Shown here: positions 1-64,000 of the stretch, piece after piece
How positions within the stretch are numbered: position 1 is the first letter of the stretch
Layout: every line of letters starts with the position of its first letter
DNA from: Octopus vulgaris
Taxonomy: Eukaryota
Assembly: GCA_951406725.2 (NCBI GenBank)
Contig: OX597818.1
Coordinates: forward strand, 57,412,001 to 57,476,000
Direction: 5' to 3'
Length of the DNA: 64,000 nt
Position numbers and translations under genes: made by a program
The notes under the pieces: generated by a model
Seen by the model: the letters and a program-made list of their open reading frames with translations, nothing else
Databases searched by the model: none
What the model was told of the DNA's origin: nothing

Positions 1-99
1 CGGTGTCCCAGAATCCTTTGTACTCATTAATCGAGTAGGTTATAAACACATAGTGCGTCACATCCACACACATATGTGAACGCATTTCTACGAATAAAT

Positions 100-162
<63 letters not shown>

Positions 163-232
163 AAAAATTCAGGGTGAATACTTGATAATTGTAAGCACAT
201 GTATATGCCAGTTAGTGGTGTAGGTGATAGAG

Positions 233-531
233 TATATTTATCAAAAGATGAACATGATGCAAAGGATTTAGCGGTACATATGTTTCTGGCTTTTATTAGA
301 CGGTTTATATCAATGCATAATTGATGTAATATGTATGTCAATAGCCTTCTTCAGCCGCGCACAATCACTACTTCAAGGACATGTGTTACATTATAATAAT
401 TATTGTAATTGTGTGCAGCTGAAGAAGGTTATTGACATACATATTACATCAATTATGCATTGATATTAACCGTCTAATAAAATCCAGAAACATATGTACC
501 GCTAAATCTTTTGCATCATGTTTTTCTTTTG

Positions 532-540
<9 letters not shown>
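233..540. mobile_element. Fold-back element with a type I hammerhead motif in each arm (Penelope pLTR-like), between (TA)n tracts
   Basis: Arms 233-358 and 415-540 are reverse complements (hence the twin MTYILHQLCIDINRLIK ORFs). Each reads GCRG-CTGAAGA...GAAAC-ATAT-GTA-CCGC. Confidence 0.75.
271..358 (-). ncRNA. Type I hammerhead ribozyme motif with long helix II
   Basis: Minus strand: GCGG CTGAAGA AGGCTATTGAC...GTCTAATAAAAGCCA GAAAC ATAT GTA CCGC. Helix I GCGG/CCGC; helix III palindrome ACATATGT; GUA cleavage triplet; A-A apposition at the base of helix II. Confidence 0.65.
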
Positions 541-574
<34 letters not shown>

Positions 575-1623
575 TACATGCATATATATGTTTGTTTGTG
601 TGTGTGCATCTTCTACCACCTCCACTCGCAGAAAATTGTGCAGTAACATGATATAAATGACTACCCCCGCCCAGTATGAATCGATGTTCTTAGACACACC
701 AAATGCGATTTTCATCAGTCATACTCTTTCGTGTTCGCTTAGATTAGTAATTCCCAAACATTTTCAGGTTGCCGCCCACTTGAAACCTGGGTCACAATCC
801 TAGCGGCTCCACCCACCAACTAACTGTCACAAACAGACCTCTTTCTGAAGCAACTGTATTTCACAAATAAAACGTAACCTAATGAACCCATTATTTTGTT
901 GTTTTACATGAATCTTTACCCCATTATTGCCCCACTTTTCCTCAACGCCCCCTTGGAATTTCCACCGTTCCTCCTTTCAATATCGCCCACTTTGGGAACC
1001 ACTGGCTTAGATCATGTTGGAGGAGGGTAGTAATTTTGAAGTTTACCTTTCCCCAGATTGGTTGCTTTCAGCGAAGTTACGGACTGCAGTTCATCCTTAC
1101 AAGAATCTATTTAACTTATAGAGGACCCTGAGAGGTACTACCGTCTGGGAGAACTATTATGGGGTGACTCCATGCTCTCCACAATTCTAGAACTCCCAGA
1201 TTAGAGCTCGCAAACGGCCGCCGTTTAATGTCATACACACGCTCACCCACGCACAATAAGAAAAATGTAAACGAAGAAAAAGAAGAAGAACTAGAGAAAG
1301 TCGGGGAAGAGAAGTAGGAATTTCTTTGTAATTTCTTTGATCGTGAGTCTTCGAAGAACACCACAGCTACAACACGCGAAAATCTATGAAGTTATTTGTG
1401 TGTGTTGTATGTGTATATCCATGCATGTTGGCATTTGCGTGTGTTTGTACGCGTATGTTTCTGTTTTAACACTTTCTGATCTTTGTGTGACTTGGCACCA
1501 CCCCGCGAGGAAATCATCTGCTTTCCTAGTCCAAAGCTGATGAAAGAATCCTTTCAAAGAATAAGCTCTATCTTGTTGCATCTAATGCTATCTCTGCACT
1601 GCATATATCATCTATGGGCATGC

Positions 1624-1684
<61 letters not shown>

Positions 1685-1819
1685 GAGAGAGAGAGAGATA
1701 GGTATGAGTATTATGTTTACACTATATATATGAGTATATACATAAACATACATACGTGAATACATACATAGAAATAAGGACATATGTACGTATACATACA
1801 CATATACAACTCACGCCGC

Positions 1820-1867
<48 letters not shown>

Positions 1868-1990
1868 ATACATATATAATTTTCAAATTTATATATTTAT
1901 ATAATAATAATAATAAGTGACAGCAAAAGAATGAGGCCTCGATATTAGGTAAATATAGGATTTTTTATAGATTTTATAATTCAGAGCAAA

Positions 1991-2133
1991 CAGTAAGTTG
2001 TCAATATAGTACTCGGTGTTTCGAATGTCGGAGCGAAGATCTACGATGCACTGTCATTAATACCCAACGAGAATACATCGCAACTCTTCGTTCCGACATT
2101 CCATACTCCGAGTACTATAATGACAACTTACTG
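1991..2133. mobile_element. Degenerate fold-back element with decayed hammerhead remnants, between (TA)n tracts
   Basis: Arms ~1991-2050 and ~2075-2133 are inverted. Left arm reverse complement has CATTC-GAAAC-ACCGA-GTA. The upstream leader AAAAGAATGA..CCTCGATATTA.GTAAA matches the leader at ~38975-39010. Confidence 0.5.
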
Positions 2134-2137
2134 ATTG

Positions 2138-2187
<50 letters not shown>

Positions 2188-2189
<2 letters not shown>

Positions 2190-2501
2190 ATTATAATTAA
2201 GGGTTAATTGCAACAAGTTGCTCAAAACCACATACCGAAAATATTAGAAATAGCAGCAAAATTGATCACTATTTCTTCTACTAATAAAAAATCTCCATAA
2301 ACAAACAAATACAATTTGTAACCTGTATATGGCAAAAAAGGAGGAAAATAACGAATTCCCAGCCTATGGAAATCCATAGGCTGGGATTTCGTGGAGATTT
2401 TTTATTAGTAGAAGAAATAGTGATCAATTTGGCTGCTATTTCTAATATTTTCGGTATGTGGTTTTGAGCAACTTGTTGCAAATAACACTTAATTATAATT
2501 A
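2188..2501. mobile_element. MITE-like inverted repeat (~110-bp arms) with an internal near-perfect hairpin
   Basis: 2188-2299 is the reverse complement of 2392-2501. Internal hairpin CCCAGCCTATGGA-AA-TCCATAGGCTGGG near 2358-2385. Confidence 0.6.
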
Positions 2502-2599
2502 TTATAAACCTTACCAAATATGGTCTTTTCCATACCGATAAATCTACTAGGTGAAATTTATTAATTTTATTAAATTAATTATATTCCACCCTTTATTGC

Positions 2600-2639
<40 letters not shown>

Positions 2640-2669
2640 TTCCAACATTTCTTAAACAGAGTTGTTAAA

Positions 2670-3990
2670 TCCAAACTATTGCATAACAGAGGGTATGCTG
2701 TCGAATCTGTAGGATATTTGAGGACGATATAGCTGCTATTTCCAGCAAATTTCCTGACCACGGAGATGCACTTCATTATTTCGAATCATATCGATTGATT
2801 AAATTATTATTTCGTGGCGAGTGGAATCATTTCTTTCTACCAACACAGTAATATCTGAAAGTTTATTTCTAAACTAGAATTACATACACACACATACACA
2901 CACACAGAGTGTTGATAAATATATATAATTAATTCTTGCTTAGAAATTTAGAAATAGGAAGACAAATGCGATGTTATAGAGAAATAAAGTTATGCAACAG
3001 TTTGGATTTAACAAGTTCTCCGTTTAAGAACTGTTGGGAGTAGACACTGGAAATAAATGACACGAATATTGTTATGATTTATGTATACAATCGCCGCGTA
3101 CCAAACATGTATGTAGTCTGCAGAAAAACCTATTAACAGCTTGAGAAATTCGTGACGATCGCTAATCTGTGTTTGCAGATTATAATACTTATTGTGGTAA
3201 TACATAAGCTACTGAAAAACCTATCAATGTAATCATAAAATCTGTATTCAGAAGTTAAAATTATTGTTTAAAAGTATTCTTTGACAGCATTCGTTAAGAT
3301 TTCTATAACTTATACTTTCAGATATTACTGTGTTGTTAAAAAGAGATTATTCCACTCGCCACGAAATGATAATTTGATAAATCGATATGATTTGAAATAA
3401 TGAAGTGCCTCTCCGTGGTCATGAAATTTGCTAGAAATAGCAGCCATAATAAAATAAATGCGCCCTTTTAAAGCCTAGCCAGGCTCATAGGCTCGGTTTT
3501 CCGGTTTCAATGCCGTATGTGTTCCCAGCTGGACAGGATGCCAGTCCATCGCAGCGTTACTCATTTTTGCCAGCTGAGTGGACTGGAGCAACGTGAAATG
3601 AAGTGTTTTGCTCAAGAATACAACGCGTCGCCCGGTCCAGGAATCGAAACAACAATCCTACGATCATGATGCTGACACCCTAACCACTGAGCCACGCACC
3701 TCCACAAATAAATGCGCTCTTTTAAAGCCTATCGAGGCTCATGGTCCCAGTTTCCCGGTTTCAATGGCGTATGTGTTCTCCAGCTGAGTGGACTGGATCA
3801 TCGTGAAATGAAGCGTTTTGCTCAAGAACACAACGCGTCGCCCGGTCCAGGAATCGAAACCACAATCTTACGATCATGAGTCTGACACCCTAACCACTAA
3901 GCCACGCGCCTCCACGAGAAATAGCAGCCATATCATCCTCAAATATCCTACAAACAGTTTCGACAACGTACCCTCTGTTATACCGAATTA
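2670..3990. mobile_element. Old inverted-repeat element; right arm interrupted by a SINE dimer
   Basis: ~2670-2875 is the reverse complement of ~3300-3448 plus 3933-3990. Confidence 0.55.
3449..3916 (-). mobile_element. Tandem dimer of a tRNA-derived SINE
   Basis: Two heads on the minus strand (GTGGAGG.GCGTGGCT.AGTGGTTAGG...GTTTCGATTCC, A/B boxes). 16-bp TSD AGAAATAGCAGCCATA at 3433-3448 and 3917-3932. Confidence 0.85.
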
Positions 3991-4053
3991 GCGGATGAGC
4001 AGAACGGAAATGATCATTAATTATAATTATCGACCTATCTAATCAGGGATGAG

Positions 4054-4404
4054 ATGGGGAAATGTAACAACAACAACAACAACAAAAAGAAAGGAGGAGA
4101 AAAAGCAGAAGGAAACAGTTGTAATTTCAATCAACTTGAGGTAACAACAACGGAAACAATTGGTCAGAAACATCTTCTTCATCGACATCATCATCGACAT
4201 CATCATCGTCATCATCATCGTCATCATCATCGTTATATAAGCAGCAGCAGCAGTAGCCGTCCAAGAATTTGGACCTGGAGATTTCCATTTCCAGCGACTT
4301 CGAGGGCAACCTTCCAGTGGTGTCAGGCGTCATCGAAGAGCCCTCGACTACAACAAGACGACCAAAGATTTTCTTTCAAAGGTCTGGGAGTCTTCCGCCT
4401 CTAA
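4054..4404 (+). CDS. Possible coding exon (MGKC start, poly-N, His/Arg-rich); frame and strand ambiguous
   Basis: Relatively GC-rich, non-repetitive 4255-4440 segment among triplet repeats; overlapping ORFs on both strands; no recognisable domain. Confidence 0.25.
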   Translation: MGKCNNNNNNKKKGGEKAEGNSCNFNQLEVTTTETIGQKHLLHRHHHRHHHRHHHRHHHRYISSSSSSRPRIWTWRFPFPATSRATFQWCQASSKSPRLQQDDQRFSFKGLGVFRL

Positions 4405-4446
4405 GACCTAGACCATTACCTGCTCACCCTTACCCGCCTTGTTGCT

Positions 4447-4447
4447 T

Positions 4448-4478
<31 letters not shown>

Positions 4479-4575
4479 GCAGCAGCAGCAGGTGCAGCGG
4501 TAGCAGGTGCAGCGGTAGCAGGTGCAGCGGTAGCAGGTGCAGCAGTAGCAGCATGTGTAGCGGTAGCAGCAGTAA
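4447..4575 (+). repeat. (CAA)n/(CAG)n plus 18-bp minisatellite GCAGGTGCAGCGGTAGCA-type
   Basis: About 4 tandem 18-bp units read directly. Confidence 0.85.
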
Positions 4576-4928
4576 CCGCAGGATGCTACTGTCTGAGTCT
4601 TAGGACTCATATGACCGTTTGCCTGGTTTCCATGGCTTATAAGAGTCCAAGATTACTACATTCTCTTTAAACGGTCCATTAAAATAATAATTACTCATTA
4701 GACAGTTGCTCATTAATCAGCTGAGTGGCCTGGAGCAAGGTAAAATGAAGTGTTTTACCGAAGGATTAACGCAAAAGCCGGATTTATGAAACCACCATCT
4801 TCAGATCGTGAGCACAAAACCCTAATCACACAAAATGTATTGCGACTGTAGCGGTTTATATAACTAGGATTATATAATCTGCTAAACTACAAAAATACTA
4901 TTCTTGCTAATGGTATTGTTACTCGAAA

Positions 4929-5528
4929 GGCGGCGAGCTGGCAGAAACGTTAGCACGCCGGGCGAAATGCGTAGCCGTATTTCGTCTGCCGCTACGTTCT
5001 GAGTTCAAATTCCGCCGAGGTCGACTTTGCCTTTCATCCTTTCGGGGTCGATTAAATAAGGACCAGTTACGCACTGGGGTCGATATAACCGACTTAATCC
5101 GTTTGTTTGTCCTTGTTTGTCCTCTCTCTGTTTAGCCCTTTGTGGGTAGTAAAGAAATAGGTATTTTGTCTGCCGTTACGTTCTGAGTTCAAATTCCTCC
5201 GAGGTCGACTTTGCCTTTCATCCTTTTTGGGTCGATAAATTTAGTACCAGTTACGCACTGGGGTTGATATAATAGACTTAATACCTTTGTCTGTCCTTGT
5301 TTGTCCTCTCTGTGTTTAGCGCTTTGTGGGTAGTAAAGAAATAGGTACTTCGTCTGCCGTTACGTTCTGAGTTCAAATTCCGCCGAGGTCGACTTTGCCT
5401 TTCATCCTTCCGGGGCCGATTAAATAAGTACGAGTTACGCACTGGGGTCGATGTAATCGACTTAATCCGTTTGTCTGTCCTTGTTTGCCCCCCTCTGTGT
5501 TTAGCCCCATGTGGGTAGTAAAGAAATA
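4929..5528 (+). mobile_element. SINE family A (GGCGGCGAGCTGGCAG head; CCTTTCATCCTTTCGGGGTCGATAAA core), triplicated body
   Basis: One head plus three ~190-bp bodies. TSD GGTATTGTTRCTCGA at 4912-4926 and 5529-5543. Confidence 0.9.
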
Positions 5529-5789
5529 GGTATTGTTGCTCGATTGGAGCTCAAACTCCATATTTTGTATCCAGATCATCACAGTCGCCATTTTTATATA
5601 ACGAAAGATGAATTTCGGTTGTGTCGGTTTCATATCATTTTTGACGTCAGGTGTATATCAAGTGTACATTTTCCAGTAGACATGGTCGAGTGGTTAAGAA
5701 GATCCTTTTGAAATTACGTGGTTTCAGGATCAGTCCTACTACCACACTGGGCGACGTTTGGCTAAGTGCCTTCTATAGGGGGCAGAGTC

Positions 5790-6232
5790 GTGGTATGCAC
5801 AAAGTCCAGAAGGAGCTACCGAAAATGAGAATTGCAAAATCCTGTGGGATGCAATGAGCCAGTGCGATCAACCGACCAGACATCAGAAACCGGACATTGT
5901 GGTGGTGAATAAAAACAGAAAGAATGTGTATGATAATCGAGATACCACGCCCCCCGGTGAGAACAGGTTCTATGTGAAAGAAGAAGGAAAAATAAACAAG
6001 TATGACGATTTGAAGTGGGAAATACTAAGGTTGTGGTCAATGAAGAGAGTAGACCTGATACCACTAGTCATTGGTGCATCTGGAAGTATCAGCATTCAGC
6101 TACCAGCATGGGTGAAAAAGATCGGTGCAAGAACACCTACAAAAATCAGCATTAACAAGTGTCACCTTAGTCTGCTGGCTGTGGACAGCTGACACTATCC
6201 AACACAACCAGCAAAATACGCTGTGAGTATTC

Positions 6233-6277
<45 letters not shown>
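5790..6277 (+). mobile_element. 3' remnant of an RLE-type non-LTR retrotransposon (R4/Dong-like) with (TAA)n tail
   Basis: KILWD...KPDIVVVNK...KEEGKINKYDDLKWEILRLWSMKRVDLIPLVIGASG matches a PD-(D/E)xK restriction-like endonuclease C-terminus; frameshifted; ends in (TAA)n. Confidence 0.85.
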
Positions 6278-6279
<2 letters not shown>

Positions 6280-6671
6280 GTTTCAAATTTTGCCGCAAGG
6301 GCCGCCTTTATGGGGGAGTGAGTGAGTGGATTATATCGACCCAAGTGTTCAACTTGCACTTATTTAATCGATCGCGAAAGGATGAAAGGTAAAGTCGACC
6401 TCGGCGAAATTTGAACTCAGAACGTAACGACAGAAGAAATACCTGTTTCTTTATTACCCACAAGGGATTAAACATAGAGAAGACAAACAAGGACAGGCAA
6501 ACGGATTAAGTTGATTACATCGACCCCAGTGTGTAACTGCTACTTATTTAATCGAGCCCGAAAGTAGGACAGGCAAAGTCGACCTCGGCGAAATTTGAAC
6601 TCAGAACTTAAAGATAGACGACATACAGCTAAGCATTTCGCGCGGCGTGCTAACGATTCTGCTAACTCGCC

Positions 6672-6703
<32 letters not shown>

Positions 6704-6920
6704 AACAATAACCTTTTTACTGGAAGCTCAAGGTCTCAAATTTGGAGTAAGAGATTACGCCGGGTGCGCAAATGGTACTTATTTAGTCGACCCGGAAAGA
6801 ATATAAGGCAAAGTCAAAAGAATGAAAGGCAAAGCGGAATTTGAACTCAGATCGGAGCAACGGGCGAAATACCACGAAGCATTTCATCCAGCGTTCTAAC
6901 GATTCCGCCAGCTCGCTGCA
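6278..6920 (-). mobile_element. Degenerate SINE family A copies interspersed with (ATT)n
   Basis: AAAGTCGACCTCGGCGAAATTTGAACTCAG motifs near 6391 and 6576, a more diverged one near 6830. Confidence 0.75.
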
Positions 6921-6965
6921 TTATTAATAATAATACTAATACTAATAATAATAATAATTATTATT

Positions 6966-7000
<35 letters not shown>

Positions 7001-7099
7001 TATTCCTTCTTATAACCTATGTATCAGTTACAAAAGAAACACATACCGATTTATCGGCTGCAGCAGACTCTGTACTAATCATACAAATCGCTGCATCTT

Positions 7100-7370
7100 C
7101 TGCAACCGCCAACATCATAATCAATATACCAATTTCTACAGACAACATTCTTAGAGTTGCAACAATTCCAATAGAAAACAATGTATCTCTAAATGACATT
7201 CTGAGACTATCTGAAGATCTGGAAATAACGATAGCAAGAATGTGGGAATTGAAAATAGATATAATTCCCATAATACAAGATATATTGGGAGAGATAAAAG
7301 AACATACAAATATATGTTGGAAACTCTAGAACTTACACATTTAGTAAAGTACAGCAAAAAAGTACTTGAA
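7100..7370 (+). pseudogene. Second, more decayed RLE endonuclease fragment
   Basis: TIPIENNVSL...EDLEITIARMWELKIDIIPIIQDILG resembles the IPxDxNV..KYxDLEIEIxRMW..IPIIxGxLG motif. Confidence 0.6.
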
Positions 7371-7427
7371 ACTACAGAATATATATTTATGTATTTATAG
7401 CAAAAGATATTTATTCATTAGAATATA

Positions 7428-7640
7428 TATTTCTTTACTACCCACAAGGGGCTAAACACAGAGGGGACAAACAAGGACAGATAAACGGATTAAGTGCAAC
7501 TGGTACTTAATTTAATCGACCCCGAAAAGATGAAAGGCAAAGTCGACCTCGGCGAAATTTGAACCCAGAACGTAACGCCAGACGAAATACGGCTACGCAT
7601 TTCTCCCAGCGTGCTAACGTTTCTGCCAGCTCGCCGCCTT
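7428..7640 (-). mobile_element. SINE family A
   Basis: Head and body match consensus; flanked by ATTYATTAGAATATATA TSD. Confidence 0.85.
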
Positions 7641-7827
7641 ATAATTTATTAGAATATATAAAAACAAAATACAAAGTGCGAATAGCAAACGTGTATCAAA
7701 CTATTGCTTAACAAAAAGTACTAATAACACCAACCTCACCAACACCACTACCAAACATACTACAACTAAAAACTATAAGAATAATAATCGTTTCTGCAAC
7801 AGGCACAAGGAACCGGTATGATATCTA

Positions 7828-8058
7828 GGCGGCGAGCTGGCAGAAACGTTAGCACACTGGGCGAAATGCTTAGTGGTATTTCGTCTGCCGTGACGTTCTG
7901 AGTTCAAATTCCGCCGAGGTCGACTTTGCCTTTCATTCTTTCGGGGTCGATAAATTAAGTACCAGTTACGCACTGGGGTCGATGTAATCGACTTAATCCG
8001 TTTGTCTGTCCTTGTTTGTGCTCTCTGTGTTTAGCCCCTTGTGGGTAGTAAAGAAATA
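7828..8058 (+). mobile_element. SINE family A
   Basis: Full length; TSD GGYATGATATCTAGG. Confidence 0.9.
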
Positions 8059-8339
8059 GGCATGATATCTAGGTGCCACTGCTAAGCTAGGGATTTCTGG
8101 AAACTACACATAATACTCCACACCCCATAAGTTCTCCAAAACATATCAGTTCGAACCATAGATGTTAGCTGAGAACGTCATTGATAATAAGTGGACGAGG
8201 AGTTAGAAATACTATTATATTTTATTACGTAAATTTATGATATCGTGATAAACATTTCGTTAAAGAAAATTCGATCTTTTGTATTCGGTTATATTTCATA
8301 AGTAAAGCGATTAAAAAGTGAGAGAAGCAAAGTAACATC

Positions 8340-8545
8340 ACTCTTTTGCTTGTTTCAGTCATTTGACTGTGGCCATGCTGGAGCACCGCCTTTAGTCGAG
8401 AAAATTCGCCCCCAGGACTTATTCTTTGTAAGCCCAGTACTTATTCTATCGGTGTATTTTGCCGAACCGCTAAGTTACAGGGACGTAAACACACCAGCAT
8501 CGGTTGTCAAGCGATGGTGGGGGAACCAACACAGACAGACAGACA

Positions 8546-8603
<58 letters not shown>

Positions 8604-8765
8604 CGACGGGCTTCTTTCAGGTTTCGTCTACCAAATCCACTCGCAAGGCTTTGAGCGGCCCGAGGCTATAGTAGAAGACTCTTGCCCGAGGTGCCACGTA
8701 GTGAGACTGAACTCGGAACCATGTGGTTCGCAAACAAACTACTTACCACACAGCCACTCTTATGC
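8340..8765 (-). mobile_element. SINE family B (tRNA-like head, internal (CA)/(TA) tract, TGACTGAAACAAGTAAAAGAG tail)
   Basis: Reverse complement of the full copy at 28319-28737. Confidence 0.85.
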
Positions 8766-9591
8766 CTATTACAAATCTTTTTCGACAGGTTTTGGGATGA
8801 AGTCTCTTGTGGACCATGTCGACATTAGTGTTTGATAAGTATTCTAATTACTGTATTTGATGCCATCAAAACACACACGGGCATATTGGATGCACCCAAA
8901 TTTCAGCAGAGCATAGTCAGAAAGTAAACTTTTTCTATACACTAAAGCTTATTTAAGGTCTGACTTCCCATATAGGACGCGGGGTTAGTTTTACAAATTG
9001 TTTGGCGGACAAAATGTGTGTCTGATATGCCATCGAAGGCAGTAATCAACTGAGTAAAGATTGCCGGCAAAGTTAACTTCGGCGAGGTTCGGTCTCAAAA
9101 TTTAAGGTGACATAACACTTTTAGGCTGATATAATAGCAATTCCTTTTTTATTTTCATTTGAATTGGATGGTTGTAATAAGGCTGATATGCTTTCCAGCG
9201 AACTTTTCCTTGTTTGGCAAAGATTCCTTGTTTAGCAATGTTTCAGGACAACTATGTCTAAGAAGCAATTATGTACAAAGGGCAACTATGTGTAAAGATG
9301 ATCTCTTCATCCCTGTCATATATTTGTTAGACATAGTCTAGGGTTAGATTTAAGGGATTTTTTTTAGTGTAATTGTAACCGTACAAGTAATATTATATCT
9401 ATAAAATGAAGTGAGGTCACAAGGATGCCCTTCTCTCTCTGAAGTATTATTTTTAACAAGTGAGAAAAATATATTAAAGCGCTCCAAAGAGATATACATT
9501 GGATAATTTAGTCTATTAGCATTTGTAAATAATATAATATAGTCATTCAAGGCTGTAAAGAAGGAAAGCAGTTTCTCTATTTAGAATAATA

Positions 9592-9955
9592 CTAGTAATA
9601 TGACCCGGCAACGCCGGGTCATAGTGCTAGTGCATGCATATACAGCTGCGTGCGTGCGCACACACACGCGAGTACTGTCCAAATCTCCGACCAATCACAT
9701 GCAGCTAGCTGGCATTCAATTGGCGTGTCAAGTTTCGGGCATTTTGATTGGGTTTTGGATAGAAAATATTCACAAAAAAACCCTTCAATTGATTTTTTAA
9801 TGGCTTAGCGGGTTGACTTGGAAAATGTAAAGATGTGCACGACCACCCTTGGACGGTTTTGAATGACCATCAAAGTGCGAGCCCTCTAACTGAAAAATTG
9901 TGGATTTGTATAAAGGACACACACGCAGACATTTTGCCATTTATATATAGAGAGA
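9592..9955 (-). mobile_element. Non-autonomous Helitron
   Basis: Minus strand starts TCTCTCTATATATAAA and ends GACCCGGCGTTGCCGGGTC hairpin + ...CTAG; inserted at A|T. Confidence 0.8.
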
Positions 9956-11066
9956 TAATACCCTCAACAGATATATTGATCATTCACGACTGCATAAAAC
10001 ATATCTGCAAATATTGTTAAGATCCGTCAATCTGGATAAAAAATATTTCGCATCAAGAGACATTCACATATATTAAACTTAATCTAAATCCACTCAGTCA
10101 AAACAGTAAAGTTTTAAAGCTGAATAACATATTATTCTTTAAAATCTCTTACTAAAAAAACTGGCATTTTTGCCGCTGATATTTTTATCTTTATCTCTGC
10201 TCTCAATATAATTAGTATGTAGTTATGTATTTAACTTATCAGTTAACTTATTTAACTTATCAGAGGTGCTCCAATGTGAATAATGTATTTTCTTTATTTT
10301 ATTCTGAAAGCAGATTCTTTATATATTGATGATTTATCACTGCAGTGAATAGTTATGTATTGAATTTTGATAGAGCAAAATATCCTTAGTGTAGTGTGTC
10401 AAATTGTCATACGTATGAAATTATTTGAGTGGCCATTTTTCAGTGATATCATATAGTTTTTGAGATAATTCATACTAGCTCAGTGGTATCTTAATATGAA
10501 TATAAAATATATATTCACCATAGAAAAAAATCGCTTATATAAAAAAAGATATATAAGATTTATCTGTATAGAGATTTAGGAACACTTTGCAAATGAAATA
10601 ATCTGATTCATTTATGTATATCGTAAGCGGTATCTCACAGAGGCATTCAACAAAAATGCTCTTCCTTTCAGACGTTAACTTCGTCTCCATAGATGCCATT
10701 CCCTGTTATTTATCTTGCTTTTATTTGGTTCAGTGTTTGGGTTGCGACCATGCTGGGGCGCCTCTTTGAAGATTTTAGACAGACAAATCCACCCCAGTAT
10801 ATGGTATTTATTCTATCGTCTCCTTTGCCGGACTGCTAAGCTGCGGAGAGGGAGAAAAGCCAGCACCAGATGTCAAGCGATTGCAGAGTCAAACACAGAG
10901 CATGCATACATATATGCATATTATATATGTATGTATGTGCATATATTTATATATATATATATGTGTGTGTATAAGGTGTGTTATGAGCATTTATAGAACA
11001 CGCATCCTATAGTAACTCAAACATGGAGAAGAGTAGGTGTTAAAAGTTTTATAAAATTTTAATTCA

Positions 11067-11176
11067 TGCATACGATCGTTTCGAACGGTAATATTTAGAT
11101 GTAAGAAACATAGAAAAAATTAAAAATTAATTTAATTATAATTAAATTAATTACATATTACAGTTCTCTTCAGTAC
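11067..11176 (-). ncRNA. Type I hammerhead ribozyme motif with long AT-rich helix II insertion
   Basis: Minus strand: GTA CTGAAGA GAACTGTAATAT...ATATTACCGTTC GAAAC GATC GTA TGC; helix III palindrome ACGATCGT. Confidence 0.65.
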
Positions 11177-11449
11177 CAAAAGAAGTCATCAAAAAGAACA
11201 TTACATTGTTACAGAAGACTAGATGGAGTGAGAGTCATATAGCATTCGGATATTCATAATACGATTATGAAAGATAAAAACATGCTTGTGTAGTGTTGAG
11301 TCTAATTGTGTATGAACTAAAACTGATGTTGCTAATGGATATTTGGAAATATATGGGAAAAAATTTTAAGAAACATTCTGTTTATATGAAGACAAGTAAT
11401 ATAGTGATATACATTCCATATAAAGCATTTATCAATATACATGCATATA

Positions 11450-12317
11450 TATATATATGTGTGTGTGTGTATATATACATACATACATGTATCTATATCT
11501 ATCTATCTATATATATATATATACATACATGTATCTATATCTATCTATCTATCTATATATATATATATATATATATATACATACATGTATCTATATCTAT
11601 CTATCTATCTATATATATATATATATATACATACATGTATCTATATCTATCTATCTATCTATATATATATATATATACATACATGTATCTATATCTATCT
11701 ATCTATCTATCTATATATATATATATATATATACATACATGTATCTATATCTATCTATCTATCTATATATATATATATATACATACATGTATCTATCTAT
11801 CTATCTATCTATCTATATATATATATATACATACATGTATCTATATCTATCTATCTATCTATATATATATATATATATACATACATGTATCTATATCTAT
11901 CTATCTATCTATCTATATATATATATATACATACATGTATCTATATCTATCTATCTATCTATATATATATATATATACATACATGTATCTATATCTATCT
12001 ATCTATCTATATATATATATATATACATACATGTATCTATATCTATCTATCTATCTATATATATATATATATATATATACATACATGTATCTATATCTAT
12101 CTATCTATCTATATATATATATATATATATACATACATGTATCTATATCTATCTATCTATATATATATATATATATATACATGTATCTATATCTATCTAT
12201 ATATATATATATATACATACATGTATCTATATCTATATATATATATATATATATACATACATGTATCTATATCTATCTATATATATATATATATATACAT
12301 ACATGTATCTATATCTA

Positions 12318-12358
<41 letters not shown>

Positions 12359-12417
12359 CTATATCTATCTATATATATATATATATATATATACATACAT
12401 GTATCTATATCTATCTA

Positions 12418-12450
<33 letters not shown>
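11450..12450 (+). repeat. Compound minisatellite CATACATGTATCTATATCTATCTATC(TA)n, ~45-55-bp units, ~20 copies
   Basis: Unit recurs visibly; explains the 330-400 aa YI ORFs. Confidence 0.95.
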
Positions 12451-12452
<2 letters not shown>

Positions 12453-14645
12453 TAAGCGTCCAATGGGACAGCATAGCTGTATTTAAATTTAGATATGATT
12501 TGACAGTTATGAGTGGTATACAAAGAAAATAACGACAATAAATTATGGTGTATATTAAAAAGAAATTGTTGAAAAAAATTCCTTGAATGAGAAATACAAG
12601 TAGTTAGTATAATTTTATATAAGTTACTTGAAATTCAAATGACAAAAAAAATTAGGGTTGTGAGGGAGTAATCTTTAGGTGAATATAATGGGGGAAAAGA
12701 TTTATTATTAGTTAAAAATGATTACATTCGTTTGTGTGAAATAAGTCTAAGAGGAAGGACTAAAAAAATAAGAATATTTGTTAATGTTACAGAACCGAGA
12801 AAGAAAATACTTGCTGTGGTAAATTCATAAGAATTTCTATATTTTAATGTTAACTATTTTAGGTATTAAAAAATTACAATATGAATTGAAAATCAGGTGA
12901 TGGATACAAGAGGTAGAAAACCATTGTGATATTCATAAATAATTTTCTAACTTCTATAACGTAGTGGTGGAAGTGGATATAAAAGAATGTATATATATAT
13001 ATATATATATACATTGCTTAGCGGTATTTCGTCTGTGCTTACGTTTTGAGTACAAATTCCGCCGAGGTCGACTTTGCCTGTCATCCTTTCGGATGTCTGT
13101 CCTTGTTTGTCCCCTCTATGTTTAGCCCCTTGTGGGCAATAAAGAAAAATGAAATAAGATATAAAGTGTGTCTTAACAACTGCATCTCTTAATCTTTCAT
13201 TCTCAAACCAGCAAACACCTTGCTTCTTTGCCCATGCTAACTCCAAATGCTCATAGATTTTTAAGAGACAAAGACAAAACCAAAAATTTCAATAACTTTA
13301 TTCTGTAACTTTCTCTACCAGTTAGATGAGCTTTCAAAATACAGTTAGAACGAAATTTACTACTTATGAGACTAATGAACTGAACTGAAGATCTCTGTAT
13401 AATTTTACGAAGATTACTGTATCTTTTGAAATAAGCAGCTTATTCTTATGCAAATAGTCTAATTAGAAAGTAGATTACAAGTGTGTACTGCATTAATCCG
13501 TAACATTTATTCATATATGCATTACACCGTAATATTTAGTCATATATGCAATTAATGTAAAACTCATTTTGTTTTCGAGTACTTTAAAATAAATTTCCCG
13601 TCATACTTCTGATTTTTATATGAGATCAATATTTCACTAAAAACTGTTCATTATAAAAATTATGTTTTAGCTTCTAAATTTTTCAGATGATGCACTCTAT
13701 GACCTGAAATCTAAATTTAGCGAAAAATTGATTTCAGAGATCAAAACTACAATATTTTATTGAAGTGCAGTAATTGCTTCAGACTTGTTTACATCGCCTA
13801 ATTCACTGAAATGTGTTACAAAATCAAAACTTAGAGAATCTGGTTCCACCTTTTATTCAACTTTGACCGATTAATGAAGTAAGCATCGGTATATTGTGTA
13901 GCGTTGAAAAATCGAGGATGTCTTCTCCAGTTTCGTAAGATATCGGGTTCCATCTATGAAATCTTTTAAACAAAATAGATTAAATTTTCATCTCTGTATT
14001 TTCAATATAAAATATATGTCCAACAAGACTTCTCCTTTAGCAGGCATTTTAGGGGTCATGAGATCAAATCAGCTTAATATAACGCAATTCAGAGATCTGT
14101 GCTATCTTTTGAAATGTCATTCATCAAATTACAATATAAAAAATATGACAGCCATTTTCGGGGAAATTTATCAATTTTCCTTTTGCCGCATGAAAATCTT
14201 TTATATAGTTTTATAAAGCATTTTATTATGAAGTCAAAGTTTAGCCATTTTGATACAGATTTATTGGAAAATGTTGACACTGCGTATAACGAGACATGTC
14301 GTATTTGGAAATCAAATACATTGTGCTATTTACGGTGGACAACGGGAATCAAAGAAATAGTATACATATCCAATCTTAATGCGTTTCTGTAGATTCAAAT
14401 ATGAATATGCTTGTTACTGCGTTACTCTTGTTTTTCGTCGTTGGAGAACATTTTCTCCAATGACAATGTATGTTCATAAGACGCTTGATTCATTACTGTA
14501 AAAGGGGCTTTGAAACATTCGGCGTTTCGACCTGGTTGTGTATCCTCAGTCAAAGCTGTGTCGGACAAACGAATCTGATAAGAGCTGTTGGCTATTCTTT
14601 TTAAATTCAGTAAACGACGTATTTGCAGAGGGATGATGATATCTG

Positions 14646-15160
14646 CCAAGTGATAATATATCTATTTCTTTATTACCCACAAGGGGCTAAACACAGACGG
14701 GGCAAACAAGGAGAGACATAAGTATTAAGTCGATTACATCGACCCCAGTGCGTAACTGGTACTTAATTTATCGACCCCGAAAGGATGAAAAGCAAAGTCG
14801 ACCTCGGCGGAATTTGAACTCACAACGTAACGCAGACGAAATACCGCTAAGCATTTCGCCCGGCGTGCTAACGTTTCTGCCAGCTCGCCGCCTACCAAGT
14901 GATAATATATCTGTTTCTTTATTACCCACAAGGGGCTAAACACAGACGGGGCAAACAAGGAGAGACATAAGTATTAAGTCGATTACATCGACCCCAGTGC
15001 GTAACTGTTACTTAATTTATCGACCCCGAAAGGATGAAAAGCAAAGTCGACCTCGGCGGAATTTGAACTCACAACGTAACGCAGACGAAATACCGCTAAG
15101 CATTTCGCCCGGCGTGCTAACGTTTCTGCCAGCTCGCCGCCTACCAAGTGATAATATATC
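14646..15160 (-). mobile_element. SINE family A, near-exact 249-bp tandem duplicate that includes its TSD
   Basis: CCAAGTGATAATATATC occurs at 14646, 14895 and 15144. Confidence 0.9.
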
Positions 15161-16305
15161 GCCATGTGGACAAGAACCAGCAGGAATCAGAACGATAACA
15201 TACTTATTCAATTTAATATATTCCGCCAGATTCAATTGCGATTATCCTAAATGCCGTTGTCTTTCGTCATTGCAGAACATTTAAAATCACTTTTAAATAA
15301 AATGAGCGCCGAAGAGCATATGACAGTTTTAATTATGCACAATAATATTTTTGCATATGGACAAATTGTAGAAATGGAGAATAAATTTGACTATAAACTT
15401 GTAAGATAATTGCATAACTCAAATGAATATTTGTGACAGGAAGCTTCAAAATAGATGACATTAGTTACCTACAAATTATGTTAAAAACTGCCGTTCAAAC
15501 CGAAAAGATCCCCAAATAGCCCTCGGTTCTCATTAAGAAGACGTTATTAAAAAGCATGATCGAACTCTTGTTATATGTCTGCTCAATTAGGATTGACTTG
15601 AGATGGAAAATTATTTAAAAAAAACAAATCTTTCTCATAAATTATTGCTTGTTTAAACTATTCTCGCTAAAACAATCAATCTACTACAATAGATATATTA
15701 TAAAATCATTCAGTAAGTATTACACTTTAATGGCATTTCCAATTAAGCGGACATAAGCTACTTAGCGTTAATATCTACTGAATAAAATAGGTTCCAATAA
15801 AATGAACAATGTACATCATTAATGGACAGATTTTATAATGACTTTATAATACATTGATTGTTTAGAATAAAAGAAATGTTTAGTTTGTTTAAAAAGATTT
15901 CTAAATAACAATGTAGGTTCACATCATTTGAGTTCAAATCGAACAAGGTACCAATTAGTTTTATGGCAGAATTAATTCCTGTACAAAAATAGAAATGCCT
16001 TAGTAATCACATAATGATAAGACAATTGGCTCGACAGATTAATCAAATGGTGTATTAACGATATTAGCCAAGTGTCATAATTTATTGAAATCATAAGAAG
16101 TGATGGCGATTGACATTGAATTACTTGGAATTTTCCAAAATAACTTTGGACAAAGCCGAATTATATGATACGGTGAAGTTGCGTACGGAATAAAGTATGG
16201 AAGGGTATAATTATAATAATAATAATATTCATTATGTCCTCGATCACTCTAAGACAATAATCAAGGTTATCATATTTCCAAATATGTTAAATATTAAACA
16301 TACAG

Positions 16306-16735
16306 AGGTGGCGAGCTGGCAGAAACGTAAGCACGCCGGGAGACATGCGTAGCCGTATTTCGTCTGCCGTTACGTTCTGAGTTCAAATTTAGCCGAGGCC
16401 GACTTTGCCTTTCATCCTTTCGGGGTCGATAAATTAAGTACCAGTTACGCACTGGGGTCAGTATAATCGACTTAATCTGTTTGTCTGTCCTTGTTTGTCC
16501 CCTCTATGTTTAGCCCCTTGTGAGTAGTAAAGAAATAAGAAACGTTAGCACGCCGGGCAAAATGCTTGGCGGTCTTCCGTCTGTCTTTACGTTCTAAGTT
16601 CAAATTCCGCCGAGGTCGATTTTGCCATTCATCCTTTCGGGGTCGATAAATTAAGTACCAGTTGCGCACAGTGGTCGATCTAATCGACTGGTTCCTGCCC
16701 CAAAATTTCGGGCCTTGTGCCTAGACTAGAAAGGA
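16306..16735 (+). mobile_element. SINE family A dimer
   Basis: Two bodies; AATATTAAACAT TSD-like flanks. Confidence 0.85.
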
Positions 16736-17369
16736 ATATTAAACATGCTAGTACGATTGAACACTTTTACGACACTAACAGTAAGATTTAGGGGGAAATA
16801 TTTTTTACTAAACATCATTACAGAACGTGCAATAAAGTTGATATAGTAAATTTCATTATCATTAAATTAACCGTACGATAGAAATAAATGCTGATCACGG
16901 TACAATTCATTGGTGCTCTGGAAAGAAATGATTAAATATATATTTCCAAATCTAATAGAATCAACACGTAAGTCTTGGATCACTGAACACATACCATTTG
17001 CTGTAAAGGGCATACTAAACTGGTTCCCTGTTACTTGCAACTATGAGTGTTCCAGTCGGTCTGATGAACGCGACAGCCTGCTCGTGAAATTAACGTATTG
17101 TTAATGAAGTTCTTGGGAAGAACCTGGTACAATGCGAAAAGCCTTTTCCTTCGAATTACAGGTACAGCACATTTTTGCCAGGTGAGTGCACTGGAGTAAA
17201 GGGAAATAAAGTGTTTTGCTGAAGGACACAACGCGTCGCCGGGAATTGAACTCACGACCTTACAATTGTAATACAAATACCCTTAACGACATGATGTACA
17301 CTAGTGAAAAAGCACATAACAGAAGTACCAAAATAGTTCCGCACTCGGAAAATAGCAAAATCGTAGAAT

Positions 17370-18450
17370 AATCCTTTCTACTGGAGGTACAAGGCCTCAA
17401 GCTTGTGGAGAGAAGACTAGTCAATTACATCGACCCCAGTGCCTAACTGGTACGAATTTAATCGACCCCGAAAGGATGAAATGCAAAGCCGACCACAGTG
17501 GAATTTCAACTCAGACGAAATATCCTTAAGAATTTCGTCCGGTGTGCTAATGATTCTGCAAGCTCACCGCCTTAACAAAATGGTAGAATAATCGTTTATA
17601 CTCTAGGCACAAGACCCGAAATTTTGTGGAAGTGGAGCCAGTCGATTAGATCGACTCCACTACGCAACTTGTATTTAATTTATCGACCCCGAAAAGATGA
17701 AAGGCAAAGTCGACATCGGCGGAATTTGAATTCAGAACGTAAAGACAGGCGAAATACCGCTAAGCATACCGCTAAACGTGCTAACGTTTCTGCCAGCTCA
17801 CGACCTTTACAAAATGGTAGAATAATGGCCACAAGGAAGTGTTATGGATGAGAGAGTAATTAATATATGAACACCAACTAGTAGGAGATGGAATAAAAGA
17901 ATTAATATCTCTAAAAGAAATACTTAAAAACTCGTTTCATTATAAACATATAAGGTCAACTTTCATTCTTTCAGGGTCGAATGAGTACTGGATGCATCCT
18001 GGGGGTTCGTAGTAGACTACAAATCGCCCCACAAATTTCAGGTCTTGTGCGTAGAGTAGAAAGGATTATCAAGTTGATGAAGGCTAAAAACTGGCGGAAG
18101 CGTTAGCACATTGCTCATAATACTTATCGGTATTTCGTCCGTCTTCACGTTCTGAGTTCTAATTCTTCCCAGGTCAATCTTGTCTTTTATCTTCTCGGGA
18201 TCCATGAAATATGTAGCAGTTGAGCGCTGGGGTTTTTGGAATCGACTAGGACCTTCCTCCAAAATTTCAGGCCTTTTGTCTATAATAAACAGGATTATTA
18301 ATTTGACGTGAGACGGTGAACTGGCAGACTCGATCACACCCAGACAAAATGTTTAGCGGCATTTTCACGGCTTCACATTCCTAGTAAAAATGCCGCCAAG
18401 GTCGACATTGCCTTCCGTCAATTTTATGACGTCGGTAAAATAAAACAATT
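17370..18450. mobile_element. Cluster of old SINE family A copies on both strands
   Basis: Degenerate ATCGACCCCGAAAGGATGAAA and CGTTCTGAGTTC motifs. Confidence 0.65.
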
Positions 18451-18872
18451 GTCTTGTACTGGAGTTGATGTAACGAAGTTACTCTTTCTCGCTGAAATTG
18501 CTGACGTTTCACTAAACTTTGAAACCATTAACTTAATGTAAGATTTCAGAGTTGTATTTTCCAATTTTGGAACAAGTCTACTAATTTTTAGAGGAGGCAG
18601 GATTAGTCGATAACAGTGTGGCCTCAATAGTAATGGTGATTTATTGACCCGAAAAGATGAAAGGTTAATTTTGATCACGGTGCGATCTTGAAATCAGAAC
18701 GTAATGATTAAAAAAAAAATGCCAGTAAACATTTTTTGTCCGATGTGTTTACCATTTTGCCGACTTACCACCTTAGCAAATATTGGTTTCAAATTTTGGC
18801 ACGCGGCCAGAATCTTCGGGGAAGGCGTATTTCACCTCAACTCCAGCACTCAAAAGGGACGTACTTTAATAA

Positions 18873-20020
18873 TGGAAAAATGCAAGCAAGAGCAAATATG
18901 ATATTCTTAAGATTATAAACCTGGAAAAATACAGGACAATTTATTACACTTGGAAAAGTTCAGGACAAGTTATTACATCTAGTAAAGTACGGAACATGAA
19001 ACTTTTAACTTTAAATATTGCAGCTAAGGATGATATTTCAAATAAAATATATAGATTGAGAAAATATGAACTTTTATTGAAGCAAAAATTTTTATTGCAA
19101 ATAATTACTATTTTTTATTACTTGTTACTTCAATTAAAAATTAAAAATAACTCGAAATATTTTTTGCACTTTAAAAAAAAATTCATTCTTAAAAATTATT
19201 AATTAGAAATTTGAAAATAGGTTATAAAAATAACAGTAAATATTTAGTTCAATAAATAGAATAATGCAAAAATTAGTTATATATTACAGTAAAATCTAAT
19301 TATAACAATAAATTCACAGTACAATTTGCTTGAGTTATTGCCACGTCTTCACATTTTTAGTCTTAACCCAATGCCTATCATATATGCTATTCTGTGGAGA
19401 CACATGGCCCTAGTGGTTAGCGCAGCGGACTCGCGGTCGAGGGATCGCGGCTTCGAATCTCAGACCGGGCGATGTGTGTATTTATGAGCGAAACACCTAA
19501 ACCCCAACGCGGCTCAGGCAGAAGGTGATGGCGAACTTCTGCTGACTCTTTCGCCACAACTTTCTCTCATTCTTTCATCCTGCATCTTACAGCTCACTTG
19601 CGACAGACCGGAGTCCCGTCCAGTGAGGAACCTATATGCCAAAGAAACCGGGAAACCGGCCCTATGACCCAGGAGTGCCTCGTGAAGGAACAAAAAAATA
19701 TGCTATTCTATTTTGCATAAAACTTTAGCTACATTGGTACTATTGACTATCAATTTTTTTAAAGTATTCTAGTGTGTTAACATTTTAACAAAATGATGGT
19801 ACCTTTTTAATTATTATATTACTTTGTAAATTAAAATAGAACTATTTTTGATATTCAAATTTTATGCTTAGCTGCAATATTTTAAGTAAAAATATTCTTG
19901 TTCTATACTTTACCAGATGTAATGACTTGTCCTGAAGTTTTCCAAGTGCAATAACTTGTCTTGTAATTTTCCAGGTCTATAATCTTAAGAATATTATTTC
20001 TCTTGCTCGCATTTTTTCAT
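18873..20020. mobile_element. MITE-like element with ~160-bp inverted arms; SINE inserted in the middle
   Basis: ~18873-19035 is the reverse complement of ~19865-20020. Confidence 0.6.
19394..19695 (+). mobile_element. tRNA(Arg)-like SINE
   Basis: Head GTGGAGACACATGGCCCTAGTGGTTAGCGCAGCGGACTCGCGG; TSD ATATGCTATTCT. Confidence 0.8.
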
Positions 20021-20200
20021 GTAATCCATGTTTTTTCCAGGGTATGATGTTATGCTAATTAATAATGTGTCAATAAATAATTTAAGATTTTACGTTATTG
20101 AAAATTGAATAATAAATTTAATAAATTTCTAAATAATATTTTAATTTATTTCACTTTTGTGATTGAATTATTATTATTATTGAATCAAAATAAAATGCTT

Positions 20201-20996
20201 GGATCTTTACATTTTCAAGGGCAACTCGATTAATTCATTTTTTTCGGATACTGGTAGAATGTGTCGTATATATCATATTTTACTCTTAGCGATGTTGAGA
20301 AAAGTTTATATTTCCAAAGTTATTTCTTGTTAAAGTTGACGTATTTCGGTAATTTCAACCAATTTCAATGACGTGCATTCAGCTGAATAAAATTATTTCC
20401 CTTGTTTGTCAACAACAACCTCCGGCGGTGTATATTTCGTTTGTCACTGTTCTTTATGACATATTTCCGCTCAGTTACGTTTGTATGAGTAAACGAGTGT
20501 TTCTGAAGTATGTTTACTTCATGGTGTCATCACAATCGTTCGTGCATTTCTACTGCATTTAGGTTTCTTTCTCTGTTTTCCTGAAATTTTCCCCCCTTAC
20601 CTCTCCAATATTTTTTTACTTTTTTCCGTAACCTTAATCCTAAAACCCCAACCCTAACCTTAACCCTAAGTAGAAAATTGTATATTTTTTAAAAGCTAAA
20701 ACCAGTACAAACGCACGAACGATGTCATAAATAACAGTGACAAGCGAAAAATACACCGCCGAGATTTGTTGACAAACAACAGTAGTAATTTTATTCAGCT
20801 GAATACACGTCATTGACTGGTTGAAATTACCGAAATACGACAACTTTAGCACGAAATAACTTCGTAAATAGAATCTTCTCTCAATAACGCTACGAGTAAA
20901 AGACGATGTTCCATACGACAAATTCTAACAATATACGAAGTTTCAAAGTGTTTAGTTAAAGAAAATTAAACAATAGAGCTGCCCATGAAAAGATTC
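20201..20996. mobile_element. Palindromic GGATC-terminal MITE with internal TAACCC-like repeats
   Basis: Same family as 41891-42730; long inverted arms. Confidence 0.8.
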
Positions 20997-22718
20997 AAAA
21001 GTTTTAATCTAAAAAAATAATACGATTAGTTTTTGAATAGCACTTTATTAACATTAATTCATTATAAAATTAAGAAATAGAAATAAAATTCCTTGAATTG
21101 AGCTCTATTATTTAAGCACAATTAGAATATAGTTTGTTTTAAAAATAAAATACTGTTAATTTTACTCAAATCCAATTATATATTTTTTCATGATATTTTA
21201 CCTCACAAGTGTGTTTTTAAAATAAAAAAAATGTTAATTATACTTAAATCCAATTTTATATTTTTTCACGATACCTCACAACTTTTTTGATACAAATTAG
21301 TGGTATCGTTGATAATTATTTCTTTACCTCAATGATGCCAGTGACATATCTTAAAAGTACCATTAAATTTGAGAAACACTCCTAACTTTTCTTTTAAAAT
21401 TTTCTTTTAAAATTTCATTACATTACATTGATAGTATGAAATTCCTCGAATTGAGCTCTATCATTTAAGCTTATTCAAAATATAGTTTGTTTTTTAAATA
21501 AAGTTTATTATACTTAAATCCAATTTTTTGCCTTATATATTTATTCATGATATTTTATTTCCCAACTTTTTATACTAATTTTTCTTGCATGGGATCAAAA
21601 CTATGAAATTCCTCGTGCTTTCTTCTATCGTTGAGGCCAATATGAATATATTTTGCTTTTAAGATAAAAAAAGTTATTTACATCAAAAATTAAGTGGAGA
21701 CGTTACTTAATCACATATAACGTTGCTATAAATTTTGGTGTAAACTTTTGCCAAGTGGACCAAATCTCAATTTATCTATGTAGTCAGGGACCAGCCCTCT
21801 ACAACAATGTTAACAAACTTCAATTTGGTTAAGAACTGAATAGCAACAAAGCCCTGAAAGATGCTGCGTGTACGTAAGTTGCGGCCTCAAGAATATTCAA
21901 CTACGGTAGTTGTTGAATGATAGATCACGAACGGAAGAAAGGTAAAGTTCACATCGGCAGAATATGATCTCAGAAAATAATGACAGACGAAATGCCGTTG
22001 AGTATTTTGTCCGGCGTGCTAAGGATTCTGTCGGTTTCCCGCCTTAGCAAATCTAAATTGTGAAATATTAGGATATTTGTTTCCTTTTGCAGACAAAATA
22101 TTGATTTAAACTTTTTGCACAAGACCAGCAATTTTGTGGAGAGTTTAAGTCGATTAATGCAACTCCAGCTTATAACGATTACTTATTTTATCGACCCAAA
22201 GTGATGAATGGCAAAATTGATATAGGCGAAATTTGAACTCAAAACGTAAAGACACATGGACTATCGCTAAATGTTTTGTTCCTCTTAACGTTCACCCAAC
22301 ATGCTTGGCACCCGGTGTTGGTGTATTTATGGACCTGTAACTGAGCTGTTCAGCAATAGTGCTCGATAAAATAAGTACCAGGTTTAAAAACTAAACAGTA
22401 CAATGGCCAATTCATTCGACTAAAATTTTTTCAAGGCAGTGCTCCAGCAGGGCGGCCACCTAATGCGTGAAACATGAAAAATAAAAGACAAAACGGTGAA
22501 TAAAATAAAAATAAATTTGATATTTAAGAGAATAGACACTTCAGAATTACTTGTAATTTTGCTCGAAACGTTGTGAAATGTGTACTAAATAGAAAAACTG
22601 TGCATGTTGTCCAATTTATGTAAAGTTAACATGGGTTTTTTAAACTATTATACATAAATATATGTGCAGGTGGTATATTAGCTAGTTGATTGTGTGTGAT
22701 TATGTTAACTTGTGTTTT

Positions 22719-22755
<37 letters not shown>

Positions 22756-23016
22756 ATATATAGATGTATACAGTTTATAGATGAGAGACAGTTATTCTCG
22801 TTATATAATACACTTCGAAGTGCCCAAGAGATTTATGTATATACACACGCGTATATACATACTTAACTACTTATCCACAATGTACATATACAGATACATA
22901 TGCAAACAAAGATCTCTCTCTCTCTCTCTCAATATATATATACACATACTTTTGACTTTTTGTTCTTTCATTTATATATATATATATATTTACCTGTGTA
23001 TATATATATATATATT

Positions 23017-23055
<39 letters not shown>

Positions 23056-23798
23056 GTTATATATGTTGATATATATATATATATGCATATACAGTTATAT
23101 ATATATATATATTTACATGTATGTATATATATGTTATATATGTTGATATACATAGATGCATATACAGTTATATATATATATAAAGGAATTGAAAAGAAAA
23201 TACAAAAGTATATGTATGTATATTTATATATACATACATACTTACGTTATAGATACACGATACATACACGTTATAGATTCTATGTACACGCATACAAAGA
23301 AAGATACAAACATGTCCTCCAAAAATACCATATGTAATCAAAATTATACACGCATCAAAATTATAAATTTTAGCAATGTTAACTCCTCATAAATTTGACA
23401 ATGTCTGTTATGCTAAATTATCTATTTACTGCAAATTTAATCGTGTTGCAGCAAATTTGCATATGATTACGAATAATTATTTTCCCCGTTCCGCATTTAT
23501 CGGTTGCTTAATTTCTAATTTCCTTTATACATACACCCGGCAACACACATACAACCTTAGAGGCATAGTGTAATATATTATATGCATAGATAAATACAGA
23601 CACACATACATATATAATCTATCTATCTATCTATCTACCTACCCCTCTATCTCCCTCTATAAGTAGAAAGTTCGCTATAGACATGTATAAGATAAAATCT
23701 TATGTAAAATGTCGTTAACAATTAGAAAATGAAGAGATGTTATAAGTTCAGAGTAGAATTTAATTTCCACATACGACTTATTCTTTCTCACACACGCA

Positions 23799-23844
<46 letters not shown>

Positions 23845-24204
23845 CAAAAACATAATAAAGGGCATTAAAACTTTCGGTGCTTCAGCGTGGCCACAATCAA
23901 ATGACTGAAACGAATAAAAGGAGTATATACAAACATATACAAATAAATATATATACGCACACATAAAATGCCCATACATACATGCGTACACACAAACACA
24001 CAGACAGACACACACACATGCAGAAATAAATCGGGGTATGTACACGTACGTGTATACTACATGAATACCCAAGTACATAGACAAGCACCAAAATAAGGAT
24101 TCCGTTGTGTATTAGTAGATACCTCTGTTCTAATATTTCTTATTTCTTTACTGACGCCAAAGACCCAAAGAGGAAGAATGGCAAAATTCCACATCGGAGG
24201 GATT

Positions 24205-24604
24205 TAATAATAATAATAATAAAAACATTGTGTACAGGTGCACTACAACTCATCTAAAGTGTATGTATAATCAGGTGTAGTTTCGGCGGATTTCGGAAAG
24301 CATGAGTGCCTTAAAGGATGCAGTGTCATGGCAGTCAACAACTGACGCAGGCAGTTTATTCCATGCTTCAGCAACTCTGAGCGTGAAAAAATGTTTCCGA
24401 AAGTCATGGGAGCTGTGTTATTTTCTGACTTTGTCGGCATGTCCACGTGTGTTGGACACATGGAGATCAAAAAGGTGTTCAGTGTTGTTGTTGGTGAGGT
24501 GGTTGATAACTTTGTGGGTGTTTACAAAATCCATCGACAGACGCTGGAGCTTCAGTGAATCCATGCCCAGGGAAACAAGGCAGAGTATGGTAGGTGTCTG
24601 ATGA
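24205..24604 (-). mobile_element. 3' end of a CR1-like LINE (RT C-terminus + 3' UTR + (ATT)n tail)
   Basis: Minus-strand translation ...SNTRGHADKVRK*HSSHDFRKHFFTLRVAEAWNKLPASVV..SFK shows the CR1-type TRGH...FF..RV...WN.LP signature. Confidence 0.85.
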
Positions 24605-25244
24605 AGATTTAGAAAAAATAGAAAGCATTTGTTCTATTTTTCTGCGACATTGCTAGTTCGCCGCCTACGGTTTTAGTTTTCTGTAGAATGGTAACAATTT
24701 GTGATACGTTTCAAAGCAGAACGTGAAAGACTTCAATAGGAAAGGCATAGCAGCTGGTTAATTAGTATTGTTTTTACTTCTCTGATGTTTTTTTAAAATT
24801 TTATTTTCTTTAATTGCCACCAACCTACCTTTGGATAATTGACCATTCCTCTAAATCAGCACACTCTCCTCTTCATGTCGCTTTTGCTTTTTACTTCTGT
24901 TCATCTTAATTGTCATCTAACTATAATCGTTTATCATTTATTCATTTGTCTATCTCGACATTTAAATGTAATCGCTGTTCCTTTCGTCACTGGTTCCAAG
25001 CTTATCCATATACTCATTCGTTACTCAATTGAAATATTTTCCCCATTTAATTCTTCCACCATTCTAACACCCACCTTCCATCACACCCTTTATTTCTCCT
25101 CCTCCTTCTTCCTCCTCCCCTTCTACTTTTTCGTTTTCTTTATCTCTTTCTGTCGTGCTTTCTTTCTTTCTTCTTTCCTTTCTATTCTCCTTTACTTTTT
25201 CTTCTTCATCACATCTTCATATCCTACGATAGGGACCGGATATA

Positions 25245-25652
25245 ATTTATTGCCCACCAGGGGCTAAACATACAGGGGACCAACAAGGAAGGACAAACGG
25301 ATTAAGTCGATTACACCGACCCCAGTGCGTAACTGGTACTTATTTAATCTACCCCGAAATGATGAAAGGCAAAGTCGACCGCTGCGGAATTTGAAATCAG
25401 AACGTAGCGGCAGACGAAACACCTATTTCTTTACTACCTACAAGGGGCTAAACATAGAGTGGACAAACAAGGACAAAGGGATTAAGTCGATTACATCGAC
25501 CCCAGTGTGTAACTGGTACTTATTTAATCGACCCCGAAAGGATGAAAGGCAAAGTCGACCTCGGTGGAATTTGAACTCAGAACGTAGCGGCAGGCGATAT
25601 GCCGCTAAGTATTTCGCCCGGCGTGCTAACAATTCTGCCAGCTCGCTGCCTT
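25245..25652 (-). mobile_element. SINE family A dimer
   Basis: Matches consensus. Confidence 0.85.
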
Positions 25653-25884
25653 ATCAATGTGTATATTACACTATTTCATTTAGCTGAAACTTGTCTGAAA
25701 ACCAAGTGCAGATACAGGCAAAATTCAGAGTAAGCAGAGACTTAATCCACGAAAATATAACATTATTAATCTCTACAATGATATCGAGTAGACTTTTCTC
25801 TTGAGAGTCAATACTGAACGGTTATATTCGTGTATATACATAGACATCTATCTATCCATCCATTCATCTGACCGTCTATCTATC

Positions 25885-27528
<1,644 letters not shown>

Positions 27529-27887
27529 AATTCAAAATACAAAGAAACAAGAAAAACAAGAAAGGTCATTTAGACGGGAACTGTCTAAATCGGGGTTGGG
27601 GATGGATTTTTAGTGTGGTGGTCAAAAATTTCCAAAGAGAAAGATCCGAGGGCTGGTCACAATTTCTACATCTTATATCTGTGTAAATCTTGTGTGTATC
27701 TATGTATAATTTGATGTACATTAATGAAGATGAGTTTAAGATATTAAATTAACGTGTAACGTCTTCATTAGTACTGCCACTTAATTAAGGACGTTTATAT
27801 TTCTTACGAGGTATTCTATATTTTTCTGCTAGAGGGTAGCTGGGTTTCAAAGGGGTGGTACAAGCATAGCAATATGTGTTTTATAGT

Positions 27888-28120
27888 AGGGCGGTGAGCT
27901 GGCAGAAACGTTTGCACACCGGGCGAAATGCTTTACAGTAATTCGTCTGCCGTTACGTTCTGAGTTCAAATTCCGCCGAGGTCGACTTCGCCTTGCATCC
28001 TTTCGGGGTTGATTAATTAAGTACCAGTTACGTACTTGGGTAGATGTAATAGACTTGATCCCTTTGTCTGTCCTTGTTTGTCCCCTCTATGTTTAGTCCC
28101 CTGTGTACAAGAAATAAATA
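27888..28120 (+). mobile_element. SINE family A
   Basis: 17-bp TSD AATATGTGTTTTATAGT at 27871 and 28121. Confidence 0.9.
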
Positions 28121-28318
28121 AATATGTGTTTTATAGTGATAACAAAATTTCCATTCAAATGGCAATTACCGGACGGTTTTCTGTTCGAGTCTAACCGTTT
28201 TAAGTCGTAGTGGAATCGGGACCTATGTCGAAAATAGGCATACGAATATTGTATACATTTTATAATTGAAAAATTTATTATAAAATTTATTTATTATAAT
28301 TGAAAAATTTATTATAGT

Positions 28319-28737
28319 AGGCGCAGGAGTGGCTGTGTGGTAAGTAGCTTGCTAACCAACCACATGGTTCCGGGTTCAGTCCCACTGCGTGGCATCTTGG
28401 GCAAGTGTCTTCTGCTATAGCCCCGGGCCGACCAATGCCTTGTTAGTGGATTTGGTAAACGGAAACTGAAAGAAGCCTGTCGTATATATGTATACATATA
28501 TATATGTATGTGTGTCTGTGTTTGTGTGTCTGTGTTTGTCCCCCTAGCATTGCTTGACAACCGGTGCTGGTGTGTTTACGTCCCCGTCACTTAGCGGTTC
28601 GGCAAAAGAGACCGATAGAATAAGTACTGGGCTTACAAAGAATAAGTCCTGGGGTCGATTTGCTCGACTAAAGGCGGTGCTCCAGCATGGCCGCAGTCAA
28701 ATGACTGAAACAAGTAAAAGAGTAAAAGAGTAAAGAG
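28319..28737 (+). mobile_element. SINE family B, full length
   Basis: Head GGCGCAGGAGTGGCTGTGTGGTAAG...GGGTTCAGTCCC; (GTAAAAGA)n tail. Confidence 0.9.
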
Positions 28738-29824
28738 TATATTTTGTATATATGATTACATCAGCTTACGGGCGCAATAAAATGGTCTCACGAGCGCAAT
28801 TGTTCCCGCGGGCGAGATTTTCACCATCCCTGGTCTAAATGAAAGTTTTAGATGGAAAAATAGGGGATGAAATAACATTTCAAGCATGGCTCTATGTCGG
28901 ATAGAGAAAAAAATCCAAAGAGAAAGAAGAAGAAGCAGATAGACTGAATATATATCTCAAATTGTGTAAATGAGAAAAGAAATACGACTAACCTAACATT
29001 GTGACCCAATATGATCGCAATTCATTGAGCATAACGAATAAAATTTTCACAGGTACTGACACACACGTATCTCTATCTATCTATCTATCTATCTACAGAT
29101 AGATATAAGTAGATATAGACTGATTGATTGAAAAATAGATATGTACTTAGACAGACATCAGACAGATGAATGCATTCGTAAGTACATATTTTCATACGTT
29201 CATAAAGTCATGCTTATGGTGAATCGTTGTACATATACAGTTATAGAGATCTACATACACAGAGGAATATTTACATTCAAAAGTTTATGAACGTTATGAA
29301 AAAATAAAAACATTCCTTTTATCGTTTTCATAACAACTGACTGCTAATCTCCGAAAATGGTTCGTATTCTGTAGACAGAAAACCATTAAAATAATTGATA
29401 AGGAAAAATTATGCCTCTATCAGAGAAAAAGTTCTATAGCTTACAATTTTTAGGGAACAAAGCTTTGTACAAATGACAGAAATACAAAGAAAACTGATTA
29501 TATATAACGCTTTGAAATGAAATAATATTTTAGAAGTGGTCTAATTAAATGTTTAAACTTGCATCGAAAGCCGAAACAATGGGTCCTATATTTTTCTGAG
29601 TCGTAAATAAATAAAACCAAATAAAAATCGCGAATATTTTCAAAATAGTTATTTAGTTTAATGTTAACGTTGTATGAAAGTTTAGTGGAAGGCAGAATAG
29701 CTAAGCTTTTTTTTATTGTGGTTTTGATGTTTGCAATATTCAATTACTTAAGTACATATGCACAATGTAACGGGTTTTCTCAAAGAAAATAAAGTAGAAC
29801 GAAATAAAAACAGATATTGTTTAC

Positions 29825-29933
29825 TCGTATTCTTCGTATTCAAACTAATATACAAAATCCTCCGGAAGCTTAAACTACCAGTTAAAGTTTTTTCTTTGTC
29901 TGAATATCGTATTTTGGATACGGGCGTTTTGTT
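29825..29933 (-). CDS. Speculative internal exon NKTPVSKIRYSDKEKTLTGSLSFRRILYISLNTKNT
   Basis: AG acceptor in phase with the donor at 31110; loose resemblance to PTB beta strands. Confidence 0.2.
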
Positions 29934-30514
29934 CTATTGAATTAACTTACAGTAGAGGAAGATTTTAATATCTAATTGAAAATATAAGCTCTCTAAAACT
30001 TATAAGCGTTTGTCAGCAGTAGACTCGCATGCGGTATTATTAAATGGTATAAAAAAAGTAATATCCAACGTCATGCTAGGTAGATACTGTTGATTATTAA
30101 AATATATACCATCAAGAGAGAAAGTAATATTTGTAAGATAATACAATATCTGTAGGATATTAGAATATCTATAGTATACAACAATAACGAAATGAAAAAA
30201 AATTAGAGAAAATGTTTGATGATGTATTTACATTGCAGCTGAACAAAGTTTCGAGTATGTTTAAAATACATTGACTTCAAATTGATAAATAAAAACAAAT
30301 AAACTGAGAAAATAATTATAGCACAATGCCGTTATTATAGGAAGGCACAAGATTCAGAATAAGAAATATTCTCATATGTGAATATTTCATAAGACTCTTG
30401 GAATAACGTTTATATTCTGAGGTCACTGATGTTACAACCAAAGAGAAAATATATCAAACTCGACTCACAAAGACCCCTAAAAAGGCATCATTCGAAAGAC
30501 TGTTTGCTAACATA

Positions 30515-30862
30515 TTATTTCCTACTCTAGGCACAAGGCCCCAGTACGGAACTGGTACTTAATTTATCAAGAATGAAAGGCAAAGTCGACCTAGGCGGAA
30601 TTTGAACTGAGAATGTAAAGACAGACGATATACCTATTTCTTTACTACCCACAAGGGGCTAAACACAGAGGGGACAAACAAGGACAGACAAACGGATTAA
30701 GTCGATTATATCGACCCCAGTGCGTAACTGGTACTTATTTAATCGACTCCGAAATGATGAAAGGTAAAGTCAACCTCGGCGGAATTTGAATTCAGAACGT
30801 AGCGGCAGACGAAATACCGCTGGACATTTCGTCCAGCGTGTCATCGTTTCTGCCTTTTCGCC
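30515..30862 (-). mobile_element. SINE family A dimer
   Basis: Matches consensus. Confidence 0.8.
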
Positions 30863-31109
30863 TGTTCACTAACATATTGCAACCACTATCAGATTGAGTT
30901 CTAGCTCACCGATCTGCTCTGCAGTTATACAACGCATACTACTTCTCTGAACCAGAAAGTTGTTTACCACCTTCCTCCATGCCGTTTCGAATCAAACTAG
31001 TTTTCAATTCTATTTTATCGAATTTCAAATTTTTATACTAAGCATATATCTATAGGCCTTGTCCAGAAATAAAATCATACAAAACATATTTTACTTGACA
31101 TGGACTTAC

Positions 31110-31176
31110 CTTAGTCAGTGATACTCTCTTTTTCACTGGTTCGTGGGGTGATATTCTGACATAGGTCCTTGTACAT
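31110..31176 (-). CDS. Speculative exon fragment ...TRTYVRISPHEPVKKRVSLTK with consensus donor AAG|GTAAGT
   Basis: Strong donor at 31109/31110; open frame back to the AT-repeat cassette; no clear acceptor. Confidence 0.25.
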
Positions 31177-31296
31177 CGAAAATTTTACACAAAAATTTTT
31201 CGAAAATTTTCGCCCAAAAATTTTTCGTAAATTTTCAATGAAAATTTTACCAAAAAATTTTTCGAAAATTTTCACGGAAAATTTTCCCCAATGGAT

Positions 31297-31443
31297 TTCC
31301 ATACTTTGTGATTTTGACACTACTGGCTTTCCATACTTTGTGATTTTGGCACCGCTGGCCTTCCATACTTTGTGATTTTGGCACCGCTGGCCTTCCATAC
31401 TTAGTGATTTTGGCGCCGCTAGCTTTCCATACTTTGTGATTTT
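31297..31443 (+). repeat. 32-bp tandem array TTCCATACTTTGTGATTTTGGCACCGCTGGCC, ~4.6 copies
   Basis: Units start at 31297, 31329, 31361, 31393 and 31425. Confidence 0.95.
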
Positions 31444-31757
31444 CCCGAAAAATTTTCGACAAAAATTTTCGGTTAAAATTCTCGGTGAAAATTTTTGGAT
31501 AGAAATTTTTGAGGAAAATTTTCGAAAAATTTCGGTGAAAATTTTTGGATAGAAATTTCTGGTGAACATTTTCAAAAAATTTTTGGTGAAAATTTTCGAA
31601 AAATTGTTGGGTAAAATTTTCAGTGAAAATTTTTGAAAAATTTGTGGGTAAAATTTTTGGTGAAAAGTTTCGGTGAAAACTTTCGAAAAATTTTGGGGTA
31701 AAATTTTTGGTGAAAATTTTCGAAAACTTTTTGCGTAAAATTTTCGATTAAAATTTT

Positions 31758-31916
31758 CGTCGGAGGAGGCACGCGCGTATACGAACAGCCGCCGACCGGC
31801 CGAGCCCTAGTCGCTCGCCTCAGATTTTGGCACGCCGATTCGTCTTCTTTTTTCCGCTTGGCGGCGGCTACTTCCCGAACTGCCGCGCTTCGTTTTTAAA
31901 CGTGTGTCGTCGGTGA
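31758..31916 (+). other. GC-rich putative 5' ETS fragment of rDNA
   Basis: Lies directly upstream of the 18S 5' end; sharp GC/CpG rise. Confidence 0.6.
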
Positions 31917-31988
31917 TACCTGGTTGATCCTGCAAGAAGTCATATGCTTGTCTCAAAGCTTAAGCCATGCAAGCGTAAATTCATACCG
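31917..31988 (+). rRNA. 18S rRNA 5'-end fragment (~70 nt, pseudogenic)
   Basis: TACCTGGTTGATCCTGCaAGaAGTCATATGCTTGTCTCAAAGcTTAAGCCATGCA is the universal eukaryotic 18S start with a few substitutions; truncated. Confidence 0.93.
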
Positions 31989-32070
31989 TAAATTTTTGGG
32001 TAAAATTTTAGGTGAAAATTTTCGGGAAATTTCTAGGTAAAATTTTTGGGTAAAATGTCGGTGAAAATTG

Positions 32071-32188
32071 CAAAACTCACAAAGTATGGAAGGCCAGCGG
32101 TGCCAAAATCACAAAGTATGGAAGTCCAGCGGTGCCAAAATCACAAAGTATGGAAAGCCAGCGGTGCCAAAATCACAAAGTATGGAAA
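32071..32188 (-). repeat. 32-bp tandem array, inverted orientation, ~3.7 copies
   Basis: CCAAAATCACAAAGTATGGAA units. Confidence 0.95.
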
Positions 32189-32436
32189 TATATTGGGGAA
32201 AATTTTCGTGAAAATGAAAAAAAAAATTTGGGGGGAAAATTTTCGAAAAATTTTTAGGGAAAAGTTTGGGTGAAAATTTTCGAAAAATTTTTGGGGAAAG
32301 TTATCGGTTAAAATTTTCGAAAAGTATTTGGATAAAATTTTCGAAAAATTTTTTGGATAAAATTTTCTGAAAATTTTCGAAAATTTTTTGGGTAAAATTT
32401 TTCGAAAATTCTCACCGAAAATTTTCACCAATGGCT

Positions 32437-32554
32437 TTCCATACTTTGTGATTTTGGCACCGCTGGCTTTCCATACTTTGTGATTTTGGCACCGCTGGCC
32501 TTCCATACTTTGTGATTTTGGCACCGCTGGCCTTCCATACTTTGTGATTTTGGC
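32437..32554 (+). repeat. 32-bp tandem array, ~3.7 copies
   Basis: Units start at 32437, 32469, 32501 and 32533. Confidence 0.95.
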
Positions 32555-33081
32555 AATTTTCACAGACATTTTACCCAAAAATTTTTCGATAATTTTCACC
32601 GAAAATTTTTCGAAAGTTCTCACCGAATATTTTCCCCTAAAATTTTCACCGAAAATTCTACCCCAAAATTTTTCGAACATTTTAACCGCAAATTTTACGC
32701 AAAAATTTTTCGAAAATTTTACCCAAAAATTTTCACCGAAAATTTTCCCCCAATACGTGAGCGTTTGTAGATTTTATATATGTGTATGTATGTGAATGTA
32801 TAAATGTGTGTGTGTGTTTGTGCCCGCGCGCGCATATATTCGTGTATGTGTCCGAGTGTTGAATGTTAAAGTCCAGCTAAGGATAATCATACGTGTAACC
32901 AACCATGAAGAACAAATCAACAGTGTAAAGAAATAAAATATCAATCTCTTTAAAACGGCAACCACTTTAAGGGTACGAGAACCACCATCCTACTACATTT
33001 ACTTTAAAAGGTGGAGCTCCAGTATGTCCGCAGTCAAATGACTGAAACAAATGAAAGAATAGAATATATATATATGCATGC

Positions 33082-33141
<60 letters not shown>

Positions 33142-33297
33142 GGAGAGAGAAATAGAGAGGGGGTTATGAGAGGTAGTGGTGTCAGGTAATGTTGAATAAT
33201 TCCTATGGATGGACCATAGTTAAGTTCCAGATTCGGTGATTATGCGAATAAGGGGTCGAACTTAGGTCATATATCTGTGTATATAAATTTTTTTCAC

Positions 33298-33710
33298 CGT
33301 AATATGTATACATATATATATGTATGTGTGTGTGTTTGTGTGTCTGTGTTTGTCACCCTAGCATTGCTTGACAACCTGTGCTGGTGTGTTTACGTCCCCG
33401 TCACTTAGCGGTTCGGCAAAAGAGACCGATAGAATAAGTACTGGGCTTACAAAGAATAAGTCCCGGGGTCGATTTGCTCGACTAAAGGCGGTGCTCCAGC
33501 ATGGCCGCAGTCAAATGACTGAAACGAGTAAAAGAGTAAAGAGTATATTTTGTATATATGATTACTTCAGCTTACGGGCGCAATAAAATGGTCTCACGAG
33601 CGCAATTGGTCCCGCGGGCGAGATTTTCACCATCCCTGGTCTAAATGAAAGTTTTAGATGGAAAAATAGGGGATGAAATAACATTTCAAGCATGGCTCTA
33701 TGTCGGATAG
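33298..33710 (+). repeat. Direct duplicate of 28481-28904 (3' half of SINE B plus ~165 bp of non-SINE flank)
   Basis: The flank ...CAGCTTACGGGCGCAATAAAATGG...CTCTATGTCGGATAG is present in both copies. Confidence 0.9.
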
Positions 33711-34242
33711 GTTAAATGCATATATAAATATGCATTTTTGCCTTTCTCTTTGATATAACATTGGTGGCGTGGAGAGAGGAGGCTGGTATGTATGGGCGAC
33801 TGCTGGTCTTCCATAAACAACCTTGTCCGGACATGTACCATGGAGGGTAACTTTCTAGGTTCAATCCCATGGTCATTCATAACCGAAGGGGGTCTCAGCA
33901 AATATGCATTAGGGAATGGAGTAGATAAAATTTGATCCACTTGATTCCCTAATTTGGGATTTCTATTCACATAGACAGCAAAACCTCCTCTTAACTTTAA
34001 GCTGCAAAATAATTGTTTTAGCGGGAAAAATTTACAACCTTCTGCCTCAATAAACCATGATTGTTGCTGAAAGTTGTTTTATATACATTCTACGGACTGC
34101 TCGAAACTTACTATCTTCCTACGCCTTGATCCTTGGATCTTACCTTTACACACACACGTGTATACACATACGTGCATTCACACATACATACATATATATT
34201 TGCATACATATGATGTGGTGCAATACTAATAGAGATGAATAA

Positions 34243-34473
34243 GGCGGCGGGCTGGCAGAACCGTTAGCGCGCCGGGCGAAATGCTTAGTGGTATTTCGTC
34301 TGTCGCTACGTTCTGAGTTCAAATTCCGCCGTGGTCGACTTTGCCTTTCATCCTTCCGGGGTCGATTAAATAAGTACCAGTTACGCACTGGGGTCGATAT
34401 AATCGACTTAATTCGTTTGTCTGTCCTTGTTTGTCCCCTCTGTGTTTAGCCCCTTGTGGGTAGTAAAAAAATA
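34243..34473 (+). mobile_element. SINE family A
   Basis: TSD AATACTAATAGAGATGAAT. Confidence 0.9.
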
Positions 34474-35389
34474 AATACTAATAGAGATGAATTATTTAAT
34501 TTTTTTTATACTGTGGGAACGAATTAGTTGTGTGCAATGAATTCGACATTCCAAATTACTTGGAATCATATAAACATCGACAATATGGAAAAAATACTAA
34601 AAAACACTTCATATTAATAATTTAGTTGATTAATTTTTCGTTTTTTCTTTTTACTTAATTATAGTTTTGCATCATATCAACCTTGTCAATATTTGTTAAT
34701 GTTTTGTAAAATATAATAGTGTCGTATGACAGAAAGCAACATTAGATTTAGACAGTTGGTGAACGTGGTTAGTGAAGATAGGCTAGACGGCTAACTCGAC
34801 GTCCATGTGTCAGCTTTTCAAAACATTAACATCAAATATTCACCAATGGTAATATCTAAAACAATGAGTGATTTTGAAAATAAAACACCTGTGAAAACAT
34901 TGACAAAAATGTAATCGATATTAAACAGCCAAACGAAAAAACAAATCTGTATTGTCTTTAATGTAAATCTTTTATGAGACCCCCCACATCGATGTGTCAA
35001 CTCCATACATCGTATTTCGTTATTTATAATTTAGAGAGGAGGATAGGAAAGTAGAATAAAGTGTTCGTTTTCTTTCCATTTGATACGACTATTTATTTCA
35101 TAAGTGAGGATTAAAAAGTTCAATATTTGCTGCATTTTTTAAAAAGACTCAATTAATTATGTAACTCACTGACAATTTTACTCCTCGACGAACGGAGATT
35201 TTGCATAGAACTTCATTAATTATAAAATGTTTGACATATATTGTCTGCACTTCTTAAAAATACAATTAAATTTCTTTAAGATGGAATAAGGGTTAGATTC
35301 TTTTTGTTGGTAAAATACATCAGTGACCTGAAGTTCGAATCTGTCAAGACGTACCAAGGATAACAGATGCATAATTGTATAGATAGTAA

Positions 35390-35825
35390 GGCGGCGAGCT
35401 AGCAGATACGTTAGTACGCAGGGCGTAATGCTTAGCGGCATTTCGCCTGCCGTTACGTTCTGAGTTCAAATTCCGCCGAGGCCGACTTTGCCTTTCATCC
35501 TTTCGGGGTCGATAAATTAAGTACCAGTTACGCACTGGGGTCGATATAATCGACTTAATCTGTTTGTCTGTCCTTGTTTGTCCCCTCTGTGTGTACCCCC
35601 TTGTGGGTAGTAACGAAATAAGAAATTTTAGTACGCCGGGCGAAATACTTAGCATTATTTCGTCTGTCTTTATGTTCTGAGTTCAAACTTCACCGAGGTC
35701 GACTTTGGCTTTCATCGTTTCGGGATCGATAAATTACGTACCTCTTACGTATTGGGGTAGATCTGTGCGACTGGACCCTCCTCCCAAATTACAGGCTTTG
35801 TGCGTGTAGTAGAAAAGATTATTAT
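35390..35825 (+). mobile_element. SINE family A dimer
   Basis: Matches consensus. Confidence 0.85.
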
Positions 35826-35879
35826 ATAGATACTTATTGTACTGTCAGAATTCAATGAATTATGATCCACTTGGCAGAC

Positions 35880-36470
35880 ATCTGAACGCACCAGCAAATT
35901 ACCTGTTTGCTTATTATAAAAAAGCGCTCGTGTTCCTGCTTATAGGTGGGAAGTCTTTGGCTGAGGAATCGTACATCGTGGTCAAAACACTGCGGTGTCA
36001 CGAAGTCCCCTGTCACTGGTAAACCACTGAATACTGTTTGGCGATGTGTGTTAATGACATACATTGACTATGAAAGAGGTGTTCTCCGGTGGCGAAAAAT
36101 GACAAATCTGATATTCCCGTTCGAATGTGCCAGACGGTATTTATAATGAATATATAGGCAACAGTCCTGAGGGCCAGCTATTTGATTTGGTTGGAAAAGA
36201 ATGACGAAGTCCTGGTTGGAGAAATGATGGGTGGATGTGAGACGGGTAACTGTTTGTCTATATGGCAAGTCTCACATACACCACCCCACAGTTTGAATGG
36301 TGATGATGATCCTGAATGAGTCAGCCGAGGGTCGGTACACTGCGAAGAAGATATCGAAAAAGTGCGAATTCTCTGCTGGTGAACCCTGACTCATGCTGAC
36401 GTCGGTTATGTGAGGTTTTCAACCGACTGCGCTTGCACAAACAAATTGTTTCCAAGTCTCCGTAATTATA
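35880..36470 (-). pseudogene. Possible very decayed Tc1-like transposase
   Basis: Only scattered resemblance (e.g. HRRTPL ~ GRTPL); many stops. Confidence 0.2.
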
Positions 36471-38285
36471 TCATACTCACATTTTCTCAAAAAAAAAAAA
36501 AAAACAGAAACAAAAATTGAAATATGAATTGTTTCACATGTGGCCGTAATTGGTTCCAAAAATTACTAGCTTGGTAATGTATTTAGATCTCGATGATTCT
36601 GGAATAAAATAAAATTAAAGAAGCCCCGAAACACTGTAGGAATATAACTAGCATTAATCTTAATCACAACGGCTGAAAAACACAAACATGTCCAAGTTAT
36701 TATGGAAAATAAATGAAAAATTCATATAAATGATAAAAGATATTGTTTCATTATTTAATAAAAAAATCGGAATGTCGGTCCATGAAATTTATAAATTATA
36801 ATTGAAACAATGAAGAAGTGTCTATGTAATCGTTCATTTTATGAGATACAGCAGTAAAATGTCTCTCAAAGTTCGTATTGCTTCTTTGAAGAAAATGGAC
36901 GCATTGGTTAGTCTAGTAGGAGCGGAGTGGTTACGTCTTGAATGCTTTTGGACATAGCGTATGCTGGTTCAAGTCGTATAGTGCGTTAAATCACAACACT
37001 AAGATATTTGAGATTTGTTCTCTCTCCATATATAAAGGAAGACACCGCACCCAGAAAAGAATCATAATCACAAGTTCTATATCACTGTTTTAATCTTTTA
37101 CTTGTTTCAGTCGTTGAATTGCAGCCCCACTGGAGCACCGCCTTGAAGGGTTTTAAGAAAAGAAATCGGACCCCGGCACAACTATTTGTTTTTTTTGTTT
37201 TTAGCCTAGTGCATATAATAGAAGACTACTTTGTTGAAAAGCTGTTATGTGAACGTTAATAAAACAATACCGGTTGTCAAGCGGTGGGAGGGAATAACAC
37301 AGGCATTAAAACACATACATAGACACACACGCACGCACACGTACATACACGTATATGTAGGATGGGCTCATAAGGCAATTGGTCGCCTGAGGATATTAGA
37401 AGTTTAGCAACAGATGGGCTAAAAGGAGATTTGGAGCGATTACATTAAACGAGGCTGAACGTATCATTTCAGAACATTAATAATTTACACCACGCGTATA
37501 GATTATGAATGTTCAGTTAACCTCAACCATGTTCCATTCACATACCTTTAATAGATCTAAAGCAGTGGTAGAAGACGTACAGCCGAGATCCTACGGACTG
37601 CGATTGAAGCCATTATCAGGATGTTGTAAAGAGAGCTTCTCCACCAAATTGTGTTTGCCAAATCTAGATAAATTCAGAAGCCTCACAACACACCCTACAT
37701 TGAGCATGAACTATGAACAACTCACAGCTCTGTGAACTTTGTGAGAAACGTATTGCAATTTCCAGATCTTATATCACTAAACAGTTAATATAATTTAATA
37801 TATTTGACTTTATTTTACCTTCTCTTACAACATGAATAAATCATTTTGTACAACAATGGAAACCGATAGCATAATTTGATAAAAAAAAGCAAATATTTTC
37901 TCAAAACATTTTCTTCAGTTTTATAATATATATATTTATGTGTTTTTCATTCATCCATCCATCCATCCATCCATCTGTCCGTCTGTCTGTTTGTCTGTCA
38001 ATCAGATTTCCAGATTATTAACGCTATGTCCCTGTCGCAATCTGTCTGGAGTCTCACTGTTTATCGCTGATGAATTTAGTTTAGGAAATCTGTATGTAAG
38101 AATTAGAACATATGCCGCTTGCCATACCGACTGCCACCGCAAGAATCGTGTGTTTCACACCTTTTTACCTACACCGAAAAAAATGGCAAATAAGTATGTT
38201 GACTTCGCAGGTAATTGCTTTCCGAGTGCAGAGACTCGAAAGAAATAAAATGATTCACTATAACGACACTAAAGTTCACATACAG

Positions 38286-38336
<51 letters not shown>

Positions 38337-38389
38337 TATATAAAACAATAATAAATCTCTGAACGAGATATAAACAGTAACTGCTCGAC

Positions 38390-38771
38390 AACGTAAGGGG
38401 GATCAGCCATCTGAATGTGGCTAGGGACAGGGCGGGGTGGTGGGGGTGTTACCGATGCTTTTAGCCCCAGGCGATCATCAACGTTACCAGAAGGACTGAC
38501 ACCATATCAGTGTCCTTGTTTGCCTGTAAAGGGAGGTCATCCTCCCTCGAAGATACACGTTGATAAGAGGCAATGACCTCGAAACCGGTCCGTATGTAGT
38601 ATCTGTATCTTCGAGGGAGGATGACCTCCCTTTACAGGCAAACAAGGACACTGAAATGGTGTCAGTCCTTCTGGTGACGTTGATGATCGCCTGGGGCTAA
38701 AAGCATCAGTAACACCCCCACCACCCCGCCCTGTCCCTAGCCACATTCAGATGGCTGATCCCCCTTACGTT
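38390..38771. mobile_element. Near-perfect 168-bp fold-back with a hammerhead in the loop
   Basis: 38390-38557 vs 38604-38771, ~3 mismatches by eye; right end abuts (TA)n. Confidence 0.9.
38554..38598 (+). ncRNA. Minimal type I hammerhead ribozyme, U3-A8 core variant
   Basis: ACG TTGATAA GAGG-CAATGA-CCTC GAAAC CG GTC CGT. Helix I ACG/CGT; helix II GAGG/CCTC; helix III palindrome ACCGGT; GUC triplet. Confidence 0.7.
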
Positions 38772-38887
38772 ATATATATATATATATATATAAGGTTAAT
38801 CCAAACGGGAAAACAGAAAAAACAACAACACGTGGAACAATTACAGTATTATTATTATTAGGCGCTCAGGAAAATGGAAGAAGGAGG

Positions 38888-38922
38888 GTATGACGTTTCG
38901 AGCGGAGCTCTTCGTCGGAAAC
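38888..38922 (-). ncRNA. Degenerate minimal hammerhead (Penelope pLTR-like fragment)
   Basis: Minus strand: GTTT CCGACGA A GAGC-TCC-GCTC GAAAC GTC; U4->C change in the core. Confidence 0.5.
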
Positions 38923-39030
38923 ATAAGAGAAAGAAAGAAAGATCCCGAGATATTGATAAAATGGTAAGAGAACAAAAGAATGAAAGAGACCTCGATATTA
39001 TGTAAACAGAGGAATTTATCTGTAAATGTC

Positions 39031-39256
39031 ATATGTGACAACTATTCCGTAGCTATGATATAACTCCGAGTTTCGGATGCCGAGGTGGAAAACCACGCCA
39101 CCATCTCTTCAGTTATCCGGCCATCGGAAAAATACTTGGTAATTTTTCATAGTATTTTTCTGACGGCCGGATAACTGAAAAGATAGCGGCGTGGTTTTCC
39201 GCCTCGGCATCCGAAACTCGGAGTTTTATCATGGCTACCGAATAAATGTCACATAT
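39031..39256. mobile_element. Fold-back element with a hammerhead motif in each arm
   Basis: Arms 39031-39135 and 39151-39256. Minus arm: GATAA CTGAAGA...GAAAC TCGGA GTT ATATC. Plus arm: GATAA CTGAAAA...GAAAC TCGGA GTT TTATC. Confidence 0.75.
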
Positions 39257-39311
<55 letters not shown>

Positions 39312-39411
39312 ACATGAATAAAGAGAAAACACAACAACGCGTGGACGTGGAACAAGTATAGTGTTCAGGAAAGGAAAGAAAGGACGCTCAGGAAAGGAAA
39401 GAAAGGAGGAG

Positions 39412-39447
39412 AATTTAATGTTTCGAGCGGAGCTCTTCCTCAGACAT
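39412..39447 (-). ncRNA. Minimal hammerhead core (Penelope pLTR-like fragment)
   Basis: Minus strand: CTGAGGA A GAGC-TCC-GCTC GAAAC ATTA; helix I poor. Confidence 0.5.
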
Positions 39448-40119
39448 ATATAGAAAAGTCCAAAGAAGAGAAGATGGAGAAAGGAAATCGCCAACGATAC
39501 ACACGCGGTCACATATTGATATATATTGAAATTTTAGTTCTTTATAAAAAAAATAAAATCTTTATTCTGTTCATATATTTAATTGTAAGATAGAAAGTAA
39601 AATTTAATGAAATGTATTAAAATAAATTTAAAGTGCCTACGTGATTACTGTAATCCTACTTTGGGGCCACACTGTATGTGTATAAAATATATACATATAT
39701 ATATATGTGTGTGAGTGTGTGTGTGTGTTTATATATATATATATATATACATACATATATACGTGTTTGTATGTATATACATATATTAGTGTGTGAATAC
39801 ATATATACGTGCGTATATATAAATGTGTGTGTACACATATATATATATTTATCTGTTATTAAACTTTTAATACTTTTGATATTTATATAAAAAAAATTAA
39901 TTAATTAATAAAATAATATATAAATATAAAAACATACATACATACAAACATATATATATATATTTGTATATATATATTTAAAATTTATAAGTTTAAATTA
40001 TTTAAATAATTTTTTAATTTTCAAATTTTATATTTTTAAATTAATTTTATGTATTGGCTTCTGTTTTTCACTGTTTGATTTGCCTAATAGTGGTTTTATC
40101 TCTAATTTAATTCAATTCA

Positions 40120-40170
<51 letters not shown>

Positions 40171-40549
40171 ATATGCATGCTCATATATGCTTCCGTGTGT
40201 GAGAGAGTGTGCATGTCTATCTATCAATCTATCTACCTATATAGATCTATATTATATATATATAAACATACATCTATGAGCCAGATATTTTTATGGAAAC
40301 CACAAAAGATTTTACTTACGTCTGCAATGAACATCTCTTGTATAAAATTCGAAACTAATTTAGAAATATCTAAACACATTCCAATTTTATCTCCGTATTA
40401 GCAATTTGGGATTGCAAGAGAGTTTCTTTACAATAAAATGTTTTCCCCACAGTTCTCATAACTTTCAAGTACCACATAATACATAGAGACAACAATATAA
40501 GTAATTCTTTTGTTGTTTTGCTATTCTAATATTAACTGTCTATATATGC

Positions 40550-41187
40550 TCTCTCTTTCTCTCTCTTTGTAAATATCTATGTATGTGTGTGTGTATGTAT
40601 ATATGTATGTATATATATATAAATAAATAAATGTATGCATATGTATATATATATATGTATGGGTATATTTGCTTGTATATATATATATATGTGTGTATAT
40701 ATATATGTTTACGTATATATGTTTGTCTATATATATATGTTTATATGTATGTATATATATATATGTGTGTGTGTATGTATATATATGCATGTGTATGTAT
40801 ATATATATGTATATATGTATGTATGTGTACGTATATATATGTACGTATGTAATTATATATGTATATATATATATATATATGTTCATATGTGTATGTATGT
40901 TTATATGTGTATGTATAAATGTATGTATATATATATATATATATAATGTATGTATATAGATATATGTATATTTCTATGCATGTATCTATGTATATATATA
41001 TATATATATATATACATAGATACATGCATAGAAATATACATATATCTATATACATACATTATATATATAAAATATATATATATATATATATATACATACA
41101 TATATACATATATATCTATGTATGTATGTGTTTATATATACATATTCACATGTATACATTTACATATATATGTATATGTATTAATGG

Positions 41188-41245
<58 letters not shown>
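40550..41245. repeat. TA/TG low-complexity tract
   Basis: Read directly. Confidence 0.95.
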
Positions 41246-41250
<5 letters not shown>

Positions 41251-41890
41251 TATGTTTTTATGTATAATACGTATAACTTGCGCATATTTTGATGCTCCTC
41301 ACATGAGGCACATTGTGTGAAACTAACAATCTCTAAACTTATATTGTCTGTCCGTGTTGTCATTTGCTTTCCCATTGGTCTTCCTATGTTTTCAGGTATC
41401 TGAGATCTCTCTATTTATTACTCTTAATAAAAAATATCGTTATTTCATATTTTCAAAAGAAAACGCCCCCCCCCCACCATATTTCATGCTTACTTGTTTT
41501 TTATATCTTAATGGCATCGTATTCACTTTTCTGTAATAGTTTGTATATTGCCACATTTAAACCCAACATTGACTTCTAAAATCCTTTAATGTACATACTT
41601 AATATACACTAGAAAGGGGAGTTTTCGTAATAATGTTCCCCGATTATTCCTATATATTTACGGCATTATTAGTATAGTTTTGATGCTATATAAATCCATT
41701 TTCCCCACTGAAGCGATAATAAATTTACACGTGAGAGAATTTGTTTGTTGCAGTTCGAAAAATGACACTTTTTATTATATCCATCTGCATAGAGACACAT
41801 GTGTGTACTTCATAAATACATGTCAGTCAGAGAAATAAGAAAAAAAAAAATGAACAGCAGAAGGTTTGCACTAATACAATATAATATCAG

Positions 41891-42730
41891 GGATCTTTAC
41901 CCTTTGAACGGCAGATCGAGAAATTAATTTTTTTTTTAATTAAACACTTTCAAACTTCCGACACTTGTAGAATGTGTCATATAAAACATTTTTTCTCTTA
42001 GTGTTCTAGAGAAAATTTTGTATTTTCAAAGTTATTTCGTGTTAAAGTAGTCGTATTTCGGTAATTTCACCCAGTCAATGATGTGTATTCAACTGAATAA
42101 AATTACTGCCGTTGTTTGTCAACAACAACTTCCGGCGGTGTATATTTCGTTTGTCACTGTTATTTATGACATATTTCATCTCAGTTACGTTCGTATGAAT
42201 AAACGAGTCTATCTGAAGCATGTTTACTTCATGGCATCACCATAATCGTTCGAGCATTTCTACTGCTTTTAAGTTTTTTTCCTTGTTTTTCAGCCACTAT
42301 TTTCGGAAATACTTTTTTGCCCACCTTACCCTCCAATTTCATTTTTCCCTGTTTTCCGTAGCTCTAACTCTAAAATACCAACCCTAACTCTAAAACCCCA
42401 ACCCTAACTCTAAAACCCTAACCCTAAAACCAGTACAAGCGCACGAACGATGTCATAAATAACAGTGACAAACGAAATATACACCGCCGATAGTTGTTGT
42501 TGACAAACAACGGAAGCAATTTTATTCAGCTGAGTACACGTCATTGATTGGGTGAAATTACCGAAATACGACTACTTTAACACGAAATAACTTTGAAAAT
42601 ATAAACTTTTCTGAACAACGCTAACAGTAAAAGATGTTTTATATGACTCATACTACCAGTGTCCGACGTTTGAAAGTGTTTAGTTACAAAAAATTAATTC
42701 ATCGATCTGCCGTTCAAAGGGAAAAGATCC
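41891..42730. mobile_element. Palindromic MITE, GGATC...GATCC termini, 8-bp TSD (Merlin-like)
   Basis: TSD AATATCAG on both sides; ~300-bp inverted arms; central (TAACCC/TAAAACCC)n. Confidence 0.85.
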
Positions 42731-43599
42731 AATATCAGTATTAAGGTCTGGAGTTTTTTTCTGATGGCCAATCGAGCAGCAAGTAATATTTGGATTGTTC
42801 CAACTGCAGAAGGTTGGTATCTGGCAGAATCTTTAACGCATCAAACAACATTTCCTCCAGTTCTTTACGTTCTGAATTCAACAAGCCCTGAAATCCACTT
42901 TGCCATCCATCAAGCAGGTATCAGCAAAATATTGTAGGAGTCAAGCACCGGGGTCGATGTAATTGATTAACCCACTCCCAATTTTAAAATTGCTGTGCCA
43001 AAATTTAAAACGACTATCAAGAGGTAGCGAGTGGGCGGAATGCTTGGATGCATTTATTCCGGCTTTCTACTTCACAGATCAATTTCTGTTGAGGTCGACT
43101 TTGAATTTCGCCGTTTCGGGATTGTAAAATATATATCAGTTCAGTACTAGGGTACTACTATTCCACATCTCTGAAATTGCTCGCCTTGTGCCAGAAATTC
43201 ACAATGAGAAAGAGATTGTCATGCGGTTCTCACCACTTTGCATTTAATCCTTCGTGGGTCGATAAATCAAAGTACACATCAAATTCTGAGGAAAATGGCG
43301 AGAGACAACGCTTGCCTCAAAATTACTGCTAATTTATTGCCTAAACGCGAAATATTACCGTTTGGTACTTGTTTGGGGTGCGAGTTTAAATCGAAACCTC
43401 AGTAAGCAAGTTTCTGTTATGGCATAAATGTCGTTGGTATAGGAATAAAAATTATATTTCGTTTCCTCGTCCGTTAAAATACATGGCCACCACCAACCGA
43501 GAAGTTTGAGATCAAATCTGATGCAAGATTTTCTTGGGCTGGGAAAAACTTATTTCCTAAGAGAGTCAATCTTTCCACATATTCTTTGATAGCTACATT

Positions 43600-44195
43600 G
43601 TTTGCCCACAAGGGGCTAAACATAGAGGGGACAAGCAAGGATAGACAACCGGCTCAAGTCAATTACATCGACCCGAGTGCGTGACTGGTACTTAATTTAT
43701 TGACCCCGAAAGGATGAAAGGCAAAGTCGACCGCGGCGGAATTTGAACTCAGAACGTAACGGTAGACGAAATACCTATTTCTTTACTACCCACAAGGGGC
43801 CAAACACAGGGAGGACAAACAAGGACAGACAAACTGCTTAAGTCGATTATATAGACCCCAGTGCGTAACTGGTACTTTTTCAATCGACCCCGAAAGGATG
43901 AAAGGCAAAGTCGACCTCGGTGGAATTTGAACTTAGAACGTAACAGCAGACGAAATACCTATTTCTTTACTACCCACAAGGGGCCAAACACAGTGGAGAC
44001 AAACAAGGACAGACAAACGGATTACGTCCATATATATATCGACCCCAGTGCGTAACTGGTACTTAATCTATCGACCCCGAAAGGATGAGAGGCAAAGATG
44101 ACCTCGGCAGAATTTGAACTCAGAACGTAACGGCAGACGAAATACCGCTAAACATTTCGCCCGGTGTGCTAACGCTTCTGCCAGCTCACCGCCTT
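43600..44195 (-). mobile_element. SINE family A trimer
   Basis: Three bodies and one head. Confidence 0.85.
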
Positions 44196-44546
44196 ATGAC
44201 GGACAACGCTTTCCTCAGAATTACTACTAATTTGTGGCCTAAACGCGACATATAACCCTTTCGTAACTGTTTCGCGTGCGAGTTTGAATCCTGGCATCCC
44301 ATCTGCGCCTTTAATCCTTCCAGGGATGATCTGCTAAAATGCTCTCAATTGTTAGGGAGTCATTTAATCAAATATACACTTCCTCTAAATATCTGGCTTT
44401 TTGGAGTTTTACGCAGGCAGGAATAAAAGGTACTACTAGCGAACAGTGCGCGCACTCGCGTATCCGCGCTAGCTAGTCGTATGTAGTCGATCCTACAACG
44501 ACTTGCGCGTATGTTTGTATTTAAAGGCTGAATACATATCAAAGAA

Positions 44547-44973
44547 AATTAAATAATATTTTTCGAACAGCGTAAATAAAACGCAAAGTAAATAATTTTT
44601 TAAACTAAGTAAATAAAATTATTTTTTAAAACAATGTATATAATTTTTTACACAAATTAAATATTTTTCGAACAACGTAAATAAAACGCAAAGTAAATAA
44701 TTTTTAAAACTAAGTAAATAAAATTATTTTTTAAAACAATGTATATAATTTTTTTACACAAATTAAATATTTTTCGAACAACGTAAATAAAACGCAAAGT
44801 AAATAATTTTTAAAACTAAGTAAATAAAATTATTTTTTAAAACAATGTATATAATTTTTTTTACACAAATTAAATATTTTTCGAACAACGTAAATAAAAC
44901 GCAAAGTAAATAATTTTTTAACCTAAGTAAATAAACTATTTTTATAAACAAACTAAGGTTAGGGTTAGGGTTA
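44547..44973 (+). repeat. ~107-bp AT-rich tandem repeat, ~3.7 copies, followed by GGTTAGGGTTAGGGTTA
   Basis: TTTTTCGAACAACGTAAATAAAACGCAAAGTAAAT recurs four times. Confidence 0.9.
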
Positions 44974-45274
44974 AAAAATTAGGTACCGGAATAAATTATA
45001 TAATCACTTCAATAAGAATCCTTATGCAAAATCTATTTTCAGTGCCGTCAGACACGTTATGGATAAATTTGAGAGGGTCATATTGCCAATAAACACATGC
45101 ATTTAAGTTCACATTTAACTTCAATATAAATATATTTGTTATAAATATTTCATCCCCTTACGGTCATCTCTTCATTGAATTCGAATTTTTCGACTAATTT
45201 TCATTGATATTGTACGTCATAACTCATATGTGAAAGTAGTCAGGAGGAAAACCAAAAGCAGCTGTTTAGTCGTG

Positions 45275-45652
45275 GCACTCCGTCGGTTGCGACGACGAGG
45301 GTTCCAGTTGATCCGATCAACGGAACAGCCTGCTCGTGAAATTAACATGTAAGTGGCTGAGCACTCCACAGACACGTGTACCCTTAACGTAGTTCTCGGG
45401 GAGATTCAGCGTGACACAGTGTGTGACAAGGACGGCCCTTTGAAATACAGGTACAAAAGAAACACGAAGAAAGAGTGAGAGAAATTTGTGGGGAAAGAGT
45501 ATAAGAGGGTTCGACACCCCCCTGCCGGAGCCTCGTGGAGCTTTATGTGTTTTTTTGCTGAATAAATACTCACAATGTCCGGTCTGGGAATCGAAACTGC
45601 GATCCTATGGCCACGAGTCCGCTACCCCAATTACTGGGCCGTTGCACCTCCA
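45275..45652 (-). mobile_element. SINE family C (tRNA-Arg-like head, CGTCGTCGTAACCGACGGAGTG tail)
   Basis: Reverse complement of 54313-54700. Confidence 0.85.
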
Positions 45653-46125
45653 CACGCACATAACATGGAACCCTTATGAAGCCTGTATAAACTTGAAGCC
45701 TTGTGGCTGTCTATATGATCACCGTAACTCTTTAAATTGACACCTATTATAATTAACTTATCTATTATTTCAAAGTCATTAATTACGGAAAAAAATAATT
45801 GTTTTGACACAACTTAATAATCTGTTGAACACGTCTTACTAAAGTGTCTACATGACGTGACATCAAGTTGGCTGCTAAAGAAAAAACAGCATATTTCGTT
45901 ATATAAGAATAATAAAATTTCTTTAAAAAAATATTTTATGAAAAATAGAAAAAAAACGCATATCAGAGAAACCGTGTCAAGTACAATTCTAATAATCCTG
46001 ATGGAAACAACAAATATATTGATATTTTAATGGATTTAGTCTACTAAAATATTTACAAAGTAGAAAATATAAATTTGGTTCCCTTTATTTTTGTGCTTCA
46101 TATAATATTTACCACGATGAAATAC

Positions 46126-46307
46126 CTATCAGGAAAACCGCCACTATTTTTATTCTGTTTTACCACTTTTAATCTAATATCCGATAATTTGAACGTCAGG
46201 TGTCGTGGCTGACGTCCGTCAATTGCTTTAGAAACTTTCAGACAACTTGCCATTAGTAGTTCATCTGACCCCAACCATTTCCTGCTTTCTGAAGTAGCCA
46301 TTGTCAT
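46126..46307 (-). CDS. Probable first coding exon of an unknown protein with a PTB/PH-fold-like N-terminus
   Basis: MTMATSESRKWLGSDELLMASCLKVSKAIDGRQPRHLTFKLSDIRLKVVKQNKNSGGFPD. Good start context (AAAATGA); upstream acceptor TTGTTTTAAAG; donor AG|GTATTT; KWLGS resembles PTB KYLGS. Confidence 0.5.
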
Positions 46308-46819
46308 TTTAATAAAGATAAGCTGACAGAAGACTCTTTAAAACAATACATTCCTAAATTATTCATGTTATTTAACAATTTTTTTTTCAGTACAATCATT
46401 ACAGCATTTTCGCTATTTAAAATGTTATATTTAAGATAATTTATGGAACATAGTCTTTTTTTATCAACAAATGTGTGTAAAGACAGTTAAATCAAACTTT
46501 TACAATAAATCTTTTTACATAGATAAATGAAAGGCATTGTTATTTTTCAAGATTACTAATAGCAATTTTAAGCAAAAGAATGCAAATCAAAAAGTAAAGA
46601 TTTTACATCGCACTTAAAAGGTATTTTATTGAACTAAATTTATTCTTTTTTATCCGAATAATTTGAAATAAAACAAAACTGAAATATTTGCATTTAGAAT
46701 TAAGTTTATAGTACTGGTAAAGTTAAATTGATTAAATGCATACGTCAGAATATGAAGTTAGGCTAGAAGAAGGCAATCGAATCACTTGGTAGAAAATCGA
46801 AACCACAGCAAACACGTTT

Positions 46820-47053
46820 CTTATTTCTTTACTGCCCACAAGGGACTAAACATAGAGGGGGCAAACAAGGACAGACAAACGGATTAAGTCGATTACATCG
46901 ACCCCAGAGCATAACTGGTACTTAATTTATCGACCCCGAAAGGATGAAAGGCAAAGTCGACCTCGGCGGATTTTGAACTCAGAACGTAACGGCAGACGAA
47001 ATACGGCTACGCATTTCGCCCGGCGCGCTAACGTTTCTGCCAGCTCGCCGCCT
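46820..47053 (-). mobile_element. SINE family A
   Basis: Full length; CACAGYAAACACGTTTCT TSD. Confidence 0.9.
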
Positions 47054-47424
47054 TACACAGTAAACACGTTTCTGTTATGGCATAAATGTCGTTGGTAAAA
47101 GAATGGAAATTATATCTCGTTTCCTCGCCCGTTAAAATCCATGGCTTTGGACTACATCCAACCGAAAAGTTTGAGGTCAAAATTGTTGCAAGGTTTTCTT
47201 GGGCTGAGAAAAAAAATCTACGTTGTTTCCTAATATATGTTTCGACATATACTTTGATAACTGAGTCGTATTATCATGGTTGTAAAACGAAATACGGAGT
47301 TCTTACTAGCCATTAATATTTTCGTAGCAGTTGCCAGGAATTAGAATAAAATGAAACAAACTATTATCTAATGCGAAATGCTTTTCAAAAACCCAGGAAA
47401 GTACGTAAATTTGTCTCTATATTG

Positions 47425-48072
47425 GGATCTTTACCCTTTGACCGACAGATTTAGATAATGATTTTTTGTAACTAAACACTTTCAAAGTTAGGACACTGGT
47501 AGAATGTGTCATATAAAACATCTTTTACTTTTAGCGTTTTTGAGAAAAGATTATATTTAGGAAGTTATTTCACGTTAAAGTTGTAGTATTTCGGTAATTT
47601 CAACCAATCAATGACGTGTATTCAGCTGAATAAAATTTCTGCCGTTGTTTGTCAACAACAACTATCGGTGGTGTATATTTCATTTGTCACTGTTATTTGT
47701 GGCATCTTTCGTGCATTCGTACTGGTTTTAAGGTTTTAGGGTAAGAGTCAAGGTTTTAGGGTTAGGGTTAAGGTTTTAGGGTTAGGGTTAACATATATAA
47801 CAGTGACAAACAAAATATACAACGCCAGAAGAAGTTGTTGTTGACAAACAACTGCAGTAACATTATTCAGCTGAATACACGTCATTGATTGGTTGAAATT
47901 ACCGAAATAGGACAACTTTAACGTGAAATAACTTCGTAAATATAAGTTTTTCTCAAAAATGCTAAGAGTAAAATATGTTTTATATGACACATTCTACCAA
48001 TGTTCAAAGTTTGAAAGTGTTTAGTTACAAAAAAATTATTTTTTAAATCTGTAGGTCAAAAGGTTAGGATCC
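47425..48072. mobile_element. Palindromic GGATC-terminal MITE with central TTAGGG-like repeats
   Basis: Same family as 41891-42730, opposite internal orientation. Confidence 0.85.
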
Positions 48073-48307
48073 CGACACAGGAATAATCAACCTAAAGGAG
48101 CGATTGTATAGAAGATTTTAATTCAAGAATAGATTAATTTATATGATTCTGGCAAATGGAGAAAAGATATTTTCCCAAAAGAGACATTCGGTATTTCTTG
48201 TCGATCTTTTAATTACCTAATAAGAATCAATTTAATTATTGACTATGAATTACTCGAAGTCTAACCAACAGTCCTGAGTTGAAAACCATATTCTTATATT
48301 TTGCAGT

Positions 48308-48680
48308 GTGGAGGCGTAATGGCCGGTGGTTAGGACAGAGGACTCGCGATCGAAGGATCGCGTTTTCGATTCCCAGATAGGGCATTATGAGTGTTTATTG
48401 AGCAAAACATCTAAAGCTTCACGAGGCTCCGGCAGAGGATTGTGGCAAACCCTGCTATACTCTTTCACCACAACTTTCTCCGCTCCCCCTCTCTCCCTGC
48501 TTCTGTTGTACCTGTATTTCAGAGGGCCAGCCTTGTGTCACGCCGAATCTCCCCGAGAACTACGGTAAGGGTACACGTATCTGTGGAGTGCTCAGCCACT
48601 TGCACGTTAATTTCCCGAGCAGGCTGTTCCGTACATCACATCAACTGGAACCCTCGTCGTCGTAACCGACGGAGTTCCAC
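48308..48680 (+). mobile_element. SINE family C
   Basis: Head and tail match consensus. Confidence 0.85.
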
Positions 48681-48829
48681 GACTGAGGAGATACTTTTGG
48701 CTTTATTTCCTAACTAATTTCACACATGAGTTATGACTTACAATATAAATGAAAATTAGTTGGAAAATTCGAATTCAATGAAGAGATGACGGTAAGGTGA
48801 TAAAGTATTTATAACAAATATATTTATAA

Positions 48830-49211
48830 CTAGCAGTATCGCTCGGCGTTGCTCGGGTTTGTAAGGGAAATAATTATAAAGCATTTTTAGATAGTTATAG
48901 CCAAAAAATGGGAAAAAAATGGGAAAAAAATGATAGTAATTTTTTTGAGAGTTAAAAAGGTCGAGTTGCATCCCCTAGACAGTCTGTGGTTTGTGTTTCT
49001 GATTCTCGACCCCATGTCGAATTTATCGATTTTTTTCAGAACTGGGGGAACTTTTCAAAATTTTCGCTGCGTTAGTTTTGAATTATGACATTGGGCTATG
49101 TGTATGTCAAGTTTCATCAGAATCGGTTGAAAGCCGTGGTCAGGGTGAGGGTACAACCTAACAGACACACAGACACGCAGACAGACAAACTGCCGTTTAT
49201 ATAGAGAGAGA
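48830..49211 (-). mobile_element. Non-autonomous Helitron
   Basis: 5' TCTCTCTCTATATAAA; 3' CCCGAGCAACGCCGAGCG hairpin + ATACTGCTAG; A|T insertion. Confidence 0.85.
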
Positions 49212-49582
49212 TGAAATTAATTACGAACATAAATGCATGTATTTAATGGCACTATAACACTCGCAAAGTAAAATTAAATCAATTTATTCGTCTTATCTGA
49301 ATTTACAATTTGATAATTTATTCACTGCAATAACGTAGAAGGTATAAAATTAACTTATTGCTAATATTTCATACAGAATGTAATATAAGGTGGTCAGAAT
49401 ATGTGTTCGCAAATTGTATTGAAGTTATCACAGGTTCTAAGAATAAGATTGAAGTTGACGTACATCCTACTGAATTTTATAAGATTTCTAAAAGATCTGC
49501 ATAACTCTTGGAAAATGTGATATTTATGTTTCGTATAAACAAGGACACATAAAGTCGACGAATAATAATAATGATGATGATG

Positions 49583-49613
<31 letters not shown>

Positions 49614-49986
49614 TAAGGCGAATTTGCTTTGTGATTTATAAAAACAGTATGTCCACGTAAACACAAATTCGATTTCCTTCAGGTTATATATCATTTTATA
49701 TATTCATTTTGACAATGATATATAACGTAATAAATGGTATTTCTTCAGAGATTTCAAGTATAGTGATTGAAAGTTATCAGAGATATATGTGTATTAACCG
49801 CATTGGAATTGGCAGTGAATTCGGAAACTAATTTGCAACTTTGCTTACTACTTTTTGTGGAAGAAAATGGAATCCAGCTTGTTATTGTTACCATTATTAC
49901 AGACATCTGGAGCCTGGTTATATGAGCAAGCAAACAAAACAATTTGTATAAACTTAGTATCAAAAGTAGAATGTACAGAATAATAA

Positions 49987-49987
<1 letters not shown>

Positions 49988-50078
<91 letters not shown>

Positions 50079-50124
50079 GTCTATCTATCTGTCTGTCTAC
50101 TTATCTATCTATCTGTCTGTCTAC

Positions 50125-50178
<54 letters not shown>

Positions 50179-50220
50179 GTCTATCTATCTATCTGTCTGT
50201 CTGTCTGTCTGTCTGTCTAT
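49988..50220 (+). repeat. (ATCT)n/(GTCT)n microsatellite
   Basis: Read directly. Confidence 0.95.
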
Positions 50221-50239
50221 ATATACTTTTTATTCTTTT

Positions 50240-50483
50240 ATTCTTTTACTTGTTTCGGTCCTTTGACTGCGACCATGCTGGATCACTGCATGATTTTATT
50301 TACTCGCAAGTGTTTTAGTCGAAGAAATCGACGTCATGTCGTATACTTTGTGAGCCTATTACTTATTCTATCGCTTTATTTTTCCGAACTGCTAAGTTAA
50401 TGGCGAAAGAAAAGCATCAGCATCGGTTATAAAGCAATGGCGGGGAGAAAAACAGACACACGCATAAACGCACACACGTACGC

Positions 50484-50514
<31 letters not shown>

Positions 50515-50930
50515 TGTGTATATGCGAAGGGCTTCTCTCATTTCCGCCAGCCAGATCCAGTTATAAGGCTGTGGTCGGCCTTGGGCTATAGTAGTACCAC
50601 ACAGTCGGACTGAACCCGGAACCATGTGGTTGCGTGGTGATGTCCTATAATGTATGCCATCTTATTCGTCAGTTTTCATGCCTTATATATTCTTTTTATT
50701 CTTTTAATTGTTTCAGGCATTTGAATGCGCCCATGCTGGAGCACCGCCTTTAGCCGAACACATCGACCTCGTGGCTTATTCTTTGTAAGCCTAGTACTTA
50801 ATCTATCGTTTTTTTTGTCGAACAGCTAGGTTACAGGGACGTGAACACAACAACATATCTTGTCAAGCGATGGAGTGGGGGGGGGGGCAAACAGCCGAAG
50901 TCAAATGACTGAAACAAGTAGAAGAGTAAA
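50240..50930. mobile_element. Degenerate SINE family B pieces
   Basis: CATGCTGGAGCACCGCC and GAACCCGGAACCATGTGGTTG motifs. Confidence 0.7.
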
Positions 50931-51269
50931 AAGGGAGTATATTAGTAAACCAAAACCATTTATTTCAAAGATGTATTTATGTTTAACAACTGAATGAATT
51001 TAATAAAAGTATCTAAATACGAAACAAGACGATTGTTTAAACTGAAGTCCGTATTGAGCGACACATTTTTCTATTCGACTCAATACAGAATTACAGATAC
51101 TATTTATAGATTTTTGATTTACTTACAGGTGCCATTTGGCCAACCCTTTACACACACACACTCACCCACCCACACAAACACACACACACATGTATGTGTA
51201 TGCGTGCGTCTGTATGTGGGTGGCTTTGTACGTATGCATATATAATAGACTATCATATACATAAAATAC

Positions 51270-51720
51270 GTATTTCTTTACTACCCACAAGGGGCTAAAC
51301 ATACAGGGGGCAAACAAGGACAGACAAACGGATTAAGTCTATTACATCGACCCCAGTGCGTAATTGGTACTTAATTTATCGACCCCGAAAGGATGAAAGG
51401 CAAAGTCGACCTCGGCGGAATTTGAACTCAGAACGCAGCAGCGGACGAAATACCGCAAAGCATTTCTCCCGGCGTGCTAACGTTTCTATATCTTTTACTA
51501 CCCACAAGGGGCTAAATACAGAGAGGACAAACAGGACAGACAAACGGATTAAGTCGATTATATCGACCCCAGTGCGTAACTGGTACTTATTTAATCGACC
51601 CCGAAAGGATGAAAGGCAAAGTCGACCTCGGCGGAATTTGAACTCAGAACGCAGCAGCGGACGAAATACCGCAAAGCATTTCTCCCGGCGTGCTAACGTT
51701 TCTGCCAGCTCGCCGCCTTT
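51270..51720 (-). mobile_element. SINE family A dimer
   Basis: TSD TACATAAAATACGT. Confidence 0.9.
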
Positions 51721-52324
51721 TACATAAAATACGTTAGTTCACAGTATAGACAATAATTTGAATAAGTTCAACCAGTCACGTTTGTAATATATTTTGTATA
51801 TGCTTTCCTGGTACCATAGTCACCGTAGATTTCAGAAAATGTGTAGATTTGTGAAAGCAATTTATTCTACAGTTACTGACTTTTTCTTTTGTTAGACTAG
51901 TGTAGAAGCCTTCTGTAGTTCTGTGATCAATAGTACAACGTGTTTATCACGTTGCCATTGTGCTGGCAGTTGGGTTGTTGTTTCTTAATATCATCATAGT
52001 GTACCAAGCGAGAACCATACAAATCTTTTGTTCAATTTCTTTTGTTGAGCGTCATACACGTAAATATGAAACTTGAATAATATTTCTATGGCTGTGCTGC
52101 CTAAAAAAAAAATAACAAAAACATGAAGGTGAATAAAATATTCTTGCTGAAAGGTTGGCATTCCGTTAATTTTTTTCGACTAGCACTCTGGCAAAATGTT
52201 TAAATTAAACGATGTTATTGATAATATTTTTAATATCGTGTGTATAAGGATGATATCCTTGTTTAGATTGAATAACGGAGACAATATTTTTTAGATAGAT
52301 GTTCGCATAGCATCTTTGGATTTT

Positions 52325-52735
52325 GCGAGATGGCAGAATCGTTCGCATGCCGGGTTAAATGTTCAGCACTATTTCGTCTGCCGTTATGTTCTGAGTTCAA
52401 ATTCCGCCGAGGTCGACTTTGCCTTTCATCATTTCGGGGTCGATAAAACAAGTATCAGTTACGCACTGGGGTCGACATAATCAACTTAATCCGTTTGTCT
52501 GTCCTTGTTTTCCGCCCTCTGTGTTTAGCCCCTTGTGTGCAGTAAAGAAATAGGTATTTCGTCTGTTGCTACGTTCTGAGTTCAAATTCTGCCGAGGTCG
52601 ACTTTGCCTTTCATCCTTTCGGGGTCGATTAAATAAGTACCAGTTACGCACCGAGGTCGATATAATCGACTTAATCCGTTTGTCTGTCCTTGTTTGTCCT
52701 CTATGTGTGTAGCCCCTTGTGGGCAGTAAATAAGA
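52325..52735 (+). mobile_element. SINE family A dimer
   Basis: Matches consensus. Confidence 0.85.
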
Positions 52736-52803
52736 AATGCTTAGTTTTTGTTTGTAGTGGATTCTAATAATTCTTTGGAGGCATTTGCAAAGATGGAGTT
52801 CAA

Positions 52804-52953
52804 GGATCTTTACCTTTTGACCTACAGATTTAAAAAATAATTTTTTGGCACTAAACACTTTCAGACTTCGGACACTAGTAGAATGTATCATATAAAACAT
52901 CTTTTACTCTTAGCATTTTTGAGAAAAACTTATATTTACGAAGTTAAAGATCC
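52804..52953. mobile_element. Internally deleted GGATC-terminal MITE
   Basis: Left arm plus terminal AAAGATCC; degenerate 8-bp TSD GAGTTCAA/GAGCTCGA. Confidence 0.7.
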
Positions 52954-53279
52954 GAGCTCGATTTAACAACAAATTTTGCTCGTCATATTTCCATTGTGTT
53001 TTCCTATTTATATTTATGTCACCATAGATATTATATGCAGTTGTGCATTGTATGTATACGCTGAAGAGTGTTGCTTTGTATTCCTGTATATAATTGTGGT
53101 TTCGTTTCGTAAAAATCAAAGCTCAGTCAAAGTAGCATTTTCCATCGTTTGATTTCTTCTTCCGCTCTTTAAAGGCGATACATACGAGTGCCCCTGTGTC
53201 TCTGTGCCATTTTCGCTTGCTGCTCTGTCTTCTACATCTCATTATATCGTGTAGTAGTATCGTTTGCAATTCATATTAT

Positions 53280-53645
53280 ACTTTTATTCATGTACTTGTT
53301 TTGGTCATTTGACTGCGGCTATGCTGGAGCACCACTTTTAGTCGAAACAATCGACCCCAGGACTTATTCTTTGTAAGCCTAGTACTTATTCTATCGATAT
53401 CTTTTGCCAAACAGATAAGTTACAGAGACGTAAACATACCAGCAACGGTTGACAAGCGAGGCTGAGGACAACACACACACACACACACAAACATACACAC
53501 ATATATATATACGACGGGCTTCTTTCAGTCTCCGTCTACCAAATCCACTCACAAGGCTTTGGTCGGCCCGAGGCTATAGTGGAAGGCACTTGCTTAGCAA
53601 CCATGTGGTTGTAAGCAAGCTACTTACCACACAACCACTCCTTCA
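53280..53645 (-). mobile_element. SINE family B
   Basis: Matches consensus. Confidence 0.8.
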
Positions 53646-53778
53646 CCCATGTTTATTTTAAAGCAGTGAAGTGTGTTTATCTCACTGAGTGGGAAGTATA
53701 AAGCCATTTGCAGTTATTTGGTGTTCCCGATAAAAAGGAGAAACAAGGCATTTAGCTTGGGAAAAGGAATATTTGTGT

Positions 53779-53826
<48 letters not shown>

Positions 53827-53829
<3 letters not shown>

Positions 53830-54010
53830 GAGAGTTCACGAAAAAAAAAGAGAGGTGGTGTACAAAACAAACACATATTTTAGTATAACGTTCAGGAATA
53901 GAAAAAGTCTTTTACGTTTCGAGCCTACGCTCTTCTACACAAAGGGACAGAGAAAAAAACAAGGAGAGAACAAAAATGTGTGTAGTGGCTAACGATCTAT
54001 CATGGCGTAT
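53827..54010 (-). mobile_element. Penelope pLTR-like fragment in (TA)n with a decayed hammerhead (53909-53944)
   Basis: Minus strand: CTTT GTGTAGA A GAGC-GTAG-GCTC GAAAC GTA AAAG; helices intact, core altered. Confidence 0.55.
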
Positions 54011-54021
54011 ATTCGTGTTGT

Positions 54022-54086
<65 letters not shown>

Positions 54087-54312
54087 ATGCGTGTGTGTGT
54101 TGGTAATATGTCTGTTAGAAATACCAGCAACATCTACGTAATATACCTTAAAAGAGATGCATATAATGTTTAGACTAATCCTGCATATACCATACTATAA
54201 AAGGCTGAAAGTCCATGGCCGGAACGCCGATCAAACGTTGGTGCTGCTTTTGTTTTCAGTGTTGAGATCACTTGTGAAGCTATATTCTCATTGAATACAT
54301 ATTCATTCTACT

Positions 54313-54700
54313 GTGGAGGCGCAATGGTCCAGTGGTTAGGGCAGCGGACTCGCGGTCATAGGATCGCGGTTTCGATTCCCAGACCGGGCGTTGTGAGTGT
54401 TTATTGAGCGAAAACACCTAAAAGCTCCACGAGGCTCCGGCAGGAGATGGTGGTGATCCCTGCTGTACTCTCTTTCACCACAACTTTCTCTCACTCTTAC
54501 TTCCTGTTTCTGTTGTACCTGTATTTCAAAGGGCCGGCCTTGTCACTCTCTGTGTCACGCTGAATATCCCCGAGAACTACGTTAAGGGTACACGTGTCTG
54601 TGGAGTGCTCAGCCACTTACACGTTAATTTCACGAGCAGGCTGTTCCGTTGATTCGGATCAACCGGAACCCTCGTCGTCGTAACCGACGGAGTGCTTCCA
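54313..54700 (+). mobile_element. SINE family C, full length
   Basis: GTGGAGGCGCAATGGTCCAGTGGTTAGG...GGTTTCGATTCC A/B boxes; TSD ~ATTCTACT. Confidence 0.9.
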
Positions 54701-55289
54701 CATTTATTCTACTATATTATCTTAAGACTTGCAGAGCCAATACCATACTACACCGAAGCAGTATTTCGGCATATTAGACGTGTGTGTGTGTGTGTGTGTG
54801 TGAAAGGTTTTCCTAATACATGTAACTTATGGACATTAAACTGTCTTAGCACAAATCGTTCGCTGCGAGCCACTGTAATACATGGATTATATCTAGCGTT
54901 TAAAAGTATCAAAATGAAATATTAGTTTCTTTGTGAAGGAAAGTTAATTGAAAAATTGGATTGAATAATTAAATTTAATCTACTATTCTCTTCGTATTAT
55001 GTTATATAGAATTATGAAATCCATCTTTCTAACTTAAAATAAGTAAAGTTTGAAATTTCATGCCATCTGTTTAGCATTCCTTTATGAATATAGGTCGAAT
55101 GCATTACGTTACACTGGTCTAATTGATCTGCCACGATTAGTCAGCAGATCGATCTGTGAATGTTCAGGTTAAAGCCGGTTTTTCCTTGTCCTCTGAGACA
55201 GCCAAAGAATGAATTCTAACGGCATTTCGATATGAACTTTCTAACAATCTATTCATGTTAAACTCTCCCTTACACACAACAATTACAAT

Positions 55290-55600
55290 CGGCTGTGTGG
55301 TAAGTAGCTTGCTAACCAACGACATGATTCCGGGTTCAGTCCCACTACGTGGCATCTTGGGCAAGTGTCTTCTGCTATGGCCCCGGGCCGACCAATGCCT
55401 TGTGTTTGTCCCCCTAGCATTGCTTGACAACCGATGCTGGTGTGTTTACGTCCCCGTAACTTAGCGGTTCGGCAAAAGAGACCGATAGAATAAGTACTGG
55501 GCTTACAAAGAATAAGTCCCGGGGTCGATTTGCTCGACTAAAGGCGGTGCTCCAGCATGACCGCAGTCAAATGACTGAAACAAGTAAAAGAGTAAAAGAG
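55290..55600 (+). mobile_element. SINE family B, internally deleted
   Basis: Head joined directly to the 3' half. Confidence 0.85.
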
Positions 55601-55827
55601 AGAGAGCTTGTTTTGTCATTATATATTTAAACAATTAGTATATTCAAAGAAGATCTTCATGCAACTAGATATAACCACTATTTTAGATATTTAATATGTA
55701 ATAGGAGAAACCTTATTCCAGCCCCGTTTATTCGCGATTTTACTCTTTTGACACCACTTAAGATTCCCAACTGTAGGTTAGAGAAGGACCAAAAAAAAAA
55801 TCGAATTGTATATGAGTTTGGCCTTTA

Positions 55828-56085
55828 AGCCAACTTCTCACCATCTGATGATGAAGCACTGATTCTAGTTAGAGCATCATTATACAAGCGCCAACAATGT
55901 TTGCCTGCGGTGGAATCAAATATACATACAATCACACGCTTTAACATCCACAAGGCATTTGAAATTCCTGACCTGCTACGGTGCCGTGAGTATTGGTTCG
56001 GCTTTTCTTGAGAACAACCATCTCTCAAGTCCTCGCAAAACTGATTTTCAGCCTGGTCATACAATCACCAACAAGAAACTTATAC
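55828..56085 (-). pseudogene. Decayed mariner-like transposase fragment
   Basis: LVGD / YDQAENQF..LRDGCSQEKP...ALWMLKRVIV...RLYNDALTRI aligns by eye to mariner TGDETW/YDPETKQQS..W...FWDSKGVIL...YYxxLLxRL. Confidence 0.45.
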
Positions 56086-57570
56086 GGGGGTATTGGGGAA
56101 GCGTTACTAGATAGAGTAGATAGCATGGAGATTAGAGAATCACTCAAGACTGAGCCACTATTCTCACACTGAGATGTCACCCCTCCAGTATAACCAGCAT
56201 GTTGTTAACATATCTGAGTAAAGAACTGCGGGAGCTATTTTAAGTGCGAGACCACTCGGCGGGAGACATACGGTTATACTCTATGGCAGTGATAGGATAA
56301 AATCCTCAGACTCTTTTGGTCTCGCTTGTGAATACAGCCATGAGAAGTCCTGAAGCATGTTTGCGATGAGATCCTCAGAAAGTCCTATCAGAGGAAATTG
56401 CTTCCCCACGTTATTCATGAAAATAATGAGCTATGAAAGTGAATAGCTGGAACTATACTATAGGAGCATTCATGACATGAATTAATTTAGTTGAAATGTG
56501 GTTTGACAAGAACGGAATTCACAGAAGCGACAGTGATAAGCTGCATGTGCTCATTATTTCAGAATATGAAGAGATTACATTGAAATACAAATTAATTCTA
56601 CTCCTATAATATTCTGAGATACTATGTTAAAGATTGGCTGATTCTACAGTTGAGAAATAATCGTTTCTCCTCCGGATACAACACAATAGCAGTAGCCACA
56701 TACAATCTTACAACCATTTCGCTAGTTTGTCGCTGATGTCTTATTGTTTTTGCAGGCAAAGTAATACTAACGAGTGTTCCAAGAGTGACCACTAAGACCT
56801 TCTTTTCTCAGGTATTGCGTACCCAGAACTATATTTATTGCGCCCTCCCCTTTTGAATTAATTGGATATAATTTCAAGGAGATCTGGGTAGTATTTCTTA
56901 CTTATAAAAGAACTAAGGAGACTACCGCTGCCATTCCAGTACTGCACGTCGATAAGATCTTTTAAGTACTTTGGATATGTTAGAAATTGCCATCAGTTCT
57001 ATACCGAAACAACCGAGAAACTAATAAGATGCCTGAGAAAATATGAACGATTTCGGTTTTTACTGAAGCAACGTTAAGTAAGCGTGTATTGAACAATCCT
57101 GAATGTAATGTCGAAACAAATACACACATACATACATATATAGACACACACATTATATACCATTAATAATTAGGATTAGATTTCATTGATTTACTTCCAT
57201 TCAACTGATGTAACATTGAATGGGAATGTCTTAACGTAGAGAATGACTTCAATTCAAGTGTCATTATTGGTATAAAACTTTTATATATATTGATATAATT
57301 TCATAATTAGAAGTTTTGGTTACATAATCAATATATTGGTTGAAAATCGATACTTACCAGCTTCGTGAAATCTTACATAAAATAACATTAAAACTATTCG
57401 AGAAAGTGACGTTTATAGGTTTATAAAATTTTGTTTCTTTCCTAATTATTTTTATTTCGTCTTTAAACATAATATCGTTCTTATATAATACTCAAAAGAG
57501 ACTAACTTCCAGCAATTGATTATTTTCATAAATTTGTATTGTAACTTTTGAAGCTGGAGAAAAATTCACA

Positions 57571-57612
57571 AACTGTTACTCAGAGTTTCGCGTAACCGCT
57601 CATCAGACAACC
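57571..57612 (-). ncRNA. Intact minimal type I hammerhead ribozyme
   Basis: Minus strand: TTGT CTGATGA GCG-GTTA-CGC GAAAC TCTGA GTA ACAG; all core nucleotides canonical. Confidence 0.75.
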
Positions 57613-57783
57613 GTGAATACTCAGAAAACTCACGTCTGTCTGAGGAATACGTCATAACCAGGCTTTTACATACTGTTCAATAGTTCTTTATCTGTTTTCA
57701 CTGCTTGTGAAGTATTTTCGGTTTTAATAAAATCATACTTTACTCTACTTTTGGGATTCAACTACCGTTGCTTTGTACCTATG

Positions 57784-57862
<79 letters not shown>

Positions 57863-58216
57863 CGCACACTCACACATATTTTTCTAATTAGAATGACAAG
57901 GCGTATTTCTAATAATTTAGCGTTATCAATTTCAGATCTGAATCCAGATTTCGCTATGATGTACAAATATTCAAATAATGGCCTTTTCTCTCTCCCAACT
58001 GGAGTTTTATATTGTTAGGTACCTTTCAATATCATCTAAAATAAAAAAAAAGTGCTGAGAACAAAATGTTGGGCAGACATCATTTCGTTAATCTGGTTTA
58101 CGTCAAACACCCTATATTCACGGCTTAAGTTGCTCTTTATGACGAAGCCATAAAGCGTATATGCATCAAGTTATCACTTGACATTAATCTGTGTTGCATT
58201 TACATATTGCAAAGCA

Positions 58217-58597
58217 GGAGGCGCAATGGCCCAGTGGTTAGGGCAGCGGACTCGCGGTCGTAGGATCGCGGTTTCGATTCCCAGACCGGGCGTTGTGAGT
58301 GTTTATTGAGCGAAAACACCTAAAGCTCCACGAGGCTCCGGCAGGGATGGTGGTGATCCCTGCTGTAATCTTTCACCACAACTTTCTCTCACTCTTTCTT
58401 CCTGTTTCTGTTGTACCTGTATTTCAAAGGGCCGGCCTTGTCACTCTCTGTGTCACACTGAATATCCACGAGAACTACGTTAAGGGTACACGTGTCTGTG
58501 GAGTGCTCAGCCACTTACACGTTAATTTCACGAGCAGGCTGTTCCGTTGATTCGGATCAACCGTAACCCTCGTCGTCGTAACCGACTGAGTGCTTCC
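58217..58597 (+). mobile_element. SINE family C
   Basis: Full length; TSD ATTGCAAAGCA. Confidence 0.9.
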
Positions 58598-58740
58598 ATT
58601 GCAAAGCAAAACTCTGCCACCTTTTGTTTTTTTGTTATATTTCGTTTATGATATTTAGAAGTGTTTCATGATATGGCCCAACAAATATTACCCATCATAC
58701 TTTGCTTAACTTTTACCTTGGTATCAGATTCGTTGACAAA

Positions 58741-59156
58741 AGGTGGCGAGCTGGCTGAAACATTAGCACGCTGGACGAAATGCCTAGCGGTATTGCGTCT
58801 ACCGCTACGTTCTGAGTTCAAATTCCGCCGAGGTTGACTTTGCCTTTCATCCTTTCGGGGTCGATTAAATAAGAACCAGTTACGCACTGGAGTCGATATA
58901 ATCGACTTAATCCGTTTGTCTGTCCTCGTTTGTCCCCTCTATGTTTAGCCCCTTATGGGTAGTAAAGAAATAGGTATTTCGTCTGCCGCTACGTTCTGAG
59001 TTCAAATTCCGCCGAGGTCGACTTTGCCTTTCATCCTTTCGGGGTCGATTAAATAAGAACCAGTTACGCACTGGAGTCGATATAATCGACTTAATCCGTT
59101 TGTCTGTCCTCGTTTGTCCTCTCTGTGTTTAGTCCCTTGTGGATAGTAAAGAAATA
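58741..59156 (+). mobile_element. SINE family A dimer
   Basis: TSD CAGATTCGTTGACAA. Confidence 0.9.
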
Positions 59157-60073
59157 GGTGGCAGATTCGTTGACAATTCTCTCTTGGTGAGAATAATACT
59201 TCAATACTGATATGCAAGGTATACGCCAAGGTGTTAGTGCAAAGCATGTACGTAGAAAGATATCCTGCTGCCGATTGTTTAAAATGCATTCACCATGTGA
59301 CACAATCTCCAAGCAGTTTTCAGATCTGTGATTTCTGATAAATACTCGACGTTTACAAACATATTTTTAAGATACCGTGATTTTTCATGATATTTTGTTA
59401 GGAATGATGAACTTTCCATAACACAACGTGTGATGAAGATCAATATAGTTGCTAAATTCTAACTTAATATATTTCAAACCATCGTTGAAACCTGAAATAG
59501 CAAATTGAATAATTTTGAACTATAAAGGTCGAAGGGAAAAGTCTCCATTCTTGTAATCATAGATCCAACTAACTTCTACTTTTCATTTGTCAATTGGACA
59601 TTCTTCAGAATTTCATGTAATCTTCATGCTTTGATAAAAGTTCAGAAATACACGTAACTAGGAAATGTATGCTGACAGATTTAATATCTCCACCACTACA
59701 AGACTTGCGTAAAGCAACTGGTAGCGACAAATGTTGTGTATCTCCTCTCCTTCCAAATTTCAGATTCACAACTTGATTCACAAAATGTTTACTTGCTTTA
59801 GAATTATTTGACTCTGGCAAACCCATTGCCTGTATCGTGTATAAACTACAACAATCGGAAAAAATAATATTTGCAATGGTCTGCTTTCGTGTTTAGCCAA
59901 ACAAGTAATATTATATGATACAACGCAAAACGAAGTGTGGTGTTTAACATTCTTCTATGTAATCAACTTTCAGATTTTATTGTGGTAACTATGTTTATCT
60001 ACAGCTGTATACTATTCACATACAAAATAATCCCGCTGACAATGATCTGAACAGCAATGGACACCATGCAAAT

Positions 60074-60577
60074 CTCTCTATATATAAAGCTGAAGTTGTT
60101 TGTGTATGGCAGGTTTGGTAGTCTTCAACTAACACTATCTCCTCCGAGACGCTGCGGCACAAGTTGACCAAAATTGAAAGTATAATAGAAGGCGTGCTCT
60201 TCCTTCCGTAGAAGAAAAAATTTAAATCTGACCATGTTATCACCAAAGCCTCCCTGGACCTCAAGTGGCCTGAACTCTTTACATGAACACCACCCTGAAC
60301 TTAACTCCATGTCCCCCTACATGGCCTTGCTATTTGCTTTTGAGCCAAATTAACTAACTAACTAACTAACTAACATCAAAAAGGTGCTGTTTTTCTATAA
60401 AAATCCCTATTTTCACGATTTTTGACTGCTGTGTCGCCATTTTTCGGTGTATTTCAACCAGAAAAAATGTTCACTTAAATAGAATAACAAGCTACATAAT
60501 GCAAAATTTTTACTTTTCAAAAATTCCAATTCTAAAGGGTCGAAACAAACCCGAGCAACGCCGGGCGATACTGCTAG
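60074..60577 (+). mobile_element. Non-autonomous Helitron
   Basis: A|TCTCTCTATATATAAAG start; CCCGAGCAACGCCGGGCG hairpin + ATACTGCTAG|T end. Confidence 0.85.
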
Positions 60578-61344
60578 TTTAATATCAGAGAAAATACCAA
60601 CTGAAACGTCCAGAAAAGTTTCCCTGAAATCCCACTACTGCTTTAAAGCAGGTTGGATAATGATGCTCCTGAAAATAAAATGGAAATGGATGACCGTGGA
60701 TGGAATGGCTTTGATCAAAACAACAACCAAAAACGGAACAATGCAATCCAGAAAATATATAATTGTGAGTATAACTAAGAAACACTACATTCCCTCTAAA
60801 AGGAACTACAATCAGAAAATAGTAATCAGTCATATTAATGTATTGTAGATTTGGCTTAACATACACATACTGCGAAATACACAACTGCTTTTAGTGTAGT
60901 TCACTATGTTGCAAGCTTTCGCAACAAGCTCCTGGTTTTCGGATACCTCCCTCTCTCCTGCCTTCACATCAGTCTTGGAAGCCTGATAATTTCACGTGGG
61001 CACTACCTTACCTTCTGATAGGGTGACAAAAAATGTAACTCCTAAGTAACCCGAGGGCAGTTGGCAGCACGACTTTTTGTCAAGTGGGGAGAATGATCTG
61101 GTGCATTTCTCTGAGAGGAATTCTTTAAATATTTAATGCATAAGTTATCATTGTTTATGCAACTTACGCAAAGCTAGCTTGAGGCCAACAAATGCTCTAA
61201 AAACAAACAAATAAAACGATGTCGATCTCAAGTTCTCTAATATAAATAGTGGATTAACATTCAATTTTGCTCTGGATCGAGTTCCATTCATATTAAAGGT
61301 AACCAGCTTTAAATAGCACTATGTGATATAGGCAAAATACATAT

Positions 61345-61391
61345 ACAGACGGAAACTGAAAGAAGACGGAAACTGAAAGAAGCTTGTCGTA

Positions 61392-61438
<47 letters not shown>

Positions 61439-61645
61439 TTGTGTGTCTGTTTGTCCCCCTAGCATTGCTTGACAACTGATGCTGGTGTGTTTACGTCCCC
61501 GTCACTTAGCGGTTCGGCAAAAGGGACCGATAGAATAAGTACTGGGCTTACAAAGAATAAGTCCCGGGGTCGATTTTCTCGATTAAAGACAGTGCTCCAG
61601 CATGGCCGCAGTCAAATGACTGAAACAAGTAAAAGAGTAAAGAGA
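61345..61645 (+). mobile_element. 5'-truncated SINE family B
   Basis: 3' half matches consensus. Confidence 0.85.
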
Positions 61646-62401
61646 GATACATATGGCAAAAAACCATACATAGTTTAACCGATACTGTTCATTAAATGAC
61701 TTATAATTTGCTATCTTCATACTTTAAAACCATTGCAAACATTTATATTCTAGTGTTATTTTCACTCGATGTTCTACGAATGTACTTGTTGTATTTCATC
61801 CTTAATTCAAAACTTAATTTTGTCTAATAATACTCAAAACGTGGTGTTTAGTCTAAAACAAGCTTTTGGGGTGAAGGAAAACATCCGAGGGCATATTTGA
61901 AATCAACACGCCAAAATTACCATGAGAGAGATACAAATGTTTTGTTGTAGAGTTGAGTAGTAAATGGTTGCAGTGGAAATGTATTAATCTTCACAGAAGT
62001 GAATCCAAATAAGTTTGAAATATGTGACAGGAACGACTTAATTGTGTTTATCAATTATTCATAAGGAAAAACAAAACAACAACATCGGAAATAATTTCCA
62101 TCAAATTAGTTTCGAAATAAAAGCGAACGGCAAAATAGTCACGTCGAGTATGACTGCATATGTATTGCTTATGCATGTATCAATAAAAACATACATCCTT
62201 CCTACCATGTCATCCCTTCTTCCTTATATATATATGTATATCCATGTGTAATCTATGTGTGTGTATGTGTGTACGTGCATGTTAATATGTAAATATGTAT
62301 AAGCACGCTTTTACTCCTCTGTATACATTCACCCATAAATATACTCATTTATATTACACACACACCACACACACACACACATATATATTACACACACACA
62401 C

Positions 62402-62446
<45 letters not shown>

Positions 62447-63059
62447 GTGTAAATGTGTTTGTGTGTGGTGTGTTTATGTAAACAAATAATATTTAAAATC
62501 CCCCCAACTTAGTTAACGCCAAAAGCTTTGCAGAGTAAATAAAGCTAAATTTAATAATCTACCAACGTTGGAAAATATGTTTCACATTTATTACCTTAAA
62601 GTACACTAACCTAATTTTTAAAGTAAACCTGACTGAAGGCCAATTATCTCCGAGAAAGAACATTTTACGAATATCTATCAAGCGTATACTAGACGCAATT
62701 TTGTTTACAACGAAAATGGCATTTTGAACAATGGTTTGTCAACAAATGCAGAAAAGATAATAACATTAGGGACAAATAGCACAGAAAAAATTCAACTGGT
62801 TCAATAGTAAAGACTTTTATCTCTCTCTTTTTTGAAAGCATTTGTTTTTGCTAACACTATAGTACCTATCTTGGAACGCAGGTCGAAAATTCTATTGGTT
62901 TCTTCTTTTTTTTTACATTTTTGGAAAATTTCTCCTGATTGAAAAAATATCGGAATTGCATTGTTTCTTAACTTTATGGGAGCATCCGGTGCGAGAGTTT
63001 ATAATGGTGACGTGCTCTTAACTTCACAAATAGGAATGGCCGGATTAGAACTGTTTTTC

Positions 63060-63439
63060 TATTTCTTTACTGCTCACAAGGGGATAAATACAGAGAGGAT
63101 ATTTAGAGAAGGGCTATGTCGATTAAATCGACTCCATTAGTCAACTGGTACCTTTTTTTAAAGATCAAACCTAAAGGATAGAATTTGAGAGGAGAACGTG
63201 AAAACGTTCGAAATACCTATTTCTTTACTACCCACAAGGGGCTAAACACAGAGAGGACAAACAAGGACAGACAAACAGATTAAGTCGATTATATCGCCCC
63301 CAGTACTTATTTAATCGACCCCGAAAGGATGAAAGGCAAAGTCGACCTCGGCGGAATTTGAACTCAGAACGTAACAGCAGACGAAATACTGCTAAGCATT
63401 TCACCCGGCGCGCTAACGTTTCTGCCAGCTCACCGCCTT
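63060..63439 (-). mobile_element. SINE family A dimer
   Basis: 20-bp TSD CCGGATTAGAACTGTTTTTC. Confidence 0.85.
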
Positions 63440-63802
63440 CCGGATTAGAACTGTTTTTCATGAAATTTAGCGAAAGATGTTTAAAAAATTCCAGTTCACA
63501 CTGGTAGTAGTAAATTTATTTATTTTCCAAGTCACATTAAATTTTCATGTTTTCCCACACAGAAAACTTTAAAAAGTCGTATTTTATAGACGAAAAAGAT
63601 TCCAATAAGCCTTCCTTTTGTCAAGGAAATTAAATTTGTATTATTACTGAACGAATATACGCGTTAATATTGTTTCTCATTAACTTATTAATGTCATAAA
63701 CCACGACGCGATAGTAGCTTCAAAAATAAAATTCAATATATTTCTCAGTCCAATGTCGCCTGTCTTAAAAATATACCCAGATACATCTGTTGCGTCATCA
63801 CT

Positions 63803-63902
63803 NNNNNNNNNNNNNNNNNNNNNNNNNNNNNNNNNNNNNNNNNNNNNNNNNNNNNNNNNNNNNNNNNNNNNNNNNNNNNNNNNNNNNNNNNNNNNNNNNN
63901 NN
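63803..63902. other. Assembly gap (100 N)
   Basis: N run. Confidence 1.
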
Positions 63903-64000
63903 AGATATGCAAAAGGACTGAGTTTAGTATAGCAGAATTCATCCAGAAGTCATGTTTTGAAAGCATTTCATCAGCTTCCCTTCTGTAAAACGATGCCTGT

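Follow-up and report, generated by a model that had tools for sequence, protein, structure and literature searches.

A truncated 18S rRNA gene start among inverted pieces of a higher-order repeat in Octopus vulgaris, most likely a dispersed and rearranged rDNA fragment

Fragments and pseudogenes of ribosomal DNA (rDNA) that are dispersed in a genome are termed orphons. Pseudogenised fragments of this kind are regarded as genomic junk, rDNA is also found in transposable elements, and its spread is ascribed to ectopic recombination or to the integration of circles (PMC10946416, in excerpt). The spacers and some ETSs are filled with tandem repeats (10.1101/2023.02.20.529178, in excerpt), and repeats derived from the intergenic spacer (IGS) are described as satellites outside rDNA in tomato (excerpt of PMC2679016) and as 200-bp repeats in Pokey (excerpt of PMC10946416). 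Two other systems resemble the block described below in their modular build. Complete Foldback elements, of which Tetris is an example, have long modular terminal inverted repeats, a middle domain and target-site duplications of 8-10 bp (excerpt of PMC4079207), and in mollusc satellites the junctions lie in palindromes and parts of the monomer are replaced by unrelated sequence (excerpt of PMC5139131). For octopus or other cephalopods, the literature searched (most subscription journals lie outside it) yielded no description of an rDNA spacer, satellite, foldback or dispersed rDNA fragment, and a search combining octopus with foldback found none. Likewise, the excerpts of the O. vulgaris genome paper (PMC10700109) contain neither 'rDNA' nor 'satellite', and those of an octopus ribosome paper (PMC13321053) hold nothing on 18S, ETS or spacer.

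We analysed a 64-kb window of the O. vulgaris genome (64,000 nt of contig OX597818.1), in which a cassette of ~1.6 kb (31176-32753) forms a patchwork of flipped repeat pieces around an 18S/ETS piece. The features are collected in Table 1; the 32-bp arrays were found by Tandem Repeats Finder, and the AT modules have periods of 12-13, 24-25, 37 and 50. Most likely, the block is a real case of an already known kind, namely a dispersed, rearranged rDNA fragment. The initial annotation had seen here a modular fold-back cassette of 32-bp arrays. Its layout stands insofar as three such arrays (+,-,+) lie among AT modules; the cassette as a whole, however, is not a fold-back, since both outer AT modules are C-rich on the top strand.

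Table 1. Features of the cassette and of the rDNA piece within it (positions in the 64-kb window).
Feature	Positions	Strand	Basis or remark
Initial ~116 bp of AT module A1 (top strand C-rich)	31176-31291	-	G 8, C 20 over 31174-31291; left cassette end at TCGA
32-bp array 1, 4.8 units, final unit cut short	31292-31443	+	Tandem Repeats Finder; 115/120 identical to array 3
AT module A2, expanded to ~316 bp, G-rich from ~31466	31444-31759	+	G 56, C 18 over 31466-31759
GC/CpG-rich 157-bp segment, 5′ ETS (3′ end) as judged by position	31760-31916	+	Composition; adjoins 18S position 1
Truncated 18S rRNA gene start, first 71 nt	31917-31987	+	RF01960 match; right junction set by register test
AT module A3, G-rich, 3′ part of the module	31988-32070	+	Subunit register kept with the end of A2
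32-bp array 2, 3.6 units, within the left inverted arm	32071-32189 (Tandem Repeats Finder: to 32187)	-	Tandem Repeats Finder
AT module A4, G-rich, near full length	32190-32404	+	86% to A6 over 196 aligned bases; polarity switch around TCGA at 32403
AT module A5, C-rich, short stub	32405-32431	-	
32-bp array 3, 3.9 units, within the right inverted arm	32432-32555	+	Tandem Repeats Finder
AT module A6, C-rich, complete ~200-bp module	32556-32753	-	Cassette end is exactly the module/array boundary motif

The foreign rDNA piece, as delimited by side-by-side comparison of its flanks, measures 228 bp (31760-31987; 157 bp upstream plus 71 nt of 18S). The presence of an 18S start, suspected beforehand, is confirmed: positions 31917-31992 correspond to positions 1-76 of the Rfam model SSU_rRNA_eukarya (RF01960; score 56.9 bits, cut-off 50, E 2e-15), of which the 71 nt up to 31987 belong to the piece. 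This match surfaced only when an 88-base stretch was scanned alone against Rfam. A scan of the entire 64-kb window gave 0 matches and missed the short 18S piece, and a scan of a 2.3-kb stretch gave 101 matches, the 18S piece not being one of them; the miRNA and snoRNA matches of the latter scan fell far short of the gathering scores, and we discarded them as effects of composition. No other rRNA match in the 64-kb window reached the Rfam gathering threshold, in a scan that is insensitive to short internal fragments. Directly upstream of the 18S, the GC-rich stretch of ~160 bp that had been proposed as ETS is indeed found, with 157 bp, 60.5% GC and a CpG observed/expected ratio of 1.67 (34.3% and 1.05 for the window); we assign it to the ETS by position alone, in that it abuts 18S position 1. 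The remaining GC/CpG-rich patches listed in the window resemble, by eye, SINE heads or simple repeats. The region 31760-31989 has no unusual fold (z +1.5; 186/200 shuffles fold equally well). A protein-level search with the ETS/18S reading returned no candidate and BLAST against phages no match, while BLAST against plasmids gave 3 records, 2 of which match the 18S start only and 1 of which is a weak 27-nt match.

Mature 18S rRNA does not contain the upstream 157 nt, and for this reason the piece must stem from rDNA or from unprocessed pre-rRNA. It had been suggested that a mobile element captured the pre-rRNA 5′ processing junction. The piece crosses the ETS/18S boundary and neither of its ends falls there; there is therefore no sign of selection for the processing junction, and this suggestion is not upheld. 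Counted by eye, 6 mismatches to Rfam fall at strongly conserved positions within the first 67 nt of the 18S, and the G6-C18 pair of helix 1 is broken. Since this load exceeds the ~3% divergence of array 2 from array 3 (binomial p 0.015), some of these differences from the Rfam consensus may reflect either change of the 18S specific to the lineage or decay of greater age. The homology to rRNA is significant, the gene is truncated at nt 71 and the piece lies outside the rDNA array. The block is thus like other dispersed rDNA fragments in that a truncated rRNA-gene piece with its upstream spacer lies among ordinary repeats; it differs from them in that its piece is very short and is enclosed by blocks of a higher-order repeat in inverted orientation.

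The repeats around this piece are better read as parts of one building block, a ~320-bp higher-order unit made of a ~200-bp AT module and about four 32-mers, of which three inverted pieces are present here. The motifs at the module/array boundary, at 32418 and 32739, are 321 bp apart. On the basis of G/C counts, the polarity of the cassette is reverse over 31176-31443, forward over ~31466-32404 and reverse again over 32405-32753, the switch within A2 lying near 31457-31470. Within the window the unit is confined to the cassette: the AT-subunit motifs occur 41 times in it and 0 times elsewhere, and BLAST within the 64-kb window found no second cassette copy and no other recurrent cassette stretch. 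Pairwise, the three arrays are 109/116 to 115/120 identical (94-97%), and they have position-specific unit variants in common, in unchanged order. They are therefore copies of one homogenised master array and not local expansions. The AT modules are less uniform than the arrays (81-91% identical to one another), so that the differences between modules were for the most part probably present already in the source. The higher uniformity of the arrays hints at constraint or at stronger homogenisation in the source array.

Evidence for the unit elsewhere comes from a protein-level search. The translation of array 3, compared with 1.84 billion representative proteins, gave 3 matches, one of which is CAI9724350.1, a 78-residue gene model of O. 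vulgaris ('hypothetical protein') located on a 135.6-Mb sequence and not encoded by the window. The two others (44% and 40% identity) are unrelated repeat peptides and were dropped. In CAI9724350.1, 30/33 residues match the array reading and 7 of the final 10 agree with an AT-module frame, while its middle matches all cassette frames poorly (10/20, 5/16). The combination of array and AT-module readings with a poorly matching middle points to another copy of the unit, or to the corresponding locus of a related species; being mostly array and AT-module translation, the entry is likely a spurious gene model. Among longer proteins, 0 of 3 candidates matched the array reading and, among near-length proteins, 1 of 2 did; the ESM Atlas gave no usable match to the octopus peptide. 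A 22-nt part of the unit hit 1 locus in GTDB, a lone match in a Bacillota MAG that neither array nor AT module accompanies and that we rejected as chance, and the same 22-nt motif was in no paper searched. The family of 32-mer and AT module appears to be undescribed in the literature searched.

With moderate confidence, we interpret the block as a one-off, non-functional rearranged rDNA orphon, whose repeats would putatively derive from the ribosomal intergenic spacer. A scrambled rDNA-spacer orphon was one of the two origins initially proposed, and it fits the anatomy, with the spacer origin kept as putative. The main argument is one of co-occurrence: we infer that a low-copy higher-order repeat next to an ETS/18S piece would be expected for spacer DNA and would be rare otherwise. 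The truncated 18S start, the SINE- and microsatellite-rich surroundings, the lack of a second copy of any cassette stretch in the 64 kb, the descent of the arrays from one master array, the 321-bp spacing and the array with adjoining AT-module reading in CAI9724350.1 also count in favour of the orphon. Similarly to the IGS-derived satellites (PMC2679016 and PMC10946416, both in excerpt), the block has subrepeat arrays beside broken rRNA coding sequence, away from intact units; it differs from them in that its IGS origin is putative and in that its arrays, of 4-5 units, alternate with AT modules. A further difference is that no retrotransposon or Pokey transposase was seen here among 147 ORFs.

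A further argument is provided by the 11-mer GATTTTGGCAC, found at 31823-31833 in the ETS-like segment and also in the 32-bp unit. This sharing had been spotted at the outset and is real and weakly significant. An 11-nt match was reached in 5/5000 shuffles, and three other sites of the window also share some 11-mer with the unit. Gapped extension adds an 8/9 match just upstream, and the score of the extended motif compares, under four schemes, with 9, 8, 50 and 162 of 2000 shuffles (p 0.004-0.08) and, on real background, with 7, 3, 8 and 51 of 395 windows. The ETS-like piece thus contains a degenerate unit-like motif in sense orientation, which lends weak support to a possible kinship of the unit with rDNA. 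Animal ETSs are several hundred nt long, and within 100 bp of the 18S one expects ETS rather than promoter. Since the 11-mer occupies the positions 84-94 bp ahead of the 18S start, it gives no support to an enhancer role, and the earlier idea that the 32-mers are Pol I enhancer-like repeats draws nothing from it.

As to how such an orphon could have arisen, what can be read directly are the parts and their polarity, the 321-bp spacing of the units, the truncated 18S and the absence of inverted outer ends. From there, three inverted pieces of the ~320-bp unit would have been joined to the 228-bp piece, likely via break repair or template switching. The near-palindromic AT subunits of 12-13 bp would offer microhomology in both orientations, so that a repairing strand could jump between modules and flip. 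Junctions are not significantly clustered at the palindromic subunit centres (TTCG/TCGA; 2/5, p 0.20). The product, a linear or circular rDNA-derived fragment, may have integrated once into SINE-rich non-coding DNA. Other observations also speak against this explanation: the AT-module register is continuous across the rDNA piece, as if the piece had been inserted cleanly into a module already in place; the AT modules that flank the piece are oriented such that the array belonging to them runs in the opposite sense to the ETS motif; and CAI9724350.1 has no rDNA reading (best 5/16, in its middle segment).

The first of these observations leads to the strongest alternative, a possible but distinctly less probable one. 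Here, the unit of AT module and 32-mer would be a satellite unrelated to rDNA, or a decayed transposon arm, already rearranged when templated insertion filled a break in one of its AT modules with 228 bp copied from rDNA or pre-rRNA. With flanks of 40 nt, the join of the modules across the rDNA piece ranks 1/40 offsets against A6 (69/80, next 62) and 1/40 against A4 (63, next 62), and shares 2nd-3rd place against A1 (60 vs 63); with flanks of 30 nt, it ranks first against A6 and A1 and is tied 2nd-4th against A4. The register is thus kept with a loss of ~1 nt, which is suggestive of a clean patch into one AT module and favours the insertion somewhat; it fits this alternative at least as well as the spacer orphon. 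Its weight is reduced, on the other hand, by the fact that the register is fixed only to within multiples of 37 bp (joins missing one whole period score 68 vs 69). With three near-junction offsets countable, the probability of such a match by chance is ~0.08, and with the shorter flanks the join is not the top one against A4. The shared polarity of the modules on either side of the rDNA piece and the position of its left junction, at a TTCG site, also suit an insertion. So does the precedent of mollusc satellites with palindrome junctions and replaced monomer parts (excerpt of PMC5139131). Indeed, the block is like these satellite/Helitron mosaics in its short arrays, abrupt junctions, interrupted monomers and palindromic subunits, as far as the excerpt describes them; it differs in that the interrupting sequence is rDNA and that the enrichment of palindrome junctions is not significant. 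In CAI9724350.1, too, module-like readings are separated by 16 residues that do not read as module, but this could be an exon-joining artefact. Moreover, this alternative requires two rarities to coincide in one place, a repeat of low copy number and inserted rDNA, and the weak similarity between ETS and unit would then be a coincidence.

A second alternative, which we consider improbable, is that of a non-autonomous Foldback or Mutator-like element with modular arms, carrying ETS/18S cargo and present as a rearranged copy; a Foldback-type element was the other origin put forward by the initial annotation. The inverted copies on which that proposal drew are real. The arms 32015-32208 and 32416-32609 are 91% complementary over 194 nt with a spacer of 207 nt, their core (32039-32187 and 32437-32585) is identical at 145/149 positions, and the segment 31990-32753 folds into a strong internal hairpin (-274 kcal/mol, z -37; 0/20 shuffles equally stable). 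The arms are built of 12-13-bp subunits with 37-bp periodicity and 32-bp arrays, and rearranged forms are frequent among Foldback elements (excerpt of PMC4079207). However, the outer ends of the cassette are direct (local score 95 direct, 70 inverted; terminal matches 9/15 and 24/40), and no exact target-site duplication of 4-15 bp was found, the only candidate among 120 end combinations being a 3-mer, with ~2 expected by chance. No transposase domain is present in the 147 ORFs of the window (at least 62 aa, low-complexity and SINE-derived frames removed), for which Pfam gave no match at cut-off and 2 weak sub-cut-off matches, neither in the cassette. The rDNA piece lies to the left of the inverted pair and not between its arms, the spacer there being an AT module. 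An inner element at 32193-32753, with inverted module ends and TA on both sides, was also considered. The unit that contains its left TA has kept its length of 32 bp, so that this TA reads as a substitution and not as a duplication, and the candidate was down-weighted. Compared with Tetris, FB and TFB1 as excerpted in PMC4079207, the block has in common the modular short-subunit arms, the internal tandem repeats, the strong hairpin, the rearranged forms and the lack of an ORF; unlike them, it is without outer terminal inverted repeats and without an 8-10-bp target-site duplication, and its foreign piece does not occupy a middle domain.

Equally improbable, in our view, is a bolder version of the spacer origin, according to which the unit would be an octopod rDNA spacer repeat turned into a self-dispersing, palindrome-driven element that escapes from the nucleolar array, inverts at its own subunits and repeatedly moves short rDNA cargo, including the ETS/18S junction, to other chromosomal sites; transcripts of the hairpin could in this case be a source of small RNAs directed at pre-rRNA.

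Assembly is known to be error-prone at rDNA and at inverted repeats. A chimera at the level of the assembly or of the reads, with rDNA reads joined to unrelated sequence, would be in line with the scaffold gap of 100 N in the window (63803-63902) and with the 424-bp direct duplicate nearby (see below), but we regard it as very unlikely: the inverted arms differ from each other (91% overall, 97% in the core), are separated by the 207-nt spacer and have copy-specific variants, unlike a fold-back read, no Ns occur within 31 kb of the block, and several distinct junctions are found within 1.6 kb. Finally, an ordinary colinear stretch of an rDNA unit, for which the left part (A2, ETS-like segment and 18S start) could be in native order, deserves hardly any credence, as the 18S ends at nt 71 and is followed by an AT module, the polarity flips twice, and the window holds no further rRNA match at gathering threshold (scan insensitive to short internal fragments).

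The cassette is flanked by tRNA-headed SINE-like repeats, which we take to be octopus SINEs, and by microsatellites. SINE-like repeats often form head-to-tail dimers and trimers with a period of 180-216 bp (4977-5534, 25259-25597, 43605-44146, 51277-51703, 52370-52730 and 58789-59159), and a further tRNA-headed SINE-like family was recognised by eye in close copies at 19401-19540, 54321-54460 and 58221-58360. No tRNA gene was called in the window by ARAGORN. Two short frames (5779-6192 and 24243-24601), presumably remnants of non-LTR retrotransposons by their appearance to the eye, gave no Pfam match. A 424-bp direct duplicate (28481-28904 and 33298-33710, 96%) brackets a 4.4-kb block that includes the cassette; it consists of a SINE 3′ part and ~160 bp that are unique in the window, within a stretch that is 98% identical. 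Its possible origins are a duplication in place, a scar left where a circle integrated and a haplotype artefact. At 25877-27526, there is a nearly pure (TA)n tract of 1.65 kb with 823 copies, suggesting a long-read assembly. A second AT-rich modular array, unrelated to the cassette, is located at 44555-44951 (period 106, 3.8 copies, 96%, with subperiods of 21-37 bp). In addition, short arrays with a period of 20 bp and telomere-like words of the TTAGGG type are found on opposite strands at 42364-42431 and 47728-47791.

Interpreted as a rearranged rDNA orphon, the block carries little biological weight, stray rDNA pieces and spacer-derived repeats being known debris. If its origin from the spacer is true, the 32-mer and the AT module would mark the cephalopod rDNA spacer. 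If, beyond that, many copies of the unit carried rDNA cargo, they would reveal a way for rDNA to establish itself at new sites of a large genome rich in repeats.

Follow-up and report, generated by a model that had tools for sequence, protein, structure and literature searches.

The inverted-repeat element at positions 38342-38771 of the window, the 64,000-nt stretch of the Octopus vulgaris genome that we analysed, is very probably an inverted insertion with two arms, truncated at the 5' end, of a non-LTR retrozyme, here a hammerhead repeat arrayed in tandem units of ~360 nt. The enzyme of a Penelope-like element (PLE) likely inserted it, and its copy of the ribozyme is predicted to be inactive. 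The hairpin would then be an ordinary broken insertion, an integration by-product of a known element class, and this copy is likely dead.

The window element

The window lies on contig C5 of the genome that we searched (2.8 Gb, 227 contigs), in AT-rich surroundings with many microsatellites and dispersed repeats. The hairpin has a left arm at 38390-38557 and a right arm at 38604-38771, which match as inverted repeats in 165 of 168 bases (mismatches at 38453, 38485, and 38506) around a 46-nt loop, 38558-38603. An earlier note on this DNA had described ~98% identical inverted arms around a 46-nt loop that is a type I hammerhead ribozyme (HHR) with a U3-A8 core, and both the arm alignment and the core letters agree with it. 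The same note set the element at 38390..38771, which is right for the arms but stops 48 nt short on the left, where 38342-38389 is the reverse complement of the next unit's start. The whole element is flanked on both sides by (TA)n tracts and consists of an inverted piece (the unit's last 168 nt plus the next unit's 48 nt) joined to a sense piece that begins 3 nt 5' of the HHR core. About 95 nt of the unit are absent from both arms, and the copy is shorter than one unit; A38557 is shared by the long arm and the remnant of HHR helix I. The features are as follows.

38288..38341, no strand: (TA)n target, left flank (sequence; in the family, (TA)3 follows within 14 nt at 118 of 192 3' ends)
38342..38389, minus strand: 48-nt PLE-type tail, the next unit's start, on the left arm only (inverted match to unit start; 95 of 240 family 3' ends at +40..+52)
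38390..38557, minus strand: left arm, an inverted, 5'-truncated copy of the unit's 3' part (arm alignment and unit mapping)
38557..38593, plus strand: type I hammerhead with helix I reduced to 2-3 bp (core motif, alignment with family units, folding)
38560-66, plus strand: U3-A8 core, U3 U4 G5 A6 U7 A8 A9 (sequence)
38567-80, plus strand: HHR helix II, 4 bp (sequence)
38581-83, plus strand: G12-A13-A14 (sequence)
38584-89, plus strand: HHR helix III palindrome ACCGGT (sequence)
38590, plus strand: C17 of GUC, with predicted cleavage after it (sequence)
38594..38603, plus strand: orphaned 3' strand of the native extended helix I, its partner strand deleted by the inversion junction (comparison with intact units)
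38604..38771, plus strand: right arm, in sense orientation and derived from the 3' part of the unit; it stops at the main fixed end of the family (109 of 240 family 3' ends at -12..0)
38772..38792, no strand: (TA)n target, right flank (sequence)

A strict HHR descriptor matches once in the window, as compared to twice in 20 shuffled windows, and the exact 35-mer of the window HHR occurs 29 times in the genome, as compared to no occurrence of its reversed control; by these counts the motif is more than chance. In an Rfam scan no family reached its gathering score, and the weaker matches, up to E=10, included no hammerhead; the loop region folded alone gives uninformative z scores of -1.1 to +0.6.

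Several other repeats share the window. On the minus strand, 38793-38930 and 39310-39450 are related to each other and resemble 3' ends of PLEs; each has a minimal hammerhead core, at 38918 and 39443 respectively, and borders (TA)n. The former directly adjoins the right flank of the element. A further inverted repeat, which looks like a MITE, occupies 39061-39224, where long miRNA-hairpin models matched below gathering score. Dispersed repeats with a 184-nt tandem spacing are found in both orientations at 4926-5534, 43605-44211, 52318-52802, and 58739-59222, in which an HHR scan found no core. Positions 25820-27610 form a ~1.8-kb (TA)n tract, and positions 31100-32800 a low-complexity tract rich in T/A runs with long open frames.

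The repeat family

A genome search with the element produced at least 106 matches (40 of 1,484 candidates scored), with copies 89-99% identical. In the other copies ~140 nt that are absent from the window precede the HHR, and a new unit start succeeds the arm; the tandem arrays have a period of 353-360 nt and 2.8-10.2 copies. The 16 reference units measure 350-361 nt and are non-coding, with a longest ATG-initiated ORF of 80 aa. Their GC content, 0.43-0.50, lies partly above the <45% given for animal retrozymes by Cervera & de la Peña 2020 (PMC7229834), who report mussel units of ~350-390 bp.

By its sequence-level features, with a borderline GC content, the family would be an animal non-LTR retrozyme. 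Like those described (PMC7229834; bioRxiv 10.64898/2026.07.22.740005), it consists of non-coding ~350-360-nt tandem monomers with a type I HHR each, a weak palindromic helix III, and a strongly folding monomer; the folding is here predicted, circular monomers from four subfamilies giving z scores of -3.5 to -8.7 (25 shuffles each). The window copy itself differs from animal retrozyme units in being less than one unit long. Li et al. (bioRxiv 10.64898/2026.07.22.740005) call a retrozyme 'active' when it has two consecutive complete HHR units; the window copy has one partial HHR and less than one unit. Contigs of four runs, whose RNA origin is a guess, cover parts of sibling units, one of them 322 nt, and are silent on transcription, strand, ends, and editing. 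Recently active PLEs are recorded in a published survey of Octopus vulgaris repeats, the main text of which never uses the word ribozyme (PMC13282606).

The family ribozyme

At the family level the ribozyme looks real and selected, to judge from an alignment of 22 rows (21 units plus the window). Its core is invariant except at positions 3, 7, and 8; 95% of helix cells are paired, and 13 of 25 pairs change on both sides. None of 500 shuffles scored as high, a test inflated by the relatedness of the rows, and slid controls gave 2-6. Helix I has 97.7% of its cells paired, with compensatory changes in the helix and its extension. Helix III is a palindrome in 15 of the 16 reference units, through four different palindromes. 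Two native HHR regions cofolded are predicted to adopt a double-hammerhead form at -64.3 kcal/mol as compared to 2 x -28.2 kcal/mol for the single regions, which is 7.9 kcal/mol lower.

The 3-8 core pair

Using an HHR pattern with fixed helix II, we retrieved 1,219 motifs genome-wide and none with the reversed control. Among these, C3-G8 accounts for 572 (by subtraction), U3-A8 for 520, U3·G8 for 93, and C3·A8 for 34. Positions 3 and 8 thus form a Watson-Crick pair in 1,092 of 1,219 (90%), as compared to the 50% that would be found if the positions were independent, although the motifs are copies rather than independent events. The 647 motifs that are not C3-G8 suggest that descriptors limited to C3-G8 undercount retrozymes; unlike in animal retrozymes, U3 and/or A8 is present in about half of the pattern-matched motifs here, and canonical descriptors would overlook these.

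We reduced 96 candidate units to 28, one per locus and state; on their midpoint-rooted tree the 3-8 pair changes at least five times. A group of C3-G8 and C3·A8 units (support 96/99) is nested among U3-A8 units, and U3·G8 arises at two places. This topology, whose root is a midpoint only, suggests reversals by way of the mismatched states. The mismatched units (U·G and C·A; L036, L038, L054, and L058) include tandem arrays of both states. The 3-8 pair covaries across subfamilies, as expected if U3-A8 is the compensatory change proposed from the window sequence; copies had also been suggested as the place to look for such covariation, and their core substitutions proved non-random.

The U3-A8 hammerhead is itself already published: natural covariation and in vitro activity have been described (Perreault 2011, PMC3088659), and minimal HHRs with U3-A8 in the Schistosoma PLE Cercyon give ~1,300 matches in S. 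mansoni (PMC4209133). The octopus motifs share that compensatory core pair. Unlike the published U3-A8 hammerheads, they are complete type I HHRs that have a long helix I and belong to tandem units; all four 3-8 states are present, some of them arrayed. Amplified U3·G8 and C3·A8 lineages did not appear in our literature searches. Such natural amplified U·G and C·A states would allow compensatory evolution of a ribozyme core to be assayed with real alleles.

Predicted loss of activity in the window copy

At the inversion junction the window copy lost the native 5' strand of helix I, extension included, so that 2-3 bp remain. The ACG/CGT pairing that had been read as helix I is present as letters, but it is not the complete helix, which in intact units has 6 bp plus a long extension. 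When the whole hairpin is folded, pair probabilities for helices I and II are ~0, and the HHR can be imposed only at a cost of 6.1-6.5 kcal/mol (P≤1e-4). In native units, the corresponding probabilities are 0.79-1.0 for helix I and 0.96-0.97 for helix II. The window copy's ribozyme is therefore predicted to be inactive, although it could still cleave slowly, because folding models ignore tertiary contacts. As the copy lacks ~95 nt of the unit, the monomer cannot be produced from it. If transcribed, it would give 168 bp of dsRNA, like any inverted repeat.

Insertion architecture

We mapped 148 loci (~129 distinct after imperfect de-duplication by flank), found by arm, HHR-pattern, and tail-pattern searches and located mostly on contigs C1-C2, which makes them a non-random sample. 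Inverted two-arm insertions make up 88 of the ~129. Of these 88, 63 stop on one side where the unit stops and on the other side 40-52 nt further on, inside the next unit. Most 3' ends (204 of 240) fall in two clusters ~47 nt apart, 109 at -12..0 and 95 at +40..+52, and (TA)3 follows 118 of 192 such ends. Measured from the cleavage site, insertions end ~180 and ~227 nt further downstream. Inner junctions occur throughout the unit, and a single HHR core is left in the loop in only 4 of 88 inverted insertions; L016, L022, and L234 have junctions similar to that of the window. We saw no run-off of reverse transcriptase at the cleavage site, which would have been a sign of cleavage in vivo: 7 of 176 inner junctions lie there as compared to 4.9 expected, and 8 of 215 as compared to 6.2. 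Copies continue through the cleavage site, with up to 11 chained pieces in the locus set before removal of duplicates, and this fits a circular or uncleaved template.

The hallmarks of PLE insertion are a tail, an inverted truncated copy, and a bias to (TA)n (PMC8557442), and a purified PLE protein, PAc, nicks and extends both strands, with reverse transcription starting at two internal sites that bound the tail (PMC11167929). The features of PLE-mobilised insertions, namely a one-end tail, an inverted 5'-truncated copy, and a (TA)n target, are all present in the octopus family. It resembles PLE pLTR/tail insertions (PMC8557442; PMC11167929) further in its AT-rich or (TA)n targets and its two internal start sites; it is unlike them in having no RT/GIY-YIG frame and a tail of 43-49 nt rather than 30-40. 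Published retrozyme work argues the PLE link from shared HHRs, co-occurrence, and phylogeny (PMC7229834; bioRxiv 10.64898/2026.07.22.740005), whereas here inverted and tailed ends of PLE type are mapped directly. The family ends give direct genomic support for PLE machinery inserting animal retrozymes, with two internal start sites and double-strand priming. PLE insertion in vitro proceeds without need for HHR cleavage (PMC11167929).

We propose that tandem arrays are transcribed, that neighbouring HHRs pair their palindromic helices III and cleave as dimers, and that the cleaved monomers are ligated into circles. A PLE RT-endonuclease dimer would nick both (TA)n strands, cDNA would begin at two internal sites flanking the tail, and both cDNAs would stop early and be joined head-to-head where they stopped. 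In the window case, one cDNA would have stopped ~15 nt 3' of the cleavage site and the other 3 nt 5' of the core, leaving one HHR core in the loop by chance. We thus infer that the hairpin consists of two cDNAs primed on opposite strands and joined at their stop points.

Alternative explanations and the partner PLE

The earlier note had proposed a young, non-coding ribozyme-hairpin retroelement: a dedicated element that displays the HHR in the loop, cleaves the loop open, and leaves dsRNA or a primer for reverse transcription. Young, non-coding, and PLE-linked agree with what we found (the copies are 89-99% identical), and in its favour the description of arms and loop holds, helix I keeps 2-3 bp, and the three loci named above have a similar junction. 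The ribozyme in the loop as the element's design does not hold, since the mobile unit is the ~360-nt tandem monomer, inversion junctions are scattered over the whole unit, and one HHR in the loop occurs in few insertions. Cleavage that opens the loop or primes reverse transcription fares no better, since the junction broke helix I by removing its native 5' strand, the HHR fold is predicted to be inaccessible, the insertion ends lie away from the cleavage site, and ~95 nt of the unit are missing from both arms. We consider this model already largely refuted and extremely unlikely. Less credible still is the capture of an HHR by a MITE (a DNA transposon bounded by terminal inverted repeats), or else an assembly fold-back artefact. 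Long, near-perfect inverted arms would fit either, but both arms come from the 3' part of the unit itself, the tail makes them unequal, and their length varies between loci, and an artefact has to contend with three arm mismatches and with 63 loci that follow the same two-end rule; we give it hardly any credence.

It is very unlikely, though not to the same degree, that the element belongs to an autonomous PLE, as its pseudo-LTR in truncated form, and not to a non-autonomous retrozyme. The end architecture is the same as in PLE insertions, and autonomous PLEs of this genome have U3-A8 minimal HHRs; yet the units stand in ORF-free tandem arrays. The RT and GIY-YIG ORF of an autonomous PLE is absent from the 16 reference units, and a tblastn search of 88 unit loci with seven natural PLE ORF pieces gave one 22-aa match, ~1 kb from the unit. 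DNA comparison points the same way: the unit has no sequence in common with any of 30 GIY-YIG loci. Against the reading that we retain, the search for a partner PLE gave no candidate among these 30 loci, and the tail hairpin pattern is absent from all of 50. A U3-A8 minimal HHR is found in 18 of the 30 GIY-YIG loci. One full-length PLE (L218, G000:C16:20834500-20841000) has frames of 359 and 781 aa with RT and GIY-YIG and a U3-A8 minimal HHR at both ends; it resembles the family only loosely, in its U3-A8 minimal HHR, (TA)n target, and ~39-nt tail. The reading as an inverted retrozyme insertion is the one that we retain.

As a separate observation, PLE frames of 781 aa are numerous in the genome (L059-L088), which suggests recent activity.

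A LINE in sister subfamilies

In sister subfamilies of the retrozyme, a LINE has inserted site-specifically. In four cases where two HHRs lay far apart, the unit turned out to be split by a ~5.3-kb LINE whose ORF1 has a zinc knuckle (zf-CCHC) and whose ORF2 has Exo_endo_phos (AP-endonuclease), RVT_1, and zf-RVT domains, the nearest solved protein being L1 ORF2p; it is of L1/Tx1 type, and its domain order and behaviour make it a putative member of the Tx1 clade. Its insertion point is the 5' edge of the extended helix I, ~25 nt upstream of the core, with which it is co-oriented (L051-L054, L169-L198, L279-L288; e.g. G000:C19:70130600-70140200), so that the HHR downstream is left intact.

With a 200-aa ORF2 query taken from one retrozyme-inserted copy, we listed 150 loci and read the flanks of the best 30. 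The retrozyme lies directly downstream in 22, the target word with a further element in one, and another repeat in seven. Re-reading 10 of the 22 retrozyme-flanked copies, we found the unit's upstream part on the other side in all eight with an intact 5' end, and target duplications as exact words of 9-20 bp in six of those copies, comparable to the 10-19 bp at earlier loci. Target-specific LINEs have been defined as those with >20% of flanks in one repeat (PMC4494074); the 22 of 30 here, with their target duplications, are in that range.

Behind the LINE end motif, the 23-nt target pattern of the window's own subfamily has no exact match. The corresponding pattern for subfamily C has 18 matches and one control match, although its stringency differs from that of the window-subfamily pattern. 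Sister LINE subfamilies (82-88% identity) are without the unit, and the flanks read are other repeats, often tandem. Because these sisters sit in other repeats, ordinary endonuclease sequence preference is favoured as the explanation of the site. Some of them (L289-L297; 83-88% identity) lie in two other repeats with 13-17-bp duplications, in tandem arrays of ~5.28-kb period.

Target-specific Tx1-clade LINEs in other repeats are known, among them Tx1L in Tx1D, Tx1-Mar, and Keno (PMC4494074), and the octopus LINE resembles them in its ORF1 zinc knuckle, AP-endonuclease-RT ORF2, fixed site in a repeat, target duplications, and tandem arrays. It differs in its target: those listed there are transposons, snRNA, 5S, microsatellites, and unnamed satellites (PMC4494074), whereas here the target is a ribozyme-bearing retrozyme. 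Our literature searches returned no paper on a LINE with a retrozyme target, although the 'Sat' targets of PMC4494074 might include HHR satellites; a ribozyme-bearing repeat that a LINE hits with single-site precision is a target class that those searches did not turn up.

It is conceivable, though we think it unlikely, that this LINE lineage parasitises retrozymes and uses their ribozymes, being co-transcribed from an array and cut out by the flanking HHRs. If so, the parasite would gain a ribozyme-made 3' end that includes ~55 nt of the target, and it might also pass through a circular intermediate.

A 1.6-kb ORF1-only relative of the LINE (L089-L138) is inserted immediately upstream of hammerheads in several other HHR families that differ in sequence; these insertions often stand in tandem, the target being regenerated. 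Further families of HHR repeats, at least three in number (L119, L122, L124, and L130), run into (TA)n with a similar tail hairpin, one of them with a 358-nt period; one has a U3-A8 core and another a C at position 4.
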